Assembly: GCA_035084275.1 (NCBI GenBank) | Contig: CM068747.1 | Span: 23,188,001-23,252,000 of the forward strand | Reading direction: 5' to 3' | DNA from: Hydrolagus colliei | Taxonomy: Eukaryota | Length of the DNA: 64,000 bases | Shown: one piece after another, positions 1 to 64,000 of the stretch | Position numbering within the stretch: position 1 is the first letter of the stretch | How the letters are laid out: every line of letters begins with the position of its first letter | Position numbers and translations under genes: made by a program | The notes under the pieces: model-generated | What the model was told of the DNA's origin: nothing | Databases searched by the model: none | Seen by the model: the letters and a program-made list of their open reading frames with translations, nothing else

Positions 1-1526
1 TTTTAAAATATATTTTGTGGCATCAGCATCATCAGAACTGTGGAGAACGCACACTTATATTAAAGTGTCTGCAGCCCATTTGCCTTCATTGCAACCAACA
101 TACCCTTGTTCTGGGCAATTTTGAATCTAACCATTGTATCACATTGCTTGTTCGATGTGAATCTGTATATTAGCAATTTCACTCTATGAATCTCAAATTG
201 AATCTCAAGTTAACAAAGCCTAGGCCTGTAGTGTGTGTTTTTTAAATGTGTGACATATGAAGAGTAAAACCTATCAGGAGAATTTGTAAACTGGTTTGGA
301 CTCTGTTTAAAATTTGAGGATATCCATTTAAAATGGGAGGTAGCTACATCTATCTATATACCAAGCTGCTATGGATTTAGTGGCTGACATATAAATCCCA
401 TTGCTATTTATATATTTGCCTGCCTGGCTTGCAACGTTGCTATTCCTGATCGCACTGAATGGGTCCAAGTACAAGATAAGCCTCCAATGTGTATTAATTG
501 CAAAGTCTCTTTGGCATTCACTGGTTGAAAGTCTATCAACAGTGTAGCCCTATATATGCTGTGGACCAAATTCCAACCAGGGTCCACATCAGTGGTTCTT
601 GATCTTGATGCATGTTAAGTCTGCACTCAATGACACTGGAATGTTCTCTATAAAGAAGTGCATTCCAACTGCATTTGTCAGCAAGAATCAATAGGTGATG
701 TATGATAGACTCCCATTCAATTACTAAGATTATTTTTTGCCAGTATGGTATATATTTTCTATTTGTTTCCTATTAGGTTCTTAATTGTTCAAATTTTAGT
801 CATTTATTTGTGTCAAAAGTTAATTGCTAATAATTATTTTATTTACGGGGTATTTAACACAAAGTGGTAGCGATCCAGTCCAGGTATACAAATTGCAAGA
901 ATATAACAGGATAGATAGATGAGTTTAATCATCAGAATATTACCCTTATATTTTAGTCCTCATTGAGGACATTGCTTGATGCCTTGCATAGATGGCATGC
1001 ACATCACAAAATACATGTTCTGCTTTCAGATTGAAGCCTTTGCAAGTTCTTGCTGTGTGAGCTTAGATCAGTGGTTGCAACCTACCATTACATAGAAAGC
1101 AATAGCTGCACATCATAATTCACAAAAAGAACTAGCTTTTAGGCATTTAGAAATAACACCTTTTTCATAGTGTCTGAATCTGAAAACTGATCTTTGATCA
1201 TGATCTTCAATGAACTGCAAGACTTAACAGGTTGAATAAAGTGGAACACTATGCAATAATTGCACTATGAATGTAAAGAGAGTACTCTAATTTGTAATGT
1301 GTATCTTTGTGTCTAAAAAGAATATCACAATCAATTACTGTTAAGTGGAAAGTGTGTGGGGAGATGGCAGCCATTTGGCACCAACCATACCCAACAAACT
1401 GCAATCGGATGAATGGGCAATGAATCTAATTTTGATGGGTTTGTAAGAGGGAATGGATAGTGATCAATCTGTCTTCAATCTGCGAGAAAATAACAATTGA
1501 ATCTGTCTCTTGTTTTACACTTCAAG

Positions 1527-1645
1527 GCAGTGAAGAAGGAAAGAAATACGTGGAGAAAACCATGACAAAGCACAGTGAAATCCTGGAATCCATGAAGGAA
1601 TTGTGCAATGGTCTAAGAGAGCTTCAACTAAAGCTGCAGATTAAG
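1527..1645 (+). CDS. CCDC141: CCDC141 internal exon (coiled-coil/spectrin-like region)
   Basis: ttcaag|GC acceptor and AAG|gtacaa donor; GSEEGKKYVEKTMTKHSEILESMKELCNGLRELQLKLQIK resembles the late coiled-coil segment of CCDC141; same strand and upstream of TTN as in other vertebrates. Confidence 0.8.
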
Positions 1646-2658
1646 GTACAAACTGAAATTGTGAAATTAATATTTTATACTCTTCGTGCTAATCCTGCGG
1701 CAAACAATTGAGAACACGCCGGGCAACCTGAAGCAAGTATCTATGGTGCAAGTCTTTGGGTTGATCTGTGCTCCTCAGGCTCCCGTTGCAGTTCAGACAG
1801 AGCCCAATGATAAGTGTTTAATCATTTGCTACTGCTGTCGTCTGATCAGTGAGTTGTTTCTCTGGTCTAAATTGCTGATTGGACTCACACAGCAACAGAA
1901 TCCAAATCCTGCCAAGAGACTGATGGAGGTTTTTGGGTTGATGAATTGTTACAGCGACTTGGGACGTCCTCCCGACACGAATGGCGCTTTATAAATGTAA
2001 GATTGTATTGCACATGTCAAATCATCTCTGGACAATCTCCTGTATTGGGCCCCTGAGTCCTTAATTGTGTTTGATTGTACAACATTGAACCAAATAGAGT
2101 GCTGCATTTCAAGCAGTGTGATCAAATGTGTTATCGGGTATTCCTTCGAGGGAATTTGGCACTGTTAATACTGACATCAATTCACGTGTTAGAATGCTGG
2201 TTAGCAATACTCACCATATAATATAATAGGAATAAGCAATACTCACCATATAATATAACTCATATTATACTCAATATAAGGGTAATATTCTGAATGATCT
2301 TATCCTTGAGCTAGCTGCCTGTTAATTGTGCTTTTGTGTTCATTTCTGCTGGTCAAACGTATCCAGATAAATAATACAATTCTGCAATATGTTTGATAAA
2401 AGCAACAATAATAATAATCCTTGGGTTTGATATAGCATCATTGAGACATCTCAAAGTGCTTCACAGAATACACTGTAAAGTCAACACAACGTATGTTCTA
2501 AGGGTGAAACGCGGCATCCAATCGTGTACAGAAAATGGCATTGGTTCCCACGACCAAAGAAATGTTCAATGACAAATCGCGCAGTATAAACCCAATATAA
2601 AACTGCACTGTCACTTTGCTTGAGCTGTTCTGACTTTCTCTCTGTCAATTTTCAACAG

Positions 2659-2736
2659 ACCGATGCCCCCGGACAGAAGAAATCAGAAGAAGGTGCAAGT
2701 AGATCACAAGAAACAAGTGTTGAAAAGGAAAATCAG
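2659..2736 (+). CDS. CCDC141: CCDC141 small internal exon (78 nt)
   Basis: ttttcaacag acceptor and CAG|gtagca donor; open frame TDAPGQKKSEEGASRSQETSVEKENQ; phase 0-0 fits both neighbours. Confidence 0.6.
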
Positions 2737-3496
2737 GTAGCAATTTGCCAGATTCAAATAACTTGGCATTTATTAAGGAGTTTTCATTGATAGCCAGGTA
2801 CTGTATATGTTTACCAATTTTAAGGCAAAGATGGAGAGAAACAGTTCACCTATTTCCCTGATCTGGATTTAACCCCAAATCCTAGCGAGGAAAGGTCAGC
2901 ATTCCAGTCTGCGGTTCACTAACCTGATAAATTGAATTATACTGTGTTGTTTGTGGTGCATTGCGCTCATTTTATTGATGAGCCACAACGAGTTATGCGA
3001 AGTAAATCAAAGCTAATGAAATCGGTGCAAGAATTCTGCCTCTCAAAAACCTAACTTCAATCACTCTGTTATTGTATAAATGCAACAGCCGTGAATAATA
3101 CTGGGCTCCGCTCCTCTGTGGCTCCTTGAAAGCTCCCAGGCAATCCATTGGGCAGCCAATCAATAGACCCTTATTGTAATGTCATCAAAGAGGTGATCAT
3201 CTCAGCTGTAATATTAATGCTTAAATTCCTAATGAAGTGTTCTGTGCATCAACAGAAATCAGATGCTTATTTTGAATGGGGTTAATGGAATATAAATCCA
3301 ACATCCTGTCCCACAACACTGTACTACTGCAAGCGAAGCCACATCCCTTTCAATATAGGAACGCAGTAGACATGTGTACCGTGTAATATTATTTCTCTGT
3401 GTTCTTTTTGATGAAACAAACTTGATGAAATGTTACTTGATTGCATCAAATCAATGAGAAGTGAAGTTAAAAACTGAACTAAATTAATTCTGACAG

Positions 3497-4027
3497 GGAG
3501 AAAACATTATCTCTACCCAACGATCACTCGTGGAGACTGGTTTGAAAGCGAGCTATCAGTCACTGGACAGCTGTAAGCAAGAGAGGAAGGTGGAAACTTC
3601 ATCAAAAGCCACTCTGGACTCAACAACAGTGATGAAAGGAAGCCATGAGCTGGATTCCATACTTGTTAGCATAGATCACAGTGATGCTTATAGCACCAGC
3701 AGAGCTGCTGTAGAGGATTCCCAGACAGTAACAGATAACATTACAATCTCCTCTGAAAGAGAGATAATGAGTGTTCAAAGTTACACTGCCACCTTTTCAC
3801 AGCAATTTAGTGTGAATGCATCCCACGGACAATCACTCTGTCGATCAGTGGTTGCCACTGATTCAGGAAGGAGGGTTTATGCCCTTCAGCTGATAGAAAA
3901 CAAGGCAGAATCCACAACACCTTCTGACATCAATCCAGGGACATCATTGCCCGTTTCAGCCAAGATTCCTCGAGATAATGAAATGGAAGAGAATCCATAC
4001 ATCACTCAGACGCTTGAGGAACAACAG
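3497..4027 (+). CDS. CCDC141: CCDC141 Ser/Thr-rich exon (alternative in-phase donor at 4042)
   Basis: ttctgacag|GGA acceptor in frame with ORF 3530..4150; phase-0 donors CAG|gtgtca (4027) or TAT|gtaggt (4042). Confidence 0.6.
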
Positions 4028-4609
4028 GTGTCACACAAATATGTAGGTATTTCTTTAAAACCCTTCTTAATGTTAGAAGGGAAAAGGGTCATACAGAATG
4101 CTCCAGAACTACCCCTGCTCCTGGCTCGGTCCTGGGATCTTTTGTTGTGAAGCGCTCTGAGACGCCGTCCGGTGTGGAGGGCGCTATATAAATCAAAGTT
4201 GTTGTTGTTAACAGTAGCAACACACCTCACACTCCGCTCAAACCTATTGCAATCTCTAACTTTCCTTTCTCACGCCCAGCAACAAACTAGCTCTAGAATA
4301 ATTACATTCTAGCTACTACTGAATATGACTTTAATATATCCAATGGTGCCAATAAATATGAAGGATAATATTCGACAGAAGGTCATTTGCACTATCATTG
4401 GGTTAATGCACTTAGGCATCATAAATTCCTTATGGAAGATTACCAATTTCTATAATTTACTTCTAAAATACTTATTTGGATTTTTTTTGCAATCGATCGC
4501 CATGAACATGTACACTCATGAATCTGCATGGCATCCACCAACTCCATAGATAAAGTATTGAAGTGTTAATTGTTCAAGAAAAAAATCAAATTAATCTGTG
4601 ATCTATCTT

Positions 4610-5340
4610 GGTACATGAGGAGTTTTTTCACAAGTTTTTTGAGGAGTGGGGTGATGGCAGCAGTTTTAAGGGGGCAGGGACTGATCCTGTGGAGAGGTAC
4701 TGGTTGATGATGTCAGCCAGCAGTGGGCAGAGGAGGGGGAGCTGGGTGACCAGTAACTTGGTGGGAAGTGGGTCGAGGCAGCGGGTGGTGGACTTCATTG
4801 ATGTGATGGTGCGTGAGAGGGAGGAAGGAGAGACGGGGGAGAAGGAGTGTGGGAAGGGGGTTGTGGTAGGAGCTGATGACGGAGAGAGTGAGGGGGACGG
4901 AATGGGGGTGGTGGTGGGCGACAAGAGGCAGAAGGATGACGCTGCCTGGCGGATATTGTGGATTTTGGAGGAGGAGAAGTCCATGCTTCCTCGCACTTCG
5001 CATTCGAAGTGAAGATTGAGGAGGCCTGAGGGGGCGCATGGAGGAGGTGGTGGGTGGTGGAAAAAAGGACTTTTGGGTTGTTTTTAGCCTACAAGATGAT
5101 AGTTGAGTAGTAGGCTGTTTTCGCGCGTGATAAAGAACAGCGGTAACTGTGGAGATGCTCGAGCCACAGTTGGTGGTGAACCGTCAGACCAGTTTTCTTC
5201 CACCTGCGCTCGAGCAGCTGGGTTTGGGTTTTTAGAGAGTGGAGATGAGTTGTACCAGGGGGAACGGGTAGGTTTGGAGATGGACCTAAAATGCCGGATT
5301 TCAGGGGGACGAGAAAGTTAGAGGCTAATGCAGCTGTGAG
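4610..5340 (-). mobile_element. L2-clade LINE ORF2 fragment
   Basis: Minus-strand STTRCLDPLPTKLL...LADIINQYLSTGSVP matches the pre-RT segment of L2/CR1 ORF2; frameshifted. Confidence 0.8.
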
Positions 5341-5939
5341 GATGAAACATCGGCTTAATATTCTTTGGGGGTTTGGGGGAACCTTCAGGGGGAATTTTTC
5401 ATTGGATGAAAAATAAATTTACATAATAATAATGATCCTTGCAATTGATATAGCGCTTTTCACATCTTCTGGACGTCTTAAAACGCTGCACAGAATATAC
5501 TGTAAAGTGAATTGACTATATTTTGTGGGCAAAACCCGGTAGCCAATTGTGCACAGCAGTGTCCCCACAAACAGTTGTGGATTTATGTTCGTATCTGGAT
5601 TCTAACCATAATTTATTGTGGTTAGATCAATGCCAGCCCTGGGGTTGGGGGGAGAAGGAAATCCCTTTAACTGTTATCATATCGCACATTGTTATTTCTG
5701 CTGCCAAACAAAATGTCTTGTGATGGAATCATATTGCTCTCCCTAGTTTTCCAGGGAATGTTTCATCCTGAATGGCGACAGACACAACCCACAAAGCACG
5801 AAGAGGGAGGGTATGTGCAGAGTTTGAGGAGGGTAGGAGGGGTGATGCTTCTGTAATGTTTATGTTAAGTGAACTCCTTCTGCTTTCTCCAATGTATCAA
5901 ATTGTAATTTCCAATTTCTTCCCCCTGTTTATTTTCAAG

Positions 5940-6934
5940 GAAATTTTAAACATTAAGATGGACCGACTGACAAACCATCAGATCACAGAATCGGTGGCGT
6001 GCGATCGATATTCACAGGAAACTACTGAGCATCTCTGTTCTTGGACAGAGGGCAGCACGGTGACTGACGGAGTCCCGCAAACTGAACTTTTAGTAGACGA
6101 AACCCTATCGGTGGAAGAATATGAATGCATGTCACCAGACGACATATCTTTGCCTCCGCTTCCTGAGACTCCGGAATCGAACATGCTCCATTCTGAAACC
6201 GAACTGGATGAGGTGTCCCAATTAAGTTCTCATAGTCGGCATTTTGGATCTCACAGTGCAAAGCCACAAATGGAAATGGACTGGAGCAGAATGACTGATC
6301 GCTCTGATCCAGTAACACCTGTTGCCACGGCTGACACCATAAATCATTCAAGACCGCAAGCTTCTCATGAGCCTGACTATTATTCATCCCGCTATTCAAC
6401 TCCCTGCACCGGACCCTCCCCCGCGTACAGATCTGAGCCTTCCTCTTTTATCCAGCACCCACTGACCATCCCTGCACCCACTCTCGTTTCCAGCACCCTT
6501 TTGAATATCGCGGCATCCCAAACCGTGACTAAATCCTCAACCCGTGATGCTATCTGTCGAGTGCATGAGACTCAGCTGCAGACCTACGATGTGCATGAGA
6601 GTGCGATTGAGACCCAGCAGTCACTACTGCATGAATCCAAGAGTGACCGGTTTGCAAACCAAACGGATTCTAACAGCAATGAATTCCATGTTTCAACTGA
6701 ATCACTAACAGCACCCCTCGGTGTGCGCCCACCCATGCATGACACCGCAGGCCACCACAGAGAAACCATCATCCGGGAGGGCATTCGAGATCCATTGAAC
6801 TACACAGCTGTGCGCTGCCTGACTGGCACAACACCAAGCTTCTCCAAGCTCTTATCTAATGTCAATGTGGTAGAAGGTTCTCCTGTGACCTTGGAAATAG
6901 AAGTAGCAGGATTCCCAGAACCAACTTTGACGTG
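5940..6934 (+). CDS. CCDC141: CCDC141 large exon: low-complexity region plus N-terminal half of the Ig I-set domain
   Basis: ttttcaag|GAA acceptor; EEYECMSPDDISLPPLPETPES and PSFSKLLSNVNVVEGSPVTLEIEVAGFPEPTLTW are CCDC141-like motifs; TG|gtgggt phase-2 donor. Confidence 0.88.
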
Positions 6935-8288
6935 GTGGGTAGCCTATAACAAGCAGCAGTAATATCTACATTGCATTCAGTTGGAGGTTCAGCATGAACT
7001 TCTGACAATGGGGCCTGATTTTATTTTCAACTTTGTTCCATTTCACGATGCAATTGCGAACCAAATCGCTTTGCTTTGTAAACATTGGTATTTTCTGTTT
7101 CTGAAGCCAATGTAACAAAAATGATGTCCAAATTAGGTGCAACCGTAAGCTAAACTACAAACCAGGAAATTATCCATACATCATAAGTAAAGTGGAGGAT
7201 GGATAATTTAGACTTATAAAAAAGAAACCCATACATAAGAAAAGTAATATTAATACCACGATAGACATTCACCAAAAATGCACGATACGTTACAGTAAAT
7301 CCTGTAAACCGCTTTGCGATATTTTAGCTGCGTAATTAGATACAATATTGAATGAAGGAGTAATAGAATTATTATATCATGAAGTCATTTCATAGAATAT
7401 ATTTTGCTGCAAAGGTGAATATATTATGTACATTGCACCACCGCCAAGTAATTCTCATAAATGATTCGCAGTCGTCGAATGGTAATTGTTTAGTTCAATG
7501 GCAACACACCACTTTCATGTTGTCTACAGTATGGATCAGGATTCATCCATGCAAAACCTTAAATTGACGGGAGAAAAATAACCATTACCATTCCAATGTT
7601 TCTGCCATCATTTCTCCTCATAGGGGAGAAAGGGTAAATCTGGGACCAACTTGGCAGCCTTCTCCCAAGTCGTACATTCCTATATTTCTAAGCAAATTTA
7701 AAATTCTTACTCGCAACAGATGACAATAACTTCACAAAAGTGATTCTTGGAATCTCATAATCCTTTAAGCTTCAATTTTTCATAACATTTGGACTTGCGT
7801 TAAGTCACTGAATTTGATATCACTGATTGTGCTCCGTTCACCGGTTTTGATGGGGGTTCGTGGTTTGAAGGAATACAAAGGTGAAGAAACATAACAATTA
7901 TAAAGAGATTTGGAGGCCCTGGAAGATTGAAGTAAACCTTTGCATGCTTTTGTCACACAGCTAGGAAACCAATGATAATTTTAGGATGAGAATGAATCCA
8001 TTATAAATCACCTCCATCTTCCAGAGGCACAATGAAAATATGAACCGCAAATCTTTGCAACTTTGAATATATTTCCAAAATCAGGTCCCGAGTTATCAGT
8101 TATTTAAGATTGTTACTAACACTTAACTTATTTTAGAGTTAGTTTGTCGTACTAAAAAATGTTACATACTTTGCTTATATGCAGTTAATATAAAATTCAT
8201 ATTCTGTCTTTTTAGATGTTCTTGTTTTAATCAGGTGTTTAACTGGTGTTTGTAACTGCTTGACTTGAAAATGCACTCTTTACTTCAG

Positions 8289-8595
8289 GTACAAGAATGG
8301 ACAGAAGCTGACAACAGATCAGCGCTTAGAAGTTTCACAAAAGGAAGGCAAACACATTATTTTCATTCAGAAGGTGTCTGATAAAGATTCAGGCATTTAT
8401 GTTGTACGAGCTATAAACTCTAGTGGCACTATCAGTTCCACTGCTATACTTCAAGTACAAGGTAAATGCAGTCTCGGATGTTTCCACACTGATCTTATAG
8501 ACTGGCTCACCTTTCCAGCCTGGCTGTGTATAGTGTGTGTTGGCTTGTTTCTAATGTATACATGTTTATTTAACTGTTATGTATCACTGTTTTGA
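8289..8595 (+). CDS. CCDC141: CCDC141 terminal exon: C-terminal half of the Ig domain plus hydrophobic tail
   Basis: cttcag|G completes Trp; YKNGQKL...DSGIYVVRAINSSG...LQVQGKC...YVSLF-stop; AATAAA at 8626-8631; internal phase-1 donor CAAG|gtaaat at 8461. Confidence 0.88.
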
Positions 8596-8625
8596 TTACA
8601 TTGATGTTTTTCACCTTGTACTAAA

Positions 8626-8631
8626 AATAAA
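8626..8631 (+). terminator. Polyadenylation signal for CCDC141
   Basis: AATAAA 30 nt after the TGA at 8593-8595. Confidence 0.55.
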
Positions 8632-10159
8632 GTTGGTACCTGTCCTTACCACAAGTAATATCACAATGCAATGTTTCAATGCACTACCTCTGCACTGCAA
8701 AATAGTTTTGAATGTTAACTTTTTTATCGAAAACTCCAAGTTTCACTGAAATGCTGGTAAATGTTAATAATGTAATTTAAAATATTGACTGTTATTTCTC
8801 AGTAAGATATCATAATATTCCAGTACCCATGCACAATATTAATGGAATTGTACTGTTAATAACACAATCAGTGACACTGATTAAAACCTTCACTGTATTC
8901 GTTCACATTCACAGTAGTGTTAGCACAAAAACTGAGCAATTTGACTTGACAAATTAATTTGCACACTTTCTGATATCCTTATCTGTTTGCAAAGAAACAT
9001 TTTTGAAACTATTTTTATGACGAGTTTAAACCTATCTATATATTTTAACATATGAAACATTTTTTCTGAGAATTTTTTTATCTTCCTGATACTGTTTGTG
9101 TGATATGTTTTGGAATAGATGCAATGGAAAATTATTAGGTGGAATTTTAGATGAATAGGTAGTGGAGTGTGTTAATGTTATTATGCACTGTGCACAGAGC
9201 AGCAGCAAATGTCCTGTGTTTTCCCCCAATCTGGTGATAGAGTATACATTTGCAATCTGATAGCAAGACAGTGGCTGAAGTCTGGGAACAAAAGAGAATG
9301 CCTGCACTCTCAGCCAATCTACCAGTCAGAAGGAAGGGAGTAAAATAAGAATTTACAATCAATGAAGGTTCAACATACTGTAAGTTATGACAAAGACTAT
9401 AGGGAAGTCATACAAAAAAGCATTTAAAGCAAATAAATTCTGAGGCTGCATTGACTAAAGTATACATCGGATCACCAATATACTGTAATTACATTTCAAT
9501 CTTCTATTAGGATGATGGAAAGGCTGTGTATCCCTAAAATGAATTGCATTTCCCCCTGCATATTTCCCTATACAGCTTTGCAATGCGTTGACAACACTTT
9601 TATCAACAATTTATTGGTGCACTTGTATTGGTTCCTGGTATTGTCACTGTTTTCCATTGTGTGCATTGTAGTATAATTCCTCACCTTTGGTTCCACTCAC
9701 TCTGAGACCAATGAAAATCCAATTTATTGAATCTGGCCTTCGATAGTGGAATGGTATCCAATTTAACGAAACTGACTAAGAGACACTGAAACATGCAGCG
9801 TTAACACAATGCACTTTCTACTCTGCTCGTTGCAATGAAAATACACTGGACACGCTGGCCTGTTTCGAGTCCGACTTACATGGAGGTTGGATCAAAGGTA
9901 GCTCACATTAAAAATCACTTCTGATGTTCATATTTTACAATTTAAATTAATTCCTACGTATGAAAGATGGCATGAATGCAGTTCCTCTCCCACATCAAAC
10001 AAAACAAGGCAAACTAAACAACATGCGATAAGCAGAGATTAACTTATGTTTTTTTTCTTATTTTTACATTTTGCTCTTGTAAATCAAAAAATTTAATTAA
10101 AATTAGGAGTATCTCCCTACGTCTCCCTACGTACATGTTCTACTGGTGCAGCAATATAT

Positions 10160-10370
10160 TATAGAATGTTACGGCACAGAAGGAGGCCATTCGGCCCATC
10201 GAGTCTGTACCGATTCTTTGACCGAGCAAGTCACTTTCATTAACCCCAATCACCAGCTTTCTCCTCATAACCCTGCAAACCTGTCTTCCCCAGATACCTA
10301 TCTAGTTCTCTGTTAAAAGCTGCTATCGAATCGGATCTCACTACCCTTTCAGGCAGATCATTCCTATGGG
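10160..10370 (-). mobile_element. CR1 LINE 3' tail fragment
   Basis: ATAGAA...CGGCACAGAAGGAGGCCATTCGGCCCATC is shared with the CR1 tail at 61335. Confidence 0.7.
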
Positions 10371-13300
10371 TTACCAGTGGTAACTTTATGGTCTATGGTG
10401 TCAGATGTCATCTGAAGGCAAGGCTCGTTTGTTTAATTCTGTTAACTCTGGTACAGCACATAACAAATAACAGTTCAGCTGACAACTACACCTGACATTT
10501 CTGTTGTAGCATTCCTGGATATCGTTTGTATAAAAATGCAGTTGGGTGCAGGGACAAAGAACAAAGAGAAAGCAAACTTTGCACAGCTTGACCTCTCAGC
10601 AAGAAATAATAGTGAGGTTATTCTCCTCAACGGAAGTGAATTGAGTTTCATCACACGGTGGTCATGCACACTGCTGATGCATCTGAGGAAACCACTTGCA
10701 TACAATGTTGACCCAATATTGATAAAGTAATCTTTGCATTTGATATAGCGCCTTATCATGTCTTCAAGACGTCTCAAAGTGCTTCACGGAATATATTATA
10801 AAGTGTAGTGACTCTGCAGTGAAATGAGATATTTTATCAAAGTGGCCTCTCTTAAAAAAAGGTGGAAACAGAAGAATATTTTGCTATTAGAATAATGCAG
10901 GAATGTAGTAATGTGACAGGAAAATGCCTTGCAAACTCAAATTTATGCAAACCTGGACAACCTAAATGAACGTGGATGTATTTGCTGCAAAAATATTCCT
11001 TCAAAAGTCAATCCAAAGTAAATGTTTACAGGGGTGGAGTTCATGCGCCTGAGGTGAGAAGCAATAGACTATATTACTAGTCTCAACAAATATACACATT
11101 GAGTGTATTGACCGGTAAAAAATCCAGAGTTGATTTTCATTGTATTAATGTGTCTCCTACTGGTTCAGATATAAAATAAACTTGAGATTATTCATTGTGT
11201 TACTAAGAACTATTATTTTTTTCTCAGATGAGTCTTGTTTCTGTGTAACATATACAATGTAAGGTCTTTGTGTGGCTTTTGTGTCAACATAACAACTGGA
11301 AATTTATAAAAATGATGCGCTAGTCATAATGATAGCTCCCTCACAACCTCACACTTACTCGCAGTATATTGCTCAGTTGGTTGTCCATTCTGCCAGTCAA
11401 ATATACCGGTAATTGATGTTTTTTCTTTAAATCATTGAGCAACAAAGCCAAGTTGCTAGGGTTCTTCAGTTGGGAGAGGACAACTCAGAGGAGACCACAT
11501 AGAAGGGTAGAAAATGTCAAATGAGATTGCAAAAATAAACCCAGATGAATCATTTAGGTTGTTTCAGGACAATAGAATAAGAGGACAAAGGTTCGGAGTT
11601 TTAAAGGATGATTTTAGGACAGATACCAGGAAGATTTTCTTTAGGCAGAATGTAATCAATAATAATAATAACAGTCCTTGCATTTGATATAGAACTTTAC
11701 ATGTCTTCTAGATGCCTCAAAGTACTTCACAGAATATGCTGTAAAGTGAATTGATTGTATATATATGGACAAAACGTGGCAGCCAATTGCACACAGCAGT
11801 GTCTCACAAACAGTTGTGGATTGAAGTGATCAATTTATTATTGGGGTTTCTTTGAGGGATTATTTTGAGGCTTGTGAACAGTGCCAATTGACTGGACTCT
11901 TGACTCATTTAAAAGGCAGCTCGTTTGAGGGAAGGTTGGTTGGTGTTTGGGAGGTATGAAATGGGATGGGCTGAAGTGATTTCTTTATCTATATCAATCT
12001 TGTTATCACACCATTTTCTGGTCTTTTGTTTGAGATTTCCTTCAGCTACAAAGGGCCAAACAATCTCTGCACTGCTTTTCTTGGTGAAAGATGGGTCCAG
12101 GGGGGTGAAGTGCTGTTCCAAATGCAACTGCTCTAATAATCATGGTCTTCTTCAGCCTCTAAAATCATGATACAGTCAGACATTTAATCAAAGCTGAGTC
12201 CAGCATTAAGCAGCAATAGCTCCAGCTCTATGCATACGTGAGCTACCTTACAATTGCTCACAAGCCCTAAAAACCACAACAGCTCAATCATGGTGATTTA
12301 ATTCCTGATTTAATCTTGGATGGATATTCAGATGAGACACTGAAATTAATTTCAGGGACTCTGAAATACGGAAGAGATTAGGGCATTGGGGGTGGGAGAG
12401 ACTAGAAATTAATACAACAAAAGAAGAACTTTTTTAAAAGAAGTTATAGAGATAAGGTATATTCCTGAAAAAAGGAGAATAGCAGAAGGCTGAGACAATA
12501 GTAGGTTAATTGAGGACATCGGTTGTAACAAAAAGGTGCAGAAGGATTTAAAGGACTCAGCGAATCAAAAAATAGTATGAAATAGAAGTCTTATTTAAGT
12601 CTTAATTATTTGAATAAGTATTAGAGAGGCGAAGAAGAAAATAGAAGGATAGGTGAAAGTAATAAGAGGAATAATTTTAAGCTGTGTAGAAAGTAAGGGA
12701 ACTTTAAATGCCCGTCTACTTATGGGAGCAAATTTGTGGTGATCATCAACAAATTCCTCCCAAAGGCTCTCGTGAATGAAAGCTGTGTACAAACTCTAGA
12801 TCTAATCAACAAGGAGTCTTTGGACAGTCTGAATTCTCTGGTTCTATAGGCTGAACAGAAATCAATTCACTTCACTGGCATTTTAGAATTCTTTTAATGT
12901 CCTCAACATCAGAGGGGCCTGAAATTCAATCAAAAGGTAACCCGGCAACTGGCCTAATAACATCCCTTCATTTATTCCACATAGTCAAAACACTACAGCT
13001 GGTATTAATGTCAAATAAATCCGCACAGATTCACGGGAGCATTTGCAAGTAGTGTAGAAGGAAATTGTAAGCTTCACTTTAAAATAAAGAGCTCGACATT
13101 CCTGTCATCTCAATTCCAGTGATCATCTAGACGTGCACAAATAGGGCTGATTGTTGAGAGATTGCATTAATAGATAATGTATTACTGTCGGTTTTCCAAA
13201 CCTTAGAAAATGTTTTCAGTTACAAGGCTGTGAAAAAGGCCAATTTAGTTTAATAAGGTCTACATAAAAGGTATTAGAGTGAAACATAGTACACCAGACA

Positions 13301-14688
13301 CCTCTAATTGAATTATTAATGCTATTTCATGAGTGATTTATTGAAGGATATTAAGGTATCACCAAAGCAGTCAGAAATCTTTGCCCCTGTATGAGAAATT
13401 AATACAGAACAGTCTTACAAAGACATAGCTACATTGGGCTGCATATTGGAGTGAAGAAGTCCCAAGTACATGGAAAGTACTCATTTTAGTACCAATTTGA
13501 TTGCTATTATTTTTGTGCAGGTTTATAGTCAATTTAATTATGCTACAGTCATGAATCTCTGAGAACATTTCTTTGTGAAATGAATTAATGGAGGAGGTAA
13601 TTGTATCATCAGGATTGTCGCTCTATTCACGTCAACAGTCACCAACAGCAGGCGCACACGCAAAGATGCCCTAGAGGATCACATTGCTCATTTCTCGTGA
13701 GCTCTGCAACCGGGCACCATATGGATGTATTAATAGTCGGAACTATATGCCGTTCCTATTTAGTATTCGCTGCCTATTGCATATATTTTATGCGGCTTAT
13801 GCATGCAACTCGTAGTTATTTGGTAAAAAAAAAACACTTATTGGGAAGTGACTTGCTGAAATTGTTCTGTTTGAAAACAAAGTCAATTCCAACACCGTAG
13901 AAGATTAAATGAATCACAAAATGATTGTGTAGAAGTGTATTGAATGGATCATGATAATTAAAACACACTGCATCTCTGTCAAGGGAAAAAAAAGAAACCA
14001 ACAACTTTGCTGTTCGCCGAGTGTGTTTTCACCATCGATTTCCCTATATAGTCTTGAGATATGGGCAAAGCCTGGTATTTGGAGTTGACGAACAAATCAG
14101 CCATGATCTAATAGAATGGCAGAACAGACTCAAGATATGAACGGCCTTCTTCTGTTCCTATATTCCTGTAGATAGAAGGCTTGAAAAATTAAAATTAAAA
14201 TCTAATTAAATAAAGAAATCTAAATTTAAAAAATGTAATTAAACAAACTCTCAGTTAGCTACCAATAGTATTAAAATTCCTTCAGAACCATCCCTGGAAT
14301 TAGCATTTTAACTCTCTACCAGCACAATCCTTTCAGTACAAGATATAGGCTATTGATAAACAGTGGATTGTATTGTGGTAAGTGTATTGCTAAATTGATC
14401 AAACTGGCAACTTTTTCCTCGGTTCTTCTTTATCTGAAACATTCAATTTTCTTTCCGTTATAGGAAACCCATCTGTGAAAATTAATCAGGAGTAATTTGC
14501 ATGGCCTTGTTTATTACAGTGGATGATTCTCTGCACGCTCTCTGTCTTTCTAATAAAGCATTTTATTCAAAAGAAGATCCTTGTTCGAGAAACTTTATTT
14601 CTAAAAATAACTCTCACTGCTAACCTCATTCCAGCATAATTACCCACAAAATGTATTTTTTTAAAAGAACAATGTCATTTATTTCTAG

Positions 14689-14843
14689 TACAAGACAAGG
14701 TGCCTGACTTTGAAAAGAGATTTGCTGATTGTGTTTTGATGCAAGGGGATGATCTGATACTCCAGTGTATTATATCAGGACAACCCAAGCCAAGTGTGAT
14801 GTGGTTTAAAGATTCCACAGTGCTGTCACCCAGAGATTCCAAT
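14689..14843 (+). CDS. Orphan Ig I-set domain, N-terminal half exon (between CCDC141 and TTN)
   Basis: atttctag| phase-1 acceptor and AAT|gtgaga donor; VQDKVPDFEKRFADCVLMQGDDLILQCIISGQPKPSVMWFKD has the P-F, C..SG.P.P.V.WFK I-set signature. Confidence 0.8.
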
Positions 14844-14965
14844 GTGAGAATCACTTCCTTATATTTTTTGCTCCATTTGCACACTCATTTCGTTAGATAA
14901 TTCAGGTGTAATCTGTTTAGTCCTGCAGCCATTACTGAACGAGTGCAATGTGTTGTTTTGTTCAG

Positions 14966-15095
14966 GTAACAAGTTCAGGTGAAACGCATGTATTCAGGAA
15001 AAGAAACGTTGGCTCAGCTGATAGCGGCTTGTATCGTTGTATTGCCATAAACACAGAAGGTGAAGTGTGCTGCTCTGCTTCAGTAGTTGTTACAG
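14966..15095 (+). CDS. Orphan Ig I-set domain, C-terminal half exon
   Basis: ttttgttcag| phase-0 acceptor; VTSSGETHVFRKRNVGSADSGLYRCIAINTEGEVCCSASVVVT has the DSG.Y.C.A.N..G motif; ACAG|gtaatt phase-1 donor. Confidence 0.8.
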
Positions 15096-15649
15096 GTAAT
15101 TATGGAATGATTTAATACAATTTAAAAATGTTTGGATATTTCCTGCATTATGTACCACAGTGCTTATCATTAATCCAGTGATGATAACCAGATGACAATT
15201 ATGGATTCAAGATAAAATGCTAACATTCAGGTTTGCACAGAACTAGGAGGATGCTCATTTCTCAGACAGAAGGGTTGAAGATCAGATTGCGATTCAGTGA
15301 CAGTCTCTGGTGACTGGAGCGCTAAAGGTCGAAGCTAATCGTATTATTTCCAAGTAATCGACTGACAAACGTTCTCAATAAACTTACAACACAGAAATTC
15401 TTCAAGCCAAGCTGCTGAATGTGAATGTGTAGCAACTACATGAAGAAGCCTGGGGGAGAAAAAAAACTTCAGCTGAGAACATCAGCCATTATCAGCTCAA
15501 AAATAAACTGAATAATGCCACCTATTCCGGTTATGGTAATCATGGAATTAAATCAATTATAGCAGACAAGGGGGGCCTTTGCACTCTTCAAGACTATCTC
15601 TTCAAGATTGTGTAAGGCTCATCGATTGGGAGCTATCTAAACTAATACA

Positions 15650-16222
15650 ACAACAACATACACTTATATAGTGCCAACCGCACGGGTAGCGTCTCAGAGC
15701 ACTTAACAGTAATGGAGCCTGACTCCGAGTGGGTGGGGTAGGTGACCATAAGCATGGTCGAAAAGGAAGGTTTTCAGGAGGAATATGAAAAAGGGGAGAG
15801 AGGAGAAAAAGCGGCAGGATTGAGGTAGAGTGTTCCAGAGCTTTGGGGTGTAGTGGTTGGAAGCGCGACATCCAATTTTAAGCCCCCTCCCTGCTCTTTC
15901 TCTGCATTGTTATGTATTCTACATCTTCAAATCCTTATCCAATTCCCTTTTTCCACGATTATTATCCCCACCCTCTGGAACTCCATCCCACAGTCCCTTT
16001 GCCTCGCTTCCTCCCTTGTCTGCTTCAAGGCCGGTTTCAAGACCCTCCTCTTTGATCGTGCCTTCTGCTGCCCTCCCACTCTATCCCTCCCCATCTAACT
16101 CTCTCCCTCCCGTTCCCACTACCCTGTCCCTCCGCTTGCTTGGGTCCCGATCTGACTGTTCAGCACCTTGGGACGTTGTTCTGACATGAAAGGTGCTCTA
16201 GAAATATAATTTTGTTGTTGTA
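15650..16222. mobile_element. Back-to-back L2 3' end fragments
   Basis: A minus copy starting with (CAA)n, then a plus copy LWNSIPQSL...FKAGFKTLLF ending in (TTG)n. Confidence 0.65.
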
Positions 16223-17020
16223 TTATAAAGACAATCCCCCAAACATTCCAGAAAACAGAATCCAAATAGTGTATAATGAATACCTTAGAATTGGATTTGA
16301 TTTCCGACTGATTGTTACATCTACACTAATCTCTCTTCCACATTCATGACATCTAAAAAACATTAATTAGATGAGTCTCCTAATGATTTGACTGCCTCCC
16401 TATTGTTCTCTTGAGAAATGCAAGCAGAAAAGGTAGGCATTTTTCAAGTTGAAAAATGTAGGCGTGTATGAGTTTACACCGTTCAACCTTATCGTTGATT
16501 TGCAAGTGCTAAGCAATGTTTATTTCATTAGTTTGTCACCCTTAATATCATATAGCATCATCAGTACAGACATATATTGTCATAGTTAATACTTAGGTTT
16601 GTGTTAATATTTAAGTGGCAGTTTATGATGAATGATGCTGTAAAAATCCAATTTTCTCACAGAAAGCAGTAAAACAGTCTGCGAGCTTTCATGATGGGTA
16701 TAAAACACTTAACCTCTAATTCTATATTTTAAACCATTTACTTCAATCAAACTTCTCCTTGTTGAGGGCAAAGGGTATTTGACTTGTCATTTGAAATCAT
16801 ATCCTATAAGATAGGTTTGACACTAATATTTAATCATATTACCAACTAGACCATCAATGCAAAAACAACTACAGTATTATAATGGCTATTTTGTCTAAAT
16901 CCACAGAATTTAAAAAGATCCATATAAAACCAGTACAGCGTGAAAAATGCCTAATTGATGAATTTATACGCAATTTGGGGAAACATTTCTAATTCCACTT
17001 GATCTCAATTGCCATTTCAG

Positions 17021-17183
17021 AAAACACTAAAGGACAACTATGCACTTTTATCAAGGACACTGCTGAAAAAGGTCGTAAACATATGACAATGACAGTAACA
17101 ACTGAATCGGCTGCAAATCTGAAATGCCTTGCAGCAAGTTATATAAAAGGCCAAAGATCAGAGATTGGACAAGTTCAGTTGGG
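17021..17183 (+). CDS. Candidate linker exon (phase 1 to phase 2)
   Basis: gccatttcag| acceptor; stop-free ENTKGQLCTFIKD...EIGQVQL; GGG|gtaggt donor; phases bridge the orphan Ig to TTN exon 2; no recognisable domain. Confidence 0.4.
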
Positions 17184-18594
17184 GTAGGTTATTCAACGTC
17201 TATTTATGTGGCAGCTGATGCCTTTCAGTTTGTGTCACCATGGCACACATAGGACAATCCTTCAAAATGCACATAACCCTTTCATATCAGATTAAATGCA
17301 AAGATACTATAACAAAGTGAAGCAACACTGCATTGGAGTGTCAGTCAAGACTGTGCGCTACCAACTGAGCCATGCTGATCCCTTTACAGTATATACATAC
17401 GTTTCTCTCCTCTTTGACTATGCCTTCGGCCACGCTCCGACACTGCAGGCACTCCACTCTCCCTGATCCCAATCTCCCCCCATTCGGGTCCAAATTCCTG
17501 ACTGTCCAGTGCATTGTGACATCCTCCCGATGTGAAAGTTCTTATACAAATGTTATTTTGTATTGTGTGTGGGTGTATATATACATATATATATATGTAT
17601 ATACACAGTTCACTTTACAATATGTTTTGTGGAGCTCTTTGAGAGGTCTCAACATTGTGAAAAATTGGAGGGATTAGGCAAGGGTTGTTAGTACATGTAG
17701 TTTGAAATTGAAAATCTGAAATGTGAGGCGTTGAAGTATTCATTGTGGAACTACAGAGCACCCTGATGGGTTTACCTACATAAAATTCCTCATCTTAATT
17801 TTGCCTGGTAAAATCATCAACATCTCAGCTTTCGATTTGGTGTTAATAGATTTCGATTTGTTAGCAGAATTGTATTTTTATTGTAATGCAACATATAGTA
17901 ATTTTTTTTACTAATTTGATTAAGATGTAGCTTGCAGAAGTATAATAAACAGTTTCTCATGAATAGTTTCTACTAATAAGTTGAAAGTAGTGTAGTTTTA
18001 TATCTCATTATATTTTAACAAGTTAACCTTCAAATCAACCAAAGCAATTGGCCCCTCATTACGTTTCAGTCCACTTTTACAATGAGATAGAATTACACAT
18101 CATTATATCTTATGCCCCTTTGAATATGTTGAGCGTCTTTGACTACTTACAAATACAAAAAGAAACAATTGTGGAATCCCCCACAAAAAATATTTCTGTA
18201 GTTTGGAGTTTCTCTATATTTGGAAACATTTGAATTAGATTTGCTCTTTTGTAAATAGAAGAGTTTTGCGTTTGGTTTGGTGATTGGCACATACAGTTGC
18301 TGGTGTCCATGTGTCAGAGGAGCAAAATGGTCTTGAAATTGATTGACAGCGACAGATAGGACTTGTGCATTCAAATGCGCCCTGTTGCTAAGGGCTTCAT
18401 TCTTTCCTTATCAGTTTTGGTGATAACAAGAATATAGTAAGAATACAGTAAGAACCGACCAAGGAAAGGGTCTCAGATACATAGTCTGTTGTTACTTGAA
18501 CTGAACTTAGTCATCGTGAGCAAGGTGATGGAATAGAACTAACCCTCAGAACTTAATGCGACAAAATTAGCACTGTCTGCATAAAAGTGAAGTG

Positions 18595-18740
18595 ACTGAC
18601 AGCTGTTGGGTTCCATATAACGGATCCCTTTCCCATGAAGCCTTCACGGAGTACCCAATCAGAGGTCTTGGGGTAATCATGCTGCATAATTATCAGTAGA
18701 GCTGTGGTATAAAAGGTAAAACGACCATGTTAGCAATTCT
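18595..18740 (+). promoter_or_regulatory. TTN: Titin core promoter
   Basis: TATAAAA at 18708-18714 about 27 nt before the conserved exon 1 start; E-box CAGCTG at 18600-18605. Confidence 0.75.
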
Positions 18741-18957
18741 GAGCGGTTCAGGCACTCCCAGCCTTGCCTCGGGTGTAGGGATTGCATAGGAAAATTAAAA
18801 CTACACCCAGACCACAGCCTGCGTGTAGTTTTGTTTCCTTTTAGTAAGAAGTATACCCATTCTCTCGGTGGATTGTTGAAAAATATCTGGATAAGGAGGC
18901 AGTTTCCAAACCTATATTCCATAGGGCTTGGCCCATTTACTTAGGCACTCTTGAAAG
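18741..18957 (+). other. TTN: TTN exon 1 (non-coding 5'UTR)
   Basis: CCCAGCCTTGCCTCGGGTGTAGGGATTGCATAG...AAAACTACAC...GTGTAGTTTTG...TTAGGCACTCTTGA closely resembles the mammalian TTN 5'UTR as recalled; AAG|gtcagt donor; start position approximate. Confidence 0.85.
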
Positions 18958-19049
18958 GTCAGTAAATTTCTGTTTCTTACAAAGTGGCGTTTTGTTCCTC
19001 TTGGTTCTTTGTTTAATTGAAGTTTTTTTTTAAGACAAGTTTTTAAGTT

Positions 19050-19580
19050 GTATCATATTCCCTCAAGTATAAGTGCCTCGGGAGCAGGAAAAGTGAATTT
19101 GAAATATACATTTTTAAACTTTGATCACTTAATTCACACGTTAGTCGGTCTTTTGTGTATGAAATTCATCATTGGACAACGATCAGTGTTGAAATATTTG
19201 GAAACAAACTCTGTTTGGGAAAATAGCTAGAAAATAGCTGTTTAATTAAATGAGGGAAGCCTAAAAGACAACTGTAACTTTTAAAATTTTCAAGGTTAGG
19301 CTATGGATGGATGAATTGAGGACTGCTAAAAATAGTGCTGATGATATGCATGTGGCATCAGTCAGGCAGTGATGACTTTTTAAGGGAATCAGTGTATGAG
19401 CTATTATTTGTACCACCAGCTATGTGGCACTTGTCCTCTGTCAATCATTGACATTTGGCTAAATTTAAACCCCAGCTCTTCAACCCCAAACCAGCTGATC
19501 ATCGCTTATACAGACACCATGGTTCAGATTTAGAAAATGTTGCAAGCTCACTTACATTCCAATAAAGAACTACAAGTGGT
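19050..19580. promoter_or_regulatory. Putative muscle enhancer in TTN intron 1
   Basis: Perfect MEF2 site CTAAAAATAG 19326-19335; MEF2-like CTAAATTTAA 19459-19468; NKX2/E-box CACTTG 19428-19433 and CAAGTG 19573-19578; E-box CAGCTG 19492-19497. Confidence 0.55.
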
Positions 19581-20339
19581 GCAACATAAAGTTGTTTGTC
19601 AAAGTTACTGGATTGTTGGCATTGTATATATATATATATAATACCAATATATATATATTGGTATTTCATTGAACATAATATTTGCTATATCCTTTTTTTA
19701 ATTGTGCAATTTAATTTAAATAAATGATTTATTTCTGATTTGATTTGAAAGATATTTTTCTGTTTCTTTCCTGAAAATACATTGATCAGAAAAATATCAA
19801 GCACTTATTAACACCTTTGCCTGCATTTGGACAACAAATATGATCTGTGATCATAGCAGGGCCAATCTGAAGTCATAATAATCATTGCATTGGATATAAA
19901 ACCTTTATCATGTTATTGAGACAGGTCAAAGCGCCTCACAGGATATGCTGTAAAGTTGTGTAACTGTGTGTATTTTGTAGGCAAAGTAGAAATGTTACGT
20001 ATCACAAGTTTGTTTTATCTCTTTTTATAACGTCCAAAGCTTTTCAGTATCACCTGTTTTAATAGAACTGTGTCACAAACAGCTCGAATTACGTCCCATA
20101 AGTATCTATGGGGTTTATCCACACGCTAATGACTCACACCACAACTCCATCTCACATTACATAGCTCTGTCATAAGATAAAGAATAAAAGAAGAACATAA
20201 CACATGGAAATATCAAGATTAAATCTTCTTCAATATGAGGGCGAACTGCACACAATTTTAATGTTTCCTCACTAGAAACAGCTCAAAGGGGAAGAACTAT
20301 TTTAAATCATTGCCGCTAGTCAGCCAAATGCTGTGATTT

Positions 20340-20820
20340 ATGTTGCTCGCATATTTACCCAGACCAGACTGTTTACCCCCATCTCACCAGTTTTGCCCGG
20401 GCTCCACTGGCTCCCCATCATCGAACAAATTGACTAAGATCCTCACACTCGTGTTCAAATACATTCACTACCTGGCACCTCCCTACCTGTATGACCTCCT
20501 CATTTCCCAATCCACCACCCGATGCCTCCGCTCAACTGGGACCAGTCTCCTACTTGTCCCTCGCACATTGCACTCCACCAATGGAGGTCGCGCTTTCAGC
20601 CAATATGCCCCCCAAACTGTGGAACACTCTCCCTCAATCCCACCGCCTTGCCTTCTCTCTCGCCTTTTTCAAGTCCTGCCTGTAAACCTTAGTTTTCAAA
20701 CACGCTTATGGTCACATTCATCTGCCTCCCCACCGGCTCACAATCAGGCTCCCTAACTTTTAAGTGCTGTGAGACGATACCTTGCGCGGAGGATGCTATA
20801 TAAGTGCAAGTTGTTGTTGT
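20340..20820 (+). mobile_element. L2 LINE 3' end
   Basis: KILTLVFKYIHYLAPPYL...RCLRS...GGRAFS...PKLWNTLP plus a GCTATATAAGTGCAAGTTGTTGTTG tail. Confidence 0.85.
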
Positions 20821-20990
20821 ATAAGGCACTTTTGTGAAGTTAACTACACTGGTATAAGAATCTTATTCATTTTATTCTTTTAGACAATTATTCTACACAA
20901 AACTCGCATGTATAGACAATACGTTTCACTAGTAGAAGTTCTTTGTAGTTAACCGACGAATTTCTGTTGTGTCTTAGAGTGCCTACCAAA

Positions 20991-21081
20991 ATGGCCACAC
21001 AAGCTCCGACTTTCATACAACCGCTTCAAAGCGTTGTGGCACTAGAGGGTAGTGCCGCAACCTTTGAAGCGCATGTTGCCG
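20991..21081 (+). CDS. TTN: TTN exon 2 coding part (Z1 N-half; exon starts at 20978)
   Basis: gtcttag|AGTGCCTACCAAAATG; 91 coding nt; GCCG|gtaagt. Confidence 0.95.
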
Positions 21082-24000
21082 GTAAGTTATCAAATAACAT
21101 TTGTTGCATTTGATTCTTAACTGTTAAATAATAATCCTGTAGATCCGGTGTGAAATAAATAGCTTGTCGAAGGCTACAAAAATGTTTAATCTTACAGATT
21201 ACATCCATTTGTCTGTCTGCCTGCCTCTACATCTATCTCTATCTCTAATCGATTTGTCTCTTTATTGTCTATAACTTGATTTTCGCAAGTAATCCGATCA
21301 CATTTATTCACATTCGGATCTATTTGCGTAGTTGTGGTGTGTGTGTGTGTGAGAGTGTGTGCGTAAGATGCTCCTGGTATATTTGCTGGGATTGTGTAGT
21401 TGACATCGCTGTTGCCTGACTGTCTGCAGGTCAGCCGGTTCCAGAGGTGAGTTGGTTCAGAGACGGCCAGGTCCTGTCCGCAGCCACCCTGCCAGGCGCC
21501 CAGATCTCCTTCAGCAGCGGCCGCGCAATGCTGACGATTTCTGGATTGAAGCCTGTGCACAGCGGCAGATTCTCTGTGCGAGCCACCAATGGATCAGGTC
21601 AAGCAACAAGTACAGCAGAGCTGCTGGTCACAGGTAACAACAGCATGGCTCCTGAGATACTCTCCGGGGTCTGTGTGTCTGTGTGTGTATGTGTGTGTGG
21701 AGGGGAGTCAGGGTGGAGTTAAAGAGGTCTGGGAGGAAGGATTGTTAGTCAAAACATTTGGGAGCTTCAGTGAAAGAGTTTTACATAGATAAATAGGCAT
21801 ACAAACAGGGGTGGGCTATTCAGCCACTCAAGCCTGCTGCTCCGCCATTTTATAAGATCATGGCTGATCTGTACATCAAGTCCAGTCACCTTCCCTTGCA
21901 CCGTAACACTAAATACCCTGACCTAACAAATATCTATCCCCCTCCATCTTGAAAATGTGAATGGATCCAACATCCACAGCCATTTGGGGGAGAGAGAATT
22001 GTAGATTTGCACTACCCTTTGACTAACTAAGTTTTGACTAACTTTACCAGATGTACTCACCATAACCAGGCTGCTTACTATGGGCTTTGATGCCAGTTAT
22101 ACAGTATTTGGAGTCTCACTGACTCGTTGCTTATTTTCTCAGTTTGAACTTACAAAGGAATAAGGTCAGCAAATGGGCTGAGAATTTTTTGACCAGTTGA
22201 GGTCACCTGTGAGTTAGCATTACTGTATAATAAATTTCAATACCGAAATAAGAAAGAAAGTAGGAAAGAAAACTGTCCACATTTCACACAAGTTAACCAC
22301 ATTAACTGTCACACACGGGTTGGCCTGAACTGCCTGTTTTATGAACAGATAAACAGAGGATTAAATGCAAGATATTGTAGTTATGAATACAATAAACATT
22401 GCACCAAAACCTTTTTTTTTGCTTTCCTCCTGCAGCGGAAACTGCACCTCCAAACTTTACACTAAGACTACAAAGTATGACAGTAAAACAAGGATCCAAA
22501 GTGAGACTGGATGTACGAGTCACTGGAATCCCTACACCTGTGGTTAAGTTTTACAGGGAAGGAGCAGAAATCCAGAGTTCACCAGACTTCCAAATTGCCC
22601 AAGACGCTGACCTATACAGCTTAATTATAGCCGAAATTTACCGTGAAGATTCTGGAACCTTCTCTGTAACAGCCACAAATAACGTTGGACGCGCCACTTC
22701 CACGGCAGAGCTACTCGTCCAAGGTGAGTTCCGTTTATAATAATAATCCTTACATTTATATAGCGCTTTCCACATCTTATCGACTTCTCAAAGCGCTTCA
22801 CAGAATACAACAATGTCCCAAGGTTGGGACCAGAGCAGGTGGGGAGGGAGTAGAAATGAGGGAAGAAAAAAGGGAAAAGAGGTAGGGACCAGAGCAGGGG
22901 GGGAGGGGTAGTAGTTGGGGGAAGGAAAGTAGAAAAATTGACTATATTTGTGGGAGAAACGTGGCAGCCAAATTGCACACAACAGTCGTGGAAGTGGGGT
23001 TTGGGAAAAAAGGGGGAAAAGAGGGTAATGGGAGGGGCCGGGGTAGGGGGAAGGAGAGCAGAAAAACCGACTGTATATTTGTTTGCGTTGCTTTGAGTCG
23101 GTCACAGCAATATCGTGTCATGGTTCAAAACCTCTCCCAACTCATCCTGTGTTGCATTTGTTTCTAAGCAGCCGATGATGAAATTGTACCCGCCAAAAAG
23201 ACAAAGACAATCGTATCTACTGCTCACATTTCCGAGGCGAGACAATCCCGAATTGAAAAGGTACGTTACCTTCCGGTATTCCTCACGGGAATGAATAATG
23301 CGACTGTTCCACTTTGTTCTAATTTGAATGGAGAGGGTGACTCCATTTTGTTTTAACCATTCCATTGTATTTCAGAAAATGGAAGCTCGCTATGAAGAAA
23401 AATCTTCTGGTACAGTTGAAATGATGGTTGAGGGCAAGTTGATGGTGCAACATTTGCACCATAAGACCCCTCCACGTGTCCCACCAAAGCCCACGTCCCT
23501 GTCCCCCACACCCACAGTTGGCAAAGTGCAAGCCACCCGCCAGCAATCTCCATCGCCGGTTCGCCATGTCAGAGCACCAGGACCTTCACCGGTTCGGTAA
23601 GGAATTGCAAATAAATGATCCTTGCAGTTGATATAGCACTGTATCATAATAATAATCCCTGCATTTGATAAGAGTGCCTTAACAGGCCTTGGACAAGGCT
23701 CAAAGCCCTTCTCAGAATATACTGTAAAGTGAATTGACTCTATGGTTTGTGGACAAAAGACGGCTGCTAATTGCAAGTGTCTTTGAGACCTCTCAAAGGC
23801 TTCACATGATATACTGTCATGTGTAGGGATTGGGTATTTATCAGAAGACCAAGGCAGCCAATTTGAGTACAATAATGTCCCAGAAACTGCTAAAGAGTGA
23901 ATAATTAATTTGATCTGAGAATGTGTTAGCTGGGAAACTGGGAGAAACTCCCTTCAAATACTGCCATGGGGTCTTTAACGTCCACCTGAACAGGCAAGTG

Positions 24001-27000
24001 GGCCTCGGTTTTACATTTCATCCAAAGGACGGCACCTCTGACACTGCAATGCTCTCCCAGCACTGCATTGGAATGTTAGTCTAGGTTATGAGTTCACACT
24101 AGACTCAATGCTTAGCCAAGGGATGAAAACTGCACTCCTCACTTGAGCCTCCTTTGGATTCTATTCCATGTTAGACACAGTTATGTGTGGAGCTCAATGA
24201 CTCAACTCTTTATTCCGGCCAAATCTTAAGGCCGATGGTGCCATCTGGTGGCTGTGAATGTTGTGACCAGTCCGCTCAATATGCCATAAAATTGAGAGGA
24301 CACTTTGGATATGCTCTAAATTTGAATCCAATTGTATTGTTTCTCTCCTCTTTGTCAATTGTGTCACTACTATTCGGGAAGTGCCAGCTCTGATGTTAAT
24401 AGTTTGTCTTCCAGATATGTTGGTAATTCACTTTGTGACCATTCAAATGGACTGCCGCAGATACCAAGTTCTACTTGGCAACAATTAATTTTGACGTGTA
24501 CATTTGTGTACATTACAGTGATTCTGTAAAATGCAAGAATTATTATTGTTCTATTGATGCAGAAAAGCAAACATTATTATTTGGTATTTCTTTGACGCAA
24601 TAACAGCAACAACAGCAGCGACAACTTGCATTTGTATTGCGCCCCCTTCACGCAGGACGGTGTCTCAGAACAGTTCAACGTCAGCAATTGATGCATATGA
24701 TTGACAGTTTTACTTGTTGATTGCGTCTTTGTTTCAGTCAATTCACTGTACAGTATATTTTGTGAAGCGCTTTGAGACGTCTAGAAGATGTTAAAAGCGC
24801 TATGCCAAATGCAAAGATTATTATTATATTATTAAAACAATTTATTTTTCTAGCTCTGTGTCTCCGGCTGGACGACTGTCCACCTCACCCATCAGATCCG
24901 TTAAATCTCCCCTCCTGACACGCAAATCTCAGACCATGACAGCCACCGCAGAATCCTTACCTCCTTGGAAGCAGGAAGATTACGTTTCCGCGAGCGAATT
25001 GAGGATGAGAGAAAGCAGGCTGTCCACCACAACCACAAGCAGCATTCACAGAGAAGAAAAGTGGGAGGGGAGATACGGTCTGCACGGTCAGACATTCATC
25101 ACCGGAATGGCTGGCTCTGGAGGAGGAATTGCCATCGCTGAAGGAGTTTCCATGGCTGCTGGTGCTGCTGGTGCTGCTGGTGCTGCTGGTGGTGCTGCTG
25201 GTGCTGCTGGTGCTGGTGCTGCTCGTATTGGTGGTGGTTTCAGTGCTACCAGCATTGGTGGTGGTGGTGGTGGTGGTGTCAGTGGCTTCAGTGCTACCAG
25301 CATTGGTGGTGGTGGTGGTGCTGTCAGTGACTTCAGTGCTACCAGCATTGGTGGTGGTGGTGGTGGTGTCAGTGGCTTCAGTGCTACCAGCATTGGTGGT
25401 GGTTTCAGCGCAACCAGCATTGGTGGTGGTGGTGGTGGTGTCAGTGGCTTCAGTGCTACCAGCATTGGTGGTGGTGGTGGTGGTGCTGTCAGTGACTTCA
25501 GTGCTACCAGCATTGGTGGTGGTTTCAGCGCAACCAGCATTGGTGGCGGTGTCAGTGCTACCAGCATTAGCGGTGGCGGTGTCAGTGGTTTCAGTGTCAC
25601 CAGCATTGGTGGTGATGTTGGTGGTGTCAGTGCTGCCAGCATTGGTGGCCGTGTCAGTGCTACCAGCGTTGGTGGTGGTGCTGGTGCTGGTGGTGTCAGT
25701 AGTTTCAGTGCTGCCAGCATTGGTTCCTCTAGTGCTATCAGAACCACTACCGTGTCCATGGTTTCCGGAGGCATCCGAACGACCGAAGTATCTGGCGCTG
25801 CCAAGGCTGCCGGGCTTTCCGCAGCGGCGGGAGGCGCCCGAGTTGCTGGAGTCACCATCGTCGATGGAGCTGCTGGAGCCACTGAAATCTCCCGAATTTC
25901 CGGTTCTGGTGCTGCTGTTGGCACTGTGGTTGTCGGCACCGCGGTTGCCGGCAAAGAGGTGAGGACCTTTTTTTTCCCCTATTGTTGTTGTTGCATTTTC
26001 ATCAAAGCATGACCCAGCTCTGACCAGCAAAATTAGAGATTTATTTTAAATTTTATTTTAGGTGATTCAGCTAAATTCTAACCCGGTTTTATTCTGAGTC
26101 TTTGGGCACAGGTGTAATGGGACGGATTCATTTCCAAGCCATGTTAAAGATGGATTCAAACGGATCAATTCAAGATTAAACCCGAACCCTGCTTGAGTGT
26201 GTTTAGCGAAACACGTTTATATTAGTAGTTGAGACTTGAGAGTGGCAAATGATTTGGATTGTTCCTTTAATGTGTATGTATGTACTTGCATCTGCATTTT
26301 GGAAATCACCCGTATGCCTTCATTCGAAAGTGAATACAAACATTTTGAATGTGGGAGGCAGCCTAGAGACTGTTTAATGTTTAGCTACGTGACCTACGTA
26401 TATGCAAAATCAATCTATTTTGCTGTGAAAACCAATTCAGACACAGCATGACCTAGAGAAAACAACAGCTTTAGCTACTGTACTTGCTGCCGTTGAGCAA
26501 GCCAGAGTAAGAGCGCCTGTGATTGCTGCAACCGACGCAGAAAGACGTATCACAGAGAAAGACAAGTCTACAGAACAAGCACAACTATTTCAGGATCAGG
26601 TAGTCTGAACACTCACAACTCATTTTAACTGGCAACTTTCTTTGACCCACGAACCCAGACTTGTAATTTATTTCACAGTCACGTTCACGCAGGGAGCTTT
26701 GATAGCTATCACATCCTTAAACCACCTAGTTTCACCAGTACACTCCTATCCATTGAGAGTGATTTTTGCATGCAGTTGTTGTGCTATTTTAGACTATTTT
26801 GCACAAAAATATCTATTGGAGAGTCAAATGTATTTCTGTGTATTGTGCATTTTGCTGCCAAAAGCAATACCAATTTTTTATATATCTCTTTATTTTTTTA
26901 TTGGAAATGTGGCCCCGAAATCCTCAAACTTTCTTTTATTTTAAAAACTGTTTAGAAACCATGTTTTGGATTGGTAATTTTGCCAACTTTTTACCACAAC

Positions 27001-30000
27001 AAAAAACAGCCTAATGTTAACCCTGTAACATTCGGCTTCTCAAATGCAAATGCGAGAATTATTATTAATGTAAGCTGTGTTCTAAAAACAATTATTTGGA
27101 AAGACCAATCCGACAATGGCAACAAATTCGATTTGTATAGCCCAGGGCCTTGGGACGTCCTCCCAACGTGAAAGGCAATATACAAATGTAATCTGTTGTC
27201 CCTGTAGCGCCTTTCACGTCGGGAGGACGTGTCATTGACAAAGCCCAGACGGTATTGCTTTTAAAAGTCATAGTTAATCTTGTGCAATAAAAGATTAGAC
27301 TATGAGTGCTCTTGCAGACTTAGTCCTTGTTGTCTGCAGATTGAGGTTGGCAAAAAGGCTGAAGCTGTGGCTAAAGTATTGGCTGCTGTGGATCAGGCTC
27401 GTACTAGACAACCTGTGTACGCTGAAGGAGTGCGCACGGCGGAGACATCTTTGGAGTATGACTATGCACAGGGCGATGTATGCGAACGTACCATTGAGCT
27501 TCCCGCTGCAAAACCAACTGCCCCTGCCAAGCAACAAGTTGTCACCACAACTGTCAGAAAAGAGACAGTTATTGTGCCAACCCCTACAAAAATTTCCTAT
27601 GGCGAACATGCTGAAACACGCATTTCACAGGTTAGACTTCATTTCACTCATAAAACAGCGAGCTAACATTAAACAAGGAATCTCTGTTATTCCTTCTAAC
27701 GATGATGATCGTTTTGACGAGCCTTTTTTCTTGCAAAGCTATTATCAGTCACGTGCTGAAATATGACCTAATAAAGAGCGATTTGTTTGGTTGCGTAGAT
27801 TGAAAGAACATCTGAATCCACAGTACACCTGGACCACAAACTTTGCAGTAGCCCAATTCCTCACTTCACTGTTTCAAAAATCACTGTAGCCAAACCAGAA
27901 CCCATCCAAGAGGTAAGGGACAGATTTCTGTATGCCAGGCAAACAAACAGGACTATAAACAGAGGTGGTTAATATAATTGGCAGAAATCCAAAAGCCGCT
28001 CTGAGAAAAATATAGCATTGCCTATTTAGGAAAGCAACTGCTAATTCCCCTACACAGAGTAAACACTTGTTTGGGTATATTTTATCTGATCATTGAAGCA
28101 AATGTAGAATTAGTAACGACGGACATACTAAAGGGGTAAACCATACAGCTATTTATGGCCAGCAGTAAGAAAAAGACATACTGCATTTAGAAATAGTGAC
28201 CAGATTCCACGGTAGAACATCAAAGAAACACATTACGTTTGCCACATTGTTTTGCTTTAATTTCTGGAAAGCAACTCAACAACAAATTACAATTATGTAG
28301 AGCCTTTCATGTCGGGAGGACGTCCCAAGGCGATAATGAAGGGTTTGCATCCGAGCTGGGGGCTGGAGTGAAGAGGGTGGTTGGTCATTGGTGTAATTTT
28401 AGGAATGAGTTACAAATGATTATTAAAAATACATAGATAGAGCCCTATTTCACTTTGGCGGCACAGAATTTCCACAAGATGTTGATATTTGCCTGGCATT
28501 ACAGTGTTCAAAGTTTTGATGTCTCTTTCTTCGAGTATTCAAAAAATATACTTTTGTATTGACACATTTCCTGCACTCTTTGTTTCATCCATTTTACAGT
28601 TTTTCATTACTCCATGTTTTGACCTTCACCATATATTACTAATAGAGATTTTATTTAACACAATTTTGGATATTAATTGACATTCTTTAAACCTAACGCT
28701 TCTTATTTGTAGGATTTTTTTTTCTCTCTCTCTCTTTCTTTGCGGGTGAAACTTTCAGCTGTTCCTCAATGTTTTCCGAAACATCCCACCCTGCATTTTG
28801 CAGACTTTTCTGTTGTTATTCACTTCATTTTCATCCTCACGCAATATTTCCCTCAAAGGCAACCTAATTCAGCTAACACAATAATCCCACCACCATTCCC
28901 CTTCTCATTGTAGCCAGCAGCGTTTTTTTGTCAATTAAAAAAACACACGAAATAAAATAACTTTATTCTCCTTGGCTTGGTTAGGTTTCTATAGCAGGAA
29001 CTGCATTGGTTACTCTGGAAAAAGAATTGGCCGCATCTTCTGCCCTGAAGGTTACCAAGGCAGTGAAACCTCCATTGATAAAAGAGGCCAGATACGTGAC
29101 CGAGGGGAGTGTTTCCCCCCAGCCTCCTTTTAGAGAAGGAACAGACATGTATGAGACACGTTTTGATTCTCAAATGCACAGACATCTAGATTTAAGTGTT
29201 TCAGCCTCACGCAAAGTCGAAGATCATTACATGGCAGAAGTCCAGGTTGGTTCAAACACCAAGTAGTCTTGCCCCCATTATCCTCTAACGTTTGGTGTGC
29301 TTTCCACAAATTAACAGTGATCATACCTTTCCACTTTCAATTTCTCATCGAGATCAACTGTAACAACATTTCCATTTTACCCCTCACTCCTTCCCTCCCT
29401 TCCTCCCTCCTCGGAAACCTTTCCTGAATAGAATAACGTGATATAATTCTAAGCATAACAACAATAGTTGAGTGTGAAGTGTTGAGTCTTCTGCAGGAAG
29501 ATCTTCTCTGTTCAGTGCTTCGATAGATGGTGATTCTCCTCAATGTTCATTTCAAGTCGCATTATAGGATGTGAAACAAGTATAACGCTTTTGTTTTTCT
29601 CCAGATCACAGAACCTGTCGCTGCCCCTGTTCCAATAGAGGTTCTACTTACGCCACCAAGTGTCATTTGTGTAAGTGATTCCTTTTGATTTAAAAGCAAA
29701 CTTTTTTCCTGTTAGACTTTACAGCGTTTTTTATTTTGCTTCCTTTTCACCTCTCGGCCTTTCACCGATCTGGGGGAATTAAAAAGGGTGTGTTGTTACA
29801 CTTTTTTTTCACACAGGGCTTGAAAAATATGACTGTGGTAGAAGGTGAATCTGTGACCCTAGAGTGTGAGATCTCGGGACACCCAATCCCAGCAGTGATG
29901 TGGTTCAGAGAGGACTATCGCATTGAAAGTTCCATTGACTTCCAAATCGTCTTCGAAGCAGGCATCGCCCGTCTTACCATCAGAGAGGCCTTTGCAGAAG

Positions 30001-33000
30001 ATAGTGGCCGCTTCACATGCACCGTCACTAATGAAGCTGGCACCATCAGTACCTCTTGCTATCTTCTTGTTCAAGGTAAGGATTTACTTAGCATTGGACC
30101 AAACGCAGCTTACGAAAATGCGTTGAATCGTTTCCAAAACCAGGTCTCTTAAACTGATTAGTTTCCATTTCAATGTTTGTAGTTTCAGAAGAAATTGAAA
30201 GCAGAGAGGAATGTTCTATTGTGACTGAGCAAATTGCTGCTGAAGGAAAAAGGTATGTACATTCTTTAAAGAATTCCCACAAGAATGGTGGTATTCAGTT
30301 GATCCTGTTTGCTGTGTGTGCAATAATTCTTATTTCTGTACATTTTTTATCTAAGATATTTTTAAAACGTTGCTTGGCCACATATTTAACTTTTTATTCA
30401 TCATTGAATAGTGCAGAAGAATTAAAATAAAATGTGTTAAAATAGATAATAATAATAATCCTTGCATTTGATATAATGCTTTTCAAGTCTTCTGGACATC
30501 TAAAAGCTTCACAGAATATACTGCGAAAGTGAATTGACTGTATTGGTGGGCGAAATGCGGCAGCCAATTGTGCACAGCAGTGTCCCACAAACAGTCATGG
30601 ATTGAATTGACCAATGTATTATAGAGTTTTTTTTGAGGGATTAATATTGGGCGTACGGAGTAAGGAAACTTACCCAAGGTTTTGCCCTGCCTGGATTCGA
30701 ACACAGGTCTCATGCTTGTAAGGTGAGTGCTCTAACCACTCATACCTACGGATTTATCATCAAACCATATCTCCTATAACCTAAACATTTGCTTCTTTCA
30801 AGGGTTGAAATGAAGGTGGAAATTACAGAGTCCAGTATTACCCCTGAATCAGCTGACGCCGTGCCTGGAACCGCTCCGTTCTTTATCAGGAAACCAACAG
30901 TGCAAAAGCTGATTGAAGGTGGAAGTGTCATTTTCGATTGTCAAATTGGTGGCAGCCCCAAGCCACATGTTTATTGGAGAAAGGCTGGAATTCCGCTGAC
31001 TACCGGCTACAGGTACCTGCGGAGCAGAAGCTAAATTCTCATTCATAGCCACTTTACTGTCACCGTTGATTACATTGCTGCTATCTTTCACTGCGTTAAA
31101 TTGGAACAGAAAGCACTGTAACAATAATCCTTACACTTTGAGATAGCACCTTTCACATCAGGAGGATGTCCCCAAACACTTCACAGGAGGTACAGTAAAA
31201 TTGTATTACCTGTGTATTTGTAGGCAAAACTTGTTAGCTGATCAGAAAAGGATATTGTTCTACATTACAAATTATTGTTTTATTTAAAACATTACTGAAT
31301 AACCCTTTTAAAAATGATTAAAACAGCACAAATTAAATATTCAGATTTATATAATACTAATAATAACAATACGTGCATTTGATATAGCGCTTTTCACATC
31401 TTCTAGACAGACTCAAAGCGCTTCACAGAATATACTGTAAAGTGAATTGACTGTATATTTGTGGGCGAAACGCAGCAGCCAATTGCGCACAGCAGCGTCT
31501 CAGAAACAGCTGTGGATTGGAATGACCAATTTTATTATTGTGTTTTTTTTTGGAGGGATGATTATTAAGCATGTGGAGTAAGGGAACAACCCCAAGGTTT
31601 CGCACTGACCAGCCTGGATTCGAGATTTAACTCCTTTATGATGAGGACAAGATACTAAAAACAACCACAGAGCAGTGTTATTCCTTTCAATGGATGTCCC
31701 AGTGAAAATAACCAAATTTTTTTGCTTGGAATAGTGAAGCTGCTAATTCTGCTGGAGCTTTCAATGGAAAGTGTTTTGTTTCTCCGCAGATACAAAGTGA
31801 GGTACAACAAGGAAATTGGAGAATGCCAGCTGGAAATCTCCATGACCTTTGCAGATGATGCTGGTGAATACTCCATTGTTGCTCGCAATCAACAGGGAGA
31901 AGTTTTTGCTTCAGCTCAATTAATGGAAGAAGGTAAGTAGCCATTAACACCATTGATAAAAGCCTATATGGTTTGCAAGCTAAATCTCACACGTTGAATG
32001 GAGATTTAATTACCAATGAGAAACCAAGTCCTTCAAGAATTTTTTTGAAAACAAAAATAACTTTCAGCTTATGAATGGTCAGACAATTTGACTTTAGTTT
32101 GAAATGTAAGATTTAAAATATGTAATTTAATTTGTTGTTTCAAACTAGAGGATACTTCAAAGTACTGTATGTATTTAAAAGATTTGTGTCATCGCGATCT
32201 TTTGGTTTTTATGATTGGTTAAATGGATAGTAATACTTTTGTAACTTGTAGGCTGCGTTAATTCTTATTTCATTTATTTCTAGACGAATACGAAGCTTAC
32301 ATGAAGCAGCACCAGGAAGTAACATATCGAACAGAAATATCTACACAATATGTACAACAACCCAAAGTTGCAGAAGTAGCACCAGTCATTTCGATGACTG
32401 AATATGATAAAGAACAAATACTAATCAGAAAGAAAATGGGAAAAAGTTCCGTTATGATGAAATCCATAATTGAAGAGCAGGTGAGGCTCATCTTAAATTG
32501 AATTCCTACAAACCGAGAAATCTGCTGAACACCAATACTTTATTCATCAGATTGGCTTGCTTATTTGGAATTGCTCTTAAATTAAAGATACATTTCAAAA
32601 TAAAGTGGTGTGCATTTTGTGCAATTATTTAATAATGATAATCCTTGCATTTGATACAGCACCTTATCATGTCTTTGTGGTTTCTCAAAGCGCTTCACAG
32701 AAATTATTGTTTTAATTAATTAGTGCTTCATAATTCACAGAATTGACTGCATTTTGTAGATGAAAGGTGGCAGCCATTTTCACACAGCCTTCCCACAAAA
32801 AGACACAGAGATTTGTGTGCCTTTCGAATGGCCTCCACCAATGAACAGTTTGTTTAAGAAACGTAGTTTTAAAGTAGATTTTCTGGTGCTAATTTTGCAA
32901 CATGCTTAATTTTTCAGGCTGACTTCAGTTGAAAGTATGTCTTTAGATGTATGTTGCCTCGTTCCGTCTAGTTGACTTATTGGCTGCTTAACAAAGTTTC

Positions 33001-36000
33001 AAAAAGTTTATCATCTATAATAGATTTCTTTGCTTTCTCCAGGAATATCACATTTCTGCATTTGAAGAAAGACTTATTAAAGAAATTGAATTTCGAATCA
33101 TTAAGATTACTCTGGAGGAACTTCTTGAGGAAGATGGAGAAGTAATGTCCATGGACTTTTCTGAAGATGAATCTATTGAACCCGGATTTGACTCAACGGT
33201 AAAAAGCTACAGAATTCTCGAGGGAAGAGTGGCTATGTTTCATTGCAAGCTCTCTGGTTACCCATTGCCCAAGGTAAGCAGTTATACCCTAAAACAAGTG
33301 GAGTTAAAAAGACGACATTTAAATGTTGGTGCTCGGATACAGTAATTAATATAAAAGTACAGGTAGACCTCGCTAAACGTTGCTTCGGTCAATATTGTTT
33401 GTTATTACGTCGCTGATACATAGTGGGACATATGTTCATTTAACGTTGCAACGTTCGCGATTACATCGTTCGCGCAGGTGGAAACAAACTACTTTGAGCA
33501 GCGTGGGCATATGTAGCCGCCGATCGTCCGGTGGATTCGCTTAACGTTGTTTCGCTTAAAGTCACACTTTTCACGAATGCAGCTGCGACGTTAAGCGAGG
33601 ACTGACTGAGTGTATATTTTGATTTGTTTCTGTAGTCATTTGATTGTGAGATTAAACCATTGCCCTATTCACAGATCGCATGGTTTAAAGATGGACGGCG
33701 TCTCAGACAAGGAAACCATTATCACATGGAGGTTACCGAGGATGGCAAGGCCAGCCTCCATATTGCTGCAGCCGTGCCCGAGGATGAGGGGATCTACACT
33801 GTATTTGCCAGCAACATCAAAGGCAATGCTATCTGTTCAGGAAAACTCTTCATCGAACCTGTTGGAACTCCAACAGGCCGTGCTTACCTACCAACCACTG
33901 AAGTAATGAAGAGAATCCGGTACGCTCTGCTTGATATCTTCAATCCCCGGGTTCGCTTCTGTTTTGATGTTTAGAAAATGTCTAATTTGTGAGGGATCTC
34001 TCATTATAAGTGATTCCTTTAAATGTCGTTCTCTGCTCTTTAGTTCTGCGTCTCCACGATCGCCAAGCCGTTCACCCGGACGAAGGCTGGAAGACACAGA
34101 CGAGTCTCAACTGGAGAGACTATACAAACCCGTGTTTGTCCTGAAACCCACATCTTTCAAATGTTGCGAGGGACAGACGGCTAGATTTGACCTCAAGGTT
34201 GTTGGCAGACCCATGCCGGAGACATTGTGGTTTCACAATGGTAAGAACAGTACATTTAAAACAACAACAGCAAAATTATATTTGTATCGTGCCTTTCACG
34301 TCGGGGGGGACTTGAAGAATCTAATTGTATAGAAGTAACTTTGGGGATCACTTCCTAATCTGAGACTAAATGGACATATAATTTGAGAATTTTTTTCTTA
34401 TCGCAGGCGTCCAAGTTGTCAACGACTACACTCACAAAATTGTGGTGAAGGAAGACGGGATTCAATCCCTGATCATTGTGCCCGCTCTGCCCAGTGATTC
34501 TGGTGAATGGATTGTCATTGCTCAGAACAGAGGTGGCAAGACCTCAGTTTCCATGACACTCAATGTAGAAGGTAAGTCAGCGGTGATTTCTGTCCCGTGC
34601 AGACTTAGTACAAATGTTCTCTGGTGTTATACTTTTAAATAGGTACATTTTAGGTTGTTTGCAGCTTTTTTTTAACAATAACTTGATTTTGTTTTTGCTT
34701 TGCAGCTAAGGAACATTTGGTGAAACCACAGTTCGTGGAGAAATTGAAAAACGTCAGTGTTAAAGAGGGGACACCTGTTGCAATGTCAGTCAAAGCAGCC
34801 GGGAATCCCAACCCTGATATTGTGTGGCTCAAAAATAGTGAGATCATTGCAGCTCACAAATACCCAAACATCAAGTAAGTGTACTGCAAAGGAAAACCGT
34901 TGTTGGTGATAAAGGCAACGTGGGCAAATGTGGTGTGTTTTTTAACTCTCACCTTCTTGCACTTTCAGAATTGAAGGCACCAAGGGAGAAGGTGCTCTCA
35001 AAATACAGTCCGCAGCTAGTTATGATGCTGCCTGGTACACTGCTACCGCCATCAATAAAGCAGGTCGAGACACAACCAGGTGTAAACTCAACGTCGAACT
35101 CGAGTTTTCTGAACCTGAGCCAGAACGCAGACTAATCATTCCCAAGGGCACATACAAAGCCAAAGAGATATCCGCTCCTGAGCTCGAGCCCCTCCACCTC
35201 CGCTACGGGCAAGAGCAGTGGGAAGAGGGTGACTTGTACGATAAGGAGAAACAGCAGAAGCCCCATTTCAAGAAGAAGACCAATTCGGTTCGACTCAAGC
35301 ATTTTTCCCCAGCCCACTTCGAGTGCCGACTCACGCCAATCGGTGACCCGACCATGGTGGTGGAGTGGTTGCATGACAGCAAACCCCTTGCCGCGGCCAA
35401 CAGGCTTCGCATGATCAGCGAATTTGGCTATTGCAGCCTTGACTACGAGGTGGCCTATCCCAGGGACAGCGGCATCATCACCTGCAGAGCGACCAACAAG
35501 TACGGTGTCGATCAGACGTCAGCCACACTTATTGTGAAAGACGAGAAGAGCCTTGTGGAAGAGTCTCAGTTGCCCGAGGGCAGGAGGGGAATGCAGCGGA
35601 TCGAAGAGCTCGAAAGAATCGCTCATGAAGGTGCTCTGGCCGGTATGTCTGAAGACCTTGGAAAAGAACAAACGGTGCCTGAAATCGTTTTGTTCCCAGA
35701 ACCAGCGAGGGTTTTGGAAATGGAAACCGCTCGCTACCGTTGCCGCGTCACAGGGTACCCACATCCCAAAGTCAACTGGTACCTCAATGGCCAACTCATT
35801 CGCAAGAGCAAACGGTTCAGAGTCCACTACGACGGTATCTACTACTTGGAAATTGTCGACTGCAAATCGTACGATGCGGGCGATGTCAAGATAACCGCTG
35901 AGAATCCCAAGGGGGTCGTCGAACATACCATTAAGCTGGAAGTGACACAAAGAGAAGATTTCAGGTCCATCCTCCGTCGAGCCCCAGAACACAAAGCTGA

Positions 36001-39000
36001 AATGGGACTCTCAGATATCAACAAGCCGTTCTTTGAAGTGGTGAAGGTAGAGAAACAAGCCGATGCAAAGAGCAAAGAAGTTGTGATGCTCAAAAAGGCT
36101 GAACGGATATATCACGAGAAACACACGGAGGAAACTGAGGAGCTACGCAGCAAGTTCAAGCGTAGAAAGGAGGAGGGTTATTATGAAGCTATTACGGCGG
36201 TTGAGCTCAAATTGCGCAGAAAGGATGAGGCCTATGAAGATATGTTAAGGAAACGGAAGGACGAACTTCTTCACTGGACCAAAGAGGTGCCCGAGGAGGA
36301 AAAGAAACCACCGCCTCCCGAAGGCACTGTGACCATCCCAACCTTCAAACCAGACAGAATTCAGTTATCGCCAAGCATGGAAGCCCCCAAGATCTTCGAG
36401 CGCATTCAGAGTCAGACAGTTGCTCAAGGAGATGAAGCTCATTTCCGTGTCAGAGTGGTGGGCAGGCCGGATCCCGAATGCCAGTGGTTTAAGAATGGTG
36501 TCAAGATAGAAAAGTCCGAACGAATCTACTGGTACTGGCCTGAAGACAATGTCTGTGAACTTGTGATCCAAGATGTTGTACCCGATGATTCGGCCAGCAT
36601 CATGGTGAAAGCCATCAATGTGGCTGGAGAAATCTCAAGCCATGCTTTCCTGCTCGTACAAGGTACATTACAATACTAAATTACATTTTTATAGTCCCTT
36701 TCATATAGAGAGAGGATGTCCCAAGGCGCTGGGCGGTCAGGGATTTGGACCCAAGCAGTGGGGTTGGGGGCGGGGGTGGGTTGGATTGGGATCCAGGAGG
36801 GTGGATAGAGGACAGGGAGGATGGAAGGTATGTGTGGTTGAACAGGAGTTTCTTGAAACATGCTTTGATAGAGGCAAAGGAGTGAGGTGAAGGGAATGTA
36901 GGATGGAGTTCTTAAGGGTAGAGGCAGAGAGACTGAATGCTCGACTGCCAATGCCGGACAGAGGACTTGGCGGAGGCCGGAGCACATTGAGCGGAGTGAG
37001 CGGACAGGTTGACTATAGATATTTCATGATGCGCTGAGCAATGTAAGACTAAACACACAATTTTTTTGTTTTGTTGCCCGATGATGACGGTTTATTTTTT
37101 TTTACAGCCAAGCAAATAATTACATTTACTCAGGAGCTGCATGACATCCATGCAAAAGAGAACGCTACAATGGCAGCATTTGAGTGTGAATTGAGTGAAC
37201 CGTTCTTCAAGGTGGAATGGTATAGGAATGGTGTGCACATCGCTAACAGTGAAAAATATCGAACACATTCGGACCGAAGAATTCATTTCCTATCTGTATT
37301 GGGCATTGAACTGAGCGATGCTGCAGAATACACCTGTGCTCTCATTGAAGATAATTCTATACAATCCATAGCTAAGATGACCGTTGAAGGTAAGCGCAAG
37401 AAAATTGTCAAGAATAAAGCAATAAATTTAGTCACCCTAAATTGAAAACAGTGATCAAACTTCATAACATTTCGTTACAATCATTTAGTTAAAAAAACAC
37501 TGAGAACTTTCTTTTTTTCCACATTGTGCACAGTGGCAATTTATACATTTATTATTTGCAAATAGTGCATATTCGAACATTTTAAGCTCATTTTAATTTA
37601 CTATGGAGTAATGATACACTAGATATATATATATATATATATATACCTGTTCTTTGCTTCCAATGAAACCTTGATAATCATTTTCCTACCTTATTGGAGA
37701 AGAAAATTGTTGAGCAATGTTTGAATATTGGTGTCATGTTATAGTTGCTTAATCACAAACCCTTTATATTCATGCAGCGACTGTTCACAAGTTCATCACT
37801 GAGCTTACGGACTTAGAAGTTTCAGAATCCTACTCGGGTGATTTAGAATGTGTCTTCTCACGCGAAGATGCAGAAGGCAAATGGTACAAAGGTGACGTGG
37901 AGATCCACAGCAGCGGCAAATACTACATGTCTTCTCGTCGTGGCCGTCACCTTCTTACTGTCAAGGATGTTGTGAAGGAAGATCAGGATTTATACAGCTT
38001 TGTCATCAATGGCGAAAGGACAAGTTGCACTCTGAAGATGAAACGTAAGTGAACTGTTCCGTATGCATAAGAAAGTTGCCGAGAGAAACATGAACTGACT
38101 CGAGCATTTTCTGCAATGTATTTCAGGCAGGTCGGGGCGAAGGCTTGTGCAAGTTTTCTTACTCCACAAGCCTAATAATGATCCCTCCAAAAGAACACAA
38201 TAATAAAATTGGTCATTTCAATCTACAACTGTTTGTGGGACACTGCTGTGCGCAATTGACTGCCACGTTTTTGCACACAAATATACAGTCAATTCACTTT
38301 ACTGTATATTCTGTGAAGCGCTTTGAGTCTGTCTAGAAGATGTGAAAAGTGCAATATTAAATGCAAGGATTATTATTATTATTATTAGATGCACAGAGAC
38401 GTGGGTTTAACTGACACCGAAATTGTGCCACACAAAATTAAAGCTGACTGTGAATTTAAAGAATCTGGATTTAGAAACATTACTGGGGGTTACAACAACA
38501 ATAAGAACAACAAATGATACCTGTATAGCAAGCTTCACATTGGAAAGATGTCCCAGGACACTGGACAACCAGGGTTTTTCAGATCCGAGCTGGGCTATTG
38601 ACTTAAATCAATTTTTCTCATTTTGTAGCGATCGCTGTGACAATCCTCCATGGCCTTGCAGACCAAATGATTTGTGAGGGAGATATTGCCCAATTTGAAG
38701 CGAAATTCTCTCAAGAGAACGTTGAAGGTGTCTGGATGAAGGACGGCTGTGTACTGCAGGCGAATGAGCGCATTCACATCGTGATTGACAAAGCTTCACA
38801 TATGCTGTTCATCGAGGATGCCGTGAAAGATGATGGTGGCACCTATTCATTTCATGTCACTGATTTTGACCTCTCAACATCTGCACGTTTAAGTGTGCAG
38901 CGTAAGTATTCATTTATTTATCAAAATATATATCTATACATATACACATATATATATGTAAAGCCTTAAACAAATAAGAAATAACTAAACAACAAATAAC

Positions 39001-42000
39001 TAATAAGTCTTAAACAAATGAGGATTTCATTCCAGATAATAGGGTAGTTATCACAACTTTTTGGTCATACATATATGACCAAAAGGTTGTGGCAATTACC
39101 CTATTACCTAACATAAAATCCTCATCTATTTAAGACTTATTAGACATTGAAATTGTATCATGACGTTTTGATCATCGCGTGTGTGTCTGTGTATGTGTGT
39201 GAGTTATTATACTTTTACTCGATTCTCAATTCATATTGTATGTACGAATATTAACAATTTACTTTTTTTTTGTTGCTCTGTTCAGGCGTCGATATTGTGA
39301 TCCCCCTTAAAGATCTTCACGTTGTTGAAGGGACAAAGGCAGTTTTAGAATGCAAAGTCTCAGTCCCGCATATTACGTCCTTCAAGTGGTTCTTTAACGA
39401 CGAACAGATTCAGTTGAACGACCGGTTGCAGAGTGTGGCCAAAGGAGCTAAGCAGCGGCTGGCGATCAACAGGACATTTGCTTCTGATGAAGGGCACTAC
39501 AAGCTTGTCATTGGCAAAACTGAAACTAGCTGCAAACTCACAGTTGAACGTAGGTGCCCCCGTTTATATATCACAACAACAACAAAATTACATTTGTATA
39601 GCGCCTTTCACGTCGGGAGGATATCCCAAGCTGCCGAAATATATGAAATTGGTTGAGGGATTTGCTTTATTGATTTATTTTTATTAACACTTTGTTTTAA
39701 CCCTCTGCTCTTCCTTGTCCACTTCATTCCCTATCTTCAGATCGCGCCTGACGATCTTCCTATTTGACCGTGCCTACGGTCACCTCCCCATTCCTCTCCC
39801 CTCCCACCCACTGCCGGCTTGGTGTCGTGCTCCGTCACTGTCAAGTTCTCTGGGACGCTACCCTGTGCTATATAAGTGCAAGTTGTTGTTTTCAGAATGT
39901 GTACCCTTTCTATCTAAATAGGAATCCAAATTATTCGAGGACTCAAGAACGTGACCTGCACAGAGACGCAGAACATAACGTTCGAGGCCGAGTTGTCTCA
40001 CGCAGGGATCGACGTGGCGTGGATGTTCCGAAGCCAAGAACTCAAACCAGGTCCCAACTGCAAGGTGGAAACACACGGCAAAATCTACAAGTTGATCCTG
40101 CTGAACGTCATGAAAGATGAGGAGGGAGAATACACATTTTCTGCTGGCGATAAGATCTCGAAAGCAAACCTGATAGTCTCAGGTAGGAAGTGATTTCTCC
40201 TATTAGTTTCCAAGTGCAAGTTTACAAGTCGAACACTTCCAATGAAGTCTGAGTCAAAGCTAGAGAAAAGCTTTGTTAGAATTTGTATTAACAGGGTCCT
40301 TGTTGCACAGTATTATTAATCATTCATTCTATCCAGGAAGATATTTTGCTTCATTCTGTTATTTATGTACGCCTGCAGGTGGTGCTATCAGCAAGCCTCT
40401 CATGGATCAAACTGTGGCTGAATCACAGCAAGCAATCTTTGAATGTGAAGTTGCCAGTGAATACTCTGAGGGAATATGGCTGAGGGATGGCAAGCCAATA
40501 AACTTCACTAACGTAATCCGAAAAGAAAATGTTGGAGTTAGGAGACGTCTCATATTTGAGATCACCAAGTCTGAAGATGCAGCTGAATATTCATACCAAA
40601 TTGCAACCTCTAAGACATCTGCTCAACTGAAGGTTGAAGGTCAGTATTAATAATAATAATCCTTGCATTTGATATAGCAGTTTTCACATCTTCTAGATAT
40701 CTCAAAGTGCTTCACAGAATATACTGTAATGTGAATTGACTGTATATTGTTGGGTGAATCGCAGCAGCCAATTGCGCACAGCAGTGTCCCACAAACAATT
40801 ATGGATTAAAAGAATAAAGGAGATACCTTTATTTGTGGACACTTGGTTAAGAAATAGAGATGTCATTTGAAACATTCCTGCTTTTTTTTTCATTGATACT
40901 TCAAGCACCAAATTGAAATACAAAATGTTAATATATTTAGTTAAATAATAATTGCCCCCCTATCCACTCCATTTGTGAGCTATGGAAGTAAACTTGTTCT
41001 AATTAATGCTTTGGCTACTTTTAAATGATTATCACAAGCCTAGAACATGCTTTAAATATTCATAATTATATAAGTGTGTCACTTTCCTCAGACTCGATTG
41101 AAATTCCCTTGATGTTGATGAGGATTTAAATTCATTGGACTATTTCATTCCTAAATACTGCTGTTACAATTGAAGTGTCTAGAGTGATTAGCGATATGAA
41201 TCAGTCTGTCAGGGCCATAAAATGTCATCACCATGTTTAAAGTACCATTACATGGCAGATTTATGGCTGCAATAAGATTAAGTACTTATTCTGATTGCAT
41301 GGTTTTGAATACACTTGATACATTTCATGCTGCTGTTTTTTAATGCCTTTAGTTTTCTAATTTTTTCTTGATCATCTAAAGTCCTTCGGAAGAATCGTTA
41401 AAACCAATGTCCCATCTGTCTGATTATGGGCACATTAAAGATCCTGTTGTACGCTTTGAAACGAGAAGGGAGTTCTCCTCTCTACCTATGTCCAGGCCAA
41501 CAATCCACTCAATAAAATTGGTCACTCACTCCATGGCTGTTTGTGGGATATTGCTGTGTGCAATTAGCTGCCGGTTTCGCCCACAAAACACACAGTCATT
41601 CCACTTTACAGAATATCCTGTGAAGCGCTTTGAGGCATCCTTCCGACTTGATGAGGTAGAAAGATTATTATTATTGTTGTAATAAGAAACGGTGAGTCAT
41701 TGAGGAGTGTGCTCTACAAGTGGCAATGTATCTGATGTTTCCCCAACTATGTCGTCAACCTGTGCTGAGGAACCAGTAGATTCCTTGATTTAATGCAGAT
41801 CCCAATCCTGCCTTCACCTGATGTGTGTAATCCTTGGCTAAACTTTCCTCCAACTATCCTGGCGTGTTGAGGCAGATTGTAGAGCTCCAACCACCGCAAG
41901 CTTGAGACACACTGACTCAGCCAAAGATAAGAGATCAACCTGGGATTTTCCTGGTTGGTATCTACCCACCAGGCCATCGGTGAAACCGTGACGACATATT

Positions 42001-45000
42001 CTTTATTGACCAAGAATTTTCAAACCCGATTTATGTTTTGCAAATGAGACTTTGACTTCCAACATCTTTAAACAGTGGCCTAAACATGCATTATACATGA
42101 AAATTGCTTGCGTCAAACCAATTGTATTGTTGATGATGTGTTTGTGCAGCTGTCAAGATAAAGAAAACTTTGAAGAACCAGACAGTTACAGAAACCCAAG
42201 AGGCAGGTTTTATCTTGGAACTTACACATCCAGATGTATCCGGAGCCCAGTGGATCAAAAACGGGGAAGAACTTAAATCTAGTGACAAATACGAGATTAC
42301 GGTGCAAGGACTTGTTCATACACTCAAAATTAAGAATTGTGTAGTAACAGATGAATCTGTCTACAACTTCAAACTCGGCAGATTGTCAGCCAATGCCAGG
42401 CTTCACATTGAAAGTAAGTAACAGTACTATTTGTTAATCAGGGAGTTAAGGGATACAGGACAAGGATGGGCAATTGGACTTGAGGTACAGATCAGCCATG
42501 ATCTTATAGAATAGCGGAACAGGCTCAAGCGGCTGAATGGCCTCCTCCTATTTCTCTGTTTCTATTTGTATATTTGATTTTTTGCAACATGTCAGATTTC
42601 AGATTAGAATTTCTTGTGAAGATTGCAAGACCGTAATGAAGAGTATACAATTTTTAAAAAAATTAAACTACGTCACTTGACAGTATATTTGCATGCTTTA
42701 TGGAGGTTTTCATTTGTTGTACTTGCTGAATTCATTATGTGTTAAATTAGGCTAAAACAAAATGTTATACATTGACTATAAATCTGTTGAATTATCATAA
42801 AAATACCTTGAACATTCTGGGTAACTTTTAACTTAAGAGCACCGTGGATCAATCAGGGAAATATATAACAATCACATTTTGAATTCATCGATTGTTTCCA
42901 CATGCGTTAACCGAAACATGAATAATATAACCAGAGATATATTAAATTGCGCAGTTGCAAATAAAAGTAATCTTTATTGCATGCATTGCATTCGAAGGGG
43001 AATCCCATATTTAATTTAGTCTCATATTTTGTTTTTCTGGACAATAGCTATCAAGATAGTGAAGAAACCAAAGGATGTGACTGCCATGGAAAATGGCACC
43101 GCTACTTTTGAACTTAATCTGTCGCACGATAATATCCCTGTGAAATGGATGTTCAAAAACATAGAACTCAAGCCTAACGACCGCTGCAAAGTCATTTCCG
43201 AAAGGAAAGTTCACAAGCTAGTGCTGGAGAATGTGACTCCTGTAGATGCTGGCGAGTATTCAGCCATTGTCGGACAGCTTGACTGCAAAGCGAAACTTTA
43301 CGTAGAATGTAAGTATTTCCTGTTGGTGTACAATCCTAAATATCTCGCTCTACATGTTGTATTTATACTTATTTGAGCCGCAAAGTACATAGTCACTTCA
43401 CTGTACAGTATATTCTGTGAAGTGCTTAGAGGCAGCTTGATGACGCGATAAGGCGTTGTATCAAATGCAAGGATTATTTATTATTATTCTTACATCAGTT
43501 TGGAAGCATTTAATAAAATCTTCTTTCCCTTCTCCCCAAATTTATTAAGCTGTCCACATCACTAAGACCATGAAGAATATCGAAATCCCAGAGACAAAAA
43601 CTGCCACCTTCCAGTGTGAAGTCTCCCATTTCAACGTCCCAGCCACCTGGTTGAAGAATGGTGTGGAAATTGAAATGAGTGACAAGTTCAAAGTTGTCGT
43701 GCAAGGAAAATTGCACCAGCTAGTCATTATGAATACCAGTCACCAGGATTCTGCAGAATACACCTTCATCTGTGGCAATGATAAAGTCTCTGCTACATTG
43801 ATAATCAAACGTAAGATTTCACCATTTATTTGCATGCCGTACATCTGTTGCTTTAAGTTAGCATCGGACGAGATGTTGAACAGGCAGGGTTCCTCCTGCC
43901 TGTTCAGGTGGATGTTAAAAATCTCGTGGCACTAGTCGAAAAGAGAAGGGGGTTTCTCCCAGTGTCTCAGCCAACAATTCCCCAAATGAAATTAGTCACT
44001 CACTCCATGATTGCTTTTGGGATATTGTTGTTGGGACATCCCTCATACATGTCGTCATAACAACCAGGCTCGACTATGCCAATGCCCTGCTTGTCAGCCT
44101 TTCCAACTCTTCCTTCCTCAAGCTGCAGATCATCCAGAACTCTGCATTTTGTGTCCTCTCTTGCACCGGGCTCCGTGACTCCATCACACCCACCCTCGCA
44201 TGGCTCCACTGACTTCCCATTCCTCATAACATCGAGTTCAAACTTCTCGGCCTCACGTTTGAGGCCCTCCTTGGCCTCCATGCTCTGAAACTCCATCCCA
44301 CCATTCCCGTCGCTTTGCTTCCTCCATTGGCTCCTTCAAAGCACGCCTCAAAACCCTCCGCTTCATCAGTACCTTCGGCTGCCCTCCACTCTTCTTAATC
44401 CCAACACCCCCCCCGCCCTTCTTCCCGCTCGGGTCCTGATCCCTGATTGTTCAGCAACACGGATGTCCTCCCGACATGAAACACACTTTACAAGTGTAAT
44501 TTTCTATTGGATTATTTTGCACAACTGGTTGCCACGTTTCGCCCACAAAATACACAGTGAATGCGCTTTACAGTATATTGTCTGAAGAGCTTTGAGACGT
44601 CTCAACGACTTGATATAAGGTGCAATATCAAATGCCAAGAACATTATTATTACTAAGTATAACATTAATTTTAAACTGCATTTTGTGCAATTTGTATTTA
44701 AAAACTGCAGCACCACGCATGTCGGTGATTGTTCCCTTTGCAAATAATGTGCAACTTACTTTCTTCAGCAATCTTAATAACATCCATGCTGAAGGACATA
44801 AATGCGCAGGAGAAAGACACCGTTACCTTTGAGATAACAGTCAACTATGAAGGGATTACTTACAAATGGCTGAAGAATGGGAAAGAGATCAAATCAACAG
44901 AGAGATGCCAGATAAAGACCAAACAAACCAAACACTCTCTCACCGTCCGAAACATTCACTTTGGTGATGCTGCAGAGTACGCCTTCACTGCTGGGTCAGC

Positions 45001-48000
45001 AGCATCGACAGCACAGTTATTTGTGGAAGGTAATGACTTGGAGTTATCCATTTGTTCATCCTGTAGCTCAGTGGTTAGAGCACTGACCTTACAAGCGTGA
45101 GACCTGTGTTCGAATCCAAGCAGCTCAGGGCGAAACCCTGGGCAGGTTTCCTTACTCCATGTGCCTAATAATAATCCGTCAAAACAAAACGCAATAATAA
45201 AAATTGGTCATTTCAATCTACGACTGTTTGTAGGACACTGCTGTGTGCAATTGGCTGCCGCATTTTGCCCACAAATATACAGTCAATTCACTTTACAGTA
45301 TATTTCTGTGAAGCGCTTTGAGACGTCAATAAGATGTGAAAAAGCGCTATATCAAATGCAAGGATTATTATGTGTCTTTTTATGTCCAAAAATAATCCTT
45401 AAAACAATATACTTAAAGTAGTCATGTGTTCTCACAACCTAATGTGCTTCCCTTCTGCAGCTCGTCACATTGAATTTAGGAAGCACATCAAAGACATCAA
45501 AGTCATCGAGAAGAAAAAGGCTACCTTTGAATGTGAAATCTCAGAGCCTGGCATCGCAGTGCAGTGGATGAAAGATGAGGACGAAATCCTGCACTCTGAC
45601 AGGTACATAATTGACTCATGCCCCTATTAAGGAGTCCGGGACCCTACCCCGCGTGAAAGTTGTTGTTGTTTACCTGCCGAATAAATGTGATGAAAACACA
45701 GATGGACGGTTACAGTTTGATTGCTTTTGATTTGCAGAGTGAAGATTCAAAGCGAAAAGTTTGTCCATCGTCTCACCATTCCCGTGGTAAAGTTTTCCGA
45801 TGCCGGAAAATACAGAGTTATAGCAGGAGGAAGTGTATCGTCTGCCACGTTGTATGTGGAATCTCGTCATATTGAGATCTCAAAACCTATCAGTCGAGAA
45901 ATTAAGGTACTTTTTGTTTTCAGCTTGAGCCAAAAACTTTTACAGCGATCCCACACTACAGAAATGTCATACTGTTTTAGGACATGAAGGGTACATAGAA
46001 TATTTATAGTTTCTACGCTGTTCTTAAACATTATTGTGACAAAAGCTTAACTTTTTGGGGGTTAGGTTCTTGACAAGAAACGAGCCGTTGTTGAATTTGA
46101 AGTCAATGAAGATGATGTGGAAGCTCAGTGGCTCAAGGATGGAATTGAGATCAATTTTCAGCTTGAGGAACGCTACAGATACATTGTGCAAAGACGTGTC
46201 CATCGCATGACCATTACCGAAACAAGAGTCTCAGACACTGGTGAATACACCTTTGTTGCTGGAAAAAATCGCAGTTCTGTGACACTCTACGTTAACGGTA
46301 CGTATCGCATCGATCCTTGCAACTTTTTTTCTGATTGTACACTTAAAGTATGGAGCAAAAACTCACCGGAGATTTTATCAGTAGAAGAGAGAAACACAAT
46401 TCTCTGGAAACATAAAAATCTACAGCATTAGAAGGAGGCACAGAATTTCCCAGAAACATAAATATTTACTGCTCTTAATATGTACCTCTTTCGTACATTC
46501 TACCATTCACTTTTGTGAATGATTTCCACGGAAACTTTTATTCTCCAGTGTGTTTATTGCTAGAAAAAAAAATTATGCATTGAGTAAAAGCACTCAAAGA
46601 AGCTATGGCGCATTAACAACAAGAACCAGCACTTACTATATAGCACCTTCCATGTAGGGTGTAGCATCTCAGAGCGCTTATTAAGGGCACTGTATTAATG
46701 CAGGTTCTTGTGGCAAAGTTTTACAAAAGAGATGGGTTTGGGTGGGCACAAAGTAGTGAGATGGAACCGATGGACAATATTAATCTTTTGCTTGTTACCG
46801 TTTCAGCCGCTGACCCACCTTGTTTTGTCTCTGAGCTGGAACCGTGCGCCGTAAGGGCAGGCGAACCCGCTCGCTTCTGCGGTATGATATCAGGCACACC
46901 CAAATTAGAGATATCGTGGTACAAAGATGATCAGAAACTTGCTGCGGGATTTAAACGCAAGTTCCTCCATGACGGGAATCAGTACACGCTGCTGCTAATT
47001 GAAGTGTTCCCTGAGGACGCGGGTTTGTACAAATGTGAAGCAGCCAACGAGGTTGGAGTGGCTGTTAGTGGTGCTTCACTTGACGTCGAAGGTAAATTTG
47101 ATAAAAATGTATTCCTTTGCACCCCAGCTATTGACTGCTGCAATAGTTCCCATCTGCGTTTGCCTATCTCACGTCTGTATGATTTCACACTTTGCTGCGG
47201 ATTTAAGTTGTCAAGTTTGAAGCTGCCCACGACAGTAAATATGTGCGAATGATTAATTCATGCATATATTTACTTCTGTATTGCACAGTTGATGAACAAC
47301 TGCTTTGAGCAGTTCCGTGTGGTGCAAAAACATAGCAGTTTACACCGAGTTTCTTTTTTCTTATCTAAACAGTCCCCGAAGTTGCTTCTCCTGAAGCAGA
47401 GATGACCGTGTTTCCACCAACCGTCATAACGCCCATCCAGAGCACTTCCACTGCTGAGGGAAAGCCCGCTTACTTCCAATGTCGCGTTACTGGTTCAGGT
47501 ACTTTCCGCGTTAACAATGTTTGTCTGATTAATCAACAGCGAGGTTTATAATGCCAAACACACTTTTGTAATGTATACATCTGGGGGTTGCTTAATTGGC
47601 GTACTGTTTGCTTTCGTGAATTAGCGCATTATCCTTTCATTGGAGACGGACAGCTGGCTTTGAATCAGACCTAAATGGATGAGAGGAAAAGTCCCACTTA
47701 TCTGCTGATGATAAAACTCCCCTTCGAAATCGGTCTTGCGAGTCTCAGTTCTGTACATATTGGACATGATGATTTGGTGCAATTGCCCACAAAATACACA
47801 CCTTTTTCCACAATATGCCTCGTGAAGCACTTTGAGACATCTCCACAATGTGACGAGACGCCAAATAGAATGGAATTATTATGATGGTTCCATAGCCTAA
47901 ATCTGCCTGCTGTGTGCTCTTGTGAGGTTTGGCTCAGCCACATTGTTGAGGGAGAACAACGAGAACCTTGATGCCCATGTGCTTTCAAGCAGGAATCACT

Positions 48001-51000
48001 GAATGTATCAATTATTCCAACTTGTGCTTGTGTAAGGTCTTTCCTGAAGGATGTTGTGCGGGTGGCTGTATTTCCCACTGGGCAAACAAACAAACAAACA
48101 AACAAAACTTACATTTATATAGCGCCTTTCACGTCGAGAGGATGTCCCAAGGCGCTGTACAGTCAGGTAGGACAAGAGCAGGGTGGGAAGGATCAGGGCA
48201 GGATGAAGAATAGTAGGAAAAGTAACTGTATATTAGTGGGCGAAACGTGGCAGCCAAATTGTGCACAGAGTTACGAACTGAGCCATTAGGCGAAAAGCTA
48301 AACTTGTTTTATGGCAGTATGCAGACAGATTCTCCCTTTAAATCTCTAACTTCATTAGATCACTAATCTAGATCACTAGATTAGATTGTATTCCTTTCAA
48401 CAATGGTCTCTTCTAATCTATGTTATGTGGGCCATGGTTTCTGATCAAACTGCATTCTTGTGCCTTTTTAAAAAAAACATATAAATACTGTAGATCTAAA
48501 AGTGACATGGCATACTAAAGACAAGGAGATCAAGATATCACGATTCTTTAAGATGGTTCAGTTTGAAGATACGTACCAGCTGGAGATTGCTGAGGCCTAC
48601 CCAGAGGATGAAGGCCTATACACCTGCGTTGCATCCAACTCTGCTGGAAAGGTATCATGTTCCGGTACCTTAAGCCTGGGAGGTAAGATCAATACATTTT
48701 TTAACAGTTGCATATGTGTTGTCTCATGTTATTATTTTCCCACTCGTCATTGTGAATTCTGGAGCCAAGTGTTTTTGCACTTGTGGTTGTCTTCATGGTT
48801 TCCTGATGCGTTTGTCATTGTTATGTGGCATTTACTTTCATATTTATCAGCATAGTTGGACAAGAATGCTAATTTCTTGCACAACCATATGCATTTTATG
48901 CTTGTCTTCCTGTCCATCATTCATCCTTATTCTTGCACGTGCCGTCGTTTTGAAGCATTTCATCAGCTGCAGACTTCACTGAGCTCATCTTTGTTCTTGT
49001 TGCCTGCCGTCTCTCTCTGTTGTGGCATGTTGTTTTGTCACCCTTTGAGATATGCAATAGGGACCACTTGCTGTGCATACTGTGGAATTCCAGCATAAAA
49101 TCACAACCTTTATGAAGTACAGCGTGTAAAACAATATATATATCTATATATTTTTAAATGTGCTAATTGTAAAATATTCAGAAATAAAGCATTCTATTTA
49201 ATCATTTTTGTTTGGCTTTTTTTTTCTTGAGTTAAACGTCAAGACTCTGAAACGTAAAGACAAATGTTTTCTTTTGTCTTCACAAGTGCACCTAAAATAA
49301 TTCAACTTTCAGAGACGGACTACTTTTTCAATGGCAGGTTCGTCATTTCCATCTTTGCCTTGGACTGTCGTTGATAGTCAGACAATTAAAAATTTTTGAG
49401 AAGCTTCTTTCCAGGCCATTTAGAAAGGTTGAAGAAATTACATCAAAATGGCCTACTGGCTTATGTTCACATCCCAAAGGCCCATCTATCTTGAACCCAT
49501 TTCTAGCACTTCAGTGCAGTGGGGAAATGGCCAAGTTTCATGCAATAGTTCCTGGTGTTTCTAAACCAGACACCCAATGGCTTCACAATGGACAATTAAT
49601 AAAGGCACAGAAAGATACGATGTTTCAGTTTGATGAGCCTCAGAATACAACCAACCTTACAATCTTGTCTATCCCCTCTTGGGCAATATAAGTGCATAGA
49701 AAACAATAGCACTGGAGAAGCATCTAGTACTGCTATACTTATAGTAAAGGAAGGAAAAACAATGTATCCTTTGAATGGATATCTAAGACTTTTTGTGCTC
49801 ATCTTTATACTGATTTATTCCTCTTGGCTTCGCATTTCATACCACCAATCTAGCAAATGGTGCTACAATCTGATTCCATAAATGCAACATTTGGAACTCC
49901 AGTGCACATTTTCTTCTTCATCTTCTTCTTGAATACTTTCAGAGGACAACTAAACTTTCCTATTGTTTAAATGAATGCTGTTTTCTGCCAAACAACTTAC
50001 TGGATATTTTGAGGAAAGAACATGAGAGATTTCCTTAGCTGAATGAATTGGACTTCTCTAGTATGTGATCAGCATCCTGGATTTCCCTTTGGCGACATGG
50101 CTATTGATTTATCGTTTGTTAGTCATAAGGTTAATATCACCAATATTTTGTTTTTTGTCACTCAGATTACAAACTACAGAGCATAGATAGTCAGAGCTTA
50201 ACAACTTCTGGAAAAGCTGGAAAGACTTTTGAAGTATCAGAAGTGCATATGGATTCTCCCGTGACAGTAACACACACGAAGAACTATTCAGAAGAAATCA
50301 GTTCACAGCAAGGACATGTGTACAATGTTCAGACATTTGAAAGCATTTCCATGAGTTCGTCCAGCAAGACAGTTTCTTCTCAAAGTTGGGAAGGGGCCCA
50401 AGAAGTTTCAAGAACCCAAACCATCCAAGGATTTCCTCAAAAAGCTCCAAAGATCGTGCAAGCCATGAGCAGTGTCGCGGTTCCGTTAGGTGAAGCTGCG
50501 TCTCTGAAGTGTCAAATTCTGGCATTTCCTAAACCTGAAGTGACTTGGTCTAGGGAAGGTCAGGAGATTCTAGAAATGGAGAGAGTAAAGGTTGTAACTA
50601 TACCAGAAGCTGAAGTGTTAGTATCATCTGAGCTCATTATACCAAACGTCAAAGAAGAGGACGGAGGAATGTATAGGTGTAAAGCTATAAATGTTCTCGG
50701 TGAAGGTCAATGTGAAGCTGAAATAACAGTCCTTGAGGTCCCCAAGATTCTCCTTCAACTGAATGACATGCGCGTAAATTCTGGTCAGGTGGCACAGTTC
50801 ATCTGCTCTTTTCAGGAGGGATCTTTCTCGGAGGTTGTGTGGAATCATGGAGACAGAAGACTGGACGAATCAGAAAGACTGAAGATGGCTCAAAGTGAAA
50901 GCGTTCTCTCTCTCACAATCACTAATGTATGCGTAGAAGATCAGGGGGAGTATAGCTGCACTGTAAGCAACCATGCTGGAGAAGTGAAGACTGCTGCTGT

Positions 51001-54000
51001 ACTTATAGTAGAAGGTGGTTATTAATTATTATTATTATTATTATTTTTAAACAATCCTTCACCATTCCTCAATTTTAGTTTTGCCAGTGGGAGTTGGGTG
51101 GGTTGGAGGGTTCAAACTAAGTTTGGTGTCTTTTTAAGAAAATCCTAAATTTATCTTTTAACCATACTTATTTATTCAATAATAATGACATGTGGCACAG
51201 AAAGTAATATCAGAAACATTGCATCGTTGTAATTTGCTTGGATTATTGCATCCTTTATTGAATTATTAGACATTTTCAAATTGTTAATTTGTTTCAATTG
51301 CTAAGTTAACGTTTAAAATTTATCATAACTTTATTCTTACATAGCTGAAGACAAAAACATGAAAACGAGTACTAAAGTTTCCACTGATAGAGGTTCAGAT
51401 AGCACTAAAAATGAAAACATGCCAGAAATTACATCTGGTCTCAAGGACCAAACAGAATTACTGAAGAAACCATCGAGCCCACCATCAAACTCAGGCAACA
51501 AAACAACCAGAAAACAGAAGCAGCGAAGCAGAGACATCTATCCTGACGTAGTACCTTGTGATGAATTGATAGAGACTGCCATCACAGTACCTCAGTTCCT
51601 AGAAAGGCTATCTCCGCAAATCAGTGTCAAAGAAGGAGAAGACATCTCCCTGTTTTGTGTAGTGAATGCTTTGCCATCACCCTGTGTGATCTGGCTACAC
51701 AACCAACACATACTTGAAGACTCTCCATCATATTCCTTGAGGCACGATGGATTGCTCTGCTCTTTAAAGTTAAGGAAAGCCAGTCAGACTCACAGTGGCG
51801 CTTATACATGCCGGGCAGTTAATTCTGCTGGAGAAACAGCATGCAACACTCTTCTGACAGTGACAGGTTGGCAACTGCATGGTTTGATCCTTCGAATTGT
51901 GATCCTATCATGCATCTCAGCACGATTCACGGGGAAAAGAACCTATTTCAAGAAGTCGTCTTGTTGCGCTGTGGATTATTGCATTTCTCTATCTTAAATC
52001 AGATTAGGCATGTCGCGGCATGATTGACACTTTGATACGGAGCAAAAAAATACAGGAGAATGATTCATTTTTGTACGAAATCATGGATTGTCTGAATAAA
52101 GTGTTGTGAACCTGGAATCCACACGCAGCAACCACTTTTTAAACTATTTTTGCACGTGGGCATTGAATGTCTGTTTATTCCCTTTTGCATAGTTTAAGTT
52201 TTCTTAGTTTTGTGCTTCACGTTTTCATTTTGTGTTTTTGTGTGTATGAGAATATGATTTTGACGCTATGTTTTACACTTGTATTAAAACCTATCTGTTT
52301 TACGCAGCTTTTGAACAAGTGATTCAAGAGAAGATTGAACAGCAGATTGAAATGGAAGTGAGAGGTAAAAATGCTTTTTTTTACATTGACAAATATGTTC
52401 AGTTCTTCAACAGATGCTAAGACTTCATTGTACTGGTATTCATGTTATTTGTACACACTTGCTTAGTGTGGGCATCACGGATGTGGAGTCCTGTAGCTCA
52501 GTGATTTGAGCACTCGCCTTACAAGTGTGAGACCTGTGTTTCGAATCCAGGAAGGTCAGGGTGAAACCTTCGGCAAGTTTCCTTACTCCATATGCCGAAT
52601 AATAATCCGTCCAAAAAAATCTATGATAAAAATGATCATTTCAATTCACGGCTGCTTGTGGGACACTGCTGTGCGCAATTGGCTGCCGCATTTCGCCTAC
52701 ACGTATACAGTCAATTAACTTTACAGTATATTCTGTAAAGCGCTTTGAGACATCTAGAAAATGTGAAAAGCGCAATATCAAATGCAAGGATTATTATTAT
52801 TATTATCAGTGATGTATTATAGAATGTCTAAAAATGGCATGTTTTATCTGTCAACTTTGCAGTTTATTTGCAAATCAAGATTGTCTTCATCATTCTCATT
52901 GCAATGTGATGTTTCATCTTTGTTGGGTGGGGTGGGGTGGAGGGGAAATCCTTTAACATCAATATTTGTTTTACAGCAACTTTTCATTTTCCCAATAATA
53001 GTTGCTTGCATTTCAGCTGATTTCTGAAATTGGATTTGCTCATTATCATCATCATCACTCATGCATTACAAAATGGGTACCCTGAAATATGTAGTGTATT
53101 CTCGCTATTGAGGGATACAATGGGAAATGTTTCAGTAAATGCTAAGCACTCGTACTTTGATGGCTCAATGTCAGGGGGCATCTTTTAATTTAAAATGACG
53201 TGAACTGGTAGATTTGTCAAGTTTTTTTGTTGCATTTCTAACGAGCAGCTCTAAGATAAATCCTATGTGTGGTACTTAAAGCCTCTGTAGGGAATATTTT
53301 GTTAAAGGATGTTTAATCAGTCAGACACATTTTCCATTTGTGCATTGGTTTATTTTCATTCACGTGACATCAGTCTATCCTCATACCTTTACACTGGCTT
53401 GCAGATAGCAGTATGCGATAATGTTTGCTGGCTTTTTTTGCATAACACTGTGGAATTTAGCAACTGTATTAGTTCGAATAAACGCCTTCTCATGCAATTT
53501 TTGAAGGTTAATTTTATGGATGTATTCCATCTCTATGTTAAAAAATTAAAAAAGCCATAATTATCAAACTGGCTGAACAATTTATCTACTCTCAAAAGGA
53601 TCAGAAAGGGCGTTTATTCTGCTGTTTTGCAAGTCAGGTAAGCACATGTAATACTCTGCTAGAGATTTCCAAAACATTATAGGGAAAGATTTTACACAAA
53701 ATAATCCAACTCCGTCATGAGGTCACGTTATGCTTTTTGAAAATATACATTCTAATCTGATTTTTGAGAAGAAATCGCTACAGTCTGAAGAAGGAACAAA
53801 GGACGAGCGATTTTCGTGCTCAGAATCTTTAAAAAGAAAATGGTCTTGCGTTTATTCGAACAAATATGGTGAGTGAATTTTTTATAGTTTTTGTGAAAAA
53901 AGCTGATGCATTCAGTTTGCATTTAATTTTATCTTTTAAAAAAAAATTTGTACTAAATTTCATTTTTAAATTGTTTGCTAACGATTTGGGGATTTAAAAA

Positions 54001-57000
54001 AAAGTCATGCAAATCAACCTGTTTTTCTTTTCCAGAATTATTTTTTGGCCACAGAGAAGATTATTTGGAAAGTACACAAGACTTAAGGGGTGCCTTTTCT
54101 GACACTGAAGACTATTTAGATCAGGGCCTTATTTCTGCCGATCGCTGTGCGAGCAGAACATCTTCTATAAATTCCTGGTCTGAGAATTTAAAGCCATCTT
54201 TCACTCAAAAGCTGAAGTTCAAATCTGTCATGGAAGGAGAACAGGCTACTTTTAAATGTAAACTGGTTGCTAGTCCAGCGCCAAAGATCGCATGGTTTCA
54301 TAACAATAGACCCATACGCAAAGAGTTGCGAAAAATTCTTAAAATAGAAAGTGCGATGCACATTCACAGCTCAAGTTTGGAAATCAACAATGTAGAAGAG
54401 AAAGATTCCGGGAGTTACAAAGTGTTTGCAATAAACTCCGAGGGGTCTGCCGAAACAACTGCGTCTTTACTAGTTGGTCTTAAGGAGGAGCAGAATCTGA
54501 ATTATCTGAGCTTCCTGAAACGATCAGAGATGATTCACAAAAACATAGACACTTTGGTTAAGCAAAGGAGACAAGCCAGACTGAAAGTTGATCTCAAGCA
54601 CGTTGGGTCTCCCTTCGACAAGCATGCAGTTAAAGGAGCTTTGGGGAAACTACCCCATTCCAGGTGCAGGCTGATACATACCGTGTATATTAATAATACT
54701 CCTGCAACTCCAGTACAAGATGACCCACAGACAACTAAGCTCTTTGGGAGGATTCTGGACAAGGACAATTTAATTGATGAAGATATTAAAATCAAACTCC
54801 AGCTTTTACGTGAAGCCAAAAAGAAAAAGCGATTTTCCCTTGCACTATCTGAAGGTTCATTTGACCTAGACACACCCTCAGCTGAAGATCGTATGAAACG
54901 GAATTGTGCTTCTCTGGACAGAAGGCATAGCAGGAGCATGGGAGAGCTTGGTCACTTGGAATATCAACATAGTCAACCTTACTTTTACGAAGAACAAGCG
55001 CAAACATCAGGAGAATACTGCCCGACAGAATCTCCTGAATTTAAGCATCGCATGGAAAGAATACTGGGACTTGTTTCCCAAGAGGCAGAACCACAGAGAC
55101 CCACTGAAGAAAGTATTATTGAAGAATCCTTGAGAACAAAAGAAAAAAAGTCAATAAAAGAGCGGTTCCTGAGCGGTGATTTGTTCAAAGAAACAGAAGG
55201 AAAAAATGATTGCAAACATATGCTGGAAGAACAAAGAAGTGAAGAATACTATTTTCAGAGAGAAAATGAAGGACTTGAGGCAGTGTCTGACCAGTATCCT
55301 GCAGCTGTTCTTGGTATCCAGAAAGATGTACCAATAAGACGTCCTGAGTTGGTTGACCAAGCTAAATCAGCCGCAAGACACGCAAAGGTAAATAAACGAA
55401 TAATACAGTGTAAAGAAAGTGTTATAAAGTGTGCAGAGCCAGCTGTTTTATCAGAGGAAAAAGAACGGTCGGCTTTTATGAAAACAATGAAACCAGAAAT
55501 TCGGTATCAATCTGAAATAGAGGAAAACCTTGAGATGGTTTCCGATGATCAGTGGTCTGGAAGTGTGACCAGTGGAACGAAAGACTTACTTGCCAATAAA
55601 CCTGGAAATGGTTATGCATTGCTTGACCAGCCCAAAACAGAAGAATTTACCAGTGACCACACATTCAGCCAAAAGCCATTCAGACATCTTGAAGGCGATC
55701 GGAAAGATTACACTGTCATCTTAACACCTTGTTTACCAACAGCAAAAGAAGCCTTTTTCAACACACCAAAGAAAGATAATCAAGTGGAAATAAATGAACC
55801 CTCCAGTCAATTTTACATTGAAGAACATCACATGGCAACTCCTCCAGATCTAAGAGAAAGCTCTGTTTTTGTTAGTGCGTTCACGAAAAAGATACCAGCT
55901 GAAATAAAAGAATCTGAGCATCAGTATCAGATAAAGGAAGAACATGAGACACCTTCTGAGACAAGGCAACACAGCGCTTACAGTTCACCCAGAGTCTTAC
56001 GAAAACAGAGACCTGAAGTTGATCACACAAGTATCAGCCAAGCCAAGTCAGCAACCAGCAAAACAAAGTTTATCACTGCATCTAAGGTCGATAAAGTAGA
56101 AGCACAATATGTCCATAAAGTTGAGCGTGATGCCCAGATACTGAGACCTACTCCTTTACGAAAGAAACGGGAAGTCTCAGCATTTGACCCACAACAAATA
56201 CATGAAACAGTAGCAGGAGTAACAGAGCCTCTGTATAAATGTGAGGAAAAGGAAGACCTTCGATTTCCTTCCCAAGAACCTGAAAGGATTATCAGGAAGG
56301 AACAGGGATTTCTGATAAATAAACGTGAATATGACCATGCAATGGCCAGTCAATCCAAATCACTAACGACAGAAGCAGAGTTTGTGAATACATCAAAAGT
56401 CGGCCCAGAAGCACAACACAAAGTCAAGGTTCAAGATTATTCCCAGATGCAAAGGCCATTTCATTTAAGTGCATCGAAGAAAGAACCTCCAGCAGAAATA
56501 ATAGAACCTCCATTGCCTAGAAGTTTTGTCAGTGTGCAAAGGGTCTTCCCAAGAGACATGCCCAAAGTTCAACAGGACACGTCCTTCCAAACCAGCTCAA
56601 TGCTGCAACAGACAGAGGTTGTTGGTGTGCCTGAAATCAGCCAGAGAAAACTACAGAATAAATACAAGAAGCAAGACTCCAGCCAGATTGTGGGAACTTT
56701 TCATTCACCCGAGAAGAAAGAGGCCTCAAACCTTGTCAGAACGCCAACAGAAATACAAGAACCTCCATGTGAATTTGAAGTTAAGCAGGACTATGAGGCA
56801 TTTCCTGATCAATGGTCTAGTAGTTTTATTCATGAACAAAGGGATGTGATGAAAGATAAACCTGAACATGTTCATAAGATGACTAATCAATTCATACCAG
56901 CAGCCAAACAGTCAGAGATGTCCACCATCTCTAAATCCAGCAAGGGAGACCCACAAGAGGAAGGCAGGGTGGAAGAATCCACCCAGATAGTGAGACCTTT

Positions 57001-60000
57001 TCCTTCAGCAGTGAAAAAAGAAACATTGGCTTTCGTTAGATCATCAATGGGAGCATCTCCAGTGAAGATGAAAGATCCTTCCTATAAATCTGAGGCAATT
57101 GAAGAATCTACAAAACAAAAAAGTTCCAGAGTGAAACAAAGACAGCTTTCTCCTCCTATGTTTATCCTTGATCTCGAATCTCCTGAAATCAAGCAAGGGG
57201 AGATGTGCATCCTGCACTGCCAGTTCCATGCTCAACCACAAGCTATGGTGACTTGGTACAAAGATGAACAGCCAATTTCGCGAACCCAATGTTACAACAT
57301 TCACTCCACAGAAAGCAAATCTACATTGACTATAAGCAACAGTTACAAAGAACACGAAGGAGTGTATACATGCGTCATATTCAACCAGTATGGAACTGCA
57401 AAAACATCTGGAATCCTCAAATTAAGAGGTAGACTTCATTACACTTGTCAGATTTTCTGATTCTATTTTCTTAATGTATACAAATGTTAATTATTTTTTC
57501 AATAAAATTAAAAATTGTCTCTATTTCCTAGATGAACTTGTGGCACCTTTCGATGTACATGTGACTCATGCCCCAGAGGAATGTACTGATGAGCAAGACT
57601 TTGACTTGTTGGCTGAAAAGGAAGTTGAGTTCTTCAATACTCCATCTACTGTGACAAAATCAACCTTGCAATTACCTGCCGTTTTTGTGCCACGATCACG
57701 CCCTAAAAATCTGTCTTTGCTTTCCGCTCCTGTTGAAATAAAAATAACTGCTCCCACTCCAACACCAGAGCAAGATGAAGAACGAAGGGAATCTTACCCT
57801 GCAGATGAATTGGATTCATCCCAGGATCCCTTCTCTCAGACTACAAAACATAAATTTAAATTCTCTTTTGATGTGATTTCTGAAGCTCCAAAGGTTGTAA
57901 AAGAATTAGAGCCAATTTATTGTGTCGAAGGGGAATCTGTGATGTTTGAATGTCTGATTTCTGGAGAGCCAGAACCTGTTGTTGTCTGGCTGCAAAATGA
58001 CAGACTTTTATTAGGTGGTAAAGCTAAGTATCGATTTGTAGAGAGCAGAGGAAAGTACAGATTATATATTGATGGTGTTTTAATGTCTGATTTGGGGAGC
58101 TATAAATGTGTGGCTAACAATAAAGCTGGAGAGGCACAGAGTATTTCTAGTCTTACGATAGAGCATGCAGAACAGAGTTTTAACAAAGCTAGAGAAACAC
58201 AAAGTATCTATAGCCCTAGGATAAAGCCTGCAGAACAGAGTTTAGATAAAGCTAGAGAAACACAGGGTATTTATAGTCCTAGGATAGAGCCTGTAGAACA
58301 GAGTTTTATTTGCCATCTGAAAGATACTGAACCATCTGATGAGGAAGATTCGACTATGAGTCGGTCTCTGCTCAATCTCAGTAAAATGCGTCAGGAAGAA
58401 GGCATTAAGCAGCAAAGGCAATTATCACTACAAGAAGGAAGAAGAGTTCTTTCTCCTTCACATGGCACACAGGAGAAAGCGTTTACTCTCATGCCCGAGG
58501 AGGGAGCTGGAGTGACTTCCATTTCCACTGAATCTTCAGGTGAAATGCTATCTTTAAAGGAGAAAGGAAGAAGTGTACCGACGGATTGTAAAGTGGCAGC
58601 AAATGAAATGTCCGCGAAAGCAGAAGACGAAACATTTTCCATTAGCCATTATTTACGCTTTCTTGACTTTGAGGGACAGGCGATAACTGAAGACTCCAAA
58701 GTGGAAGAACAAACTGAAGCAAGAGCACACGCATATACTGTTGGAGGAGAATCGTATGAAGAGTGTACCTATTCCGACAATGTAGCTAAACATCCTGCTG
58801 AAAGTCATGGGACACAAGCTAAAGTTTCCAAGGCAGATTCAGCCGATGATTCAGTGTCTAATAAAAGTATCACCTGTATAAGTGTCGACTCAGCAGACGC
58901 TGTTCCTACGACGAATGAGGAAAGTGGAAGTTTTTCCCTCTCAGAGTACCTCCTGACGGCAGGTCACGAGGAAGCTCCAGTTTACCAAGACGCAAGTAAC
59001 GAGGCATTTGATTATGAAGAGTCTGGAATCACCTCGACGGAGATTGAAGAAGTAACGTTCGGAGCTGTTTATGACTACTACAATCAGAATGAAGAGTGGG
59101 CGCGCTCTCTTTCTCCCGAGTCCGAAATGTCGATCGAACTCGGCAACACCACCACCACCAATGAAATAGAGAACGAAAGATTTTACACACCACCCATGGC
59201 TTCAGAAAATGTGAGAACGGTTATATCGGCAGAGTCGTTTCATACCCCTCTTCAATCTCCTGGTTTCATGACACCTCCAGAAAGATTGCCTTCACCCAAT
59301 GATTCAGCAAAATCTCCTCTAGCTGCCCTCCTGGAGAGGTTTTATACTCCGCCAGCGTGTTTTAGGTCACCAGTAGATGATGGTATTGGAACAAAACCTC
59401 TGGGGGATTTAAGGCCAACTATGGGAGAGAAACGGTCAGAATTCTTCTCGACACCTCCTCAGGAAGCAGAAGCTAAAGGGAATGAAATGCCTCCTGGGTT
59501 CATCAAACCACTTACGAGGAAAAAGATCTACGAAGGAAACACACTCATGTTCATGACTGAGGTGATCGGCTGCCCTATCCCCGATGTTACGTGGTATAGG
59601 AATAAATCCTTACTCGAGTTGGATCATAGGATTCGATTGGAAAGGGAAGGGAATTTGTGTACGTTGGTAATTCATGGCGTTCACAAAGAAGATGAAGGGG
59701 AATATATTTGCCATGCTGTGAACATCATAGGAGAAGCCAAAAGCAGTGGGCAGTTGGATGTCTTAACACAAGACGCCAGATCAATAGCATTACCTCCCCT
59801 CGTGACCCATCAACATGTGATAGAGTTTGATGTCCAGCAAGATCAAATGTCGAGATCTCCTTCACCACAAGAAATTCTGCTTGAAGTTGAACTTGATGAG
59901 TGTGACGTGAAGGAATTTGAGAGGCAGATCAAAATCATTACGATTCCCGAATTCACGCCCGACAATAAAAACATGATTGTTTCTCTGGACGTCCTTCCCA

Positions 60001-60992
60001 TGATGCTTAACGATGAACCCAATATGGACTTTGTCACCAGAGAGAGTGACGACGTGAAAATTGACTTTGAAGTGACTGAGATGCCTCCCCGATTCACCAG
60101 CCAGGTTTTTGATCTGGAAATTCCAGAGAAAACCGATGCCGTCTTTGAATGCTCGGTGACCGGTATTCCCACCCCTGAGGTGAAGTGGTTCAAAGATGAT
60201 TCATGTATTATTTCAGATGGCAAGAAATACATTGTAATGGCAGATAATTCGAATCATTGCCTTAAAATAACCAGCGTTTGTTCCTCTGACAGTGGCACGT
60301 ACAAGTGCAAAACTATAAATAGCACAGGGGAAGCAATATGCAGAGGTTACCTTGCAGTAACTAATTCCTATTTGGCACTTGCAAAAGCAGGTGGTAAAGC
60401 TGTAACAGCCATGTCACTGGGTAGCGCTCAAGAACAATCACAAGAGTTAGATGTTCTCATTGGGGGTTCTATGCTGCATGACAACCAGGCTTCAGAAATT
60501 GAAGTCGAGTTTGAGTTTGAGCAAGGTGTTGACGACTCTCAGAAATCTCTGAAACTCGTAGCTGTAACGGAACAGGAAGAGAAAGGAAAAGGAAAAGAGG
60601 AATGTCTAAACATTAGCTTTGATGTATTTGCTGAACCTGCCAAAGAGGAGACCATTGAGTTTAAAGCCGAGGGCAGTGAGACGTGTACATTTGAATTTCA
60701 AGTCACAGAAACGTCCCCAAAGTTTGTAAAGTCCCTGATTAATTGCAATACATTTCTAGGGAGCTCAGCATCTTTTCAATGCACTGTAACTGGTACCCCC
60801 AAACCTACTGTTACTTGGTATATGAATGATAAAATGCTTCAAGGTGGCAACTATATGTTCCAGGAAAAAGAACCAGGACATCATTTCTTGGTCATTCCAT
60901 TTGTTACAAAACATGATGTTGGAACGTACAGGTGTAAAGCTATTAATAAAGCTGGGAATGCAGTCACAGATGCCATTTTAAGAGTGTTCTAG
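20991..60992 (+). CDS. TTN: Titin (connectin), multi-exon CDS from the start codon to the novex-3 stop; full-length isoforms continue beyond the window
   Basis: Starts [28 protein letters not shown]; about 45 phase-consistent GT-AG exons encoding Z1-Z9, Z-repeats, I1-I15 and novex exons. Confidence 0.98.
21430..21633 (+). CDS. TTN: TTN exon 3 (Z1 C-half)
   Basis: 204 nt; [14 protein letters not shown]...[25 protein letters not shown]. Confidence 0.95.
21790..22020 (-). mobile_element. CR1 LINE 3' fragment
   Basis: CAGCCTGCT...CCGCCATT...AGATCATGGCTGATCT is the reverse complement of the CR1 tail seen at 42490. Confidence 0.65.
22436..22723 (+). CDS. TTN: TTN exon 4 (Z2)
   Basis: 288 nt; [20 protein letters not shown]...[12 protein letters not shown]. 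Confidence 0.95.
23172..23260 (+). CDS. TTN: TTN exon 5
   Basis: [29 protein letters not shown]; NAGNAG acceptor aag/cag. Confidence 0.9.
23376..23596 (+). CDS. TTN: TTN exon 6 (Zis1, Pro-rich)
   Basis: [18 protein letters not shown]...[14 protein letters not shown]; CG|gtaagg. Confidence 0.92.
23610..24110 (-). mobile_element. Deu/SacSINE-like SINE (composite)
   Basis: TTTAACGTCCACCTGAACAG...CCTCGGTTT...TCATCC..AGGACGGCACCTC is a reverse Deu-domain-like sequence, preceded by the SINE tail. Confidence 0.65.
24854..25958 (+). CDS. TTN: TTN exon 7 with Gly-rich repeat expansion
   Basis: [21 protein letters not shown]...PPWKQE...EEKWEGRYG then (FSATSIG(n)) repeats; GAG|gtgagg; 1105 nt, phase 2 to 0. 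Confidence 0.88.
25150..25725 (+). repeat. Coding minisatellite (GCT/GGT runs and TTCAGTGCTACCAGCATTGGT units)
   Basis: About 13 [FV]S[AV][TA]S[IV][GS] units separated by variable Gly tracts. Confidence 0.9.
26441..26599 (+). CDS. TTN: TTN Z-repeat 1 exon (exon 8 equivalent)
   Basis: [22 protein letters not shown] alpha-actinin-binding Z-repeat motif; 159 nt, phase 0-0. Confidence 0.9.
27340..27630 (+). CDS. TTN: TTN last Z-repeat exon (Zr7, exon 14 equivalent)
   Basis: [25 protein letters not shown]; 291 nt. Confidence 0.92.
27799..27912 (+). CDS. TTN: TTN exon 15 equivalent (Zq region)
   Basis: [14 protein letters not shown]; 114 nt. Confidence 0.9.
28985..29245 (+). CDS. TTN: TTN exon 16 equivalent
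   Basis: [30 protein letters not shown]; 261 nt. Confidence 0.88.
29605..29670 (+). CDS. TTN: TTN exon 17 equivalent
   Basis: [22 protein letters not shown]; 66 nt; strong splice sites. Confidence 0.88.
29817..30075 (+). CDS. TTN: TTN exon 18 (Z3)
   Basis: [21 protein letters not shown]...[11 protein letters not shown]; 259 nt. Confidence 0.95.
30183..30252 (+). CDS. TTN: TTN exon 19
   Basis: [23 protein letters not shown]; phase 1 to 2. Confidence 0.85.
30445..30750 (-). mobile_element. Near full-length tRNA-derived SINE
   Basis: Reverse complement of the 45058 element, including the B-box (GGATTCGAAC) and (TAA)n tail. Confidence 0.85.
30803..31012 (+). CDS. TTN: TTN exon 20 (Z4 N-half)
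   Basis: [47 protein letters not shown]. Confidence 0.93.
31355..31625 (-). mobile_element. tRNA-derived SINE
   Basis: Same family body and tail as the 45058 element. Confidence 0.8.
31790..31932 (+). CDS. TTN: TTN exon 21 (Z4 C-half)
   Basis: [28 protein letters not shown]; 143 nt. Confidence 0.93.
32284..32480 (+). CDS. TTN: TTN exon 22
   Basis: [17 protein letters not shown]...[13 protein letters not shown]. Confidence 0.9.
33043..33273 (+). CDS. TTN: TTN exon 23 (Z5 N-part)
   Basis: [33 protein letters not shown]...[12 protein letters not shown]. Confidence 0.93.
33360..33608. mobile_element. Tc1/mariner (Tigger/pogo-like) MITE
   Basis: Imperfect 24-bp TIRs CAGGTAGACCTCGCTAAACGTTGC and GCGACGTTAAGCGAGGACTGACTG; TA on the left flank. 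Confidence 0.75.
33675..33919 (+). CDS. TTN: TTN exon 24 (Z5 C-part)
   Basis: [10 protein letters not shown]...[24 protein letters not shown]; 245 nt. Confidence 0.93.
34044..34240 (+). CDS. TTN: TTN exon 25 (SP motifs plus Z6 N-half)
   Basis: [35 protein letters not shown]. Confidence 0.92.
34407..34571 (+). CDS. TTN: TTN exon 26 (Z6 C-half)
   Basis: [32 protein letters not shown]; 165 nt. Confidence 0.93.
34706..34874 (+). CDS. TTN: TTN exon 27 (Z7 N-half)
   Basis: [16 protein letters not shown]...[13 protein letters not shown]; 169 nt. Confidence 0.93.
34969..36662 (+). CDS. TTN: TTN exon 28 (Z7 C-half, Z8, Z9, I1)
   Basis: 1694 nt; [14 protein letters not shown]...[18 protein letters not shown]...[17 protein letters not shown]. 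Confidence 0.97.
36680..37020 (-). mobile_element. L2 3' end fragment
   Basis: Minus-strand [16 protein letters not shown]; L2-type tail. Confidence 0.65.
37108..37389 (+). CDS. TTN: TTN exon 29 (I2)
   Basis: [17 protein letters not shown]; 282 nt, phase 1-1. Confidence 0.93.
37778..38044 (+). CDS. TTN: TTN exon 30 (I3)
   Basis: [20 protein letters not shown]...[18 protein letters not shown]; 267 nt. Confidence 0.92.
38130..38387 (+). mobile_element. tRNA-derived SINE (5' truncated)
   Basis: CTGTGCGCAATTGACTGCC...GTGAAGCGCTTTGAG...GCAAGG(ATT)n. Confidence 0.8.
38629..38901 (+). CDS. TTN: TTN exon 31 (I4)
   Basis: [19 protein letters not shown]; 273 nt. Confidence 0.93.
39000..39143. repeat. 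144-bp imperfect palindrome (fold-back element)
   Basis: CTAATAAGTCTTAAA...TTTTGGTCATA-cata-TATGACCAAAA...TTTAAGACTTATTAG. Confidence 0.85.
39286..39549 (+). CDS. TTN: TTN exon 32 (I5)
   Basis: [22 protein letters not shown]; 264 nt. Confidence 0.93.
39700..39892 (+). mobile_element. L2 3' tail fragment
   Basis: TTTGACCGTGCCTACGGTCACC...GCTATATAAGTGCAAGTTGTTG. Confidence 0.65.
39922..40182 (+). CDS. TTN: TTN exon 33 (I6)
   Basis: [19 protein letters not shown]; 261 nt. Confidence 0.93.
40379..40639 (+). CDS. TTN: TTN exon 34 (I7)
   Basis: [24 protein letters not shown]; 261 nt. Confidence 0.93.
40648..40810 (-). mobile_element. tRNA-derived SINE 3' part
   Basis: (TAA)n-CCTTGCATTTGATATAG...CAGCCAATTGCGCACAGCAG. 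Confidence 0.8.
42150..42413 (+). CDS. TTN: TTN exon 35 (I8)
   Basis: [18 protein letters not shown]; 264 nt. Confidence 0.93.
43048..43308 (+). CDS. TTN: TTN exon 36 (I9)
   Basis: [21 protein letters not shown]; 261 nt. Confidence 0.93.
43550..43810 (+). CDS. TTN: TTN exon 37 (I10)
   Basis: [29 protein letters not shown]; 261 nt. Confidence 0.94.
43860..44655 (+). mobile_element. Nested Deu-SINE fragment, L2 3' end and SINE tail
   Basis: GTTCAGGTGGATGTTAAA Deu-like segment; L2 RLDYANALL...KLQIIQNSA; SINE tail at 44510-44655. Confidence 0.65.
44769..45029 (+). CDS. TTN: TTN exon 38 (I11)
   Basis: [27 protein letters not shown]; 261 nt. Confidence 0.94.
45058..45370 (+). mobile_element. 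Full-length tRNA-derived SINE with SacSINE/AmnSINE-type tail
   Basis: A-box TAGCTCAGTGG, B-box GTTCGAATCC, tail GTGAAGCGCTTTGAGACGTC...GCGCTATATCAAATGCAAGG(ATT)n; further partial copies near 2410, 5425, 10730, 11660, 19875, 22740, 24740, 31120, 32630, 43375 and 47770. Confidence 0.88.
45461..45602 (+). CDS. TTN: TTN exon 39 (I12 N-half)
   Basis: [25 protein letters not shown]; 142 nt. Confidence 0.93.
45738..45906 (+). CDS. TTN: TTN exon 40
   Basis: [15 protein letters not shown]...[11 protein letters not shown]. Confidence 0.92.
46066..46297 (+). CDS. TTN: TTN exon 41 (I13)
   Basis: [27 protein letters not shown]; 232 nt. Confidence 0.93.
46807..47091 (+). CDS. TTN: TTN exon 42 (I14)
   Basis: [22 protein letters not shown]; 285 nt. 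Confidence 0.93.
47373..47498 (+). CDS. TTN: TTN exon 43 (I15 N-half)
   Basis: [21 protein letters not shown]...[13 protein letters not shown]; 126 nt. Confidence 0.92.
48494..48682 (+). CDS. TTN: TTN exon 44 (I15 C-half)
   Basis: [26 protein letters not shown]; 189 nt. Confidence 0.94.
49415..49753 (+). pseudogene. TTN: Degenerate novex-1 (exon 45 equivalent) pseudo-exon
   Basis: Ig residues are split across two frames ([27 protein letters not shown] / [22 protein letters not shown]); acceptor phase does not fit; the expected donor reads GAAG|gaaaaa. Confidence 0.72.
50166..51014 (+). CDS. TTN: TTN novex-2 exon (exon 46 equivalent), unique sequence plus two Ig domains
   Basis: 849 nt, phase 1-1; [10 protein letters not shown] and [22 protein letters not shown]...ESERLKMAQ...DQGEYSC resemble novex-2. 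Confidence 0.85.
51345..51866 (+). CDS. TTN: Additional novex-region exon with one Ig domain
   Basis: ttcttacatag| acceptor and ACAG|gttggc donor; 522 nt, phase 1-1; VPQFLERL...[11 protein letters not shown]...[15 protein letters not shown]. Confidence 0.78.
52308..52364 (+). CDS. TTN: TTN exon 47 equivalent (57 nt)
   Basis: [18 protein letters not shown]; phase 1-1. Confidence 0.9.
52488..52807 (+). mobile_element. Full-length tRNA-derived SINE
   Basis: Same family as the 45058 element. Confidence 0.85.
54036..57428 (+). CDS. TTN: TTN novex-3, 5' exon (two Ig domains and a long unique region)
   Basis: ttttccag|AA; ELFF...GAFSDTED...[17 protein letters not shown]...[16 protein letters not shown]; AGAG|gtagac; 3393 nt. 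Confidence 0.9.
57532..60992 (+). CDS. TTN: TTN novex-3, 3' terminal exon (four Ig domains, stop codon)
   Basis: tttcctag|AT phase 1; [62 protein letters not shown] motifs; TAG at 60990-60992. Confidence 0.9.
58157..58307 (+). repeat. 63-bp coding tandem repeat, about 2.4 copies
   Basis: GATA(G/A)AGC(A/C)TG(C/T)AGAACAGAGTTT recurs at 58157, 58220 and 58283. Confidence 0.9.
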
Positions 60993-61334
60993 CTGAATAG
61001 TACTTGCTATTCTTTCTGTATGTTCAATGTCTTATATTTTGAGCATTGCAACATATGCTACTTTGTTCTAGACTTGTATGGTAGTATACCTATGAATTTG
61101 CTAAGTTCAAAAGTGTAGAATTTTTCTTCTTATCAAGAACTAAATACATGTTTGTTAGAAACATGGAAAGCTCCTTGAAAGCTGTTGACGAAATAGTGGA
61201 TTTTTACAGGAAGCTTGGTGATTCCTATTCACTTTTTTTTACTCTGAAGTTTGTTTGTTTGTGTGAAACAAAGGGCTAACCTCTATTACTGAGCTCAGGC
61301 CTAAAGGGTTTTACATCAAGCAGGGCAACCAAGA

Positions 61335-62290
61335 ATCATAGAATTATACGGCACAAAAGGAGGCCATTCGGCCCATCTAGTCTGTGCCGGCTCTTTGAAC
61401 AGAGCAACTCAATCCTGCTGCCCAGCTTTCTCCCCATAACCTAATAGACCTGCTCTTCCTAAATAAAGATCTAGTTCCCTTTTAAAAGCTGTTATGGAAT
61501 CTGCCTCCATCACCTTTTCAGGCAATGCATTCCAGATTCGAATAATCCGCTGAGTGAAAAAATTTCTCCTCAGCTCCCCTCTACTTCGTTTTGAAACTAT
61601 TTTAAATCTGTGACCACGAGTCACTGATACGCCCACGAGTGGAAACAGTCTTTCCCTATTCACCCTGTCGAAACCTCTCATAATCTTATAAACCTCTATT
61701 AGGTCTCCTCTCAATCTTCTTTGTTCTTTGTTCTAGAGAGAATAAGCCTAGCCTATCTAGCTTTTCCTCATAGCTGAAGTCCCTCATTCCTGGTAGCATC
61801 CTAGTAAATCTCCTCTGCACCCTTTCGAATTTTACACAGTACTCCAGGTGAGGCCTAACCAAAGTCTTATAGAGGTACATCAGCACTTCCTAACTTTTGT
61901 ACTCTATACCTCTATTTATAAAGCCTAGTATCCCATATGCCTTCTTAACGGCTTTGTCTACCTGTCCTGCCACTTTCAAAGAGTCACTAACACAAATCCC
62001 CAGGTCTCTCTGTTCCTTCACACCCCTTAAAATTGTACTATCTAGCCTATATTGCCTCCCCTCATTTCTTCTACCAAAGTGTATCACTTCACACTTCTCT
62101 GCATTAAACTTCATCTGCCATGTGTCTGCCCACTTTACCATTTTATCTAAATCCTCTTGCAGATGGCTACTATCCTCCTCACTATTTACTATTCTCCCTA
62201 ACTCAGTATCATCTGCACATTTGGAAACCGTACTTCCTAAACCCAAATTCAAATCATTAATGTATATTAAAAAGAGCAGTGGTCCCAAAA
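61335..62290 (-). mobile_element. CR1 LINE, 5'-truncated (RT C-terminus and 3' end)
   Basis: GPLLFLIYINDL...ADDT...[29 protein letters not shown] and [11 protein letters not shown]...TRGH...FFTQR..WNALP; frameshifted. Confidence 0.93.
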
Positions 62291-63064
62291 TATAGTTTGA
62301 ACAATTTTAATATGGAGTACTGCAGTATACCTAGATGTGTTCTTGTTGAATGATTATTGTTTCTTAGTTAAAACCTTTAAACTAACTTTAGCCTTGATCA
62401 TAAACTCATGCATGTTTTATTAGTTTTGTAGTCTGATAACTGAGTTCAGCACCTCACCATATGACAAAGCTCAGGTACAGAAGTTTGCTTTCAGGCATTG
62501 ATTTGTATTGATGCTTTATTCAATATGCAAGCTCATTCATTGAGTTCAGAATTTTAAATCTTTAAACAGAGCAGATATAATGAATTATTTTCTATTTGTT
62601 ACTAAGGCTGAAGATTTGAGTTAACTAACCATACTTAACTCATTGTGGAACGTGACAGCTAATTTGTCAAACGGTTGCATATTGTTAGTTAACTTAGCAA
62701 GAAAATACTGGGAAAAATGTACCAAGTTGATTTCTAAGATTCTACTTTTTAATCTCAGCAGTTGAAAGATGCCAGTTTTTAGTTTTTCTTAATTATGGAT
62801 AGAGGATATCTAAAATGGTCTTATCTTGTGGAATAGTTAGACACTGGGTACTTCTAAGTTGTGGGTTCTGAGATGCCGTCCGGGGTGCAGGGCGCTATAT
62901 AAATCCAAGTTGTTGTTGTTGGCTGCGTACTTTGATGTTGGATTCCATGAATTATATTAACATTGTGTGTGACCTGAAATGCTTTGTACTGTTTATATCA
63001 TGGCAGCAATGAATTTGAGTGCTCGTTACCCTACACCAGACATTGGAAGCTTAGCATTTCCTTT

Positions 63065-63400
63065 CTCACTTGGCTCCACTGGCTGTCCCACAAGGGATCA
63101 AGATCCTCACATACAAATCACTCTATGGCAATCTTAATTCTGCAACCTCATCGACCTTAACAATGTCAACCCGGCCATTCCCTCTGATCAGCAAACACTG
63201 GCATGCTTTGTGTTCCTCACCCAAGTGACCCTACCATTGTTTAACAAGCTGTCAGTTATTCTGCCCTGCTCTCTGAAACTCCATCGGGGAGCCACACTGA
63301 CCTGCCTCCTCCAGCCTCACTTTTAAAACCCACCTTAAGACATCTCATTGATGGTGCTTTTGCTGAATTATCACCCCCGACCCAAGAACCACCCACTCTC
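63065..63400 (+). mobile_element. Degenerate L2 3' fragment
   Basis: GGCTCCACTGGCTG...AAGATCCTC...AACTCCATC...TTTAAAACCCACCTTAAGAC resembles the copy at 20340. Confidence 0.55.
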
Positions 63401-64000
63401 TTCATCTTTCTCCACCAGTTATAATGTAGGCTGTATTAAGGGAACACTTTAAACATTGTGTTGCCCCTCTCTTAAGTGTTGGGGAATGAAGTTGTATCTG
63501 CATGATGGGGGAAGTGAAGTTTCAGAGCAGTGATTGATAGTATGGAGAGAGAGAGAGAGATTTGCAAGTAGAATACAACCCGAAAAAAGTTGAGGTGGCC
63601 TTATTATGCAATATGCAATAAGATGGAAGGTTTCCATGCCCTGGAGTGAGTGTTCAGAATTTGGTACGTCTGATCTTATTTATTCTGGGTAATTCTTTCT
63701 CTCCCTTTAGTTCCCTCTCATAAACCAGGAAAAGTGTCTTTCCTGCTTGGAGGAGTGCATAGGATCGCTTTGTCCCTAATTGTGTGTTCTCAGTAAAAGA
63801 GCTTATTGCTTAGAACATTCAAGGTGTAAAGTCTTATTCTCTGCTTAATGGCATGAAGAGCATGTATCATATGAGGGATTTCTAAAAATTGCTGCTGAGT
63901 AAATAGTTTGATTTATTGTGTTCTGGGGCATTTTAAGTTAAGTTACTTTTAGCTAGCGTTTGCAGGAGGCAGGAGGAAATCCGTCTCCCCTCTCTCTCTG

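Follow-up and report, generated by a model that had tools for sequence, protein, structure and literature searches.

A probable second Ig domain of CCDC141 in front of the titin gene of Hydrolagus colliei

In mammals, the CCDC141 gene lies directly 5' of titin (TTN), and its product binds titin and nesprin-1 (PMC12657953). The mammalian protein occurs in two kinds: a transmembrane (TM) form, isoform 2, with an Ig domain followed by the TM segment, and a TM-less form, isoform 1, which ends after exon 23 and lacks part of the Ig domain (PMC12657953). The accessible text of that paper makes no mention of a second Ig domain in mammalian CCDC141, and a literature search for papers that name CCDC141 along with a second, or two, Ig domains found none. 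CCDC141 and titin have been proposed as descendants of one ancestral gene, represented in cnidarians and placozoans by 'connectitin', a single gene of these non-bilaterians that combines SESTD1-, CCDC141- and titin-like parts (PMC12198301). In Drosophila, the counterpart of CCDC141 is Zormin, which has spectrin repeats and several Ig domains, sits just upstream of the titin-like gene (sallimus) and is linked with it, Zormin and D-titin being isoforms of one gene (PMC12198301). Human FLJ39502(CCDC141)-TTN joint transcripts are reported to span the boundary between the two genes, which have the same orientation (Labeit et al. 2006, cited in PMC12198301 and PMC12657953). Literature describing an in-frame CCDC141-TTN protein was searched for and none was found.

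The window considered here is a stretch of 64,000 nucleotides of Hydrolagus colliei (GCA_035084275.1, contig CM068747.1, positions 23,188,001 to 23,252,000) that contains the end of CCDC141 and the beginning of titin (Table 1). A sequence-only reading of this DNA had proposed a splice path that fuses CCDC141 to titin through an isolated Ig domain and a linker exon, as a relic of a single ancestral gene. The ancestral gene, Zormin as a counterpart and CCDC141-TTN transcripts had, as general ideas, already been published (PMC12198301, PMC12657953). The isolated Ig domain, here called Ig2, has its closest described likeness in a teleost: XP_062389611.1 of Sardina pilchardus (P0173 in our homologue set), a computed RefSeq model of 525 aa named 'coiled-coil domain-containing protein 141-like', consists of a disordered CCDC141 region, the first Ig domain (Ig1), one junction residue, an I-set Ig2 and a 41-residue tail, with no TM segment. 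The junction residue is the same as in the window; the tail differs in having no match there. As in mammals, the window has a TM form next to titin, but its proposed TM-less form, unlike mammalian isoform 1, would keep the whole of Ig1 and add a second Ig. A two-Ig CCDC141 would stand one step nearer to the layout of Zormin, although in the window a TATA-like box and a presumed exon 1 of its own precede titin; in contrast with 'connectitin', the evidence from the window favours separate genes.

Table 1. Features at the CCDC141-titin boundary, in window positions; a slash marks the exon edge at a donor
Feature	Positions	Strand	Details
Large CCDC141 coding exon	5940..6934	+	phase-2 donor GTGGGT at 6935; first half of Ig1 in the last ~35 codons
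Ig1, second half	8289..8461	+	ends at phase-1 donor G/GTAAAT inside the last CCDC141 exon; Pfam I-set positions 35-90
Hydrophobic (transmembrane-like) CCDC141 tail, read-through	8462..8595	+	stop TGA 8593-8595
AATAAA 3' of the TM-tail stop	8626..8631	+	
Ig2 exon A	14689..14843	+	phase-1 acceptor, phase-0 donor; I-set first half
Ig2 exon B	14966..15095	+	phase-0 acceptor, phase-1 donor; I-set second half
Exon B, unspliced extension	15096..15115	+	six codons, then TAA 15113-15115; AATAAA at 15377 and 15502
Linker with in-frame stop	17021..17187	+	linker 17021-17183, TAG 17185-17187; ATTAAA at 17291
TATA-like box 5' of titin exon 1	18707..18714	+	by eye
Presumed non-coding titin exon 1, end	18940..18958	+	donor AAAG/GTCAGT
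Titin exon 2	20978..21081	+	ATG 20991; phase-1 donor
Titin exon 3	21430..21698	+	phase-1 acceptor; remainder of Z1

The CCDC141 end and its internal donor

A search limited to proteins of 218-693 aa, a length range that left out all full-length CCDC141 proteins, gave 44 homologues (E<=0.001) of the large exon at 5940-6934, and some carry the name CCDC141 in their source records. Searches of the window by tblastn with P0173, P0174, P0190 and P0163 support the same exon. Its end corresponds to positions 1-35 of the Pfam I-set family, and the rest of Ig1, at the start of the last exon, is 79% identical to a cat shark model (P0193) and 57% identical to the sardine.

Read straight on, this last exon adds the hydrophobic tail, and alignments with P0172, P0174, P0186 and P0190 continue through it. 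The residues that follow Ig1 are G-N in all five of the read-through proteins and G-K in the window, and the two models that depart from read-through, P0173 and P0178, both do so exactly at this point, a pattern that fits a kept GGTAA donor. Polyadenylation-type motifs of the kind listed in Table 1 are common here: AATAAA or ATTAAA occurs 29 times in 8401-21000.

The second Ig domain and its sardine counterpart

The two Ig2 exons lie on the same strand as Ig1, 3' of it and 5' of the titin promoter. Homology and domain searches were run on each exon separately. Against Pfam I-set (PF07679; cut-off 23.7 bits), exon A covers positions 1-44 at 35.8 bits and exon B positions 50-90 at 24.4 bits; the pair are complementary halves of one intact domain, as had been claimed, and the similarity to the family is more than chance. 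The core of an I-set domain comprises a cysteine in strand B, a tryptophan in strand C and the motif D-x-G-x-Y-x-C in strand F, and all of these are present in the translations. Since no upstream ATG is found in the open frame of exon A, that exon requires another one upstream. The phase-1 donor at 8461 and the phase-1 acceptor at 14689 are compatible, and the codon at their junction is not a stop.

Among the thousands of Ig domains in a set of 194 proteins (2623 HSPs), the best match of exon A is to residues 395-440 of the sardine protein, with 48% identity and by a small margin (50.1 vs 49.3 bits); exon B has its best match (1815 HSPs, same 194 proteins) at residues 444-483, with 50% identity. 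The sardine Ig2 directly follows Ig1 in its own protein, and it does so at the same residue after Ig1 as the window's 8461 donor. In the reverse direction, the sardine Ig2 scores 50.4 and 41.6 bits on the two window exons (44-50% identity), against 53.5 bits on the window's top-scoring titin Ig; the highest score among the 193 other proteins is 70.5 bits (36%). By these scores, the sardine and window Ig2 domains are reciprocal best matches. The 48-50% identity is near the 57% of the second half of Ig1 in the same comparison, as expected for a part under selection. Ig2 is found in one of the seven homologues that extend past Ig1, the computed sardine model; the cat shark model has neither the TM segment nor Ig2 after Ig1. 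A search of the window with the tails of P0173 and P0193 was negative (best E 0.19).

Wider searches returned the general class. HMMER with exon A against 1.84 billion representatives gave giant multi-Ig proteins throughout the best 150 listed, with ∼33% identity per stretch, in a ranking by summed score that is uninformative about orthologues. A word-index search with the open frame of exon A yielded no candidate and was likewise uninformative, as the control, the frame of the last CCDC141 exon, was equally blank. Searches of solved structures with each exon gave generic I-set matches (titin, Robo, DCC, contactin), and the sardine Ig2 with its tail matched only generic Ig clusters in the protein Atlas. 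Compared by blastn with the whole window, the linker and the Ig2 DNA matched only themselves, and thus neither belongs to a repeat family within it.

From the second Ig domain to titin

As a matter of arithmetic, the path 8289-8461 > 14689-14843 > 14966-15095 > 17021-17183 > 20978 contains no stop and leads in frame to the titin ATG. On re-reading of the window, its coordinates, splice dinucleotides and phases were all correct: the exons measure 173, 155, 130, 163 and 104 nt and are free of stops in the frame that the path demands, the split codons G/TA, G/AA and GG/A worked out by hand give no stop, and the 13 nt ahead of the ATG at 20991 are in frame with the rest. The acceptors of TTN exon 3 (21430) and exon 4 (22436) are indeed of phase 1, the phase of the donor at 15095. 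Exons of phase 1 that encode Ig domains generally fit one another in frame. As this is a property of the whole class, their mutual fit is weak evidence for any particular join. If the linker is skipped and 15095 is joined straight to 20978, the titin frame is missed (frame 2) and a stop follows inside TTN exon 2.

The linker is one of 129 phase-compatible candidates (AG..GT, stop-free, 40-400 nt) in 15097-20976, where shuffled sequence gives a mean of 113. It ranks first among the 129 by a crude splice score, computed with an approximate weight table in place of a published tool and good for ranking only; in 14% of 200 shuffles a candidate scored at least as high. Of the five donors, that of the linker, GTAGGT, is the weakest. 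It shares bases with the in-frame TAG, overlooked in the sequence-only reading, that the linker frame meets one codon past the proposed exon end. The codon-usage score of the linker is 0.10-0.15, and of 107 held-out null ORFs, 16 score 0.12 or more. As exons A and B are not separated from null ORFs either, this test is of low power. No Pfam family was found for the linker, and the protein Atlas gave no usable match, at a recognition of 1386 (91 in 100 known-family proteins reach 2300). Short motifs shared with the sardine tail looked colinear by eye, and this likeness was dropped after Smith-Waterman alignment with 5000 shuffles (p=0.40).

As a real exon, the linker has no support and does not rise beyond chance; 17021-17187 is a chance ORF or, possibly, a terminal coding exon. 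The proposed bridge to titin thus fares differently from the rest of the path: the first two joins, from 8461 to exon A and from exon A to exon B, are supported by the sardine CCDC141-like model, whereas the onward link falls with a linker that has neither homologue nor family nor significant coding signal and runs into a TAG after a weak donor. Nothing was found that shows splicing of Ig2 onward into titin.

Competing readings of the locus

A single protein of CCDC141, Ig2, linker and titin, made by the joins 8461>14689, 14843>14966, 15095>17021 and 17183>20978, would draw on the stop-free path, the top splice rank of the linker, a codon-usage score of 0.13 per codon, like that of real exons, and the reported human transcripts that span CCDC141 and TTN (PMC12657953 and PMC12198301, citing Labeit 2006). 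Against these stand a linker without family, Atlas match or sardine-tail similarity, the null ORFs and shuffles that equal its scores, its donor overlapping the TAG, and the position of titin's own TATA-like box and exon 1, 3' of the linker and 5' of exon 2. Such a protein is extremely improbable here, and the same holds for the idea that the two-Ig isoform is a surviving bridge of ancestral 'connectitin', with spectrin repeats and two Ig domains placed in frame before Z1Z2 of titin. Were the fusion true, it would give vertebrates an equivalent of the Zormin/D-titin layout and would matter much more than a CCDC141 isoform, but the window lends it no support. If Ig2 belonged to titin, the donor at 15095 being spliced to TTN exon 3 or 4 from an upstream alternative first exon or from CCDC141 read-through, titin would begin with another Ig domain. 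The shared phase 1 allows this, and Ig2 resembles the titin-type I-set, with titin chains among its top solved-structure matches; Robo, DCC and contactin score alike, though, and the sardine protein with the homologous Ig is CCDC141-like and stops after this domain. The join to exon 3 would probably also remove the first strands of Z1, and that to exon 4 all of Z1. We regard this assignment as very unlikely. A read-through RNA from CCDC141 into titin with two separate frames is less remote, if still improbable: with Ig2 (or Ig1) spliced straight to TTN exon 2, the frame of CCDC141 would stop in that exon, as a phase-1 donor spliced to 20978 reads it in frame 2, and titin would have to be translated from its own ATG. 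The human RNA of Labeit 2006 reportedly has two reading frames and no in-frame fusion, and is said to be called bi-cistronic in the abstract. Joint transcripts are on record (PMC12657953), but an RNA of this build would presumably be a target of nonsense-mediated decay. A read-through RNA into titin is more likely to carry two separate frames than an in-frame fusion, and it is compatible with a two-Ig isoform.

The absence of Ig2 from the cat shark model agrees with a further reading, in which Ig2 is a relic in Hydrolagus colliei, its exons still open but no longer spliced into mRNA. This is unlikely: both exons are open and have kept splice sites that fit the consensus as well as the residues of the Ig core, and despite a very long separation the domain is still 48-50% identical to that of the teleost, features that would not last long without selection. 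The Ig2 exons instead probably encode a second Ig domain of CCDC141, an old alternative tail in place of the membrane anchor. As Ig2 occurs in a TM-less sardine CCDC141-like model at the same junction, it is best read as part of a TM-less two-Ig isoform common to Hydrolagus colliei and a teleost. The last CCDC141 exon would have two fates: (i) read through, it would add the hydrophobic membrane tail and stop at 8593; (ii) spliced at the internal donor 8461, it would lose this tail and be joined to Ig2, giving a soluble two-Ig isoform. That Hydrolagus colliei makes the join from 8461 to exon A, and where the product ends, we infer. The isoform would end soon after Ig2, either by reading on to the stop at 15113 or in one more exon on the 3' side (perhaps 17021-17187); its 3' end is a guess, because nothing in the window corresponds to the sardine tail. 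Titin would start from its own promoter ∼1.5 kb further downstream.

A two-Ig CCDC141 would explain the stray Ig domain ahead of titin, a domain that one might otherwise wrongly assign to titin as an upstream exon. If Ig2 has indeed been kept in Hydrolagus colliei and a teleost, it is a part of CCDC141 that the accessible text of PMC12198301 and PMC12657953 does not mention. The donor at 8461 would then act as a simple switch between an anchored CCDC141 and a soluble, two-Ig one, and vertebrate CCDC141 would be brought nearer to the multi-Ig Zormin.

The 3' end of CCDC141

For the large CCDC141 exon there are 44 homologues, some carrying the name CCDC141 in their sources, and its 3' end matches the first half of the Pfam I-set profile. 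The second half of the same domain (Ig1) lies in the next exon, which is 79% identical to the cat shark (Scyliorhinus torazame) model GCB67613.1 (P0193), 57% to the sardine (Sardina pilchardus) model XP_062389611.1 (P0173) and 41-45% to the others. By these identities the window most probably stems from a cartilaginous fish. When the frame is continued past 8461 it gives a 44-residue hydrophobic tail, the TM tail, which aligns with the tails of the stored homologues P0172, P0174, P0186 and P0190.

Features of the CCDC141-titin interval
Feature	Position	Remarks
3' part of CCDC141	5940-6934 + 8289-8595	upstream of Ig2; homologues, Pfam, tail alignment
Large CCDC141 exon	5940-6934	first half of Ig1 at 3' end
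Intron start	6935-6959	after first half of Ig1
Second half of Ig1	8289-8461	donor phase 1
Internal donor	8459-8467	GGTAA
TM tail	8462-8595	stop at 8593; AATAAA at 8626
Ig2 exon A	14689-14843	donor phase 0; I-set positions 1-44, 35.8 bits
Ig2 exon B	14966-15095	donor phase 1; I-set positions 50-90, 24.4 bits
Proline/serine-rich frames	15829-16186 + 20337-20753	
Linker	17021-17183	donor phase 2; TAG at 17185-17187; ATTAAA at 17291
TATA-like box	18707	
Donor before exon 2	18958	
Titin exon 2	20978-21081	donor phase 1; ATG at 20991
Titin exon 3	from 21430	phase-1 acceptor
Titin exon 4	from 22436	phase-1 acceptor
Glycine-rich frame	24795-26009	inside early titin

The homologues that reach past Ig1 come from a search with the large exon and are proteins of 218-693 aa, excluding full-length CCDC141. 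Seven of the 44 run beyond the opening half of Ig1. Four of them finish with a TM tail, a low-quality primate model carries an unrelated tail, the cat shark model carries a different one, and the 'CCDC141-like' sardine protein continues from Ig1 into a second Ig domain and a 41-residue tail before its stop, with no TM segment.

The remaining 37 end by reading into the intron, and 31 of these share the pentapeptide W-V-A-Y-N before the stop, where the window reads WVAYNKQQ and then stops. There are two readings: strong conservation of the intron's first ∼15 bases throughout vertebrates, or a truncated isoform whose real C-terminus lies here. One paper describes a mammalian CCDC141 isoform 1 that lacks the TM segment as well as some of the Ig domain (PMC12657953).

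A second Ig domain downstream of CCDC141 Ig1

The sequence-only reading had joined exons A and B into an intact 'orphan' Ig domain, here Ig2, and both halves do exceed the Pfam I-set cut-off (23.7 bits). The open frame of exon A has no ATG ahead of the domain, so that exon A needs an upstream exon. Ig2 is real and old.

Its closest relative in a comparison set of 194 stored proteins, 150 of them giant multi-Ig proteins selected because they match exon A best, is the second Ig domain of the sardine model. This is the top match of exon A (50.1 bits, 48% identity; runner-up 49.3 bits among 2623 HSPs) and of exon B (41.6 bits, 50% identity; runner-up 37.4 bits among 1815 HSPs), and the two matches are colinear and adjacent. 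In the reverse comparison, the sardine domain scores 50.4+41.6 bits on exons A and B; the window's highest-scoring titin Ig reaches 53.5 bits, and the highest-scoring of the 193 other proteins 70.5 bits (36% identity). In the sardine protein Ig1 passes straight into Ig2 at the junction proposed for the window, which would read ...LQVQ-V-QDKVPDF beside the sardine ...LQVT-V-SGDSPHF.

In the two positions that follow Ig1, five read-through proteins have G-N and the window has G-K, as a retained GGTAA would encode, and P0173 and the primate model P0178 differ from the read-through homologues exactly from the G-N point. The I-set profile, the sardine match, the junction and these donor residues together lead us to read the 'orphan' domain as the Ig2 of a TM-less CCDC141 isoform, in which use of the donor at 8461 would splice Ig1 to Ig2. 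CCDC141 is thus the probable owner of the domain, a reading that rests on one computed model, that of the sardine. The first joins of the earlier path (8461 to exon A to exon B) are backed by this model; those through the linker into titin are not. All searches were run on single exons. The one run that was found contains 87% of the words sampled from a mostly non-coding stretch, is stored as contigs and is not registered as RNA.

Within the last CCDC141 exon, the coding GGTAA of the donor seems to be conserved, with G-N in 5/5 read-through homologues. The low-quality P0178 departs at the same point into its unrelated tail. After Ig1, the cat shark P0193 has no Ig2 and no TM segment but a 50-residue charged tail (residues 331-381), which has no match anywhere in the window and may represent either a third 3' end or an error in the model.

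The linker and the titin start

As arithmetic, the proposed fusion path is correct. Its five segments have the stated borders, with AG before and GT after each, and are open in the required frame; no codon split at a junction is a stop (a manual derivation). The 13 nt that precede the titin ATG are likewise in frame and open, and the phase-1 acceptors of titin exons 3 and 4 are as claimed.

The linker, proposed as the bridging exon, is not supported. It is one of 129 stop-free, phase-compatible AG..GT candidates of 40-400 nt in 15097-20976 (shuffle mean 113); it has the best crude splice score of these, and a candidate at least as good arises in 14% of 200 shuffles. It matches no Pfam family, is not significantly similar to the tail of the sardine model (score 20, p=0.40), and has no other copy within the window and no Atlas match, with a recognition value below that reached by 91 of 100 known-family proteins. 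Its codon usage looks exon-like (0.13 per codon), and 16 of 107 held-out null ORFs reach at least 0.12. A TAG ends the frame one codon beyond the weak GTAGGT donor and is followed by an ATTAAA; AATAAA/ATTAAA-type hexamers are frequent in this region (29 in 12.6 kb). Should the linker be an exon at all, a terminal CCDC141 exon and a bridge would be equally good readings. The bridge is most likely a chance frame, and an in-frame CCDC141-titin fusion is very improbable.

The TATA-like box, the donor that follows it and the acceptor of exon 2 are consistent with the usual start of titin. If the linker is left out, joining a phase-1 donor to 20978 sets a frame that stops inside exon 2, so that a read-through RNA would carry two separate frames. 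The abstract of Labeit 2006 reportedly speaks of a bi-cistronic RNA.

Two long proline/serine-rich open frames share short motifs (e.g. ...LWN.[IL]PQS...) and appear to be copies of a single interspersed repeat family, flanking the linker and the titin promoter. The glycine-rich frame is long and holds many repeats of units resembling one ten-residue sequence.

CCDC141 and titin as relatives

The ancestral single gene and the Zormin parallel invoked for the fusion are already in print. In PMC12198301 a single gene, 'connectitin', is proposed as the ancestor of SESTD1, CCDC141 and titin, one that remains undivided in cnidarians and placozoans. The same paper takes Drosophila Zormin, with its four spectrin repeats plus several Ig domains, to be the counterpart of CCDC141. 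For transcripts spanning CCDC141-TTN and Zormin-Sls it cites Labeit 2006 and Burkart 2007, respectively, and PMC12657953 describes an overlapping transcriptional unit common to the CCDC141 and titin genes. Among the papers searched, none was found that links CCDC141 to a second Ig domain or describes an in-frame CCDC141-titin protein. The result is a modest architectural variant of a known gene, not a new kind of thing.

Follow-up and report, generated by a model that had tools for sequence, protein, structure and literature searches.

A second immunoglobulin domain of CCDC141 encoded upstream of titin in Hydrolagus colliei, and a candidate in-frame path from it into titin

The window, a stretch of 64,000 nucleotides from Hydrolagus colliei (contig CM068747.1), contains two exons between CCDC141 and titin (TTN) that form a single immunoglobulin (Ig) domain of the I-set type. 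These exons very probably encode a conserved second Ig domain of CCDC141 (Ig2), which is likely to be used through a splice from the donor at 8461 to the acceptor at 14689, an event that would swap the transmembrane tail of the protein for Ig2 and a 54-residue tail encoded by a third exon (exon C). Ig2 is already present in automatic gene models of other vertebrates; what is new is the third exon and an in-frame route from it into titin.

Exon A (14689-14843; forward strand, as for all CCDC141 and titin features described here) runs from phase 1 to phase 0 between the acceptor TTTCTAG| and the donor AAT|GTGAGA and encodes strands A to C', including the cysteine of strand B (CysB). A GT-AG intron of 122 nt (14844-14965) separates it from exon B (14966-15095; acceptor TTCAG|, donor ACAG|GTAATT), which runs from phase 0 to phase 1 and encodes strands D to G with CysF and CysG. 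The joined frame is open and yields one I-set domain. In a scan with the Pfam I-set profile (PF07679), exon A matches model positions 1-44 of 90 with 35.8 bits (E 8.7e-9) and exon B positions 50-90 with 24.4 bits (E 3.1e-5), each of them exceeding the curated cut-off of 23.7 bits. The scan thus bears out an earlier sequence-only reading of the window, which had described a complete two-exon I-set domain with canonical splice sites and a 122-nt intron. That reading also placed the domain accurately: the stop of the transmembrane form of CCDC141 at 8593 lies 6.1 kb upstream (given there as 6 kb), and the TATAAA at 18708, a candidate titin TATA box, lies 3.6 kb downstream. Its view of an intact, conserved domain agrees with the open frame and with the orthologues in other vertebrates. 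The I-set hallmarks of Ig2 (C26, W38, and D70/G72/Y74/C76) are present in 39 of 39 distinct Ig2 sequences.

On strand E, encoded by exon B (14966-15095), Lys63 (39/39) and Arg64 (37/39) of Ig2 are conserved as well. I-set domains usually place a hydrophobic core residue at that position, and the Lys63-Arg64 pair is a possible binding patch peculiar to Ig2.

The two exons stand out from their surroundings. When profiles of CCDC141 Ig1 and titin Z1, made without Ig2 itself, were run against the 582 six-frame open pieces of 8462-20977, exons A and B were the only ones to reach E<0.05, and a titin Z2 profile matched exon A alone among the same pieces. No additional Ig exon was found in 8462-20977 by this profile search. 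The Ig2 DNA is single-copy in its own genome, where the next-best protein match is 42% identical. Exon A by itself is a poor query: a word-based search with it gave 2 candidates and no match, and a HMMER search returned 150 multi-Ig giants, the direct orthologue not being among them.

The upstream part of the window belongs to CCDC141. Aligned to the genome, the Callorhinchus milii CCDC141 protein can be followed one exon after another, beginning 36 kb before the window and continuing inside it, with identities of 66-95%. The large exon at 5940-6934, 81% identical to C. milii CCDC141, carries at its end the first half of Ig1 (I-set positions 1-32 of 90) and has a phase-2 donor. The exon at 8289-8461 encodes the second half (positions 35-90 of 90, E 3.4e-11) and ends at a phase-1 internal donor, AAG|GTAAAT, which ranks in the top 1.2% of GTs by an approximate donor matrix. 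Reading through this donor gives a transmembrane-type tail (8462-8595, stop at 8593) with a mean hydropathy of 2.1 over 19 residues, similar to the tails of most shark and ray CCDC141 models. The splice from 8461 to 14689 is in frame (phase 1), and the path 5940-6934, 8289-8461, exon A, exon B, and exon C contains no stop.

Passages of a study of mouse CCDC141 (PMC12657953) place its transmembrane isoform 2 at the nuclear envelope and the Z-line and an anchor-less isoform at the M-line or A-band, and report that the Ig end of the protein binds titin. The 8462-8595 read-through form corresponds to mouse isoform 2. Splicing of 8461 to 14689 would replace this transmembrane tail with Ig2 and the 54-residue tail (17021-17187), and the resulting two-Ig form, having no membrane anchor, would be soluble and, by comparison with the anchor-less mouse isoform, would probably reside on the sarcomere instead of the nuclear envelope or membranes. 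The tandem of Ig1 and Ig2 would lengthen the titin-binding end of CCDC141. As described in passages of PMC12657953, mammalian CCDC141 likewise has a spectrin rod, an Ig1 spread over two exons, ends with or without a transmembrane tail, and TTN as its neighbor. It differs in having one Ig domain, as the sequence-only reading had noted and as passages of both PMC12657953 and PMC12198301 state; its anchor-less form truncates Ig1 and adds no Ig2, and these passages of PMC12657953 describe no stop-free path into titin.

Ig2 is widespread in gene models. The CCDC141 set comprises 120 of the 475 matches to the large CCDC141 exon, plus cluster members; all entries are automatic models, their rows represent isoforms rather than independent species, and groups were assigned from source names. 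By BLAST, with 10 rows lacking Ig1 left out, Ig2 is found 1-5 residues behind Ig1 in 58 of 159 Ig1-bearing proteins among the matches listed. In these, the window Ig2 is 41-61% identical to Ig2 in rows with a full match, versus 19-31% to Ig1; five alligator models with an insertion show 33%, and two rows contain a half-domain. The HMM tally, which took rows of at least 500 residues bearing Ig1, finds Ig2 in 59 of 187 models among the matches listed: 1 of 42 from chondrichthyans, 11 of 14 from non-teleost ray-finned fish, both of the lungfish models, 45 of 78 from sauropsids, and none of the 36 amphibian or 15 teleost models. The Ig2-bearing lineages among the models listed are epaulette shark, sturgeon, gar, bichir, lungfish, and sauropsids. 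Many automatic CCDC141 models from jawed vertebrates other than mammals have this Ig domain immediately after Ig1; it is not "stranded" between two genes, as the sequence-only reading had put it.

A tree of 73 rows unites the Ig2 rows in a single clade (100/98), separate from Ig1 and from the titin Ig domains; within it, the window Ig2 is sister to the shark Ig2 (100/99), and the deeper forks are not separated. Taken with the tally, this clade indicates that CCDC141 of jawed vertebrates other than mammals ordinarily includes Ig2, although annotation seldom shows it. The sequence-only reading had asked for such a phylogeny and had named annotation as a standard CCDC141 exon across vertebrates as the finding that would count against it; this is largely what the models show, amphibian and teleost models apart. 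Mammals are absent from the 120 proteins listed. Gene models of amphibians, teleosts, and mammals apparently no longer include Ig2 and exon C, absence from models not being equivalent to genomic loss.

The sole chondrichthyan model with Ig2 among the 42 listed, that of the epaulette shark Hemiscyllium ocellatum (XP_060684102.1, P0134), has the common order Ig1-Ig2-tail; its Ig2 is 61% identical to that of the window and its tail is homologous to exon C. All three C. milii CCDC141 records are without Ig2, which, together with the count of 1 in 42, points either to scarcity of the isoform in cartilaginous fish or to thin sampling of it there. A two-Ig CCDC141 isoform is presumably made, probably at a low level in this group. 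Equivalents of the long shark protein include the models of gar (XP_015214533), lungfish, sturgeon, turtles, lizards, and birds; they are automatic, all of them end after the tail, and none runs on into titin. The literature outside subscription papers yielded no description of a second CCDC141 Ig domain, of exon C, or of a stop-free vertebrate fusion.

Two groups of models show further variation. In a bird model (Lagopus leucura isoform X5, P0062), Ig2 is left out: the phase-1 donor behind Ig1 is joined to the phase-1 acceptor of the homologue of exon C. In the window, the equivalent skip from 8461 to 17021 would be in frame. Frog CCDC141 (P0088, P0055, P0069, and their cluster members) retains the transmembrane tail but appears degenerate in the second half of Ig1, with profile scores of 67-103 for full-length frog tails versus 135-169 in other groups.

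Exon C (17021-17183; acceptor CCATTTCAG|, phase 1; donor GG|GTAGGT, phase 2) contributes 54 codons that continue the frame of exon B as a linker or tail. Read-through of its donor meets a TAG stop at 17185-17187, followed by ATTAAA at 17291 and AATAAA at 17944. In a tblastn search of 15096-21000 with the 54-residue tail of the epaulette shark, the best match is 17032-17172 (E 0.014), and none of 2000 shuffled controls did as well. A tail profile built from other species only ranks the exon C frame first of 206 pieces (E 0.005; next, 0.9). Six bony-vertebrate tails used singly gave no match to exon C, with shuffle fractions of 0.09-0.69. The exon is close in length to the sauropsid tails, with which it aligns nearly without gaps, and most Ig2-bearing models run on into a tail of this type.

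The stop of exon C is formed inside the donor itself. No other donor of the exon scores as high; by the approximate matrix it falls in the top 1.1% of 1407 GTs, and a donor of such strength contains only 30 of the window's 3280 stop triplets. Exon C ends 10 residues past an anchor Gln (anchors picked by eye), and the models of gar, alligator gar, and bowfin and one from lungfish end at this column too; their last residue is K or R, as an NN|G codon followed by a stop would allow. In 8 of 11 sauropsid models this column holds R, and most of them run on; the shark model ends one residue beyond it, and three lizard models are offset by one. Codability of the model ends by NNG does not discriminate.

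Ig2 has cysteines on strands B, F, and G in 39/39, 39/39, and 38/39 distinct sequences, spaced by 50 and 11 residues, and Ig1 of CCDC141 has none at B or F. A single-sequence structure model of the shark orthologue, standing in for the spliced Ig2 of the window, is all-beta (pLDDT 70), with the triad cysteines on predicted strands; the top PDB match in a fold search with it is an entry of titin M10 with obscurin Ig1 (E 8e-4). The same cysteine arrangement, the CysB-CysF-CysG triad, is described for the elastic Ig domains of the titin I-band in passages of PMC5766482. Unlike these, Ig2 lies N-terminal of titin. By analogy, the triad might imply that Ig2 bears mechanical load.

No run recorded as RNA was found to match the stretch. 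One run (X1), from another organism and RNA by guess, was compared with 3300-17000, short of exon C, at 80% likeness. Its long pieces (3578-4037, 6003-6775, 8288-8576, 9507-9805, and 14709-14843) fall mainly on CCDC141 exons, and three more are intronic, on or beside repeats. Since pieces end to the base at the predicted splice sites 8288 and 14843, they are read as spliced RNA. One contig of depth 2.7 aligns with 14709-14843, the alignment stopping exactly at the 14843 donor and leaving 82 letters of the contig unaligned; it has 4 differences in 135 letters, a lower rate than in neighboring CCDC141 exons (36/460 and 82/773). The contig for the transmembrane tail extends to 8576. Among the rows listed, in a junction table dominated by repeats, no X1 read or contig spans 8461-14689, 14843-14966, or 15095-17021; the lack of X1 cover over 15182-15638, behind the GNYGMI stop, carries no evidential weight. 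The run weakly supports transcription of exon A in a relative.

The isoform could end earlier, with exon B as its last exon. The sequence-only reading had noted that read-through of the 15095 donor gives GNYGMI and a TAA stop (15113-15115), with AATAAA at 15377 and 15502; these elements are as it stated, delimiting a candidate minor end at 15096-15507, and could terminate the main two-Ig form. Sturgeon and paddlefish models (P0013, P0014, P0015, and P0165) end in ..VTGN or ..VTDG and two lizard models (P0044 and P0054) in ..VIGN, six rows in total, all within two residues of the GNYGMI point, so that judging by these ends such a read-through form may exist. However, the 15095 donor is strong, in the top 0.8% of GTs by the approximate matrix, a conserved homologous exon follows in frame at 17021-17187, and most Ig2 models enter its tail, which makes this an improbable main end; the two-Ig isoform proposed in that reading is supported, and exon C had escaped it. 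There is far less room for the view that the exons are a silent relic of an ancestral fused gene, their splicing lost in this lineage. It would fit the absence of Ig2 from 41 of 42 chondrichthyan models among the matches listed and the faster evolution of Ig2 (about 60% identity to sharks, versus about 82% for Ig1), but three exons that remain open, agree in phase, and have strong splice sites, an intact core and cysteine triad, and the few differences in the X1 contig all argue against it. That the exons belong to a separate small gene, or are a recent duplicate of a titin Ig domain or an upstream titin exon, is largely refuted. The generic I-set likeness to titin and obscurin domains is in its favor; against it, start codon and first-exon features are absent, the phase-1 acceptor at 14689 fits the CCDC141 donor, the domain groups with Ig2 of CCDC141 while its best other match in the genome is only 42% identical, and exon B is out of frame with the canonical titin acceptor.

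The two-Ig CCDC141 isoform is compatible with a further, more tentative reading, in which the donor at 17183 is also spliced to the titin ATG exon (20978-21081; acceptor TTAG|, Met1 at 20991), producing one chain of spectrin repeats, Ig1, Ig2, linker, Z1Z2, and the rest of titin. The 13 bases that precede the titin ATG read (G)VPTK in the phase-2 frame, so the join with the phase-2 donor of exon C would read G-V-P-T-K-M, and the six-exon path from the CCDC141 exons through A, B, and C to 20978 enters Met1 through a canonical acceptor, in frame and without a stop. At least 5 residues before Met1 are available in 28 of 102 titin Z1 matches, mostly genomic ORF calls. The four preceding codons are V-P-x-x in most of these fish and bird-type records, 25 of the 28 having V at -4, 24 having P at -3, and 19 having R (from an AG|R acceptor) at -5; by these counts, titin records of fish and bird type preserve an in-frame leader of 13 nt. 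The query included the leader, yet 102 of 107 candidates passed, so any filtering for it was slight. The burial of the exon C stop in a strong donor, the four non-shark models that end at the exon C column, and the R found there in 8 of 11 sauropsid models also speak for such a bridge, as do invertebrate chains that unite a CCDC141-like N terminus with Ig runs and an RNA spanning human CCDC141 and TTN (Labeit 2006, as cited in passages of PMC12657953 and PMC12198301); human spanning exons may have been described in that work.

On the other side, the searches, which for proteins covered at most 2000 residues, turned up neither a transcript nor a protein model in which exon C is united with titin. 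The Ig2-bearing models all end short of titin, and among the 28 titin records none of the upstream extensions of at least 15 residues resembles the tail behind Ig2. The V-P leader could instead reflect nucleotide-level conservation of a 5' untranslated region, and teleosts, whose models are without Ig2, retain it; the shark model and three lizard models are displaced by one residue from the exon C column; poly(A) hexamers lie downstream of exon C; and the papers present the vertebrate locus as three genes. It is possible, though doubtful, that such a chain is still produced in cartilaginous fish and probably also in gar, lungfish, and part of the sauropsids; titin Met1 would then be internal, a nesprin-binding rod would sit at the Z-disc end, and the V-P codons would code for linker.

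Other junctions with titin were considered and rejected. Exon B spliced directly to 20978 is out of frame and would be in frame only with a weak tandem GAG at 20980, and a shortcut from the 6934 donor to 20978 yields a TG|A stop in the window. In a GenBank protein of Larimichthys crocea named "Titin" (P0333, 1601 aa), the CCDC141 exon with half of Ig1 is joined in frame to the titin ATG exon (..LTW-VPTN-M..). Upstream of that exon in the window, TATAAAA at 18708 is a candidate titin promoter and the MEF2-type site CTAAAAATAG at 19326 a candidate muscle enhancer of intron 1. The titin 5' region also contains low-complexity open frames, a 362-residue Thr/Ala/Asn/Gly repeat on the reverse strand (24960-26045) and a Val/Leu repeat on the forward strand (25009-25959), and 61689-62306 on the reverse strand holds fragments of what we take to be a LINE-type reverse transcriptase frame.

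A fused arrangement has precedent. Passages of PMC12198301 name an ancestral SESTD1-CCDC141-TTN gene "connectitin" and describe one Ig domain in human CCDC141 and several in zormin; in the searched text of a study of elephant shark titin (PMC12241362), CCDC141 is not mentioned. Connectitin and Drosophila zormin/Sls share with the window a colinear order of spectrin repeats, Ig, linker, and Ig pair; in contrast, the passages of PMC12198301 have the bilaterian connectitin split into three genes. HMMER searches find single chains with a CCDC141-like N terminus and Ig runs in Saccoglossus (E 6e-121) and insects. In the insect layout of Ig run, linker, and Ig pair, the last Ig domain of the pair ranks titin Z2 first or second of 59. 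Ig2 finds the pre-linker Ig domain of zormin as the best of each protein's own Ig domains in 3 of six insect proteins. With a reciprocal rank of 6 of 59 and no grouping in the 73-row tree, the data do not support tracing Ig2 directly to a single insect Ig domain. A bridged vertebrate chain would resemble the zormin-containing Sls forms of insects, with a rod at the Z-disc end of titin. Ig2 and exon C themselves are probably what is left of the joint between CCDC141 and titin in the ancestral gene.

CCDC141 and TTN have been neighbors for over 500 million years; passages of PMC12198301 (2025) leave the reason for this synteny open; an in-frame path in a slow-evolving jawed vertebrate is a concrete candidate. 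If there is no fusion, the result is a modest one, an unstudied membrane-free two-Ig isoform of CCDC141 that was seemingly lost in mammals. If the bridge is real, CCDC141 and titin may still be one unit of transcription and translation in some tissues, the N terminus of vertebrate titin would not always be Z1, and a single chain could tie nesprin or costamere partners to the sarcomere.
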